This document shows positions 1 through 32,000 of a DNA stretch of 32,000 bases, piece by piece. The stretch is from Promethearchaeum syntrophicum. Lineage in GTDB: Archaea; Asgardarchaeota; Lokiarchaeia; Sigyniarchaeales; Promethearchaeaceae. How positions within the stretch are numbered: the first letter of the stretch is position 1; every line of letters begins with the position of its first letter. A program made the translations under genes and the position numbers. The notes under the pieces were generated by a model. That model was not told the DNA's origin, did no database searches, and saw only the letters and a program-made list of their open reading frames with translations. The DNA is taken from NCBI RefSeq assembly GCF_008000775.2, contig NZ_CP042905.2:2520001-2552000 (forward strand). The letters are read 5' to 3'.

Positions 1-70
1 ATTTTTGACATAATATTAATTTATTTTTAGAAGTTATAATTTTTAATTGAAGTATTGTAAATGTATGTTT

Positions 71-997
71 CTAGAAATTACTTTTATTCAAATATTTCAG
101 CCCCGAATCAACCATTAACGTAACTACGGTAGCTGATGGACCTAATTGCTTAGCAATCTGTAGGGCTGCGACCACATTTGCTCCAGAGGAGATTCCTGCA
201 AATATTCCTTCTTCACGAGCAAGGCGTTTTGACATTTCTATCGCTTCTTCAGTTGAAACCAAAATTATCTGATCTGCAATATGTGTTTCCCACAGCGGAG
301 GAATAAATCCACTTCCTATTCCTTCTATATTATGTGCCCCTTTTGAGCCTCCAGATAATACAGGAGATTCTTTAGGTTCGACAGCTACAATTTTAATCGT
401 TGGATCAAATTTTTGTAAGATTGATGAAGTTCCCTTTATAGATACTGCAGTTCCAACCGAATGTACAAATGCATCTATCTGACCATGCGTTTGTTCCCAA
501 ATCTCTTCAGCTAAAGAATAATATCCGACAAGCGCATCTTTATTGTTGAATTGATTCGTCCAGTAGATATTCGGTGCTTTACTCATTTTTCTTGCAGTTT
601 CGATCATTTCTTCAATAAGTTCTTTGGTTGTTCCTCTCCCATGACTTGGAACAATGGTGATTTCCGCTCCTAAAGCTTTCATATGTTCTATTTTATCTTG
701 GCTAAAAGCATCCGATGTCACAATCTGAAGTTTGTATTCTTTTACCGTACAAACTAATGCTAGTGATGCACCCGTGCTTCCTCCAGTATATTCAATGATT
801 GTGTCTCCTTTTTTTAAACGACCGTCTTTTTCTGGTTCGTTGATCATTGCTTGTGCCATTCGATCTTTCATACTTCCTGTCGGATTTTCCATTTCTAATT
901 TAACAAGTATTTTTGCATGATTTGGATTTGCTACGTTGTGTAATTGCACCAATGAAGTATTACCAATAGTTTCAAGAATATTTTTATTAAGTTTCAA
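71..997 (-). CDS. cysK: Cysteine synthase / O-acetylserine sulfhydrylase (PLP-dependent)
   Basis: 308-aa ORF. It has the N-terminal 'IGNTSLVQL' and the PLP-lysine motif 'NPTGSMKDR'. The C-terminal 'GISSGANV' is typical of CysK/CysM, and there is no CBS-domain extension. Confidence 0.9.
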   Translation of the reverse strand: MKLNKNILETIGNTSLVQLHNVANPNHAKILVKLEMENPTGSMKDRMAQAMINEPEKDGRLKKGDTIIEYTGGSTGASLALVCTVKEYKLQIVTSDAFSQDKIEHMKALGAEITIVPSHGRGTTKELIEEMIETARKMSKAPNIYWTNQFNNKDALVGYYSLAEEIWEQTHGQIDAFVHSVGTAVSIKGTSSILQKFDPTIKIVAVEPKESPVLSGGSKGAHNIEGIGSGFIPPLWETHIADQIILVSTEEAIEMSKRLAREEGIFAGISSGANVVAALQIAKQLGPSATVVTLMVDSGLKYLNKSNF

Positions 998-1165
998 TTA
1001 TCCCACCCAACTTTTGAAATAATTATAATGTGTTAAAAAAATAAAATAAAAATTATGAATTGATAGAGATGTGGTCTTTTGAATTATGAAAACGGATAAG
1101 TATGTGAAGTATTTTGAAAGAAATAAAAGGAAATCTTTGGAAATAAAGTTCTTATCTTCTTTTAA

Positions 1166-1474
1166 TTATTTTATTAGGGATTCAGCAAATTTTTTTGCCT
1201 CTTTCGTATAATTTATCCATTTGTCCGAAAACTCAACAGGAATAATTACCCATTCTTTCATAATTTTTCCATTTCCCGGATCATAAGGTTTACCTTCTTT
1301 GATTCTTAAAAGTTCGTTTACTCGATCTTTTGGTAATTTTATTACAAAATTACCTTCTTTATTCAACATTGCAAACATTTTTTTCTTGATCTTGAGTGAT
1401 TCTCCCTGTTTTTGCACATCTCTCATTTTTAAAAAGTATTCTTTAATTTTTAGCCAATATTCCTCTGTTGACAT
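1166..1474 (-). CDS. Small hypothetical protein (possibly TfoX-N/YjbR-like fold)
   Basis: 102-aa ORF with clean ATG. The pattern 'KKMFAML..GNFVIKLPKDRVNELL...GKPYDPGNGKIMKEWVIIP' resembles TfoX N-terminal/YjbR-type small proteins. This is a weak motif-level call only. Confidence 0.5.
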   Translation of the reverse strand: MSTEEYWLKIKEYFLKMRDVQKQGESLKIKKKMFAMLNKEGNFVIKLPKDRVNELLRIKEGKPYDPGNGKIMKEWVIIPVEFSDKWINYTKEAKKFAESLIK

Positions 1475-1634
1475 TTTCTACTATGTATTATATTAAGGAT
1501 TAAATAAATTTTTTTGAAAAGGTTAGAAAACAATAATATAACACCCCATATGGATGATTTTTTTTATAATTTTTAATTCAGAAAGAAAATATGAAAAAAA
1601 ACATAGAGTGAACTTGTAGGATTCAATCAAAATT

Positions 1635-2693
1635 TTATAATGGTTTTCCACAGTGATTACAAAATTTATTATTGGGGAGTGAAACACTTCCACAGTGTTT
1701 GCAGAATTTAGCAGGGGTTGTAGTTTGTTGAGGTTGTGAATTGAACATAAATGGTGCACTTGTAGGCATTTGGGTAGATGGATATTGTTTTACTTTTTTA
1801 TTCTTTCGACTAACTAATTTGATCAATATTATAGGGATTCCAATAATGCCTACAACGATTCCAATTCCAGTCGCCCACCCTTCAATCCTATACTGATCAA
1901 AATCAGATTTTAGAAAACATTTAACAGTAAATCGGCTACTAGCATCAATTAAAAGTTTATAAGTCCCAGGTGTTAAGTCTATCGCCCTTAATTCAAATCT
2001 CTCTTCAACAAAGCTTGAACTTAATGTAAATTCATTGAAAAAAACAACACTATCTGCGTTTTCATTTAAAACTATTATATCGAAACTCATAGATATTGGA
2101 TCTTCATACCTAAAATCTATATATCCATAAACATACAATTGTGAATTTTCAGAATCTATAGTAAATAAACCTTCATTTGGGATTATATGCCTTCTAAGAC
2201 GTTTTCCATCATATCTATCAAGTGTTTCAGGAGCATCCCATTCACCATAACCTCCATCAAAATTATTGATTGATGATTCAAGTATTGAAAAATCAACTGT
2301 ATTTTGCCAAGGCATTCCAGAATAATCTTCGATAAAGATTTGAATACTTATAGAAGTAGCTTCCCATACTAGATAACCTTCACTAGAGCCTCTTTCTATA
2401 GCACTACCAACTCTTACTTCCATATAATCGTTTTCACCACTCCAAACAATACAGTACCATTTTCCAATTGTCGTGAACTGTGTTGTGTTATATGTTGTGT
2501 CAGGATCTATAATTACAGTTTCAGATCGTATTTCTTCTGGGTAGAATCCATCAATATCTTGTGCACATAATGGTGATTTATCAAAATTTAATGGATCTGG
2601 GATATCGTCTATTAATGTGATGGTACCAACAAAAGAAATTAAAACAAAAGCATATATAATACAAAATCCATAGAAATTTGTTATTTTGACCAT
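1635..2693 (-). CDS. Membrane-anchored protein with large extracytoplasmic domain and C-terminal zinc ribbon
   Basis: 352-aa ORF. It has an N-terminal hydrophobic segment 'FYGFCIIYAFVLISFVGTITLI' and a second TM 'GIGIVVGIIGIPIILIKLV'. A Q/P/T-rich linker then leads to 'CKHCGSVSLPNNKFCNHCGKPL' (CxxC-x9-CxxC). Confidence 0.7.
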   Translation of the reverse strand: MVKITNFYGFCIIYAFVLISFVGTITLIDDIPDPLNFDKSPLCAQDIDGFYPEEIRSETVIIDPDTTYNTTQFTTIGKWYCIVWSGENDYMEVRVGSAIERGSSEGYLVWEATSISIQIFIEDYSGMPWQNTVDFSILESSINNFDGGYGEWDAPETLDRYDGKRLRRHIIPNEGLFTIDSENSQLYVYGYIDFRYEDPISMSFDIIVLNENADSVVFFNEFTLSSSFVEERFELRAIDLTPGTYKLLIDASSRFTVKCFLKSDFDQYRIEGWATGIGIVVGIIGIPIILIKLVSRKNKKVKQYPSTQMPTSAPFMFNSQPQQTTTPAKFCKHCGSVSLPNNKFCNHCGKPL

Positions 2694-2930
2694 AGAAGCT
2701 ATTTTTTGTTATTGAATAAAAATTTTTCCAAGATATATTTCTAAAAAAAATCCTCAGATCAACACCAATATTAATTACTCTTAAATATCTCCTTAACAAA
2801 TTTATTTGGATATGTATAGGATTACAAAATTCCAACAACCTCTATATAAAAATTACTTGCCCAATTTATTCCATTGATGCATTAATTTTAATCTAAAATT
2901 ATAAAAATTAGCATAAATTAATCCAAATAT

Positions 2931-3464
2931 ATGAGTTATTCCTTTGATTTCATGTATGAGAAAATATTAAACAATGATTCCAAGTATAATGGAAAATTTT
3001 TTCCATGTGTCAAAACAACGAAAATATTCTGCCTTCCATCATGTAAAGCAAAAATACCACTCAGAGAAAACGTTGAATTTGTCTTTACTGCAGAACAAGC
3101 ACTTGAAAAGGGATATCGTCCTTGCAAGCGATGTTATCCGCTAAATTCCCCCGAATTTTATCCAGATTGGATGGAAGCAATTGAAGAATATTTAGTCGAA
3201 AACCTAAATCGAAAATTGTCAGATCTTGAATTATCTGAATTAGTTAATCTTGATATCTCTACAATAAGAAGATATTTCAAAAAAAAGTATTCCAAGTCAA
3301 TACAAGAATATCATAGATTTATTCGATTAAATGAAGCAAAAAAAAATTTGGGTGAAGGGGTTGATATAGGGAAAGTGGCATCATCAGTAGGATATAATTC
3401 AGTAAAAGGATTCAAACTTGCATTTAAGAAACAATTTGGAGAATTTACTAATGAAAAAAACTAA
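2931..3464 (+). CDS. adaA: Ada N-terminal-type methylphosphotriester-DNA methyltransferase fused to AraC-family HTH regulator
   Basis: 'VKTTKIFCLPSCKAKIPLRENVEFVFTAEQALEKGYRPCKRCYP' matches the four-Cys Ada zinc-binding domain. The C-terminal half has an AraC-type HTH ('ISTIRRYFKKKYSKSIQEYHRFIRLNEAKKNL...VGYNSVKGFKLAFKKQFG'). Confidence 0.9.
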   Translation: MSYSFDFMYEKILNNDSKYNGKFFPCVKTTKIFCLPSCKAKIPLRENVEFVFTAEQALEKGYRPCKRCYPLNSPEFYPDWMEAIEEYLVENLNRKLSDLELSELVNLDISTIRRYFKKKYSKSIQEYHRFIRLNEAKKNLGEGVDIGKVASSVGYNSVKGFKLAFKKQFGEFTNEKN

Positions 3465-3996
3465 AATAATATTGAAAGAAGTAAAAACCCCGATTGGGGA
3501 AATGGTGTTCGGTTCGTCTGAAAAAGGTTTATGCTTACTTGACTTTAAGTATCGAAAAAGTTTTCCGCGAATCCTCAAAAGAATTAAGGAATATTTTGGG
3601 GAAGACATAACCTATGGAACATCAAAAATTATTGAATTAGCAGAAAATGAGCTCAATCAATATTTACAAGGAGAATTAAAGATATTTACGGTTCCTTTGG
3701 ATATCAAAGGAAATGAATTCCAATTAAAAGTCTGGGAGGCATTATTACAAATAAAATACGGAAAAACTGTTTCTTATCTTGATATTGCAAAAAAAATAAA
3801 TAGACCTAAAGCGGTTCGGGCTATTGCCAATGCAAATGGACAGAATGGTATTGCTGTGATTATTCCTTGTCATAGAGTTATAGGTTCTGATGGATCCTTA
3901 ACAGGGTATGGGGGAGGAATAGCCATCAAGAAAAAACTAATTCGTCTTGAATCAAGATATGGGAAAAATAAAATTACAGATTTTATAAAAAAATAA
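3451..3996 (+). CDS. ogt: O6-methylguanine-DNA methyltransferase (MGMT/Ogt)
   Basis: Active-site motif 'IIPCHRVIGSDGSLTGYGGG' and 'TVSYLDIAKKINRPKAVRAIANANGQN'. I chose ATG 3451 (MKKTKIIL...), preceded by 'ggag', over the longer track ORF starting at 3418. The chosen start overlaps the upstream gene by 14 nt. Confidence 0.93.
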   Translation: MKKTKIILKEVKTPIGEMVFGSSEKGLCLLDFKYRKSFPRILKRIKEYFGEDITYGTSKIIELAENELNQYLQGELKIFTVPLDIKGNEFQLKVWEALLQIKYGKTVSYLDIAKKINRPKAVRAIANANGQNGIAVIIPCHRVIGSDGSLTGYGGGIAIKKKLIRLESRYGKNKITDFIKK

Positions 3997-4099
3997 ACTC
4001 TATTTGATATATCTAATGTAACCATCCTTTTATTTCATTGATGAGATTAAATCAATTTTCTGTAAGAATTTTTAATTCTATTTCGTTTAAAAATATAGT

Positions 4100-5011
4100 A
4101 TGGAGATTGAGAAAGATTCAGCTCTTATATTAAAGGAAAAAATCCAATCAAACGAAAAACTATCAGACCAACAAATACAGAATTTTTTACATCAGTCTTC
4201 TTTAATTGGGGAATTGTTAACTGTCCCAAAATGGAAACCAGATAAATTTGTGGGGCTTCGAGCGTACGAGTGGCGATTATTGGAACTCAGTGAAATTCCT
4301 TATACTTTTACTTTAGAAAAAGTGAAAGAGTGGTTGGGAATTTTAGTCAAATATTCAAATATTAAAGAAGGTTTTTCCCTTACGGGAACTTCAAATGGTT
4401 TATTGGCATGTCATAATGCAATGATAACTACGATTCTTATACGAATGAAATATCAAAATGAACAATTAATTAAACAAGGAATTGAATGGATTCTAAATTA
4501 TCAAAATACTGCTCGAAATCAAGATTGTTCATGGAAAGGTAAGGATTTATATATCAAATATGGAGGATGTATGAAAAAAACACCTTGTTATAATGGGGTT
4601 GTAAAATCTATGATTACTTTGACTGAATATTGTAGAAATTTTGAATGTACTCAAGAAATTAAAAAGAAATTAAAGATAGGATTGGAATATATTTTGCAGC
4701 ACTATGTATTTAAACGTTTGTCTTCAGATCAGCCCGTTGAAGATTCGATCATTCTAAATTTCTACCCATTTACCTATAAAACTAATATAATTGAAATTTT
4801 AAATCTTCTAGATTTGAATGATTTGTTAGAAGACCCAAGATGTAAAGAAGCAATTAATTTACTCATAAAAAGGCAAAGATCAGATGGATTTTGGCAATCC
4901 GACACATCTTTCATGAAAACCTCATGGATTAATTTTGATAAACTTAAATCTCCAGGATTATGGATTTCAAATTATATTCTACAATTTTTAAATACTTGGG
5001 TAAAATCGTGA
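4100..5011 (+). CDS. Hypothetical protein (possible alpha/alpha-toroid, prenyltransferase/terpene-cyclase-like repeats)
   Basis: 303-aa ORF. 'LIKRQRSDGFWQS' and 'ILNYQNTARNQDCSWKG' resemble QxxDGxW-type repeats. The assignment is weak. Confidence 0.55.
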   Translation: MEIEKDSALILKEKIQSNEKLSDQQIQNFLHQSSLIGELLTVPKWKPDKFVGLRAYEWRLLELSEIPYTFTLEKVKEWLGILVKYSNIKEGFSLTGTSNGLLACHNAMITTILIRMKYQNEQLIKQGIEWILNYQNTARNQDCSWKGKDLYIKYGGCMKKTPCYNGVVKSMITLTEYCRNFECTQEIKKKLKIGLEYILQHYVFKRLSSDQPVEDSIILNFYPFTYKTNIIEILNLLDLNDLLEDPRCKEAINLLIKRQRSDGFWQSDTSFMKTSWINFDKLKSPGLWISNYILQFLNTWVKS

Positions 5012-5030
5012 GATAATTTGATATTTTTTA

Positions 5031-6023
5031 ATGTATCAAATTAATGGAAAGTTCTTTTCATGTATACAAAAAAACTTTACAAATAACGGAATAAATATGA
5101 AAACTAGAGGAGAAATTAAATTGGAAAATGATTTTTTATGGTTCTTATTAGCTGTTGTCCTGATTTATTCTTTATATCGAATTTTTATGTTTATTATAAA
5201 AAAAATATTATATAAACGTAAATATCCCGTAAATGCCGTTAATGTATTAAAGCTTTTAATCCGAGTATTCACAATCATCTTATATACTATTGCTCTAATT
5301 GTTATTATTGAAATTCCCGATGAATATTTAATTTCGCTAACTTCTATTGGCGGTATTATTATTGGGTTTGCAGCTACCGAAATTATGAGTCAAATTATCT
5401 CAGGAATTTACATCATAACTGCAAAACCTTTTGGGGTAAATGATCTAATACAACTTGGTGATACTGAGGGAATTGTACTCGAGATCGGGATGAATTACAC
5501 TGTAGTGCAAAGAATTGATGGGACTCTTGTAAAAATTCCAAATAAGAAAATACTAGATAGCAATGTAAAAGATTATACTATTGAAATGAAGGATGAATTA
5601 GAAAAAAATGAAATTAATAAAGATACATTAGAAAAAATAAAAGAAATAAGTAAATCAACAGAAAAAAGAAAGAAATCTAAAATATCTTCATTATTAAGTA
5701 AAGATAATAAGAGAAATTTTAAAAAACTTTATAAGAATTTCACAGAATTAATTTTAGAACAAGAAATTACCAGGTATACTTTTAAAATCCAAGTGTATTT
5801 CGATGTAAAACCTGAAATTATGTTACGAAAACTCGATTTGATTTGTAAAAAATATGAATCAATTTATAAATATAAACCACTTTACTCTATCACAAATTTG
5901 AGTTATCGCGCTACGATTCAGTTCATTATTACTTGCCCAGATGCTCTAGTGATAGTTGATCAACAAGAGAAATTAATCAAAGATATTGTTGACATCCTTT
6001 ATCAAGAGGAGGAAATAATATAA
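5031..6023 (+). CDS. Mechanosensitive ion channel, MscS family (paralog 1)
   Basis: The pore helix plus beta domain 'GGIIIGFAATEIMSQIISGIYIITAKPFGVNDLIQLGDTEGIVLEIGMNYTVVQRIDGTLVKIPNKKILDSNVKDYT' is the classic MscS core. The start is uncertain (ATG 5031 or ATG 5097). Confidence 0.88.
   Translation: MYQINGKFFSCIQKNFTNNGINMKTRGEIKLENDFLWFLLAVVLIYSLYRIFMFIIKKILYKRKYPVNAVNVLKLLIRVFTIILYTIALIVIIEIPDEYLISLTSIGGIIIGFAATEIMSQIISGIYIITAKPFGVNDLIQLGDTEGIVLEIGMNYTVVQRIDGTLVKIPNKKILDSNVKDYTIEMKDELEKNEINKDTLEKIKEISKSTEKRKKSKISSLLSKDNKRNFKKLYKNFTELILEQEITRYTFKIQVYFDVKPEIMLRKLDLICKKYESIYKYKPLYSITNLSYRATIQFIITCPDALVIVDQQEKLIKDIVDILYQEEEII
6006..6012 (+). promoter_or_regulatory. Shine-Dalgarno-like site for the second MscS gene
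   Basis: 'gaggagg' lies 10 nt upstream of ATG 6023, inside the end of the upstream gene. Confidence 0.5.
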
Positions 6024-7012
6024 TGGAAGAAGGAGATTTTTTACTGAAACTTGGCTCCTTTTATATTGGAGAATGGGAAATTCCATTTTTGGGTTTGTTG
6101 ATTTTAGGAATAACGGTTATTTTACTATTTATTCTAATAAAATTATTTTCGAAAATTATGAAAAAACGACTAAGATTGAAAGGGATTCCGCCTGATATCT
6201 ATAATGGAACTAAATTCTTTCTTAGAATATTCATTGCATTTGGAGTGGTAATTTTAGTAACTTATCTACTTAACATCGACAAAAAATACCTCGCATTAAT
6301 TTCAGGTGTGGTTGGGACTGCTATTTCATTTGCTTCAATGAAAGCAATAAATAATTTCATTGCAGGGATATGGATTACATTAACTACACCATTTCAAGTA
6401 GGTGATTACGTCAAAATTGGTAATAAAGAGGGAATTATTATTGAAATCTCATTAAATTATACCAAATTGATGTATCAAGATAAAAATATAACCATGATCC
6501 CCAACATACAATGTTTGAAAACAAATATTATAAATTATTCAATTTCAAGCACATGGTTTGCCGATGAAATTTATAAGCTGGAATCTCAAATTGAAGATGT
6601 AATCGTAGAAAGTCTCAAAAAAGATCAAGAAATAATAAATTTCAAACACCAGAAACAGAAATTAGAACGAATGAAAAAAAATTATAAACAAATAAAAGAA
6701 ATTCAAAAAGCTATTGATGAAAAAAGTGTTGAATTAAACAAACGGCATTCAAAATATGTAGATGAAGATAAAATTGTAAGATATACATTTAGTGTTGCAC
6801 TTCAAAGAACTCCAAGTAAAAATTCCAAACATCTTGAAGAAATCTGTCAAAAATGGGCAAAGGAATTTGAGATCCAACCAAAATTTATAGTATTAGGTGT
6901 TGATGCACATATTCATTATTATTTTATAATCATAACACCTGATCCAATGGATATTATTGAATATATTGATGATTTCTACAAAGATATATACAAATATTTA
7001 TATTCTAGCTAA
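6023..7012 (+). CDS. Mechanosensitive ion channel, MscS family (paralog 2)
   Basis: MscS core 'GVVGTAISFASMKAINNFIAGIWITLTTPFQVGDYVKIGNKEGIIIEISLNYTKLMYQDKNITMIPNIQCLKTNIINYS'. The ATG overlaps the upstream stop (TAATG), and 'gaggagg' lies at 6006-6012. Confidence 0.88.
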   Translation: MEEGDFLLKLGSFYIGEWEIPFLGLLILGITVILLFILIKLFSKIMKKRLRLKGIPPDIYNGTKFFLRIFIAFGVVILVTYLLNIDKKYLALISGVVGTAISFASMKAINNFIAGIWITLTTPFQVGDYVKIGNKEGIIIEISLNYTKLMYQDKNITMIPNIQCLKTNIINYSISSTWFADEIYKLESQIEDVIVESLKKDQEIINFKHQKQKLERMKKNYKQIKEIQKAIDEKSVELNKRHSKYVDEDKIVRYTFSVALQRTPSKNSKHLEEICQKWAKEFEIQPKFIVLGVDAHIHYYFIIITPDPMDIIEYIDDFYKDIYKYLYSS

Positions 7013-7028
7013 TTTTTTTCATTTTTTT
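7013..7028 (+). terminator. Oligo-T tract, archaeal-type terminator candidate
   Basis: Two T7 runs (7013-7019 and 7022-7028) follow immediately after the stop of the MscS pair. Confidence 0.35.
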
Positions 7029-7259
7029 ATGTATCTAAATAGAATTCTATATCTAAGATTCTGAAAATTCTTTATTTTTATGAAATAATTATGCAAAAAT
7101 GTGAACTTTATAAATTTTAATTAAGATCTTCACCCATAATTTTTCCATTTAATACATTGAAATATGAAGTTGTCATATGAAATAATTAAGAATCTGTTGA
7201 AAATTGCAGTAAAAATAAAATATATTCGGGATTTACCAATTAAAATGTGAAATAGAATA

Positions 7260-9365
7260 ATGACTGATCTCAACCCAACCTTCCAATCTTATTTAGACAA
7301 AGCAGATGAATTGATAATCTCAAATCCAGCAAAAGCAGAAATATATTTACTGGATATTCTTAAAACCGTTTTTTCTCTTCGAGAAGTATTACAATTAAAA
7401 TTAAAACTTGCGTATGCTTTATGGAGTGAATCAAAAACTGATGATTCTTATAAGATTTATTTAGATGTTGGGAAAATTGCTCGTGAAAATTCATTTGAGG
7501 AAGAAATTGCAGATTCTCTTGAGGGAATGGCTTTATTTGCAGGATTAAAAGGAAAAATTAAAGAAGGTTTGGAAAATGTTGAAGAAGCAATTAGAATTTA
7601 TAGGAAATTGAAATTACCAGAAAAAGAAGCAAAAGCTAGTAATAATTATGGAATTATTCTCTATTATAACAACCAATTAGATAAAGCATTATTTTGGTTC
7701 AATAACACCTTAAAATTATCCACTTCTCAAAATTCTACTTACAACATTAGCGCTTTGGGTAATTCTGCATTAATTTTTCGCGCACGAGGAGAAATGCAAA
7801 AAGCTTTAGATTTTATAACTCGTGGATATAACCTTGCAACAAAAATTGGTCTGAATCGTGCAATTTCGACGTTTCAAAATAATATGGCTGATACATTGCG
7901 ATCAATGGGAAATTATGTTGAATCAAAGAAAAACTATGAAGAAGCTTTATTACGTGCAAGAGAAGCGAATGATAAACGAAATATTGGAATGCTTTCAATT
8001 GGATATGCAAATTATTGGATAGAATTAGGTGATTTAGTCCAAGGATTTGAATATTTAAAAGATGGATTCCAAATTTATGATGAAATGGATGATCCTTTCG
8101 GAAAAATTTTATCTTATGATGGATTTGCTCATTATTGGTCTGTAAAGGGAAATTTGAATAAAGCTGAAAAATATTTATTAAAAGCTTTAGATCTTAATGA
8201 AAAAATTTCAGTTTTAGAATTACAGGTTTCTATCCTTGTTTTACTCGCAGAAATATATGAAGGTTTAAAAAGATCTGACGATGCATATTATTATTTAGAA
8301 TTAGCAAATACATTAGCTAGAGAGAAAAAATCAAATTTAGCCCGTGCAGAAGTTTTACTTCAACGAGGTAGAAGTTTAATTACCAATTCTCAATTTAATG
8401 AAGCAAAATTAGTTTTAGATGAAGCACTTTGGCTTTCAAAAGAAATACCTCATATTGAAATACAGTTAACAGCTATGATGCTCCTAAGTAGATGTTTTCT
8501 TATTAGATTCGTGAAGAATTCTTTAGATACATCTTATTATGATCTGGCAGTTAAATATATTCAAGATGCAATAAAATTAACTAAAGAGAAAAATCTAATC
8601 CCGAATTATATTCATGCACTGGTAATTAGAGGAATGCTCTTTTCAATAAACGACGAGAATGAAAATGCAGAAAGAGACTTAACTGAAGCAATGAATTTGG
8701 CAAAAGAAAGAAACATGACAATTCAAGTAAGGAAAATGCAAGATCAGATTGCAATATTGAAAGGAAGCACAGATGATAAAATTCCAAAACAACAGATTAA
8801 AAATATTATAATAAGTTTTGCGATGCAAGAATTACGAAAAGCAACTACATCATATGTTGAAGCAACAATGACAGAGATAGATTTAGAAGATACATTTTTA
8901 ATTACTTATAAACTCGATGAAAAATTGGGACCTGTAATTCAAAATGTTGAAAATCTTAATTATAACAATCCAGAAACTCAACAGACTATTGCTGAAGTCG
9001 GAGCAGTTTATACTTTTTCCATCGGGCAAGGACAAAATTACAATGAAGGTTTATTCGGTCCTTTACCCTTTGGAAAAAAAAAACAAGCAATAATATATGC
9101 AAAAATGATGAAAGATTCTTCTCAAGTCTTAAAAAGATTAGATGGGAAAAATTTCATCCTTTTCACTTTAGTTTTCCCTTCAAAAATGGTTCAATTTTTC
9201 TATGATCGTCAAAAACTTACTCTAATTTTTGAAGATGAAATAAATAAAATTTCAAATGTTGAAGAAATCGACAAAATGTTTCTCAATAAATTACGAAAAA
9301 AAATTTTGTCAGAATTTATGAAGGATTTGTCTGGTGAATTTAATCTACATAAAAACGGGACATAA
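7260..9365 (+). CDS. TPR-repeat protein with distinct C-terminal alpha/beta domain
   Basis: 701-aa ORF. It has many 34-aa TPR-like repeats (recurring A/G/Y/L patterns such as 'NNYGIILYYNNQLDKALFWFNNTLKL' and 'ALGNSALIFRARGEMQKALDFITRGYNLA'). The last ~165 aa are non-TPR. Confidence 0.8.
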   Translation: MTDLNPTFQSYLDKADELIISNPAKAEIYLLDILKTVFSLREVLQLKLKLAYALWSESKTDDSYKIYLDVGKIARENSFEEEIADSLEGMALFAGLKGKIKEGLENVEEAIRIYRKLKLPEKEAKASNNYGIILYYNNQLDKALFWFNNTLKLSTSQNSTYNISALGNSALIFRARGEMQKALDFITRGYNLATKIGLNRAISTFQNNMADTLRSMGNYVESKKNYEEALLRAREANDKRNIGMLSIGYANYWIELGDLVQGFEYLKDGFQIYDEMDDPFGKILSYDGFAHYWSVKGNLNKAEKYLLKALDLNEKISVLELQVSILVLLAEIYEGLKRSDDAYYYLELANTLAREKKSNLARAEVLLQRGRSLITNSQFNEAKLVLDEALWLSKEIPHIEIQLTAMMLLSRCFLIRFVKNSLDTSYYDLAVKYIQDAIKLTKEKNLIPNYIHALVIRGMLFSINDENENAERDLTEAMNLAKERNMTIQVRKMQDQIAILKGSTDDKIPKQQIKNIIISFAMQELRKATTSYVEATMTEIDLEDTFLITYKLDEKLGPVIQNVENLNYNNPETQQTIAEVGAVYTFSIGQGQNYNEGLFGPLPFGKKKQAIIYAKMMKDSSQVLKRLDGKNFILFTLVFPSKMVQFFYDRQKLTLIFEDEINKISNVEEIDKMFLNKLRKKILSEFMKDLSGEFNLHKNGT

Positions 9366-9406
9366 CTCGAATATTTTTTAATAAAATTTCCAATTTTTCC
9401 CATTTT

Positions 9407-10297
9407 TTAAATATTATTCATTCTTTCAAATACTTTGTATAATCCTTGAGTTCCTAGGTTTTTAAATCCCATAGCTTTTGCTGCAATATAAAATTGGTAG
9501 ACCAATGAAAGCCCAGGAAGAGAAAGATTCATATTTTTCGCTTCTTGTAATGCAATCCCCATGTCTTTTATGAAATGTTTAATATAGAATCCAGGATCGA
9601 AATTCTTACTAGCAATTTGTCTTCCAAGGTTATTTATTGACCAAGAGGCCGCAGCTCCCTTTCCAATCACATCAATAATTTCATCCAAATTGATACCAGC
9701 TTTATATCCATATAATAGTGACTCTATAACCCCCACCATAGTAGATGCTATTAAAATTTGATTGCTCATTTTTGTATGTTGACCAGTACCAGCGTTCCCC
9801 ATATACGCAATATTTTCTCCTAAAATTTCAAAGATAGGTAAAACTAAGTCAAAAATATCACGTGATCCTCCAACCATAATAGCTAAATTCCCTCCAATTG
9901 CCCCTTTTTGACCACCAGAAACAGGCGCATCAAGTGAAAATACATTTTTTTCTTCCGCTTTTTTAAATATTTCTTGAGCGAGTCTAGGTTCAGAAGTAGT
10001 CATATCCACCAATATTGAATTAGGTTTAATTCCTTCAAATATGCCATCTGATCCAAAATAAACATTTTTTACATCTTTCGGATATCCTACAATGGTTATT
10101 ATTAATTCACTTCTTAATGCGACTTCTTTTGGATTTGAACACCAATGTGCCCCTAACTCCACAAGATTCTGAGCTTTTTCTTTTGAACGATTAAATAAAT
10201 ATATTTCATATTTGGATTTTAAGAGATGGCTGCACATTGGATTTCCCATAATTCCTGTTCCAACAAAACCTATTTTTTTGAATTTGCGTTTAATCAT
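9407..10297 (-). CDS. NAD(P)-dependent 3-hydroxyisobutyrate dehydrogenase-family oxidoreductase
   Basis: Rossmann motif 'IGFVGTGIMGNPM', then 'DAPVSGG' and 'GTGQHTKMSNQ', typical of the HIBADH/6PGDH-like family. ATG 10297 is preferred over the GTG at 10309 used in the track. Confidence 0.88.
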   Translation of the reverse strand: MIKRKFKKIGFVGTGIMGNPMCSHLLKSKYEIYLFNRSKEKAQNLVELGAHWCSNPKEVALRSELIITIVGYPKDVKNVYFGSDGIFEGIKPNSILVDMTTSEPRLAQEIFKKAEEKNVFSLDAPVSGGQKGAIGGNLAIMVGGSRDIFDLVLPIFEILGENIAYMGNAGTGQHTKMSNQILIASTMVGVIESLLYGYKAGINLDEIIDVIGKGAAASWSINNLGRQIASKNFDPGFYIKHFIKDMGIALQEAKNMNLSLPGLSLVYQFYIAAKAMGFKNLGTQGLYKVFERMNNI

Positions 10298-10361
10298 TAT
10301 ATACACCAAGATAATATTTGAAAAAAATATATCTTTAGGATTAACAAGTTAAATGAATTCG

Positions 10362-11153
10362 TTATTTGTAAATTAACTTACCATATTCCTTAACGCCCAC
10401 TTCTTCTTTATAATTTTTTATTGCTTTCAACATAATTTTCAAGAACATCCATTGAAAAAATGCCCCAATTAACCGATTAAACAAATTAATTTTAGATTTA
10501 TAATAATATCCCTTATCTAACCATTCGTTCTTTTGCCAATGCACCAGATCATTTGGGAAAACAGTTTTAGCGAGAACTTTTTTTGTTTGGAATTTTATTA
10601 CTTGCTTTAAATTTGGATGATGATTTTTTGGATCTTGTTTAATAGCGGAGATAAATCGAGATAAAACAACCTTATTCTTTCTCATGTTAGTCGATCGTTT
10701 ACTCGCCCAAATATTACCAATAGGATGAGCCCCCCAATTCACCCCAACTATTGTTAGATATTTAAGAGTCATTTTAAGACCTGAACTCGATGTTGTAGAG
10801 AGTCCGATATAGGGTTTACCGGTTAATATAGGACTATGAGCCCATTTTACGGTTCTATCGATGAACATTTTCATTTTTCCACTTACATTGTTATTATAAA
10901 CAGGAGATGCGACAATGAGTCCATCTTTTTTCTCAATCAAATTGGTAATTCCCCGAAAATCATCATTGATAGCACATCCATCTCCTAACACGCAATTTTC
11001 ACAACCCTTACAATCTTTCAAATCTTTTTCATTGAGATGAATAATTTCTAAATTAATGCCGTTCTGATTTAGCTGTGATTCAAAAAATTTTAAGAGATTG
11101 TGTGTATTTCCATCTCGTTTCCCCCCCAAAAGTGCAACTACTTGCTTTTCCAT
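10362..11153 (-). CDS. Iron-sulfur flavoprotein (Isf-like), NADPH-dependent FMN-reductase/flavodoxin fold
   Basis: 'VVALLGGKRDGNTHNLL' and 'LIVASPVYNNNVSGKMKMFIDR' indicate a flavodoxin-like FMN site. The compact cluster motif 'CKGCENCVLGDGC' (CX2CX2CX5C) is as described for Methanosarcina Isf. There is a ~90-aa C-terminal extension. Confidence 0.8.
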   Translation of the reverse strand: MEKQVVALLGGKRDGNTHNLLKFFESQLNQNGINLEIIHLNEKDLKDCKGCENCVLGDGCAINDDFRGITNLIEKKDGLIVASPVYNNNVSGKMKMFIDRTVKWAHSPILTGKPYIGLSTTSSSGLKMTLKYLTIVGVNWGAHPIGNIWASKRSTNMRKNKVVLSRFISAIKQDPKNHHPNLKQVIKFQTKKVLAKTVFPNDLVHWQKNEWLDKGYYYKSKINLFNRLIGAFFQWMFLKIMLKAIKNYKEEVGVKEYGKLIYK

Positions 11154-11453
11154 TCTTATAATCCCTTATTATGTAAGATAACATATTTTAATAGAATTTT
11201 TGTGATTTATATAGGAAGTTCCAAAGAAGATTCAATAAACCACAAAATCCAAGATAATGTAATTTTCTCCATTATAATTAAATTTAGATAGTTATAAAGA
11301 AGTAAATATACTAATCTATCAAAATTTAACAACTTTTTGACTTTAAATACCCTTTTATTGAAGTATGAACGAAAGTTTTCACACTTACGCCAGTTCTATA
11401 AGAAAATGGTAAACCATAGAAACAAAGAAAATAATAAAAAAATTGAATTAATT

Positions 11454-12659
11454 TTATTCTTTTAAACCAAAGATCTCAGTAACTAAAGGCGCAATGTGAA
11501 TTTTACGAGTATCTCCGTTGAAATTATCCAAATCTGGATGATCTAATTCTATTCTTTCCACTAAATCTTCTAATAATGAATGGTAAACTCCTAGGTTTTC
11601 TTCAGCCAATAATAAGCATAGAGCGACATGTCCTTGCTTAAAAACTAGAGATTTTGAGCCAATTTCGATATTCTCAAGCTTTCCTTTATCACCAGAAATT
11701 TCAGCGAGCATGCCTTTAATTCCCACTAATCCGCCAGCAACAAGATCAGAATTTGGTCTTTCTGATTCTGGGATTGTTACGGTAGCTTTTACATCACCGT
11801 TTAAAGCACCTTCTTTTAGTTCTGCAAAAGATTTGTAATATAAAGAAATACCAGTTTCAGCTATAATAACATGCATTTCAATCATACCAGATTTCCAAGC
11901 AAATTCATCATATGAAGGGATCGAGAGGAAGAAATGTCGCATTACAATAAATCCTATTAATTCAATTAATATACCAATTGGATACAACCATCTATCTTCT
12001 GATCGTTGTGAGATCTCAAGAGCACCTCCAATTCCAGCAATAACAATTCCTACAATCCCTAGTAAAACTTGATTTCTAACTTTCTTTTGTGGAGCTAATT
12101 TTACAACAAGAATATAAACCAATCCAAAGAAATCAATAAACGCGAATATACCAATTACTAAAGCGATTGGGATCATTGCTCCAGATGAAATTGAGACATT
12201 AACTGCCGTAGGATCATTTCCTACAACGAAGACGAGAACAAACATATAAATAATTGAGATTGTTCCAATTATGGCAGCTATATATGCAATAAATTTCTTA
12301 TTTTTGGCCAAAATTAACAAACACACATACCCAATGGGTATTATCATTAAGAGAATTAGAAAATACTGCAAGGGTACTAACCAAAGTAAATTATAGCCTT
12401 GTGATTCAAAATCGCCTTTAAAGAAATAATTAATAGTAGCTGGAAACGTATATAGAGCATAGCCAATCATCGCAACTGCTATAATGAAAAAGATCATATA
12501 TGCAGGATCTCCACGTCGCGTGGTTTTGTCGGTTGTTGCATATCTAGTTAGCAAATCCCAACCGAATAAAAGTAAAAGCAGAATAAACATGCCATACATT
12601 AATAGAACTAACGATTCAATAGTCGTAAAATCATGGTTTAGGTTTTCAATAAATATCAT
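11454..12659 (-). CDS. Polytopic membrane protein with cytoplasmic C-terminal roadblock/LC7-like domain
   Basis: 401-aa ORF with roughly 7-8 hydrophobic helices in the first ~245 aa. The C-terminal ~150 aa has a beta-beta-alpha-beta-beta-alpha pattern ('MHVIIAETGISLYYKSF...LVAGGLVGIKGMLAEISG...LENIEIGSKSLVFKQGHVALCLLLAEE...YHSLLEDLVERI'). Confidence 0.7.
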   Translation of the reverse strand: MIFIENLNHDFTTIESLVLLMYGMFILLLLLFGWDLLTRYATTDKTTRRGDPAYMIFFIIAVAMIGYALYTFPATINYFFKGDFESQGYNLLWLVPLQYFLILLMIIPIGYVCLLILAKNKKFIAYIAAIIGTISIIYMFVLVFVVGNDPTAVNVSISSGAMIPIALVIGIFAFIDFFGLVYILVVKLAPQKKVRNQVLLGIVGIVIAGIGGALEISQRSEDRWLYPIGILIELIGFIVMRHFFLSIPSYDEFAWKSGMIEMHVIIAETGISLYYKSFAELKEGALNGDVKATVTIPESERPNSDLVAGGLVGIKGMLAEISGDKGKLENIEIGSKSLVFKQGHVALCLLLAEENLGVYHSLLEDLVERIELDHPDLDNFNGDTRKIHIAPLVTEIFGLKE

Positions 12660-12814
12660 CTTATATTTCTCCTAAAATTTCATATATTTGAATATAATAT
12701 CGTTAATACAACTTAAATAGTTTAAGTTTAATTTTTTCATCCAATCTTTAAGCAAATTGGAAATATTCTAATTTCAACAATTCTGTATTAAAAAAAAAAA
12801 TAAGAAAATAAACG

Positions 12815-13069
12815 CTATTCAAACCTATATCCGCATGTATCTTTAGTAAGATGTTCATTTTTATTTCTTGGATATATTCTACAGTTCATTGGGCGTATTA
12901 GGTAGATTATACAACGAGATTTATGATTTTTATCATATCTAAGAAATGGACACACATTTGGAAGTTTGCAACAAGCACCACATCGCAGACATTCACCAAC
13001 TCTACTTTTATCTCTCGGAAGAAATGCAGTAAAGCACCTTATAAATCTCCCATACCAATTGTTTTTCAT
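12815..13069 (-). CDS. YkgJ-family (CxxCxxCC) zinc/iron-chelating cysteine-cluster protein
   Basis: 'CLRCGACCKLPNVCPFLRYDKNHKSRCIIYLIRPMNCRIYP' matches the UPF0153/YkgJ cysteine pattern. It lies 12 nt downstream of the reductase gene on the same strand. Confidence 0.8.
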   Translation of the reverse strand: MKNNWYGRFIRCFTAFLPRDKSRVGECLRCGACCKLPNVCPFLRYDKNHKSRCIIYLIRPMNCRIYPRNKNEHLTKDTCGYRFE

Positions 13070-13081
13070 AATCTCACTATC

Positions 13082-14440
13082 TTACTTGCATTTTTTTCTG
13101 GCTACATTTACCGCAACTAAAATAGGGTCCCAAGCCGGAGCGAATGGTGGTGCATATGCTAAATCTAATTGTTGAATATCTTCAATCTTCATCCCCATAC
13201 TTAAAGCGGTAGCAAAAACATCAATTTTCTTAGCACCTAAAGAACTTGGTGCAGTAATCTCTGCACCCAAAAGCAAATGAGTATCTGGATCAAAACGAAG
13301 CAGAATTGACATTTTTTTAGCGCCGGGATAGTAGTGGGCAAGTTCATTAATTGTAATTAAAGAAGTTTGAACATTATACCCCATCTTTTTTGCATTATCA
13401 TCAGATATACCAGTTTGGGCACAATATAGATCATATACTTTAAAAACCGCAGTACCAACAATACCCAAAAACGGATCTGCCTTGTTACCTGCAATATGAG
13501 TCCCTGCTAATCTACCTAATCTATTAGCTGCTGGTGCAAGAGGTGAATAGACTTCTTTTTTTAATAATCTATTATAAGCTGTAGCGCAATCTCCGGCAGA
13601 ATAGACATTTTCAATATTTGTTCGACAAAACTCGTCAATTATTATTGCACCATTACTTAACATATCCAATTTCGTATTTTTAAATATATCTGTTGCAGGA
13701 ACGACACCAATCGAAAGTTGAACTAAATCAGTTTCAATTTCTTCTCCATCTACCAGAATAACTTTCAATTTTTCATCAGATATCGATTTGATTGAGTTTA
13801 CTCGTTTTTTGAGAATAATTTTTACTCCATGCAATTCTAACTCTTTTCGGATAAAATCTTGACTCTCTGAACGGAAATTAAGTCTTGGACCAACTAATGT
13901 TAAATTTTTAACTCCTTGTGCTTCATAAGCTTCCAACATTTCAAGACCAATATATCCTCCACCAATAATAACTGCAGAATTAATTTTTGTAGTGGTTAAG
14001 AAATCTTTTAATCTTTTTGCATGACCTAAAGTATGTACTTTGAAAACTCTTGGATGGTCAAGATTGCTTTCGCTTGAAATTTTCGATATATTTGATTTTC
14101 CTCCAGTAGTAATCACAAGATAATCATAATTTTCTTTTAATTCATTTCCGGATTTGATATCTACTATTAATACTTCTTTATTTTCAAAATCAACAGTTTT
14201 TACTTCATGGAAAAGATGAATGGGGATTTTTCTTTTAGTTTCCATCTTCTCTTTTGTCAAAGTTATTAACGAATCTAATGATTTAACATCATCAGATACA
14301 TAATAAGGTATTCCACAAGATCCATAAGAAATGTACTGGTCTTTCTCATAAACATCGATTTGCCAATCTTTATGAGTTTTTCTAATTGCACTCGCTGCAG
14401 AAAGACCTGCAGCATTGGCTCCAATGACAATAATTTTCAT
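13082..14440 (-). CDS. FAD-dependent pyridine nucleotide-disulfide oxidoreductase, CoA-disulfide reductase / NADH oxidase family
   Basis: N-terminal FAD fold 'MKIIVIGANAAGLSAA', single redox cysteine motif 'SYGSCGIPYY', second Rossmann 'AVIIGGGYIGLEMLEA' and 'YSAGDCA'. Confidence 0.9.
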   Translation of the reverse strand: MKIIVIGANAAGLSAASAIRKTHKDWQIDVYEKDQYISYGSCGIPYYVSDDVKSLDSLITLTKEKMETKRKIPIHLFHEVKTVDFENKEVLIVDIKSGNELKENYDYLVITTGGKSNISKISSESNLDHPRVFKVHTLGHAKRLKDFLTTTKINSAVIIGGGYIGLEMLEAYEAQGVKNLTLVGPRLNFRSESQDFIRKELELHGVKIILKKRVNSIKSISDEKLKVILVDGEEIETDLVQLSIGVVPATDIFKNTKLDMLSNGAIIIDEFCRTNIENVYSAGDCATAYNRLLKKEVYSPLAPAANRLGRLAGTHIAGNKADPFLGIVGTAVFKVYDLYCAQTGISDDNAKKMGYNVQTSLITINELAHYYPGAKKMSILLRFDPDTHLLLGAEITAPSSLGAKKIDVFATALSMGMKIEDIQQLDLAYAPPFAPAWDPILVAVNVARKKCK

Positions 14441-14504
14441 ATTTTTTTCTCCTTTAAAAAATCAATTTTCAGACAAATAAATGAAAAACATAATCAAAAA
14501 AAAT

Positions 14505-14984
14505 CTATCTATTAGAAAAATTTATCCTATATGTGTTTTTTATTTTGGTTTTAACAGAATTTGCTATGGGACATCTTTTTTCTGCAATTTCTAAAACTTT
14601 CATAGCTTTTCTCTCATTTTTTTCCATACCCTTTGGAAGAGTTAATGTTATATTCAGAGAAATCTCAGTCATCATTTTTACATCATCAAGAACATCCATT
14701 AGGCCTGATGCAGAAATATCTATATTTTCATACTGTAAATTTGAATTCTGTGAAACTACACTAAATGTGGTAAAGAAACATCCTGTGATTGCAGCCATAT
14801 ACATATCTTCAGGGGTATATGTAAGAGTATTTTTATTTTCATCATATAATCCCCCATATTCTGGAGGCAATTGCAGAGTAATTCTCGGTAACATTTTACT
14901 CACCGATATTTTACAAGTTTTTTCAAAATTATTCTCTTTCTCGAGATCCTTATCGGTTTGAAATAGATCTAATTTAAATTCCAT
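14505..14984 (-). CDS. OsmC/Ohr-family peroxiredoxin-like protein
   Basis: Two conserved cysteines in the expected contexts, 'AITGCFFTTF' and 'AEKRCPIANS'. The size (159 aa) is typical. Confidence 0.8.
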   Translation of the reverse strand: MEFKLDLFQTDKDLEKENNFEKTCKISVSKMLPRITLQLPPEYGGLYDENKNTLTYTPEDMYMAAITGCFFTTFSVVSQNSNLQYENIDISASGLMDVLDDVKMMTEISLNITLTLPKGMEKNERKAMKVLEIAEKRCPIANSVKTKIKNTYRINFSNR

Positions 14985-15112
14985 TTGTTTTCACCCTTTT
15001 ATTTTTTCAAAATAACACGGACATATTACAGATAATTATTATTTTGAAAGTTAAATAATAAGTAAATTGGATGATCATTTCCAAATAAAAAATATGGAAC
15101 AATGTCGATAAA

Positions 15113-16042
15113 ATGAAATTGTCTGAAACTTTCTCTGATTTCTTAATTGCAAAGGAAATTGAAGAGGGGTGTTCATCTTCAACAATTCGAGCATATTCTT
15201 ATGATTTAAAGATATTAGAGCGAGAATTAGGAGATCCTCATTTAAACAGTATTAAGATTTTTCATATTCGGAAAGTTCTAAAAATATTTTTTGATAAAAA
15301 ATATTCAAAACAAGCCATCGCCAGGAAAATCGCTTGCTATAAAAGTTTCTTCAATTTTTGCTATGAAAATGAACTGATATCTAAAAACCCAATGAAAGCG
15401 GTAAAAAGTCCTAAAATTCGACCTGAAGAGTCTTTACCAAAGTTTCTCTCACAACAAGAAGTAAGAGATATATTAAGTTTTTTAGAGGAAAATAAAAAAA
15501 TTCCTTATACGAGCAGAATAAGATTGACAATTATTATTCGTCTTCTTTACGCATCTATGGCACGAGTTAGCGAAATTAGTGCCTTGAAAGTATTTGATGT
15601 AAATTTCGATCAAAATCTTATTAAAGTTAGAGGAAAAGGAAATAAAGAAAGATATATCCCAATTGATTTACAGACAGCAAAATTACTTAGAATTCAAATA
15701 GAAAATCAATCTGTAATAAATAAAGATAAAAGCTCCTACTTATTTCTAAATAATCGAGGAACCCAGTTAAAACCAAGATCGATTCAACAAGATATACAAA
15801 ATTTGAAATTCTTATTAGGCTATTCAAATGATAAGAAATTGACACCTCATATCTTTAGGCATACAGGAGCAACCCATCTAAGACAAAATGGGATGGATAT
15901 TAGTGAATTGCAAGATATTCTTGGACATAGTAGCCCTAATACAACAAAAATTTATGCCAAAAACGATTTAAATAGATTAAAAAAGTCCTATATACATTAC
16001 CATCCTTTAGAGATAAGTAATGATGGAAAAGAAAGTTTTTAG
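15113..16042 (+). CDS. xerA: Tyrosine recombinase, XerC/D/XerA type
   Basis: N-terminal SAM-like core-binding domain ('TIRAYSYDLKILEREL'). Catalytic residues lie in 'ASMARVSEISALKVFDV', 'HIFRHTGATHL' and 'LGHSSPNTTKIYA'. Confidence 0.88.
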   Translation: MKLSETFSDFLIAKEIEEGCSSSTIRAYSYDLKILERELGDPHLNSIKIFHIRKVLKIFFDKKYSKQAIARKIACYKSFFNFCYENELISKNPMKAVKSPKIRPEESLPKFLSQQEVRDILSFLEENKKIPYTSRIRLTIIIRLLYASMARVSEISALKVFDVNFDQNLIKVRGKGNKERYIPIDLQTAKLLRIQIENQSVINKDKSSYLFLNNRGTQLKPRSIQQDIQNLKFLLGYSNDKKLTPHIFRHTGATHLRQNGMDISELQDILGHSSPNTTKIYAKNDLNRLKKSYIHYHPLEISNDGKESF

Positions 16043-16482
16043 AAATCCAATGAATCTATCGAAAATGTTTTAGATTCTTTTTCATAATTCATCAAAAATT
16101 CCGCGGTATTAGTCCAAACTTCGATTCTGGTCAAGATATCTTCGTTATTACAAGGTAAGAGTAAAATATCATCATAAAGATATCTTTCAGAATTGTCCAT
16201 ATTTTTAAAGTATTTTTTAAGACATAAACCAATTATTGGAACTTCTTGGAAAATATTCTCATTATGGATTTTTTTAATTAATTTTGAATTACGAATCCAT
16301 GGTTGATCTGAGTTTATTATTATAAGCATTACATTTTCGTACATTCTAATGTATTGTAGTGAAATTTCTTGTTGAATTCTTATCAAATGGTATTTTTTTT
16401 GAAGATATAATTGTAAAATATCATTTAATGAAGATTCCACTCCAAAAGTTATAATTATTGGAGTATTTTCGGAGCATTCCAC
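16039..16482 (-). CDS. CheY-like receiver-fold protein, apparently degenerate (pseudo-receiver)
   Basis: 147-aa ORF (GTG start) with an alternating beta/alpha pattern. 'LIIINSDQPW' sits at the phospho-Asp position and 'YDDILLLPCNNEDILTRIE' resembles 'DDYLxKPfxxeEL'. The N-terminal acidic pair and the conserved Lys are absent. Confidence 0.5.
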   Translation of the reverse strand: MECSENTPIIITFGVESSLNDILQLYLQKKYHLIRIQQEISLQYIRMYENVMLIIINSDQPWIRNSKLIKKIHNENIFQEVPIIGLCLKKYFKNMDNSERYLYDDILLLPCNNEDILTRIEVWTNTAEFLMNYEKESKTFSIDSLDF

Positions 16483-16621
16483 GATTAATTTTAATTTATT
16501 ATAATTATAAATGTTTTTATTGGGTTTAATAAATAAGAAATAAAAATGAGAAGAAAATATTATTAAAAAAAAAGATCAGAAAGATAAAAAAAAATAGATT
16601 TGGTGTGTGATTATAATGAAA

Positions 16622-16996
16622 TTAGAGATCAATGATTAGATGCAATAACTCTTCCAAATTTTTCGAACTTGATGGTGGTTTTATTTTAAAGTTATAATGT
16701 TTTATGTAAATTTTTTCCCCTGTTTCATAGAAATGCAAATCAGATAGAGCATTATAATACTGATCTGAATTATTATTTAAAAATTGAAATGTGGTTTTCA
16801 TTATTTCAACCGCCAATATTCTCTCTCCGGCTAAAAAAGCAAATCTTGCAGCATGTCTTAAAGCTGTAATCACTTGAGATTGATTCTTATTCTTATTTTT
16901 TTGAGCTTTTGTTAGCATTGCTTTAATTTGATTTTTCCAATATTGATTTTCCTTAACAAATTTTTCATTTTTTATAAAGTGATTTTCACTTAGCAT
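16622..16996 (-). CDS. Hypothetical protein
   Basis: 124-aa ORF with ATG start and no competing ORF. No motif recognised. Confidence 0.5.
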   Translation of the reverse strand: MLSENHFIKNEKFVKENQYWKNQIKAMLTKAQKNKNKNQSQVITALRHAARFAFLAGERILAVEIMKTTFQFLNNNSDQYYNALSDLHFYETGEKIYIKHYNFKIKPPSSSKNLEELLHLIIDL

Positions 16997-17228
16997 TTAC
17001 ATACCCCCAATATAGAAAAAAAGTATTAATTTCTAACATATAAATTCACCAAAATGGAGTATTTAAGTTTTATAGAAAAAATCTTCGCTTTCAGGCCATA
17101 ATCTATAAAATTTCTCCGCAATTTGAAACTAAAAGTTATTTTTAGATCACCTTTAAATATAACAATTCCGTGAAAAGAATAATTAAAAAATTTCATATGG
17201 AAATTAAAAATAAAAAAATGATGCTATT

Positions 17229-17483
17229 TTGAGTGCAAACAATATATCTTCCAAGAAAATTGAGGATTTAGCATATAAGATATCCCAAAAAGATTTAACA
17301 TATGATCAATTTGTCTGGAAACTAGCAAAGAATACTTTAAAACTGGAAAATGGAATTGACCCTGATCAAGATTTAATTCGAGAAATCGCTCAAGCAATTA
17401 ATAATCAGCATTTATCTTTAGAGAAATTGCATTGGTTAATTGCAGAGAAAATCTTGTTGTATAAAAACAAATTTGATTATTAG
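17229..17483 (+). CDS. Small hypothetical helical protein
   Basis: 84-aa ORF with TTG start, first of three co-directional genes with 50-63 nt gaps. No motif recognised. Confidence 0.4.
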   Translation: MSANNISSKKIEDLAYKISQKDLTYDQFVWKLAKNTLKLENGIDPDQDLIREIAQAINNQHLSLEKLHWLIAEKILLYKNKFDY

Positions 17484-17520
17484 ATATTAGAGCCTTTAAA
17501 CTCAGCAATATTTAAAAAAT

Positions 17521-17527
17521 AGGAGGG
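17521..17527 (+). promoter_or_regulatory. Shine-Dalgarno site
   Basis: 'aggaggg', with GGAGG 7 nt upstream of ATG 17534. Confidence 0.6.
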
Positions 17528-17533
17528 ATTATA

Positions 17534-18145
17534 ATGTATATTTGCATTTCTGCTAATAAAGCTTCAATAATTCAAATGGAAATCATAGATTTTTACAAAG
17601 AATCAAGAAAAGTGGTATTTAATCTTGATAAAAAACGTGATTATAATAAAGCGATAAGAACTCTAACACCTAAAGGACTCAAAAAAAGAAAAAGGAAAAA
17701 AAACAAGAGAAATGAAAAGCTAATTCAAAGAACAATAACAGAAACTATAGATTCATTTTTAAATATCGATTTACCGAAAATTAAACCTAAAGAATATCTA
17801 AAAACAAACAAAAAAATTGAGAATAGTAAATATCAAAATATTATTGAAGAAATTCTAATCCAACAATTTGGATCAGGGGGAAATCTTGAAGTTATTTGCC
17901 CATTCTGCCAAGATACGATTAATTTTGAATATTTCAATTTAGATGATAGAAAAAATATAGCAATGCGAATTTGTTCTTGTGATGCAATTACTCGAATCAG
18001 TGTTCGAGGATTTAATAAAAAGATTTTCTCAGATATTGGGATTTCGCCAGATTTGTTTAATAAATATGGTCAAAAAACTGAGAATGATATTCAAGATGAA
18101 TTCGGTAACAGAATTTTTACATATGCCTTTAAAATCCTAAATTAA
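17534..18145 (+). CDS. Hypothetical protein with K/R-rich segment and zinc-ribbon-like cysteines
   Basis: 203-aa ORF with a strong SD. It has the basic run 'KGLKKRKRKKNKRNEK' and 'CPFCQDTINFEYFNLDDRKNIAMRICSCD' (CxxC...CxC). Confidence 0.65.
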   Translation: MYICISANKASIIQMEIIDFYKESRKVVFNLDKKRDYNKAIRTLTPKGLKKRKRKKNKRNEKLIQRTITETIDSFLNIDLPKIKPKEYLKTNKKIENSKYQNIIEEILIQQFGSGGNLEVICPFCQDTINFEYFNLDDRKNIAMRICSCDAITRISVRGFNKKIFSDIGISPDLFNKYGQKTENDIQDEFGNRIFTYAFKILN

Positions 18146-18208
18146 TACTCCTTCGAAATTTCATAAAAAATCATAAATCTAATCCAGACAATTACCTTAA
18201 TAAAAATA

Positions 18209-19411
18209 ATGTCCTTACCGCCGAATATCTTAAATCGAATCATTCAAGAAAATAATGAGCGAGATGACTTAATTTTAGGAAAATTCGCATATCCGAATAA
18301 ATTGGCTAAAAGAAAACATGAAGAATCGCTTGATTATAGATCTATTTTTACTAGGGATGCAGATCGGATTATTCATAGCTTGTCTTTTGCACGTTATTTT
18401 GATAAAACCCAAGCTTTTTTCTGGGTTAATTCTGATATTCACCAACGCAGAATGTTACATGTTCAATTAGTTGCAAAAATTGCGCGAGAATTAGCGATTG
18501 TTTTAAATTTAAATCAAGATTTGGTTGAAGCAATTGCATTGGGTCATGATATCGGTCATGTTCCCTTTGGACATGATGGAGAAAAAATTTTAAGCAGACT
18601 GTGTAATAAACACGGGATTGGTGGATATTACCATAACTTAGGATCTATTCATTTTTTACAAGAAATCGAAATGCAAAATTTAACTCTCCCTGTAGTTGAT
18701 GGAATTCTATGCCACAATGGTGAAAAACACCATCGTATGTTATACCCTTCTCATATTGAACTTACTTGGGAAAATCATGAGAGAGAAATTCAAAAGTTAC
18801 TTGATAGTTCTGAAAAAAATATCTATCCTAAAACGTTAGAAGGGTCGTTAGTTCGTGTTGTGGATACTATTAGCTATATTTCTAGGGATATTTTAGATGC
18901 CGAGCATATGGGTCTATTAAAATTCAGTGATATACCTCAATCAGTTCAAAAAATATTAGGAAATACTAATCGTGGGATTATTAACTGTCTTATTTCAGAT
19001 TTAATTAAAAATTCTATCGATTGTAATTATATTGCATACAGTGAGGATGTTTTTAGTGCCTTAACCGAATTGTATTCGTTTAATTTAAATAGAATTTATC
19101 TCCATGAGGATAAGTTGCAACCTCTTAAAATAATTGAAAAAGCATTTGGAATTCTTTGGGATAAATATTATAATGATTTAACTCAAAAGAAAACCCAGTC
19201 AAAGATATTTGTAGATCACCTGGAATTGAATTTAAATCAAATCAAAACAAGGTTACCAAATATAAACTCTTTGGAAAAATATCCATATGCAAGACAAATG
19301 CCTGAAATAATAGTGCGCGATTTTCTCGCCGGAATGACAGATCAATATTTTTGGGAACTTGCAAGGGAAATTGATCCATCTTTAGTTTTTCACCCAGAAA
19401 CGGTTTATTAA
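18209..19411 (+). CDS. HD-domain dNTP triphosphohydrolase, dGTPase (Dgt)-like
   Basis: 'RSIFTRDADRIIHSLSFARYFDKTQAF', 'HQRRMLHVQLVAKIARELA' and 'AIALGHDIGHVPFGHDGE' match the Dgt/SAMHD1-type HD family. Confidence 0.88.
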   Translation: MSLPPNILNRIIQENNERDDLILGKFAYPNKLAKRKHEESLDYRSIFTRDADRIIHSLSFARYFDKTQAFFWVNSDIHQRRMLHVQLVAKIARELAIVLNLNQDLVEAIALGHDIGHVPFGHDGEKILSRLCNKHGIGGYYHNLGSIHFLQEIEMQNLTLPVVDGILCHNGEKHHRMLYPSHIELTWENHEREIQKLLDSSEKNIYPKTLEGSLVRVVDTISYISRDILDAEHMGLLKFSDIPQSVQKILGNTNRGIINCLISDLIKNSIDCNYIAYSEDVFSALTELYSFNLNRIYLHEDKLQPLKIIEKAFGILWDKYYNDLTQKKTQSKIFVDHLELNLNQIKTRLPNINSLEKYPYARQMPEIIVRDFLAGMTDQYFWELAREIDPSLVFHPETVY

Positions 19412-19530
19412 TTATCTTAAAATTCACACCAGTGGTTCGACTCGGAGAACGAATCGACTTACCCCTCAAACATTTGGTGGACGTTAGAGTTTTTAATAAA
19501 AAGATTGTAATCATCGTTTAATTAAAAAAT

Positions 19531-20349
19531 TTATTTCTTTGCATAGAGCATATATACTCCTGTGGCTGAAAATTTACCTTCTTTATCAGTAATTACGTTA
19601 AATCCTTTGCTTTTCAAAAGGGAAGTAATTTTTTCTAAAAGATTTTCACCACCTACAATATTTGTATGTACCTCCATTGCAATTTGTTTAATCAATTTCC
19701 AGTCGGATTCTGTTATACCTCGTAATATTTGCCACTCGTAATTTTCTGCATCCATCTTTAGAAAATCAATCGAGTTGACATTTGTTTCCTTAATGATGTC
19801 TGATAGAGGCCGAACTTTAATCGGGATTTTTACTCCTTTGAAAACATATTTATGGCCTAATTTAACAACTGTTTTTCTTAGAAATTTCGGTATAAATCGA
19901 GCTATTGGGCTTGTGATGGCCACAGTTTGATCCCAATTCTCAACAGAATTTTTTAATTCTAAATCAAAATCAATAGGGACTATTGCAGAGAGTGTAGTTG
20001 CTCGGGGATAATAGTTAATTTCAATAACCTTCTCAATATCTCCTAATCCAATATTATATTGATGAACTTCCCGTGTACTTGTTATAAATTCGAGATTTTT
20101 TTTTTGAATTTCAAAAACGTCTGGTACTGGCTCAAATGTATATATTTTTAGATTTTTTGCCTTTGTAGCAATAAAACGTGAAAAAATTCCCACATTTGCC
20201 CCTACATCAAATATAACATCCCCATCTTTTACTTTTATACCAAATTTTTCATACTCACGTTCATTAAATATCTCATTATAAGATTCAAGAGCAGAAATTT
20301 TATCAATATAATAGCAAGTTTCTCCATTTGGTAGTTTGCATGATTTCAT
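19531..20349 (-). CDS. FkbM-family SAM-dependent methyltransferase
   Basis: 'VIFDVGANVGIFSRFIA', 'IYTFEPVPDVFEIQKKNL' and 'IDFLKMDAENYEWQIL' are the FkbM (Methyltransf_21) hallmarks. Confidence 0.85.
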   Translation of the reverse strand: MKSCKLPNGETCYYIDKISALESYNEIFNEREYEKFGIKVKDGDVIFDVGANVGIFSRFIATKAKNLKIYTFEPVPDVFEIQKKNLEFITSTREVHQYNIGLGDIEKVIEINYYPRATTLSAIVPIDFDLELKNSVENWDQTVAITSPIARFIPKFLRKTVVKLGHKYVFKGVKIPIKVRPLSDIIKETNVNSIDFLKMDAENYEWQILRGITESDWKLIKQIAMEVHTNIVGGENLLEKITSLLKSKGFNVITDKEGKFSATGVYMLYAKK

Positions 20350-20419
20350 ATTTAAAACCTTTATTTTTGACCCTTTATTTCAACTTTTTACAAATATAAT
20401 AATAATCCTATAGTTAGAT

Positions 20420-21442
20420 TTAATCTTGAAATCTTCTTAAAATATGTTTCACATTTGTTGAAGTAAAAACACCGTTTCGTTTTAAATCTTTAAGAATCTC
20501 TTTAACTACGAGCATTCTACTTTCCTTATTATTCATCTGTTCAGTTTTTGTATAATTGAGGGTGTGATCAAATATTTCTGCAATATTTTCAGAACTAAGG
20601 ATTTTATACTGAGGATCAATTTTAGGTGGGTTCCAATCTTCCATAATTCTATCTTTAATCAATTTTTCATATTTATTATTTATTTCAAACCCAATTCCCA
20701 TTCTATTGGTCAAGCGAGTCATTTTTAAAGTGGTTCCAGATCCTAAAAAGGGATCTAAAACCGTTTCTCCTTCAATTGTATGCATCTTTATAAGTCGATA
20801 GGGGATATCTTCTGGAAATGGAGCACTATGCCCAAATTTATTTTCTCCTTTTGAATTTATTTTAATTATAGGTGAAATATCATCCCAAATCATCCTAACT
20901 GCCCAATGTCGCCATTCATCTTTTGATAATTTTGACTTTGAAAGCAACTTCTTATCTTCAATTTTTCTCGTTTTACCAGGTTTAACAAATGTAAATATTT
21001 GCTCGAAAGCAGTGTTGACGGCAATATTCGTCGGTTTTGGATAAGATCCCCACGATACGTTGTTAATATATGGAGCTTTATTCCAATAAACCATTCCACT
21101 TAGAAATAATCCTTCTTGGAACATGAATTTCTCAATTTCAAACATAATATTTTTAATTATTCTCCTATTAAAACCTGATTTTTCAGCAGAAATTGGTAAG
21201 GGTTGCACATTTATTGAAATTTTCCCGTTAGGTTGTAAAACACGAATACATTCCTTCCAAACTCGGTTCAAAGCATCAATATATTCTTGATATGATTGAT
21301 TAAAACCGATTTGAGTAGAACCATAATCTCTTACATTCCAATAGGGAGGAGAAGTAACGACAAGGGTAACAGACTCATTTGGGATTTGCTGCATGTTTTC
21401 CGATGATGAAAAATACACTTTTTGTTTCTGAAATGTAAACAT
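20420..21442 (-). CDS. Beta-class DNA methyltransferase (N4-cytosine or N6-adenine; N6_N4_Mtase family)
   Basis: Motif IV 'VVTSPPYWNVRDYG' is near the N-terminus and motif I 'VLDPFLGSGTTLKMT' lies ~200 aa later, which is the beta-class order. There is a ~85-aa C-terminal extension. Confidence 0.88.
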   Translation of the reverse strand: MFTFQKQKVYFSSSENMQQIPNESVTLVVTSPPYWNVRDYGSTQIGFNQSYQEYIDALNRVWKECIRVLQPNGKISINVQPLPISAEKSGFNRRIIKNIMFEIEKFMFQEGLFLSGMVYWNKAPYINNVSWGSYPKPTNIAVNTAFEQIFTFVKPGKTRKIEDKKLLSKSKLSKDEWRHWAVRMIWDDISPIIKINSKGENKFGHSAPFPEDIPYRLIKMHTIEGETVLDPFLGSGTTLKMTRLTNRMGIGFEINNKYEKLIKDRIMEDWNPPKIDPQYKILSSENIAEIFDHTLNYTKTEQMNNKESRMLVVKEILKDLKRNGVFTSTNVKHILRRFQD

Positions 21443-21559
21443 TTTTTCCTACAATTTTTAAAATAACCTTTAGTCAAATAAGTTTTTTAGTAAATAAATC
21501 AATATTAAAATATTATTTCCAAAAGAAATTCTAAATCGTAAATATGTTGGGTAAATTTC

Positions 21560-22303
21560 ATGCGAAAATTCTCAGAGGATCCTAATATTAAACCCGCAGA
21601 TATTCGGAAAGAAAAAATATTTGTAGCTATTATTACGGCGTTATTTTTAATTTATGTTTTAATTTGGAGTTTAGTCTATTCTTTTTCTGATGCGATGGCA
21701 ATTATGGGATTAGCCTTCTTTATTTTAGTGCCCGCTCTTGGTACTAATGGAATGATGGTTTTGTGTGGGAAAATCGGCAAAATCCCACGCTTTCCAATTG
21801 ACAATGGTAAAACATTCAAAGATGGGGAGCGAATTTTCGGAGATGGCAAATCTTGGAACGGGTTTATCGGCGGATGGCTTACGGGATTTTTAATTTCGGC
21901 TGCAATTTGTTGGTTTTTCTTTCTCAAAATCGCTGAAGCTGAAATGTATTCTGGATTTAAATTCATTGATTATGATTACATAAGGAATTTTATAAAACAT
22001 GTAATGAATCCTGATGGAACAATTCGTACATCATATTGGTTAAGTCAATGTTTTATTGCCTTAGGTTCTCCAATTGGCGATTTAATTGGGAGTTTCTTTA
22101 AACGTAGAAAAAAGGTTAAACGTGGCGAAGTTTATCTTTTCTGGGATCAAAACGATTTTGTTATTGTTTCTTCCTTAATTGCGTGCATTTGGTTTCCATA
22201 CCATTGGTATTTCTGGATTTTTGTGTTATTGATAACCCCAATACTAACCGCACTCGCAAATTGGGTAGGATACATAATAGGAAAAAAAGATGTACCTTGG
22301 TAA
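21560..22303 (+). CDS. carS: CDP-archaeol synthase (CDP-2,3-bis-O-geranylgeranyl-sn-glycerol synthase)
   Basis: The multi-TM protein carries 'PALGTNGMMVL', 'FPIDNGKTFKDGERIFGDGKSWNGFIGG' and 'GDLIGSFFKRRKKVKRGEVYLFWDQNDFV', characteristic of the archaeal CarS/DUF46 family. Confidence 0.88.
   Translation: MRKFSEDPNIKPADIRKEKIFVAIITALFLIYVLIWSLVYSFSDAMAIMGLAFFILVPALGTNGMMVLCGKIGKIPRFPIDNGKTFKDGERIFGDGKSWNGFIGGWLTGFLISAAICWFFFLKIAEAEMYSGFKFIDYDYIRNFIKHVMNPDGTIRTSYWLSQCFIALGSPIGDLIGSFFKRRKKVKRGEVYLFWDQNDFVIVSSLIACIWFPYHWYFWIFVLLITPILTALANWVGYIIGKKDVPW
22258..22302 (+). repeat. Direct repeat, left copy (attL-like); functional 3' end of carS
   Basis: This 45-nt stretch is 40/45 identical to 25126-25170, and the first 21 nt are identical. 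Confidence 0.9.
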
Positions 22304-22429
22304 TTCTTCTCAATTGATGGATTTATATAATTGTCTCATTAGTATAATGAACAATATTTAATTTTCTACTTAAATTGAATTTAAGAATTTTCCTAGAACT
22401 TTTTATATCAATTTATTTATATAAAGTAT

Positions 22430-24106
22430 ATGTTAGACGAAATAGGAATTGAGTATTTTAAAGGAATAAGACAGCTTGAAAAGCTTAAAATAAAACCAAT
22501 TACCTTATTTTGTGGGAAAAATAGTTCAGGAAAAACATCTATTTTGGAATCAATTCTTTTATTAAAGCAATCTTCAGAAAAAGCCCAATATTTTAAGAAA
22601 TTAATACTAAATGGAAAATACGTTCGATTAGGCGCCTTCAAAGATATATCATGGAATAACGATGAAGATGGAAAAATAATATTTAATTTTAAATTACGAA
22701 ATTTAGGGTGGAACAAAAGAAAGAAAAAAGATAGTGAATTTAGTGTTTTAAATTTAAAATTTCAAAGAAAAGATAATAAAACACTTTTTGATGATGTTAC
22801 ACTAAATCAAATTTTCCTAAAAATTAATGAAAAAGATGGAATTAAATCTATCAATATTGATACAAGTAACCCTAATAAAACTATCCTTAAATGGGATATA
22901 GGTAAGAATTTCCTCCTTGATATATCAAAACATCAAGGACAAATCAATTACCATGAAGAATATACGGAAAATTATTTTCAAGGTTTTCATGAATTCGAAG
23001 ATGCAATTATTTTCATTCGTAGAAAAAAATTAAAAATTGACGATCAACAATATTATCAAATAACCCAAAAGAAATATCATCTGTTAATAGAAAATAAGGA
23101 GAAATTCAAAAGCATTATTAAACAATTTCCAAATATTGAAGAAGAGCATATAAAAGATACAATATTTGAATTAAAAAATTTAGTAAAAGAAAGAACCCTT
23201 ACTGGTCGAATTAGATTTAGCCTTGACAAATTAGAAGAACAAATTAATTTAAAGAAATTGTTAGATAAAAAAACCATAAAACTGTATAAAAATATTTTAG
23301 ATAATATTGATGAGGAATTGATGAGTGATATCAATGATTTCTTTTATGAAATCTCAAGCGCAATTAATAAATTATCAAAAACCTTAAACAAAATATCATT
23401 CATTGGACCCCTCAGAGAAGAACCTTCATTAAGATATACTTGCGAAGACCAAAAACTTGAGATTGGAAATAGAGGTGAAAACGCTCCACTAATTTTTGAA
23501 AGTGAAAAAACACTGAAAACTAAAGAATTCTTTTTAATGGAACAAGGAAGGTTTAAAAAGCTTAGAAATAAAAAATTTTCCGAGATATGGAATCTTTGGT
23601 CAAAATACTTTAATTTTGGATTATTAAATTCAAAATCCACTTCAGATTCAATGTTTAGATTTAGAATTGATGAACACAATTTAAAACATGTTGGATTTGG
23701 AATAAGTCAAGTATTTCCAATATTAATCGAAGGTGTTAGAATTGAAAAAGGCGATACTCTAATTTTAGAACAACCTGAAATTCATCTCCACCCCGATTTA
23801 CAAATGCGGTTAGCAGATTTCTTTATAAGCATGGGTATTTCAGGTAGAAATACAATTATTGAGACCCATAGTGAACACATTATTAATCGAATTGTTCGTC
23901 GAGTTGTAGAGGATAATACTCATAAACTCATAGACCTTATTGCAGTTTATTTTGTAAATATGGGAAAAAACGGACTTGAAATTGAGGAAATAAAGATTGA
24001 TCATAAAGGAATCGTCAATTGGCCAAAAGGATTTTTTGATGAAGCAATGAGGGAACAATCTGCAATAATAAAAAAAATAAGAGAAAATAAAAATAAAGAG
24101 GAATGA
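22430..24106 (+). CDS. ABC/OLD-type AAA ATPase (AAA_15/21-like) with DUF3696-like C-terminus
   Basis: Walker A 'GKNSSGKT' (22514-22537), 'IGPLRE', signature-like 'VGFGISQVFPIL', Walker B/D-loop 'TLILEQPEIHLHPD' (from 23756), H-loop 'ETHSEH' and terminal 'WPKGFFDE'. A ~220-aa K/E/N-rich insertion lies between Walker A and the rest of the NBD. Confidence 0.85.
   Translation: MLDEIGIEYFKGIRQLEKLKIKPITLFCGKNSSGKTSILESILLLKQSSEKAQYFKKLILNGKYVRLGAFKDISWNNDEDGKIIFNFKLRNLGWNKRKKKDSEFSVLNLKFQRKDNKTLFDDVTLNQIFLKINEKDGIKSINIDTSNPNKTILKWDIGKNFLLDISKHQGQINYHEEYTENYFQGFHEFEDAIIFIRRKKLKIDDQQYYQITQKKYHLLIENKEKFKSIIKQFPNIEEEHIKDTIFELKNLVKERTLTGRIRFSLDKLEEQINLKKLLDKKTIKLYKNILDNIDEELMSDINDFFYEISSAINKLSKTLNKISFIGPLREEPSLRYTCEDQKLEIGNRGENAPLIFESEKTLKTKEFFLMEQGRFKKLRNKKFSEIWNLWSKYFNFGLLNSKSTSDSMFRFRIDEHNLKHVGFGISQVFPILIEGVRIEKGDTLILEQPEIHLHPDLQMRLADFFISMGISGRNTIIETHSEHIINRIVRRVVEDNTHKLIDLIAVYFVNMGKNGLEIEEIKIDHKGIVNWPKGFFDEAMREQSAIIKKIRENKNKEE
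24098..24101 (+). promoter_or_regulatory. Shine-Dalgarno-like site for the TTG-initiated second cassette gene
   Basis: 'gagg' lies 9 nt upstream of TTG 24111, within the last codons of the ATPase gene. Only 4 nt separate the stop from the start. Confidence 0.45.
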
Positions 24107-24110
24107 CAAG

Positions 24111-25091
24111 TTGATTAAAGCCATCGCAATTCCTGGATTTTTTGATATTGATTCGAATGCATTTCTTGAAGAATGGGGTGATTGGATAAATGAATTCGAA
24201 ATAAAAATTGATATTCCATTAGAAAATTATAACAATCTTTTTAAAATGTTATATGAAGAGGAACCAAGTCATAAAATTGGAATAATGACACAAGTCTTAG
24301 CAAAAATATTTAGAAATTTAAGCTGTAAAAATCATCAGTTGAAACCGTGTGACTTTTCTTTAAGAGTTTCTTTGAAAAATGATTTTCTTGAGTTCATTCA
24401 TGGATTTTTACATAAAAATAATGATGAACCATTCATTTTACTCTTATCTCACCTTGAATGTGGAGATTTAAATACTACTTATTCTTGTGCGTGTTCAAGT
24501 TTAAAACCTTGTACCAAAATACGAATAATTCAAAATATTGACGATTTAAAATCGGAATTAGTAAATTTATGGAATATCCAAGTACATTTAGCTATTGAAA
24601 GAACACCCCCTTCAAGAAGAGGAAGAACTGAAGATTTAAAGTATTATTCAAAAATCTTCTTGAAATTCTTAAATAATAATGAATTAAATCTTCATTACAA
24701 ATATTTAAAAAACGTTGAAGCTTTGTCTGATGAAGATATACTTAAAGAGATGCTAAACCTTGGAATAAGCGAGACACATAGAGTAGATTTAGTAACAATC
24801 CATTCAAATCAAGAAATGATTTTCATTGAAGCAAAAAGTGATTCAAGTTTTGATTCTCTTAAAGATAAATTTCGTTGTACAAAAAATTTTATTGAAAAGT
24901 ATAAAAATGATTCATTTCCTACATTAAAAGCAATCGGAGTTATTCATAACGATCATTTCATTCCTAAGAAATCTCATTCCTGTAAAAATGGAATTCTTTA
25001 TAAAAAAATTTCAACTAAACAAGAAAAAATGGTAGATTCTCATAATATCCCTTGGCATATGTTTAACGAACGAAATTTAAGGAAAAATTAA
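24111..25091 (+). CDS. Hypothetical protein with C-terminal PD-(D/E)xK-like nuclease motif
   Basis: 326-aa ORF (TTG start). 'GISETHRVDLVTIHSNQEMIFIEAKSD' (24771-24836) gives E221...D226...E240-x-K242 with restriction-endonuclease-like spacing. There is a Cys/His cluster 'HLECGDLNTTYSCACSSLKPC'. The N-terminal ~200 aa are unrecognised. Confidence 0.65.
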   Translation: MIKAIAIPGFFDIDSNAFLEEWGDWINEFEIKIDIPLENYNNLFKMLYEEEPSHKIGIMTQVLAKIFRNLSCKNHQLKPCDFSLRVSLKNDFLEFIHGFLHKNNDEPFILLLSHLECGDLNTTYSCACSSLKPCTKIRIIQNIDDLKSELVNLWNIQVHLAIERTPPSRRGRTEDLKYYSKIFLKFLNNNELNLHYKYLKNVEALSDEDILKEMLNLGISETHRVDLVTIHSNQEMIFIEAKSDSSFDSLKDKFRCTKNFIEKYKNDSFPTLKAIGVIHNDHFIPKKSHSCKNGILYKKISTKQEKMVDSHNIPWHMFNERNLRKN

Positions 25092-25125
25092 AAAACCTTT
25101 ATTGCAATTTTTTCGATCAATAATA

Positions 25126-25170
25126 AAATTGGGTAGGATACATAATTGGAAAAAAAGAGGTCCCATGATA
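25126..25170 (+). repeat. Direct repeat, right copy (attR-like); displaced remnant of a carS 3' end
   Basis: In the carS frame it reads NWVGYIIGKKEVP*, versus NWVGYIIGKKDVPW* in the live gene. No upstream carS sequence is attached to it. Confidence 0.9.
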
Positions 25171-25175
25171 GTTTT

Positions 25176-25691
25176 CTAAGAGTCTGATTTACAATAAGGG
25201 CATATTTCTTGAGAGGCTTTTATTTCAGACCCACAAAACGGACAATATTGCCTCTGAACATCGGTATCTGGATTATTTAATATATTATCAAATCTTTGAG
25301 CAATTTCCAGATATTCTGGGGTTTTTCGATTTTGAAATTTTACGTGGTCGATGTTCATGCTTTCTGCCCATTTTTTCATAATTTCATCAGGAAATTTCCA
25401 AACAGCCCCTTTCCCAAGAATACTAAATTTAACCTCAACTAAAACTAAGGTAGTCTTTTCATCTGGAAGATACCCAAATTTAAGCTTGAAAGTTTGACCA
25501 CTTGATGTTCCATAAATTTTCATGGTAATTCCATGTTTAAAAACAAAAACACGGAGTAAATCATTAGCAGAACTCTTTTGTTCAATTATTTCTCCATTTC
25601 TACTTTCCCAAAACATTGAATTTTTCGACCAAATTTCATCTATATCCAAATTCAATACATAAAATCCATATTTTTTCGGCATTTTTTCCAC
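25176..25691 (-). CDS. Hypothetical protein with C-terminal zinc ribbon
   Basis: 171-aa ORF (GTG 25691, or ATG 25682). It ends 'CPFCGSEIKASQEICPYCKSDS' (CxxC-x9-CxxC). Confidence 0.6.
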   Translation of the reverse strand: MEKMPKKYGFYVLNLDIDEIWSKNSMFWESRNGEIIEQKSSANDLLRVFVFKHGITMKIYGTSSGQTFKLKFGYLPDEKTTLVLVEVKFSILGKGAVWKFPDEIMKKWAESMNIDHVKFQNRKTPEYLEIAQRFDNILNNPDTDVQRQYCPFCGSEIKASQEICPYCKSDS

Positions 25692-25789
25692 TTGTGAAAC
25701 TAATATTTTTTATTTCTTATTAGTTTCAAATCTTACAACTAAGTATAAATATTTAATTTTTCAATAGACCATTTTTTGTCTGGACTAAA

Positions 25790-27376
25790 TTATTTCTTCA
25801 AATTTTTGAAATAAAACCAATGTAAACTCTCAAGATTAGATTCTTCAAATTCTGAAAATTCACCTGAAAACACAAGTTCATTGTTTATCGCTAACTTATT
25901 GGCTTTTTGGATATATTTTTCATAATCCATTGCTCTATCTCTCTTTTCTTGTGCTATATCGTGGTTTTCTAAATCCGAATTAAAAATTTCAAGCAATGAG
26001 AGATCCCCAATCAGATCATGGTCTTCTTCTTTCTCATATTTTATATGAGTCCATTCGCCAGTAACTAAATTAAATTCGTAAGAAGATATTAAAAGATATC
26101 CATATTTCGCAATAAAATCTATTGCATTACAAATATAATCGATATCAATCTCCGAAAGAATATAGTGGAGATTGAAATACACCCAGCCGGGATTTATGCC
26201 TCTATATCCCTGTTTAAGTTCGAATTCGAGTAAAGTAAGATCTATTTTATCGGGGACTGTTATATCTTGCTCATAAAAATCGCCATATTGCTTTATACTT
26301 GCTTGTATTCCAAATAAATCGTTAAGCAATTTCGCAATAAAACCTTGATGTAGATATTTTTCCTTATACTTAATCATAATCGAAAAAAAAGGTATTTTAC
26401 TACCCTTGATTTCATTTTTCAATATTAAAATTCGATCATTTTTAGATAGACGATTGTATGCTTTTTTAAAATACAATTCTTCAGTTTTTACAATTTCATC
26501 GTACAAAGTAGTTTGAGTTGAGATTGCTAGTGCAGCTTTTAATATTGGAAATATTGAATTGGGAGTTAATTTTGTGTTTTTTGGTGAATTTGACCTTGAA
26601 ATTATGACATCTGGTTTAATCACCAACATTCCTGTTGAATTTAAACCTCCAATAAAATTAGAGCCGTTCACGAAAAGGGCATCAACAGATTCTTCTATTT
26701 GAACATAGGGTGCGAAAGAACTATAATCTATATATGAAAACGCATCATATTTATGCAAAATATTTGTTAAACTTAGAATTGAATATTTCTTTCCACTGAT
26801 TTCTGATCCCGCACTGAAAATCCCGACTTTTAATTTTCCTTTATATTTTTTACTTGATAATTTGGCTTCCAAATCTTTAAGGTCAATATCTCCATTCGGT
26901 ATTAATTTAATTTCAACAATTTCAGCGAAGCTATTATCCCAAATGTCTTTATACATCTGTTTTTCAAAAGGGCCAATAAAAAATGTTGGTTTCTCAGAAT
27001 AGAGTTGATTTTGTTCAGGAGAATTCCGAATCCCAATAATTTCTTGGAATTTTTGAATAGAATCGCTAAGATTAATTCCTGTCGGAACAATTAAACAATC
27101 ATCATCAGCATTAAATACTGATTTAATTATATATTCAGCTTGTTGTAGCAATTTTAATAGAATTTTTTCAGTTATATTTCCAGAATTCATAGATATTGCA
27201 TGAATCTTCTGAATTCGTTGTAAGTAACTTTCAATAAAACGCAAACCACTTCCAGAAGAACTATAATCTGTATAAATTAAGGTACGTTTACCAAAAGGAG
27301 TTTCAAATGTTAAATTTCTACCTATAATTTGATTTCGAATAAAATCAAGATTAATTTTTTCCTTCACACTAATCAC
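25790..27376 (-). CDS. Class-V aminotransferase-fold (cysteine-desulfurase-like) protein, probably catalytically degenerate
   Basis: 528-aa ORF (GTG start). 'IIGRNLTFETPFGKRTLIYTDYSSSG', 'FIGPFE', 'KVGIFSAGSEISG', 'LLNDLFGIQA' and 'GINPGWVYFNLHYILSE' match a long class-V family. The expected 'SxHKFxGGP' reads 'NGSNFIGGL'. Confidence 0.7.
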   Translation of the reverse strand: MISVKEKINLDFIRNQIIGRNLTFETPFGKRTLIYTDYSSSGSGLRFIESYLQRIQKIHAISMNSGNITEKILLKLLQQAEYIIKSVFNADDDCLIVPTGINLSDSIQKFQEIIGIRNSPEQNQLYSEKPTFFIGPFEKQMYKDIWDNSFAEIVEIKLIPNGDIDLKDLEAKLSSKKYKGKLKVGIFSAGSEISGKKYSILSLTNILHKYDAFSYIDYSSFAPYVQIEESVDALFVNGSNFIGGLNSTGMLVIKPDVIISRSNSPKNTKLTPNSIFPILKAALAISTQTTLYDEIVKTEELYFKKAYNRLSKNDRILILKNEIKGSKIPFFSIMIKYKEKYLHQGFIAKLLNDLFGIQASIKQYGDFYEQDITVPDKIDLTLLEFELKQGYRGINPGWVYFNLHYILSEIDIDYICNAIDFIAKYGYLLISSYEFNLVTGEWTHIKYEKEEDHDLIGDLSLLEIFNSDLENHDIAQEKRDRAMDYEKYIQKANKLAINNELVFSGEFSEFEESNLESLHWFYFKNLKK

Positions 27377-27444
27377 AAATATATTTTTAACTAGGCTTTT
27401 AGAACTTTAAAACATTCATCAAGTTTATAATTGTAAAAAAAAAT

Positions 27445-29250
27445 CTATTTAGTGGTTTTTATTTTGTCAATGAATTCATAAGATTGATGCATGAAGTAAG
27501 TTTGATAAAGTTTAGCATAATAGCCATTTTTCTCCATTAGATTATCATGGTTACCTTCTTCAACTATTTGTCCATGATCTAAAACGATAATTCGATCAAC
27601 ATGACGTACTGTTCTCAATCTATGGGCAATGATTATAGAGGTTCTTCCTTCCATAAGTTTTTCAGTGGCTTCCACAATCTTTGTTTCGGTAAATGGATCC
27701 ACTGAAGCAGTTGCTTCATCTAAAATTAATATAGATGGATTTTGTAGAAGTACCCGAGCGAAAACAACAAGTTGTCGTTGACCCATAGATAATAATTTCC
27801 CACGCTCACGTATATCTGTTTCAATACCTTTAGGAAGAGCATCAATCCAATCTTTCCCACCGGCTTGATCTAAAGCCCATAATATCTCTTCTCTGGTTTT
27901 ATTTTCTGATCCATACCGAACATTATTTTCCAAAGTGTCAGCCCAAAGAAAAGCGGTTTGGGGAATAAATCCCACCTTTTTTCTATATGATTCAAGATTG
28001 ACTTTTCGGATATTATTATCATCAACAATAATATCACCTGATTGAAAATTATAAAATCTCAGTAGTAAACGAGCAAGGCTTGATTTCCCTGCCCCCGTAT
28101 GTCCTACAATTGCAACAGATTCACCTGGATTAATGTCCAGATTAAAATTTTTAAATATTGGTTTCTCGGACTGATAATAGAAATTTAAATCCTTAATTTG
28201 AATTTTTCCTTTTAGTTTCTCGATTTTAATATCATTCTCTTGAACAACCAATGGAGTGCTGTCAATTAAAGTAAAACTTCGTTCTACTGCAGCCATTCCG
28301 GTTTGAAATTGTGGCCAAAATGAAGCTATACTAAAAAAGGGAAAGAATAGAGAGGCCAAGCTTGTTGTGAATAATACAATATCTGCACCTGAATTTGTTC
28401 CCCCTAAAATGAAAGTTCCACCAAAATAGGTAACAAGAGTTAGAGTAATTCCTTGTATCATATTTAAACCTGGAAACATGAGATTCAAGTAGTAGGCTCG
28501 ATTGCGATTAATTATATAAGATTGCTTATTTACTTTCTTAAATTTACTATATAGCTTATCTTCTTGTCGAAAAGTTTTTGCAATTTGAATTCCAGCCATC
28601 GTTTCTTGTACAAAAGCGTTAACAGTTGCTAAGATACGTTGCCCTTGTAAAGCTTTTTTTCTAGCGATCTTACGAAATGAAAGTGTGAATACAAATATTA
28701 CAGGTATCATCAATGAAAAAATTCCGGATAGTTTAAGATTGATAGATAATAAGGGAATAAATATTACTATTATCGCAAAAAGCGATGCTGCGGCTTGCAT
28801 GAAAATATTACTCATCTCACCAAAAGATTGTGTGTCGGAATTTATCCTGCTAACTATTTTCCCAGTTGGATACTTATCAAAAAATGACATATCCTGCATT
28901 AAAACATTTTGATTAACATCCTCTCTTAAATCATATACAACTTTGTTGACAACTCGCGCTGTATAAATCTGATTGATAAAATTAAATATATATCCAAGAA
29001 AATTTAGCAGAAAAATCGATAAAATAACCAATATCAATGTAGAAAGATTACTTTCTAATTCTAATAAACTTATAACTCTACTTGTTAAGAAAGGAATTGA
29101 TCCGCTAACCATAGAAGAAAGTGCTGTTATAATAATAACTATCATCATGGATTTTTTATATTTCCCAAAATACTTTGAAATTCGCGTTAATAAGTCCTTA
29201 TCAGAATAATTACGATCATATTCTTCAGCATCTAACCCAAAATAAACCAT
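27445..29250 (-). CDS. ABC exporter subunit (TMD-NBD half transporter), consensus catalytic Glu, non-canonical signature
   Basis: Six-TM exporter domain. Walker A 'GHTGAGKSS', Q-loop 'IPQTAFLW', signature 'LSMGQRQL', Walker B 'ILILDEATASVD' and H-loop 'IIIAHRL'. Confidence 0.92.
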   Translation of the reverse strand: MVYFGLDAEEYDRNYSDKDLLTRISKYFGKYKKSMMIVIIITALSSMVSGSIPFLTSRVISLLELESNLSTLILVILSIFLLNFLGYIFNFINQIYTARVVNKVVYDLREDVNQNVLMQDMSFFDKYPTGKIVSRINSDTQSFGEMSNIFMQAAASLFAIIVIFIPLLSINLKLSGIFSLMIPVIFVFTLSFRKIARKKALQGQRILATVNAFVQETMAGIQIAKTFRQEDKLYSKFKKVNKQSYIINRNRAYYLNLMFPGLNMIQGITLTLVTYFGGTFILGGTNSGADIVLFTTSLASLFFPFFSIASFWPQFQTGMAAVERSFTLIDSTPLVVQENDIKIEKLKGKIQIKDLNFYYQSEKPIFKNFNLDINPGESVAIVGHTGAGKSSLARLLLRFYNFQSGDIIVDDNNIRKVNLESYRKKVGFIPQTAFLWADTLENNVRYGSENKTREEILWALDQAGGKDWIDALPKGIETDIRERGKLLSMGQRQLVVFARVLLQNPSILILDEATASVDPFTETKIVEATEKLMEGRTSIIIAHRLRTVRHVDRIIVLDHGQIVEEGNHDNLMEKNGYYAKLYQTYFMHQSYEFIDKIKTTK

Positions 29251-31086
29251 CTAATTTTTCTCTCCTTCTTTGCTAATTTGCAAGAGTTCTTCCAATGTTT
29301 TATCAAATCGAGTGAGAAAAATTTTTCTATATTCTTCACAATCTCTAAGTAAATCATAATGAGTCCCCTTGGCTATGATATGACCTTGTTTTAGAACTAA
29401 AATAAGATCAGCCCATCGAATCTGGCTCAATCTATGAGTTATTAAAAATGTCGTTCGTCCTTCCAACACGCGAGAGATTGCCCGTTGAATAAGTTCTTCA
29501 GTAGCAGAATCTATTGCTGAAGTAGAATCATCTAGAATTAAAATCTTTGGATCCGACAGAAAAGCTCTAGCTATTGCCAACCTTTGCCTTTCCCCACCAC
29601 TTAATTGAACACCTCGTTCTCCGATCTCAGAATCAAATTGTTTTGGGAGATCCATAATAAAATTATAAGCTTGAGCATCTTTTGCTGCTTTAATAATTTG
29701 TTCTTTTGAGCCCACTTGCCCAAAAGCTATATTCTCTGAAATAGAATTTGAGAACAAAAATAAATCTTGTTCAATGTAAGAGATCTGATTTCTTAAAGAT
29801 TCTAAAGAATAATTGGTTATATTTAAATTATCAACCAATATATTACCATTGGAAACATTATATAACCGTGAAATCAGCTTGGTTAAAGTAGTTTTACCTG
29901 ATCCAGTTGTTCCGACAATAGCAACAGTTTGTCCGGGTAAGACTTCAAACGATATGTTTTTTAATACTTCAGATTTTGTTCCTGGGTAACTGAAAGAAAC
30001 ATTTTCAAATTTGATATGTCCTTTAATTTTTTTCGCTATAGGTTCGGGATTCTCTCTAATTTCAGAATGGGCATTCATTATTTCAAGTAATCTTCTAGCA
30101 CCAGCAATTGATCTTTGTACAATCCTAAACGACCATATTGAAATGAAGGTGGGAAATCTTAAAATCATAAGAAGCCCTATATACCCAATAATATCCCCAA
30201 TACTAACTAAACCTTCACGATAAAGTAGAGTTCCATGTAATAAACCAAATGTGATAGTAAGTGCGACAAATAAGATAGGAATATATTTAGCTTGAATTTC
30301 TCCTTCTTTTATTCCTAAATTTAGGTAGTCTTTTGCTTTTTTTTTATATTTCGATCCTGCTTTGTTTTCTTGAGCCATTCCTTTAATTACTTCAATTCCG
30401 GATAAGGATTCATTCAGAATTGCATTTAAATTCCCAAATTCTATTTGCGATTGGGTTGTAACAGGAGATAGTTTTTTTGTGTATCTTTTTAACGAAATTG
30501 CAAAAACAATTGAAAATAAAATGGGAGCTATTAAGAATTGGTTAGGATATTTTATTAAAATCAAAATAATCGGAGAAATGCTATTAACTAATGCCTCTAA
30601 AATTAATGTTAAGGCAGGACTAATTAAGAAATTTAATTGTCTCACATCCCATGTTGATCTTGCCATTAAATCTCCAATTTTTTGTTGATCGTGAAACGAA
30701 AGACTTTTTCCTAAGAGACTAACATAAAATTCATCCCGAGTATCTCTTTCCATTCGTTGAGCAAGGGTTTCCCGTAACAAGTTAGCGCATAAATCAACAA
30801 TTGGGACTGATGCCCCGAATAATAGAACTCTCAGTGTAAGATACACAATATCATCATTTCCATCAATGAAAGCTTGAATTGTTTCACCTACGATAGTCAT
30901 GGAAATACTATATAATACTGAAGAAATTATTACTAACGATAACCAAGTAACTATAAAAAATTTATTGCTCTTATAGAAAAGGTGTTTCAAAATCCACTGA
31001 GCTGGACCCTTCCTCCTCGCCCTTTCAAAAGGATCATGAGTTAAACCAAATTCCTTATAGTTATTTACTAAAATATCTGTGCTCAT
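29251..31086 (-). CDS. ABC exporter subunit (TMD-NBD half transporter), canonical signature, degenerate Walker-B Glu
   Basis: Walker A 'GTTGSGKTT', signature 'LSGGERQRLAIARAF', Walker B 'ILILDDSTSAID' (Asp in place of the catalytic Glu) and H-loop 'FLITHRL'. Its stop directly abuts the ATG of the downstream subunit. Confidence 0.92.
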   Translation of the reverse strand: MSTDILVNNYKEFGLTHDPFERARRKGPAQWILKHLFYKSNKFFIVTWLSLVIISSVLYSISMTIVGETIQAFIDGNDDIVYLTLRVLLFGASVPIVDLCANLLRETLAQRMERDTRDEFYVSLLGKSLSFHDQQKIGDLMARSTWDVRQLNFLISPALTLILEALVNSISPIILILIKYPNQFLIAPILFSIVFAISLKRYTKKLSPVTTQSQIEFGNLNAILNESLSGIEVIKGMAQENKAGSKYKKKAKDYLNLGIKEGEIQAKYIPILFVALTITFGLLHGTLLYREGLVSIGDIIGYIGLLMILRFPTFISIWSFRIVQRSIAGARRLLEIMNAHSEIRENPEPIAKKIKGHIKFENVSFSYPGTKSEVLKNISFEVLPGQTVAIVGTTGSGKTTLTKLISRLYNVSNGNILVDNLNITNYSLESLRNQISYIEQDLFLFSNSISENIAFGQVGSKEQIIKAAKDAQAYNFIMDLPKQFDSEIGERGVQLSGGERQRLAIARAFLSDPKILILDDSTSAIDSATEELIQRAISRVLEGRTTFLITHRLSQIRWADLILVLKQGHIIAKGTHYDLLRDCEEYRKIFLTRFDKTLEELLQISKEGEKN

Positions 31087-31176
31087 ATCTGTTTAAAATT
31101 AAATGTTCAGAATCAATTTTCAATTTTACTGTTATAAAACTTAATATCTTTAATTTAAGAATAATTAAATTAATTA

Positions 31177-32000
31177 ATGGAATTATTCCATTTTCTAAAT
31201 CTTCAATCTCAAAAACCTTTGCTGGATTATATTCAAAACATCCAGACCTTTTCTAATCATTGGATCAATCCTTCTGCAAAGTTGGATCGCGTTGTTTTTT
31301 CGAAAATTTCTGAGGCAGAACAATTTTTGGAAAGTTTCACTCAAAATGAGAACCTAATTAAAAAAATTGGACTTCCTTCAATTATTTGCTCTTTGGATTC
31401 AGCTTATGAGTTAGAACACGTTTTAGATTTACTAAATGAACAAAAAAACATAAAATGTGAAATTTTATGCACAGATTCACCTAAAATGGATGAAGATATT
31501 CAATATTTTTTGCAAGATAAACTTCCCGAATTTAAATCGAAAATATCTCCCAGGTTTTCATTAGTTCACACAAATTATGAGATAAATCTTAATACAAATC
31601 TTCAAAAAAAGAGAAAAAAAACCTCAAGAAAACCACCCCTCCATTTTCAAAAATTATTAAAAAAATTTGGAACTGATCTTTTTCCTTCAATAATTGGTAA
31701 CGAATATTATGGAAATCAAGTATTTAACTCAATTATGAGCTTAATTTTATCCCAAATTACAAATAATGGAGATTTATCAGATCTTAGTACAATTATTCCA
31801 AGTTCTCCAATGAAATTTTATGATCTCCAAAATAAAGATGAAAAAAGCTTTGAATTTAGATTCCAAAAATATCTTTCAATAAAAGAACTAAAGACTTGGC
31901 TAGAATCAATTAGGGTAGGATTTGACATGTTAAGATTATCTTATATTTATGAATCTTGGTCTACTAAACTCGATTTTAAATCTGCAGGTTCGGATAGATT
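31177..32000 (+). CDS. Hypothetical protein, 3'-truncated by window edge
   Basis: This ORF is absent from the supplied track, presumably because no stop is reached. Manual translation from ATG 31177 (MELFHFLNLQSQKPLLDYIQ...) runs stop-free for 274 codons to the end of the window. It is divergent from the ABC operon. Confidence 0.6.
   Translation, partial: MELFHFLNLQSQKPLLDYIQNIQTFSNHWINPSAKLDRVVFSKISEAEQFLESFTQNENLIKKIGLPSIICSLDSAYELEHVLDLLNEQKNIKCEILCTDSPKMDEDIQYFLQDKLPEFKSKISPRFSLVHTNYEINLNTNLQKKRKKTSRKPPLHFQKLLKKFGTDLFPSIIGNEYYGNQVFNSIMSLILSQITNNGDLSDLSTIIPSSPMKFYDLQNKDEKSFEFRFQKYLSIKELKTWLESIRVGFDMLRLSYIYESWSTKLDFKSAGSDR

Follow-up and report, generated by a model that had tools for sequence, protein, structure and literature searches.

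The locus described here lies in a window of 32,000 nucleotides (the whole stretch of DNA that was analysed) from Promethearchaeum syntrophicum MK-D1. It consists of carS, whose product is 100% identical to the CDP-archaeol synthase of P. syntrophicum, a 2.8-kb insert with exactly two genes, and a convergent zinc-ribbon gene, with a direct repeat of the carS 3′ end on either side of the insert (Table 1). That the target is a protein-coding gene, as an earlier note on this DNA had remarked, is supported by matches to the Pfam CarS-like family (PF01864, 6.4e-27) and to NCBIfam NF003114 (1.3e-40), the latter at 139.1 bits, below the curated 148-bit cutoff of that model. Nucleotide identity between carS and its relatives is even along the gene, 3′ end included. 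Elsewhere in the window, a 1-kb insertion specific to MK-D1 (19412-20419) is found between two convergent genes; it hosts an FkbM methyltransferase gene and has no repeat.

Table 1. Features of the carS locus and its context, in window coordinates.
Feature	Position	Strand	Remarks
XerA tyrosine recombinase	15113..16042	+	chromosomal, context only; NCBIfam recomb_XerA_Arch 3.3e-73, above cutoff; Pfam Phage_integrase 2.6e-40
carS (CDP-archaeol synthase)	21560..22303	+	intact target; the upstream repeat copy covers its last 14 codons and stop
Upstream repeat copy (attL-like)	22258..22305	+	live carS 3′ end plus 2 nt; continuous with the carS body
Left non-coding flank	22306..22429	+	~125 nt; TATA-like, A/T-rich stretch shortly before the ATPase start codon
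Cassette gene 1, ABC-type ATPase	22430..24106	+	558 aa; AAA_15/AAA_21 and C-terminal DUF3696 helix; NsnB-like (Menshen)
Cassette gene 2, orphan protein	24111..25091	+	326 aa; invariant HRVDL..T.HS..E..FIEAKS motif (D226, E240, K242)
Right non-coding spacer	25092..25125	+	34 nt
Downstream repeat copy (attR-like)	25126..25173	+	non-translated carS-end relic, then native-type 4-nt spacer and convergent-gene stop
Zinc-ribbon gene, convergent	25176..25691	-	171 aa; original right-hand neighbour of carS; weak Pfam zinc-ribbon match

The repeat spans 48 nt with an identity of 42/48, slightly longer than the 45 nt first described, and its first 21 nt are the same in both copies, as had been stated; with gaps it can be stretched to 22310/25177. 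Every one of the six mismatches is at a third codon position of the carS frame, for which the chance probability is (1/3)^6 = 0.0014. Five of these had been listed before, and we add a sixth at 22303, in the stop codon (TAA vs TAG between the copies). They are more clustered than the earlier note described, with one in the first 10 codons and five in the last 5 (Fisher p = 0.002). The translations given there are correct: the live copy reads NWVGYIIGKKDVPW and a stop codon, and the downstream copy NWVGYIIGKKEVP and two stop codons. A TAA stop, read from the sequence, directly precedes the downstream copy and closes its frame. The TAG stop of the relic ends at 25170 and that of the convergent gene starts at 25176, so that 5 nt separate them and the 7 nt once proposed for this spacing is approximate. 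The exclusive use of third positions agrees with the suggestion that both copies evolved as coding sequence, and they look like coding sequences that diverged under constraint.

Statistically, the repeat far exceeds chance expectation: no direct repeat in the window is longer, its exact core of 21 nt compares with a maximum of 15-17 nt over 20 shuffles, and the flank-to-flank local alignment reaches a score of 68, where 100 shuffles gave at most 38. The similarity ends sharply at the left edge, as previously observed, and no significant similarity between the flanks of the copies was found beyond the right edge. The repeat is therefore bounded, and does not belong to a larger tandem duplication.

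The two genes of the insert have non-coding flanks of about 126 and 34 nt. Profile searches against Pfam, PADLOC, PHROGs and NCBIfam found no recombinase domain in the insert, in line with the original description of two genes and no integrase or transposase, and besides XerA neither enzyme type was found among all window ORFs of at least 100 aa. The left flank holds no ORF and no recombinase remnant. The first gene encodes an ATPase of the NsnB/HEC-03/PDC-M55 families (PADLOC: NsnB 9.6e-59, HEC-03B 5e-46, PDC-M55A 4e-36), which also matches AAA_15 (3e-23), AAA_21 (1e-12) and DUF3696 (9e-8) in Pfam and phrog_21420 in PHROGs (2.5e-64), and whose translation carries the Walker A motif GKNSSGKTS. 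The product of the second gene has no match in Pfam, PADLOC, PHROGs, NCBIfam or the PDB sequences. Only three significant relatives, plus a marginal one (E=1.6e-4), were recovered among 1.84 billion representatives; those that were traced are on Lokiarchaeial loci and the family is otherwise on unclassified metagenome contigs. Its AlphaFold models, with pLDDT values of 46 and 49, are too poor for use. The invariant motif can be read as a PD-(D/E)xK-type nuclease signature, and the protein is presumably an effector.

By analogy with known systems, the cargo is most likely a two-component antiviral module, in which an ABC ATPase of the NsnB type would govern a nuclease-like effector. A model of NsnB control over a downstream effector exists (PMC12065111). 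Menshen (NsnABC) and the two-gene PADLOC candidates HEC-03 and PDC-M55 share with our first gene the NsnB-type ABC ATPase with a DUF3696 tail, and the hypothetical-protein gene directly after the ATPase occupies the position of the NsnC effector in Menshen (PMC12065111). However, the carS cassette has no NsnA (the ParB-DUF262 sensor), and no NsnC, inPIN or effector model of PADLOC matched the second gene. An ATPase-controlled effector, as we suggest here, has been proposed for Menshen, Septu, PARIS and Gabija.

The earlier note had proposed looking for empty sites in related genomes, and these exist. In ten related lineages carS occurs without the insert, and in four (L002, L005, L006 and L026) the same convergent zinc-ribbon gene lies 2-4 nt past carS, which makes the 2.8 kb an insertion. 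The empty sites share the flanks of the occupied one, with a DNA methylase upstream and the zinc-ribbon gene, a 528-aa gene and two ABC transporters downstream. The relic aligns with their carS end, spacer and zinc-ribbon gene end, and the left non-coding flank of the insert has no similarity to empty-site sequence. The slot behind carS varies among the relatives, holding the zinc-ribbon gene, a TrmO_N-like gene, a 220-nt filler or nothing; the filler, found in L016 between carS and a zinc-ribbon homologue, weakly resembles at its right end the right spacer of the insert. Bacterial integrase-free defence-island hotspots likewise host defence cargo in a variable slot between conserved core genes. 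To our knowledge these normally have no duplicated gene end, and the bounded coding-type repeat sets the carS locus apart from them. None of the ten lineages carries an element with a second carS end and the carS-end core was not found in 2.9 million viral contigs, so nothing indicates that carS serves repeatedly as an att site.

The comparison with relatives also bears on which copy is native, and here the evidence is mixed, with two lines that pull in opposite directions. The earlier note had the element supplying the live end, with the relic as the original. That said, the live end is of the kind usual in the clade, with 3-5/5 of its last five codons matching relatives, whereas the last 15 nt of the relic are an outlier against every relative (only 0-2/5 codons matching). 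This argues against a live end supplied by the element, unless the ancestor of MK-D1 already had an unusual junction tract. On the other hand, the zinc-ribbon gene tail next to it is likewise an outlier, over 115 nt: this 3′ tail (25176-25289) has a nucleotide identity of 0.71-0.74 to relatives, compared with 0.85-0.86 among relatives. This ties the relic historically to the right-hand chromosome, as a live end supplied by the element needs, and the proposed polarity is not established.

It had also been suggested that the same cassette be sought beside carS in other genomes. A homologous cassette (69% and 66% aa identity) was found in a Loki's Castle Lokiarchaeon, but at rpl24e (Pfam L24e, 2.5e-10) and not at carS. 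On both sides it has a 213-nt direct repeat, composed of the rpl24e 3′ end and 107 nt downstream; it too has no integrase, and each junction is crossed by contigs of independent assemblies. The repeat combines a perfect 107-nt non-coding block with a 20%-diverged coding block (Fisher 1e-7). The left flank at carS resembles the equivalent region of this cassette over no more than its last ~60 nt. A third homologue (L009), in a defence island, has a 231-aa tyrosine-recombinase-like gene (Pfam 4e-7) 390 nt downstream. No flanking repeat was found at the L009 or the L014/L015 homologues. The two genes are the sole constant content of the four loci, which have four different genomic contexts, and no terminal sequences or inverted repeats common to the cassettes were found.

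Our best reading, to which we tentatively give a probability of roughly 0.45, is a single-crossover (Campbell/e14-type) insertion of a circular cassette that carried the 3′ end of a host gene. A small circular DNA would have entered the chromosome by one reciprocal crossover in the last ~48 nt of carS. Its load would have been the two-gene ATPase and effector cassette, a promoter region of its own and a 48-nt copy of a carS 3′ end with an earlier history as coding sequence in another Promethearchaeum-like lineage. The crossover would leave a hybrid copy that completes carS and an untranslated copy beside the old downstream neighbour. The recombinase would most likely be a tyrosine integrase encoded outside the insert, either acting in trans or since lost.

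The bounded and statistically strong repeat, the empty sites with the same genes on both flanks, the repeat-bracketed Loki's Castle cassette and the recombinase-like gene near the L009 homologue support this reading, as does an anatomy like that of e14. The footprint agrees with that of e14 (and phage 21) at icd of E. coli, where integration into a gene 3′ end is verified to be site-specific; this target too is protein-coding, and the icdC pseudogene is left. In both cases the repeat opens with a short stretch of identity at its left edge and extends as far as the stop codon; the ORF is completed by the element-proximal copy, and the other copy is a stranded gene-end relic at the far side. Nearly every mismatch is at a third position, with D/E exchanges; in E. 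coli K-12 we measured a 165-nt repeat with 12 mismatches, 11/12 of them at third positions. In contrast to the 2.8-kb carS insert, e14 is 15 kb long and encodes intE and xisE, its repeat is far longer than 48 nt, its native copy is known, and the host here is an Asgard archaeon. Of the earlier claim of site-specific integration into a gene 3′ end, the footprint therefore stands, while a site-specific integrase as the agent is not established.

Several observations count against our best reading. The insert has no integrase, and its short non-coding flanks leave no space for a decayed one. The same cargo at carS and rpl24e means that an integrase model has to assume two specificities and two clean losses of the integrase. 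The mixed polarity evidence, the L009 and L014/L015 homologues with no flanking repeat, and the ten lineages with no other element at carS weigh on the same side. An 11-6-11 inverted-repeat core was not found in or around the repeat, and the perfect non-coding block beside a diverged coding block in Loki's Castle is not predicted by a strictly site-specific mechanism.

Since a similar scar around the same cargo at rpl24e is awkward for a single dedicated integrase, host homologous recombination stays in play. It is a serious rival, if a less probable one, and would give the same geometry from a circular cassette with a host-gene fragment by one crossover, with no site-specific integrase. The cassette would have been excised imprecisely from a donor lineage together with the last 48 nt of its carS, or, in the Loki's Castle lineage, with 213 nt of rpl24e and downstream spacer. 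The circle would then integrate at the homologous site of a new host, an integrase-free passenger dragging its former neighbourhood among relatives. Captured flanks explain two repeat-bracketed cassettes at different genes, neither with a recombinase, without invoking two integrases, and the perfect 107-nt block is the type of identity that is needed. Recombination tracts in relatives end near the carS/zinc-ribbon junction (L002 and L005 are 95-97% identical over the 3′ 180 nt of the zinc-ribbon gene and ~0.78 beyond), MK-D1 itself has a diverged tract of ~130 nt across the relic end and zinc-ribbon tail, and the absence of an inverted-repeat core from our searches fits as well. However, for a natural single crossover a homology of 48 nt (33 nt with one mismatch) is very short, and a circle that holds exactly a gene-end fragment has to be postulated ad hoc. 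Homology that ends at the stop codon, with a sharp left edge, is the classic design of an integrase att site, and the L009 homologue adjoins a tyrosine recombinase gene. According to one report, an archaeal integrase catalyses events resembling homologous recombination on short identical segments (PMC5495485), so the two mechanisms can blur.

Far less probable is a cassette that mobilises itself, the second gene being a PD-(D/E)xK-type nuclease that, aided by the ATPase, cuts or recombines gene ends in a homing- or TnsA/TnsC-like manner. In that case the two genes would form a novel type of selfish element, instead of or besides a defence system. The two genes alone are constant across the four loci, gene-end duplications occur at 2/4 of these, the second gene has a nuclease-like motif and no known family, and the five consecutive synonymous-site differences beside the insertion point look like the recoding of a target site. 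Yet the cassettes share no terminal sequences or inverted repeats, the repeats are unequal in length (48 vs 213 nt) and missing from 2/4 loci, the ATPase family is characteristically defence-associated, and no structure or domain support for a recombinase was found.

We consider it highly improbable that XerA, the chromosome-dimer resolvase of the host encoded 6 kb upstream, acted on a dif-like site at the carS end. Like IMEX elements (e.g. of the CTX-phi type) the insert has no integrase of its own, and a bona fide XerA gene is at hand within the window. IMEX elements are flanked by dif-like sites, however, and an 11-6-11 imperfect palindrome (the dif architecture of PMC2958812) was not found in either carS repeat copy or in the Loki's Castle repeat. 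In addition, a recombinase gene with the XerA domain pair (Phage_integrase/Phage_int_SAM_1) is located upstream of carS in the insert-free L018 and L024, and is therefore unlinked to the element, and the second cassette sits at a different site. Although the repeat-free FkbM insertion illustrates that plain insertions occur in the MK-D1 genome, we equally disfavour, as having very little probability, a local duplication of the carS end with a later unrelated insertion, or an assembly artefact: the copies differ only at synonymous-type positions, whereas a recent duplication should be identical and an old one decayed at all codon positions, the same design surrounds a homologous cassette in another genome, and in the closed 4.32-Mb genome of a cultured strain an assembler can neither collapse nor invent copies that differ at six positions.

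The CIMEs of Firmicutes are decayed ICEs or IMEs that keep attL and attR and have lost their integration and transfer genes (PMC5704250). As in the carS insert, att-like repeats with the 3′ end of the target gene flank an integrase-free interior in which cargo is kept. CIMEs are defined by descent from a recognisable ICE or IME and are moved by a co-resident element of the same integrase specificity; the carS insert differs in that no parent or helper, conjugation context or decay remnants were found. What is new here is a cassette homologue at a different gene, rpl24e, with the same type of scar and again integrase-free. If the integrase acts in trans or was lost, the carS locus would be an archaeal counterpart of the bacterial cis-mobilisable elements, with att sites kept and the integrase gone.

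The longest direct repeat of the 32-kb window lies at the 3′ end of carS. The earlier note had claimed that this gene end is duplicated further downstream, and the duplication is indeed present, slightly longer than described there, with 42 identities in 48 nt and with the carS stop codon falling inside the upstream copy. We call that copy, which completes carS, the live copy, and the untranslated downstream one the relic. Their exact core measures 21 nt, against a maximum of 15-17 nt in shuffled sequence, and a flank-to-flank alignment of the two copies scores 68, a value that 100 shuffles do not approach (≤38). The core over 33 nt is AAATTGGGTAGGATACATAATWGGAAAAAAAGA. The six mismatches are all at third positions of carS codons, one of them in the stop codon (p = 0.0014), so that the confinement to third positions noted earlier holds with six in total. 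They are also clustered: the first ten codons contain a single mismatch and each of the last five has one (Fisher p = 0.002). The left edge of the similarity is abrupt, while on the right no significant homology past the 48 nt appeared when the left insert flank was aligned locally, with gaps allowed, to the sequence beyond the relic and to three empty sites; the repeat is thus bounded, as had been proposed. CarS and both proteins of the insert are 100% identical to NCBI proteins of P. syntrophicum encoded on a 4.32-Mb contig. An exact-protein look-up of the window CarS and of its convergent neighbour, a zinc-ribbon protein, matched no record. Two kinds of integration target were considered and rejected: the window and the related loci hold no tRNA, and no known RNA gave a credible Rfam match at the repeat, at the insert, at the repeat of a homologous cassette from Loki's Castle or at the non-coding filler of L016, a relative. 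The features discussed here are collected in the table.

Coordinates of the carS locus of Promethearchaeum syntrophicum MK-D1 and of features in related loci
Feature	Sequence	Coordinates	Strand	Remarks
Ada-type zinc-binding/AraC regulator ORF	window	2931-3464		overlaps the next ORF by 47 nt
O6-methylguanine-DNA methyltransferase ORF	window	3418-3996		listed with a TTG start
XerA-type tyrosine recombinase gene	window	15113-16042		chromosomal
XerA-type tyrosine recombinase gene	L018	912-1841		insert-free close relative
XerA-type tyrosine recombinase gene	L024	766-1677		distant Lokiarchaeon
Second MK-D1-specific insertion	window	19412-20419		272-aa FkbM-type methyltransferase gene
DNA methyltransferase gene	window	20420-21442		N6/N4 type II
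DNA methyltransferase gene	L001	2954-3988		same position upstream of carS
carS	window	21560-22303		Pfam CarS-like 6e-27; NCBIfam CDP-archaeol synthase model 1e-40, at 139.1 bits below the model's 148-bit cutoff
Live copy of repeat	window	22258-22305		
Gene 1	window	22430-24106	+	558 aa
Gene 2	window	24111-25091	+	326 aa; directly after gene 1, the NsnC position
Relic copy of repeat	window	25126-25173		
Zinc-ribbon gene	window	25176-25691	-	171 aa
Zinc-ribbon 3′ tail	window	25176-25289	-	~115 nt, ~38 codons
Junction filler	L016	5111-5330		non-coding
Junction filler	L017	1564-1783		non-coding
Junction filler	L027	2916-3042		non-coding
carS with internal deletion	L027	2250-2915		
TrmO_N-domain gene region	L022	5309-5910		146 aa; Pfam 3.5e-25
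Zinc-ribbon 3′ segment	L002	4037-4220		
Zinc-ribbon 3′ segment	L005	1410-1590		
Loki's Castle repeat, first copy	composite	30-242		L011:30-242
Loki's Castle repeat, second copy	composite	3237-3449		L010:1772-1984
Defence island	L009	5267-20801		
23-nt tandem repeat	L014	13336-13445		~five copies
DDE transposase gene and start of a very long gene	L014	19797-21683		called product of the long gene 10,102 aa

The repeat copies bracket an insertion. Scans with CarS recovered ten Promethearchaeum-clade lineages (77-87% CarS identity) that share the surroundings of the locus (upstream, genes for an HD-domain protein and a DNA methylase; downstream, those for a 528-aa protein and for two ABC transporters), and the two insert genes are absent from the carS locus in 10/10 of them. 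At the empty sites L002, L005, L006 and L026 only 2-4 nt separate the stop codons of carS and of the convergent zinc-ribbon gene. In a five-way alignment that includes MK-D1, the upstream copy runs on from the body of carS, and the downstream copy runs into the spacer and the end of the zinc-ribbon gene. Empty sites with matching genes on both sides, and ten lineages without the insert, bear out the earlier proposal that the 2.8 kb were inserted. No second copy of the carS end occurs in the 27 fetched loci. The earlier note had also proposed looking for the same cassette beside carS in other genomes, and none turned up there in the ten lineages; the homologous cassette elsewhere sits at rpl24e.

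The slot behind carS is generally unstable among the relatives. The zinc-ribbon gene has been deleted in three loci (L001, L018 and L021), and in L022 it has been swapped for a gene with a TrmO_N domain. That replacement begins just past TAATTC, a 6-nt sequence also present directly after the live carS end of MK-D1, and the two carS ends differ at 3/46 nt. The three lineages with the CarS closest to that of MK-D1 (L016, L017 and L027) carry a conserved filler of ~220 nt exactly at the carS/zinc-ribbon junction, which has no RNA-family match and folds no better than shuffles. It is near-identical between L016 and L027 though the neighbouring carS ends differ (DVPF* versus EVPW*, both with TAG). 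At its right end there is a weak resemblance to the 34-nt spacer that precedes the relic, which is suggestive only, and overall its similarity to the non-coding flanks of the insert is not significant. In L027, a metagenome contig of 3 kb, carS lacks ~80 nt of internal sequence that MK-D1 has (window ~21990-22095) and is thereby frameshifted; the copy is a pseudogene, or else the assembly is wrong there. Between L002 and L005 the 3′ ~180 nt of the zinc-ribbon gene are 95-97% identical, falling to ~78-80% further in, which marks a recombination tract ending near the carS junction.

Other observations concern the sequence upstream. The second insertion specific to MK-D1, that of the FkbM-type gene, separates the convergent HD-domain and DNA-methylase genes, which are only 3-15 nt apart in L016, L018 and L022; neither a flanking repeat nor a duplicated gene end was found with it. 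The DNA methyltransferase gene is kept directly upstream of carS clade-wide, e.g. in L001. Scanned ORFs nearby show no restriction-enzyme domain, and the methylase looks like an orphan. Near the start of the window, the Ada-type regulator ORF and the methyltransferase ORF overlap, and the TTG start listed for the latter may be too far upstream.

Between the repeats there are 126 nt of non-coding sequence, gene 1, a gap of 4 nt, gene 2 and a further 34 nt of non-coding sequence. Scans against Pfam, PADLOC, PHROGs and NCBIfam agree with the earlier description of an insert with two genes and without an integrase or transposase: neither gene matches a recombinase model in these collections, and the chromosomal XerA is the sole integrase or transposase among the window ORFs of at least 100 aa. 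The two non-coding flanks are so short that they leave no space for an integrase or its remnants. Gene 1 encodes an ABC-type ATPase (Pfam AAA_15, 3e-23, and AAA_21) with a C-terminal DUF3696 (9e-8), and PADLOC places it closest to the Menshen protein NsnB (9.6e-59), with HEC-03B and PDC-M55A as the next candidates. Pfam, PADLOC, PHROGs, NCBIfam and PDB sequences all failed to return a match for gene 2; its profile likewise found nothing among PDB sequences and gave zero matches in viral contigs. Just three significant relatives and one marginal relative (E=1.6e-4) were found among 1.84 billion cluster representatives; those with traced loci adjoin a gene 1 homologue, and the source names of their contigs, where given, are Lokiarchaeial. 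The invariant block HRVDL..T.HS..E..FIEAKS in gene 2 would fit a PD-(D/E)xK nuclease signature. AlphaFold models of the full length and of the C-terminal 134 aa (4 sequences) were too poor to use, with pLDDT of 46 and 49.

For Menshen, the prediction is that the NsnB tetramer uses its DUF3696 tails to hold the downstream effector NsnC and to regulate it, a form of control analogous to that in Septu, PARIS and Gabija (PMC12065111). Gene 1 is of the NsnB type in its combination of an AAA_15 ABC ATPase with a C-terminal DUF3696. However, the gene upstream of it is carS and not the ParB-DUF262 sensor NsnA, and no DUF262 is present in the scanned window ORFs of at least 100 aa; lacking an NsnA/DUF262 gene, the MK-D1 pair is not a Menshen system. 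NsnC, encoded downstream of NsnB, joins inPIN to a nuclease or toxin domain; gene 2 occupies the corresponding position, matches no model of NsnC or of anything else, and shows only its D..ExK motif. From these sequence comparisons we regard the cassette as a candidate Asgard antiviral module, an ATPase and orphan effector pair related to Menshen.

The closest homologue of the cassette is found in the Loki's Castle metagenome, with amino acid identities of 69% and 66%. This locus is a composite of contigs from independent assemblies, with a single mismatch over their 1956-nt overlap, and it is bracketed by a direct repeat of 213 nt. The first 106 nt of the repeat are the 3′ end of rpl24e (Pfam L24e, 2.5e-10) and contain 21 mismatches, and the differences in the rpl24e part are distributed 5:5:10 over the codon positions, indistinguishable from neutral. 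In contrast, the last 107 nt are non-coding and identical in both copies (Fisher 1e-7). This identical block has no RNA-family match, folds no better than shuffles and gave zero matches in viral contigs, and there is no recombinase between the repeat copies. Two loop-type contigs (L012 and L013) are as expected of a repeat-bounded segment in a de Bruijn graph and are not proof of a circle.

Around the more distant cassettes (L014/L015 and L009) no flanking repeats stand above background; a 39-nt pair in L009 (at 5158 and 12030) was rejected as a chance-level match. The four cassettes have no conserved ends beyond the promoter-proximal ~60 nt. The most distant homologue, L009, has a 231-aa tyrosine-recombinase-like gene 390 nt downstream of the cassette, and its defence island includes an HpaII-type restriction enzyme with a cytosine methylase, a winged-helix protein and an OLD-family nuclease (ATPase and TOPRIM). 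A tandem repeat and a DDE transposase gene are also located near the L014 cassette.

A good point of comparison is prophage e14 of E. coli K-12, which starts inside icd and has a 165-nt icdC pseudogene at its far end. Between these 165-nt copies there are 12 mismatches, of which 11 lie at third codon positions, and D/E exchanges occur; the copies agree over their first 11 nt, and the homology stops at the stop codon. The MK-D1 locus has the same anatomy on a smaller scale: direct repeats bracket the insert, the target ORF runs to its end in one copy while the other is not translated, and an empty site with the same genes on both sides exists in relatives. That said, e14 has intE and xisE, whereas the MK-D1 insert has no recombinase and so lacks the element-encoded tyrosine or serine integrase expected of e14-type elements. 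Reuse of the carS core by related or other elements was found neither in the 27 loci nor in viral contigs, where a degenerate carS-end pattern for free or viral copies gave zero matches. Among named concepts, the bacterial cis-mobilisable element (CIME) comes closest; it retains attL and attR and has lost its integration genes (PMC5704250). Similarly, the MK-D1 insert keeps attL/attR-like repeats without integration and transfer genes. No integrase-bearing element with the same att specificity, i.e. a parent or helper, was found at carS, and the sole link to such parentage is the tyrosine-recombinase-like gene beside the L009 homologue.

XerA-type tyrosine recombinase genes are located 4-6 kb upstream of carS in MK-D1, L018 and L024, the last two having the same Pfam domains as the first. 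Because it is shared with L018 and L024, this linkage is old synteny and not part of the insert.

Which of the two copies is the original? The earlier note held that the element supplied the live carS end and that the relic is the displaced native end, and the evidence divides on this. About one third of the third codon positions differ between MK-D1 carS and its relatives (identity 0.60-0.69). In line with the gene as a whole, 6-8 of the last nine codons of the live end match the relatives, and the live version is common to even distant ones, while the relic matches at 2-4 of nine and at 0-2 of the last five. A clade-typical live end and deviating relic codons argue against the proposed polarity. 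In its favour, the zinc-ribbon 3′ tail beside the relic is an outlier as well: nucleotide identity to the relatives is 0.71-0.74, compared with 0.85-0.86 among them, and amino acid identity is 0.50-0.66, compared with 0.78-0.85. The rest of the zinc-ribbon gene is not unusually diverged and all four cysteines are kept. The last 15 nt of the relic, GAG GTC CCA TGG TAG, and the tail together form an outlier tract of ~130 nt, and as both parts are outliers they have one common history. This is predicted by the polarity of the earlier note, provided that the MK-D1 ancestor already had an unusual ~130-nt junction tract, and is equally expected if a donor flank arrived with the cassette. No donor tract that would fix the polarity is visible in carS, which is free of anomalous tracts.

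The geometry of the locus is well supported: a circular DNA that carried a homologue of the gene end joined the chromosome by a single reciprocal crossover. An integrase-type reaction, with the recombinase supplied in trans or lost afterwards, has in our estimate a probability of roughly 45%. Its att-like layout, a homology that is very short, the use of conserved gene ends as targets and the recombinase gene adjoining the L009 homologue argue for it; the insert without remnants, the identical kind of cargo at two sites (carS and rpl24e), the lack of other occupants seen at carS, the missing inverted-repeat core and the long perfect block in the Loki's Castle repeat argue against it. Homologous recombination of an imprecisely excised circle would account for both the two sites and the absent integrase, but would have had just 48 nt of homology to work on and needs an ad hoc origin for the circle, and we consider it a serious though less likely rival. 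Self-mobilisation by the cassette proteins, Xer-dependent integration and trivial explanations are improbable even when taken jointly. A dif site consists of two ~11-bp inverted arms around a ~6-bp spacer (PMC2958812), and against an Xer-dependent (IMEX) origin there is no dif-like core in or near the repeats, the best arm complementarity being 8/11, which is background. Nor does a transposon or casposon fit: transposase, Cas1 and terminal inverted repeats are all absent, and in place of an identical short target-site duplication there are two diverged copies of 48 nt. Mechanisms not yet considered retain a slim chance.

A more far-reaching, and quite unlikely, possibility is that Lokiarchaeia host a class of minimal integrase-free mobile defence cassettes. 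These would be circles with a captured housekeeping-gene 3′ end (carS, rpl24e) that re-insert there by recombination and restore the gene, the agent being a recombinase of the host or one of low specificity, or else the orphan PD-(D/E)xK-like protein and the ATPase of the cassette itself.

In summary, the locus is a real, bounded, coding-type gene-end duplication around the insertion of a 2.8-kb, two-gene, defence-type cassette. It is an e14/CIME-like scar without a recombinase, and a sister case exists at a second gene. Among cultured Asgard archaea MK-D1 is the reference, and gene gain and loss in its lineage are little known; the carS locus is a clean gene gain, dated by comparison, with both junctions preserved. 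As the strain can be grown, excision, circle formation and the recombinase are directly testable by PCR and long reads. If the insert is merely a decayed integrated element, it would be the first documented protein-gene att-type scar in the MK-D1 genome and otherwise ordinary. The second scarred cassette without an integrase suggests that small defence cassettes of Lokiarchaeia move by means other than the usual integrase-bearing islands, which matters for the spread of defence genes among the archaeal relatives of eukaryotes. If true, integrase-free cassettes that capture gene ends would be a mode of mobility not described for archaeal defence genes, and the importance of the finding would rise if they prove general in Lokiarchaeia.

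Follow-up and report, generated by a model that had tools for sequence, protein, structure and literature searches.

A two-gene module of a DUF3696-type ABC ATPase and an orphan putative effector on an accessory insert of Promethearchaeum syntrophicum

The Menshen system, NsnA-NsnB-NsnC, was described by Millman et al. (2022) and has been analysed by Li et al. (NAR 2025; PMC12065111), whose study distinguishes NsnB by an arginine where the Q-loop normally has glutamine, a GxG signature motif and a Walker B dyad of E-N or E-Q (E-N in the S. silvestris protein), predicts that pairs of NsnB DUF3696 tails clamp the N-terminal domain of NsnC (23 of 24 AlphaFold 3 models), and describes polymorphism in the slot that the partner gene occupies after a DUF3696 ATPase. 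HEC-03 is a validated two-gene system of an ABC ATPase and a PIN protein that protects E. coli and for which both genes are needed, and HEC-02, from the same preprint, is a validated system of an ABC ATPase and a NERD/PD-(D/E)xK protein (Payne et al., bioRxiv 10.1101/2024.01.29.577857). In PARIS (AriA/AriB), Septu (PtuA/PtuB) and Gabija (GajA/GajB) a nuclease effector is bound and regulated by an oligomer of an ABC ATPase. Lamassu also couples an ABC-type ATPase, the SMC-like LmuB, to a separate PD-(D/E)xK-fold nuclease, a Cap4-type effector, its ATPase being of a different clade from the one considered here.

We have analysed a pair of genes within a 32,000-nucleotide window of the Promethearchaeum syntrophicum genome (NZ_CP042905.2, positions 2,520,001 to 2,552,000), to which all coordinates refer (Table 1). 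Both ORFs stand as the first-pass annotation had drawn them, and so does the pairing of an ATPase with a separate, tightly coupled partner. To call the module undescribed, as that annotation did, is too strong, since the ATPase falls in the NsnB (Menshen)/HEC-03 clade, HEC-03 and HEC-02 have been validated, and the partner slot is already known to be polymorphic; what is new here is the orphan effector family, the absence of NsnA and the archaeal host. On balance we think that the two genes probably form a defence-type module, directed against mobile elements and belonging to the DUF3696/NsnB-HEC-03 class, with gene 2 as its nuclease effector.

Table 1. Features of the two-gene insert and its boundaries, in window coordinates
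Feature	Position	Strand	Basis or remark
Direct repeat, left copy (48 nt, attL-like)	22258..22305	+	Functional carS 3' end, …NWVGYIIGKKDVPW and stop
Non-coding leader of the insert	22306..22429	+	AT-rich boxes of TATA-like type (tttttatatc / ttatttatataaag), no more than 30 nt from the gene 1 ATG
Gene 1, NsnB/HEC-03-class ABC ATPase with C-terminal DUF3696 tail, 558 aa	22430..24106	+	Pfam, PADLOC and PHROG matches
Walker A, GKNSSGKT, residues 29-36 (K35)	22514..22537	+	G29, N31, S32, G34 and K35 invariant, 12 homologues
Enlarged Insert-1, about residues 61-320	22610..23389	+	Follows the Walker A helix and precedes the R/Q-loop
IGPLRE, residues 325-330	23402..23419	+	R replaces the Q-loop glutamine; G326, P327, L328, R329 and E331 invariant
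VGFGISQ, residues 421-427	23690..23710	+	ABC signature motif as GxG variant
Walker B, LILEQPEIHLHP, residues 444-455	23759..23794	+	E-Q in place of the usual D-E dyad; L446-P455 invariant (12 homologues)
H-loop, ETHSEH, residues 478-483	23861..23878	+	Motif comparison across homologues
DUF3696 C-terminal helical tail, residues 504-542, including NWPKGFFD	23939..24055	+	Pfam DUF3696
GAGG, Shine-Dalgarno-like motif	24098..24101	+	9 nt 5' of the gene 2 start
Gene 2, orphan partner DSAG12_02847, 326 aa, putative effector	24111..25091	+	No family match
Gene 2 C-terminal domain, residues 191-326, candidate PD-(D/E)xK core	24681..25088	+	Invariant residues, secondary-structure order
Candidate catalytic residues E213, D226, E240 and K242	D226, 24786-24788; E240, 24828-24830; K242, 24834-24836	+	Invariant
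Direct repeat, right copy (attR-like)	25126..25173	+	Decayed carS 3' end (NWVGYIIGKKEVP and stop), contiguous with the ancestral downstream flank

Judged by its profile matches and motifs, gene 1 is a member of the NsnB (Menshen)/HEC-03 ATPase class. It matches AAA_15 (3e-23), AAA_21 (1e-12) and DUF3696 (9e-8) in Pfam and phrog_21420 (2.5e-64) among the PHROGs, and its best PADLOC matches are all to models of defence systems: NsnB (9.6e-59, the best), the HEC-03 ATPase model PDLC04148 (5.3e-46, thus weaker than NsnB; the model is named HEC-03B in PADLOC-DB 2.0 and HEC-03A in the preprint, bioRxiv 10.1101/2024.01.29.577857) and PDC-M55A (4e-36). All of the motifs that had been picked out by eye were located, including the terminal WPKGFF (residues 531-536), and are invariant across 12 homologues; within the tail, N530, W531, P532, F535, F536 and D537 do not vary. 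The deviations that PMC12065111 lists as specific to NsnB, that is the EQ Walker B, the R for Q and the GxG signature, are all present in gene 1 and invariant, and with a natural E-Q Walker B its ATP hydrolysis may be slow or absent. As had been noted, gene 1 has no nuclease domain of its own, Pfam giving neither TOPRIM nor any other nuclease.

The most distinctive part of gene 1 is Insert-1. The NsnB profile matches the protein in two stretches and skips roughly residues 60-268; the insert exceeds that of the NsnB profile by about 210 aa and that of the 500-aa bacterial homologues by about 60-90 aa, the extra columns being specific to Lokiarchaeia in the homologue alignment. It is also the fastest-evolving part of the ATPase (dN/dS 0.38, against 0.12 for the core). 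The first-pass annotation had described a charged insert of ~220 aa such as splits SMC and Rad50 proteins; its large size holds, but it carries no excess of charge over the remainder of the protein (K+R 18% and D+E 16%, against 16% and 15%), and the SMC/Rad50-like reading is rejected because the insert occupies the position of Insert-1 whereas the coiled coils of those proteins occupy that of Insert-2. We propose that Insert-1 may form a sensor surface.

Gene 2 follows so closely that the two genes are translationally coupled: the gene 1 TGA (24104-24106) is succeeded by CAAG (4 nt) and then by the gene 2 TTG at 24111, as the annotation had it. The TTG start is backed by an ATG at the homologous position in all three homologues (ATGATTAAAGCC compared with TTGATTAAAGCC), and the homologues have purine-rich stretches at the position equivalent to the GAGG motif. 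The leader probably acts as an archaeal promoter, to judge from its TATA-like boxes, and would give a leaderless or short-leader mRNA; a sigma-70 promoter scan of the locus was set aside as irrelevant and uninformative for an archaeal host. The genes are also strictly co-inherited, in that all four members of the gene 2 family directly abut or overlap the downstream end of a long ATPase gene, and the identities of the two proteins co-vary (69, 50 and 48% for the ATPase and 66, 44 and 44% for the partner). Both are under purifying selection, with a dN/dS of 0.25 for gene 1 relative to its Loki's Castle orthologue and of 0.46 for gene 2.

The four gene 2 sequences known are all Lokiarchaeial. 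No match to gene 2 was found in Pfam, PADLOC, NCBIfam or PHROGs; word-indexed searches, whether with gene 2 alone or with a profile of four members, returned its own family only, an exhaustive hmmsearch of 1.84 billion representative proteins yielded three clusters and nothing beyond the family, and metagenome, viral, plasmid and phage collections contributed no new loci. Comparison by hhalign of the whole protein and of each half with 15 partner clusters (the bacterial partner family and 14 others) gave no similarity (probability <1%). From its position alone the N-terminus may correspond to an inPIN domain; the N-terminal half shows no similarity to inPIN or PIN partners (hhalign) or to the NsnC and HEC-03 HMMs, and has a pLDDT of 25-37 in the AlphaFold2 model.

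A PD-(D/E)xK nuclease domain at the C-terminus of gene 2 is plausible, on the strength of a conserved motif, the order of secondary-structure elements, sub-threshold HMM matches and non-significant Foldseek matches to a low-confidence model. The E...D-x13-E-x-K pattern noticed earlier holds in its D226-x13-E240-x-K242 portion, which is invariant in all four sequences, but its first glutamate, E221, lacks conservation, and the upstream acidic position that is conserved is E213; all four residues (E213, D226, E240 and K242) are invariant among sequences that are 44-66% identical. The predicted order, alpha-beta-beta-alpha-beta, runs from a helix (207-216) through two strands (225-231 and 235-242) and a second helix (247-264) to a last strand (271-279) and is compatible with the alpha-beta-beta-beta-alpha-beta core of PD-(D/E)xK nucleases, with E213 in the first helix, D226 in the first strand and E240 and K242 in the second. 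HSDR_N_2 (0.012) and PDDEXK_4 (0.047) are matched below threshold in Pfam, each in one of the four family members, and none of the PD-(D/E)xK HMMs reaches significance. AlphaFold2 gave a mean pLDDT of 46 for the full-length protein and likewise for the C-terminal domain. About 40 of the top 50 PDB matches of this low-confidence model in Foldseek are PD-(D/E)xK nucleases (about 11 distinct proteins, non-significant), and bunyavirus and arenavirus endonucleases recur, also without significance, in BFVD; none of the searches against PDB or BFVD gave an E-value better than 0.01, TM-scores were below 0.3, and the C-terminal model by itself returned noise.

With no significant HMM or structural match, the gene 2 protein could also be something other than a nuclease, namely a non-catalytic adaptor or sensor built on an alpha/beta fold, whether restriction-endonuclease-like but inactive or of another type, acting for instance through ATP-dependent sequestration or recruitment of a host factor. 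A short D-x(n)-E-x-K pattern might arise by chance, and NsnA does use inactive REase domains as DNA sensors, but those domains specifically lack the motif, whereas the three catalytic-type residues of gene 2, together with E213, are invariant despite an overall identity of 44%. Sequence-profile searches of the PDB with full-length and C-terminal gene 2 found no nuclease, the best match being an unrelated NAC domain (E = 0.35); a NAC-like helix-hairpin pattern (E = 0.35 and 0.15) would suit a non-nuclease, yet the NAC alignment has T and T where gene 2 has D and E. Effectors, moreover, fill the slot downstream of the DUF3696 ATPase in every characterised relative. We regard a non-nuclease gene 2 as rather unlikely, and retain the nuclease as the preferred reading.

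The resemblance to Menshen lies in an NsnB-type ATPase that combines a DUF3696 tail with a Walker B of the EQ/EN type, an R-for-Q exchange and GxG instead of SGG, and in a coupled putative effector gene directly downstream, in a slot that is hypervariable. The pair is nevertheless not Menshen proper, because the NsnA sensor (ParB-DUF262 plus ParBDB) is missing: the upstream gene is carS, and a DUF262 gene precedes the ATPase at none of the four Lokiarchaeial loci. Further differences are the size of gene 1, with its much larger Insert-1, compared with the 333 aa of the classical NsnB that stands beside NsnA at one surveyed locus (L034); the failure of gene 2 to match any model of NsnC, which consists of an N-terminal inactive-PIN and a C-terminal effector domain; the absence of an active PD-(D/E)xK effector from the 15 NsnC C-terminal families described in PMC12065111; and the archaeal host, that survey being of bacteria only. 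An Asgard defence survey (PMC11291487) makes no mention of Menshen or of this locus. HEC-03 likewise consists of two genes, for a DUF3696-class ATPase and a separate effector, and lacks a third gene for a sensor, but its partner is a VapC-like PIN protein, and gene 2 matches neither the HEC-03 PIN model nor Pfam PIN. HEC-02 follows the same logic, in which an ABC-type ATPase governs a PD-(D/E)xK-fold nuclease encoded by its own gene, but its ATPase is of another clade (gene 1 matches HEC-02A at 2e-8, over the N-terminal 53 residues only) and no NERD match was obtained for gene 2. The AriA model matches gene 1 at 8e-25 and the GajA and Old models match its ends only (1e-8 to 1e-10); the effectors of PARIS, Septu and Gabija are TOPRIM or HNH proteins, their ATPases have no DUF3696 tail, and no TOPRIM was found in either gene with Pfam or PADLOC. 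The annotation's remark that the partner is unlike those TOPRIM and HNH proteins is supported.

Outside the Lokiarchaeia the closest relatives of gene 1 are the ATPases of uncharacterised bacterial and Methanoperedens modules (alignment A3; L004-L008 and L014-L016), with 33-37% identity overall and about 45% in the C-terminal half. These modules comprise a DUF3696 ATPase of ~500 aa and a partner of ~290 aa, and resemble the present pair in their two-gene layout, abutting or overlapping genes and lack of NsnA. Their partner belongs to another family, which conserves R-x-R…RIH…YYGEGEHDDGL in its C-terminal part and has no Pfam or PADLOC match; hhalign profile comparison finds no similarity between it and gene 2. 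By eye, this partner has a putative likeness to RelE/BECR RNases. In a wider survey, an abutting downstream partner was present at all 34 DUF3696-type ATPase loci, and clustering by sequence divides 31 of these partners into 16 groups, a hypervariability that confirms the known polymorphism of the slot; they include the HEC-03 PIN protein (6.6e-76) and NsnC (down to 2e-54, and 1e-11 in a two-gene context). A DGxQR gene stands upstream of the ATPase at L034 alone among the surveyed loci. Two-gene DUF3696 modules that lack NsnA and have hypervariable partners are thus common in bacteria and on viral contigs, and for most of their partners PADLOC-DB 2.0 offers no match.

The pair is carried on an accessory, mobile insert, of which it is the sole cargo, as the first reading of the locus had proposed: the insert is 2,868 bp long, contains no other ORF, is flanked by a 48-nt direct repeat (88% identity between copies), and is absent from the corresponding site in three sister Promethearchaeum genomes. 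The ORF upstream (21560-22303) is carS (Pfam CarS-like, 6e-27), and the empty sites align at their carS 3' end (from 3991 in L010 and from 1364 in L013) with the right repeat. On Loki's Castle contigs the same cargo lies at another site, the 3' end of rpl24e, flanked by a duplicated rpl24e end (213 nt, of which 106 nt are identical), and the DNA homology of the two copies is confined to the operon, starting at 22395. Integration at a tRNA gene was rejected because the window contains no tRNA. No integrase, transposase or recombinase was found within either insert, and at the homologous loci L001 and L002 the flanking direct repeats are AT-rich chance matches only. The accessory setting also had been taken to fit an accessory, selfish or defensive function. 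The insert is indeed accessory, and the L001 neighbourhood includes an HpaII R-M pair, an integrase-like gene adjoining the pair and an OLD-TOPRIM gene, but here the immediate neighbours within the window are housekeeping genes, with no defence island around the pair.

That the pair should be a housekeeping complex for DNA repair or recombination, comparable to Rad50-Mre11, SbcCD or RecF/RecN, is hard to reconcile with a carS site that is empty in three sister genomes, and with a partner family of four members whose sites differ between genomes. SbcCD does follow the logic of an ABC ATPase with a nuclease, and the N-terminus of gene 1 weakly matches SMC_N, below threshold at 1.6e-4, and RecF, where 7.7e-8 falls far short of the curated cut-off, but its top matches are to defence-system models throughout and it has no coiled-coil Insert-2. 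This reading is strongly disfavoured.

The arrangement of the inserts bears on whether the pair is mainly selfish, either as an addiction (toxin-antitoxin-like) cassette or as an ATPase and nuclease that drive Campbell-type integration of a ~3-kb circle with a captured host 3' end. Such a unit would account for one cargo at the 3' ends of both carS and rpl24e, with the target-gene end duplicated each time, for the lack of an integrase or transposase in either insert and for homology that stops at the operon; the AAA_21 annotation, moreover, denotes an AbiEii-type toxin domain. Self-mobilisation is known for no member of the NsnB/HEC-03 class, however, and recombinases acting in trans, or formerly in cis, are simpler given the integrase-like gene that adjoins the pair at L001; flanked insertions number just two, and the Loki's Castle contigs are short, so that repeats may have distorted their assembly. 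We therefore consider a mainly selfish pair decidedly improbable. Still less likely, in our estimation, is the specific proposal that the ~3-kb unit is a minimal recombinase-free integrative element, which would carry a captured host 3' end, enter by a Campbell-type single crossover at the 3' ends of essential genes, and have the pair supply or stimulate recombination instead of or besides defence; if true, Asgard archaea would harbour, in this self-integrating two-gene unit, a type of mobile element that does without a recombinase. A cargo-only insert at the 3' ends of two genes poses, in any event, a small and concrete puzzle as to the mobility of defence genes in Lokiarchaeia.

A defence phenotype is what we infer for the pair, and the mechanism that we favour for it would run as follows. 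Gene 1 would be an oligomeric ABC ATPase whose paired DUF3696 tails probably hold the gene 2 protein, and its enlarged Insert-1 probably replaces a separate NsnA as sensor. Gene 2 would be the effector, its C-terminal domain most likely a PD-(D/E)xK DNase and its N-terminal region an adaptor specific to the lineage. Sensing of an invader would change ATP binding or hydrolysis, and the nuclease would be released or activated. Should this mechanism be true, the Menshen/HEC-03 class of ATPase-effector modules would reach into the Asgard archaea and could work without NsnA, presumably by way of the enlarged ATPase insert, and its effector repertoire would gain a family that is found nowhere else among about 15 billion proteins.

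Gene 1 encodes an ATPase of a class already known from defence systems. Pfam assigns it AAA_15 (3e-23), AAA_21 and, at the C-terminus, DUF3696 (9e-8), and finds no nuclease domain, in agreement with the first-pass annotation. Its top match among defence models is NsnB, the ATPase of the Menshen system, which comprises NsnA (sensor), NsnB and NsnC (effector) (9.6e-59); the HEC-03 ATPase (5e-46), PDC-M55A (4e-36) and AriA (8e-25) also match. Relative to canonical ABC ATPases, NsnB has a replaced Walker B D-E dyad and an arginine for the Q-loop glutamine, with GxG in place of SGG and a C-terminal DUF3696 helix as further hallmarks (Li et al., PMC12065111). All of these are found in gene 1 (LILEQPE, GPLRE, GFG and NWPKGFFD), and they are invariant across 12 homologues. 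The large insert described earlier as charged and SMC/Rad50-like is indeed present, but it lies between Walker A and the R-loop and is therefore Insert-1 in ABC nomenclature, whereas the coiled coil of SMC/Rad50 proteins is Insert-2; nor is its charge higher than that of the rest of the protein. Measured against the Loki's Castle orthologue, the insert is the faster-evolving part (dN/dS 0.38, versus 0.12 for the core).

In the window, which comes from the Lokiarchaeial Asgard archaeon Promethearchaeum syntrophicum, both open reading frames were found exactly as annotated (see the table). Four nucleotides separate the gene 1 stop codon (24104-24106) from gene 2, and a GAGG precedes the TTG by 9 nt. 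At precisely the position of this TTG the three homologues carry ATG, and the encoded N-terminus is conserved, which identifies the TTG as the true start of gene 2.

Coordinates of the genes and motifs of the pair, of neighbouring genes, and of the Loki's Castle flanking duplication
Feature	Position	Strand	Remarks
Tyrosine recombinase, full-length, XerA-like	15113-16042	+	Phage_integrase 2.6e-40; N-terminal SAM-like domain
HD-domain protein, possibly dGTPase-like	18209-19411	+	400 aa; between recombinase and insert
FkbM-family methyltransferase gene	19412-20418 (ORF 19531-20349)	-	Methyltransf_21 1.6e-17
N6/N4 DNA methylase	20420-21442	-	3e-41; no restriction enzyme adjacent
Gene 1	22430-24106	+	558 aa; ATG start
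Walker A	gene 1 residues 29-36		
R-loop	gene 1 residues 325-330		
Gene 2, hypothetical protein DSAG12_02847	24111-25091	+	326 aa; TTG start
Protein with C-terminal zinc ribbon	25176-25691	-	171 aa; just past right repeat
Loki's Castle flanking duplication, left	L043:30-242		213 nt
Loki's Castle flanking duplication, right	L042:1772-1984		213 nt

Pfam, PADLOC, NCBIfam and PHROGs contain no match to the gene 2 protein. Among 5.8 billion proteins, a word-indexed search returned only gene 2 itself and two relatives, and a fourth member (44% identity, E = 8e-90) was detected by its neighbourhood in the Lokiarchaeial locus L002; a profile hmmsearch run exhaustively over 1.84 billion representatives yielded nothing beyond the known gene 2 clusters, and the metagenome, viral, plasmid and phage collections held no further members. 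All four members are Lokiarchaeial, and each lies directly downstream of, or overlaps, the gene for a 558-591-aa ATPase of one common subclade; the pairing with a DUF3696 ATPase is conserved in every member. Identities co-vary between the two proteins (69, 50 and 48% for the ATPase versus 66, 44 and 44% for its partner). Purifying selection acts on gene 2 (dN/dS 0.46, and 0.37 in the C-terminal domain), which is therefore a real gene. All four members share residues C80, H97, C128 and C134, with another cysteine at 124 or 126 (residues 80-134, window approximately 24348-24512); as a cluster these residues of the unmodelled N-terminal half may bind a metal.

We consider that gene 2 probably encodes a PD-(D/E)xK nuclease. 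In the E...D-x13-E-x-K pattern on which this assignment was originally based, D226, E240 and K242 are invariant in the family but the first glutamate (E221) is not conserved; E213, in the preceding helix, is invariant. Two AlphaFold2 runs, both poor (mean pLDDT 46), agree on a helix at 207-216, strands at approximately 225-231 and 235-242, a helix at 247-264 and a strand at 271-279; in these low-confidence models the elements follow the order expected of PD-(D/E)xK proteins, and D226 and the E-x-K motif lie on consecutive strands. HMM searches with the two proteins placed gene 1 (NsnB and HEC-03 models) and gave no match above threshold for gene 2, whose C-terminal domain has sub-threshold Pfam matches that include two PD-(D/E)xK families (HSDR_N_2, 0.012; PDDEXK_4, 0.047). 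A Foldseek search of the PDB with the full-length model gave approximately 40 PD-(D/E)xK nucleases among the top 50 matches, although none was better than E = 0.01 and TM was below 0.3 throughout. These represent some 11 different proteins: the cap-snatching endonucleases of arenaviruses and bunyaviruses, both BspD6I subunits, Can2, McrC, EcoO109I, Kpn2I, DdmD, the HerA-associated DUF4297 protein and EndoMS. Bunyavirus and arenavirus L proteins were again found in a search of BFVD, and a model of the C-terminal domain only returned noise in Foldseek. The best PDB match by sequence is a NAC-domain helix-hairpin (E = 0.35), with threonines at the positions of D226 and E240.

The nearest relatives of gene 1 outside the Lokiarchaeia are DUF3696 proteins of approximately 500 aa, with more than 6,000 matches at E < 1e-10. 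In all four that were inspected (Aeromonas, Aliarcobacter, Methanoperedens and Vicingaceae) the ATPase gene is followed by an abutting gene of approximately 290 aa, with no Pfam or PADLOC match for the partner and no NsnA upstream. This partner family is widespread in bacteria, in Methanoperedens and on viral contigs (loci L004-L008 and L014-L016, alignment A3); its conserved C-terminus (R-x-R…RIH…YYGEGEHDDGL) resembles RelE/BECR RNases by eye. Together, partner and ATPase appear to be a Menshen-like system of two genes, lacking NsnA, that is not yet catalogued.

We surveyed the inspected loci together with 28 IMG/VR loci, 34 ATPases in all, and every one is followed by an abutting same-strand ORF of 150-350 aa; the 31 partners fall into 16 sequence clusters. 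An upstream DGxQR NsnA-like gene is present only at L034, next to a short ATPase (333 aa); two-gene versions lacking NsnA are common. When 17 representative partners were searched against models, the HEC-03 PIN model recognised two (6.6e-76), NsnC models recognised several (2e-54; 1e-11 for L017, a two-gene locus) and Ntox17 recognised one. The variety of partners indicates that the position after a DUF3696 ATPase is occupied by a polymorphic effector, as also described for NsnC (Li et al., PMC12065111). Gene 2 has no profile similarity to any surveyed partner cluster. A 332-aa partner on a viral contig (L027:5701-6699) carries a C-terminal GEVDLLVECQNEPYAIIEGLIV segment that looks PD-(D/E)xK-like from its sequence, with no sequence relation to gene 2.

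The pair differs from Menshen because it lacks NsnA and from HEC-03 because the partner is not a PIN protein. HEC-03 (ABC ATPase plus PIN) has been validated experimentally, with both genes required, and in HEC-02 the partner of the ABC ATPase is a NERD PD-(D/E)xK protein (Payne et al., bioRxiv 10.1101/2024.01.29.577857). In PADLOC-DB 2.0 (PDLC04147, PDLC04148) the HEC-03B model matches ATPases and HEC-03A matches PIN partners; in the preprint these names are reversed, the ATPase being HEC-03A and the PIN protein HEC-03B (Payne et al., bioRxiv 10.1101/2024.01.29.577857).

The pair is flanked by a direct repeat of 48 nt (88% identical, with the first 21 nt identical). On the left, the repeat supplies the functional 3' end of the CDP-archaeol synthase gene carS; on the right it still codes for a nearly intact remnant (…GKKEVP*) and continues into the ancestral downstream flank. 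In three sister Promethearchaeum MAGs the site is empty: carS is joined directly to the genes that follow it, and window position 25126 aligns to the 3' ends of carS in these genomes. From the repeat and the empty sites it follows that the 2,868-bp insert holds only the two genes, confirming the pair as its sole cargo. In the Loki's Castle contigs (L042-L045) an orthologous pair (77.5% DNA identity, with homology limited to 22395-25084) occupies another chromosomal site, following the gene for ribosomal protein L24e at its 3' end. At its two sides lies a direct duplication of 213 nt; the two copies are approximately 80% identical in the coding half and 100% identical over the distal 106 nt. 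Neither insert, at carS or at L24e, encodes a recombinase, and these arrangements fit a single Campbell-type crossover with a circle of approximately 3 kb that carries its own diverged version of the end of the target gene. At the Lokiarchaeial locus L001 the pair adjoins an integrase-like gene, and the neighbourhood also includes an HpaII-type R-M pair and an OLD-TOPRIM gene.

Several neighbouring genes also merit description. The tyrosine recombinase lies 6 kb upstream of the insert. The FkbM-family gene is missing from the sister MAGs L009 and L010, where its flanks are joined directly, and marks a second strain-specific indel, approximately 1 kb long and located 2 kb upstream of the pair. 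The N6/N4 DNA methylase is found beside carS in all five Lokiarchaeial loci, Lokiarchaeum ossiferum included, and seems to be a conserved orphan methyltransferase, not a component of the insert. The zinc-ribbon protein adds a further small presence/absence polymorphism at the junction just past the right repeat, since L010 and L013 have it and L009 does not.

For this pair the sequence data establish family membership, pairing, coupling, selection and accessory status. We infer the rest of its mechanism by analogy, from AlphaFold 3 models of NsnB4-NsnC2 and from PARIS, Septu and Gabija. In this scheme the ATPase would oligomerise, its paired DUF3696 tails holding the gene 2 protein, and the enlarged Insert-1 would sense the invader; a change of nucleotide state would then release or activate the probable PD-(D/E)xK DNase. 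Since Walker B naturally reads E-Q, the switch may be ATP binding rather than rapid hydrolysis. The interpretation of the pair as an undescribed immune module stands in part: the observation itself holds, the ATPase places the pair in the known Menshen/HEC-03 class, of which the pair is a novel variant with an orphan effector family restricted to the Lokiarchaeia.
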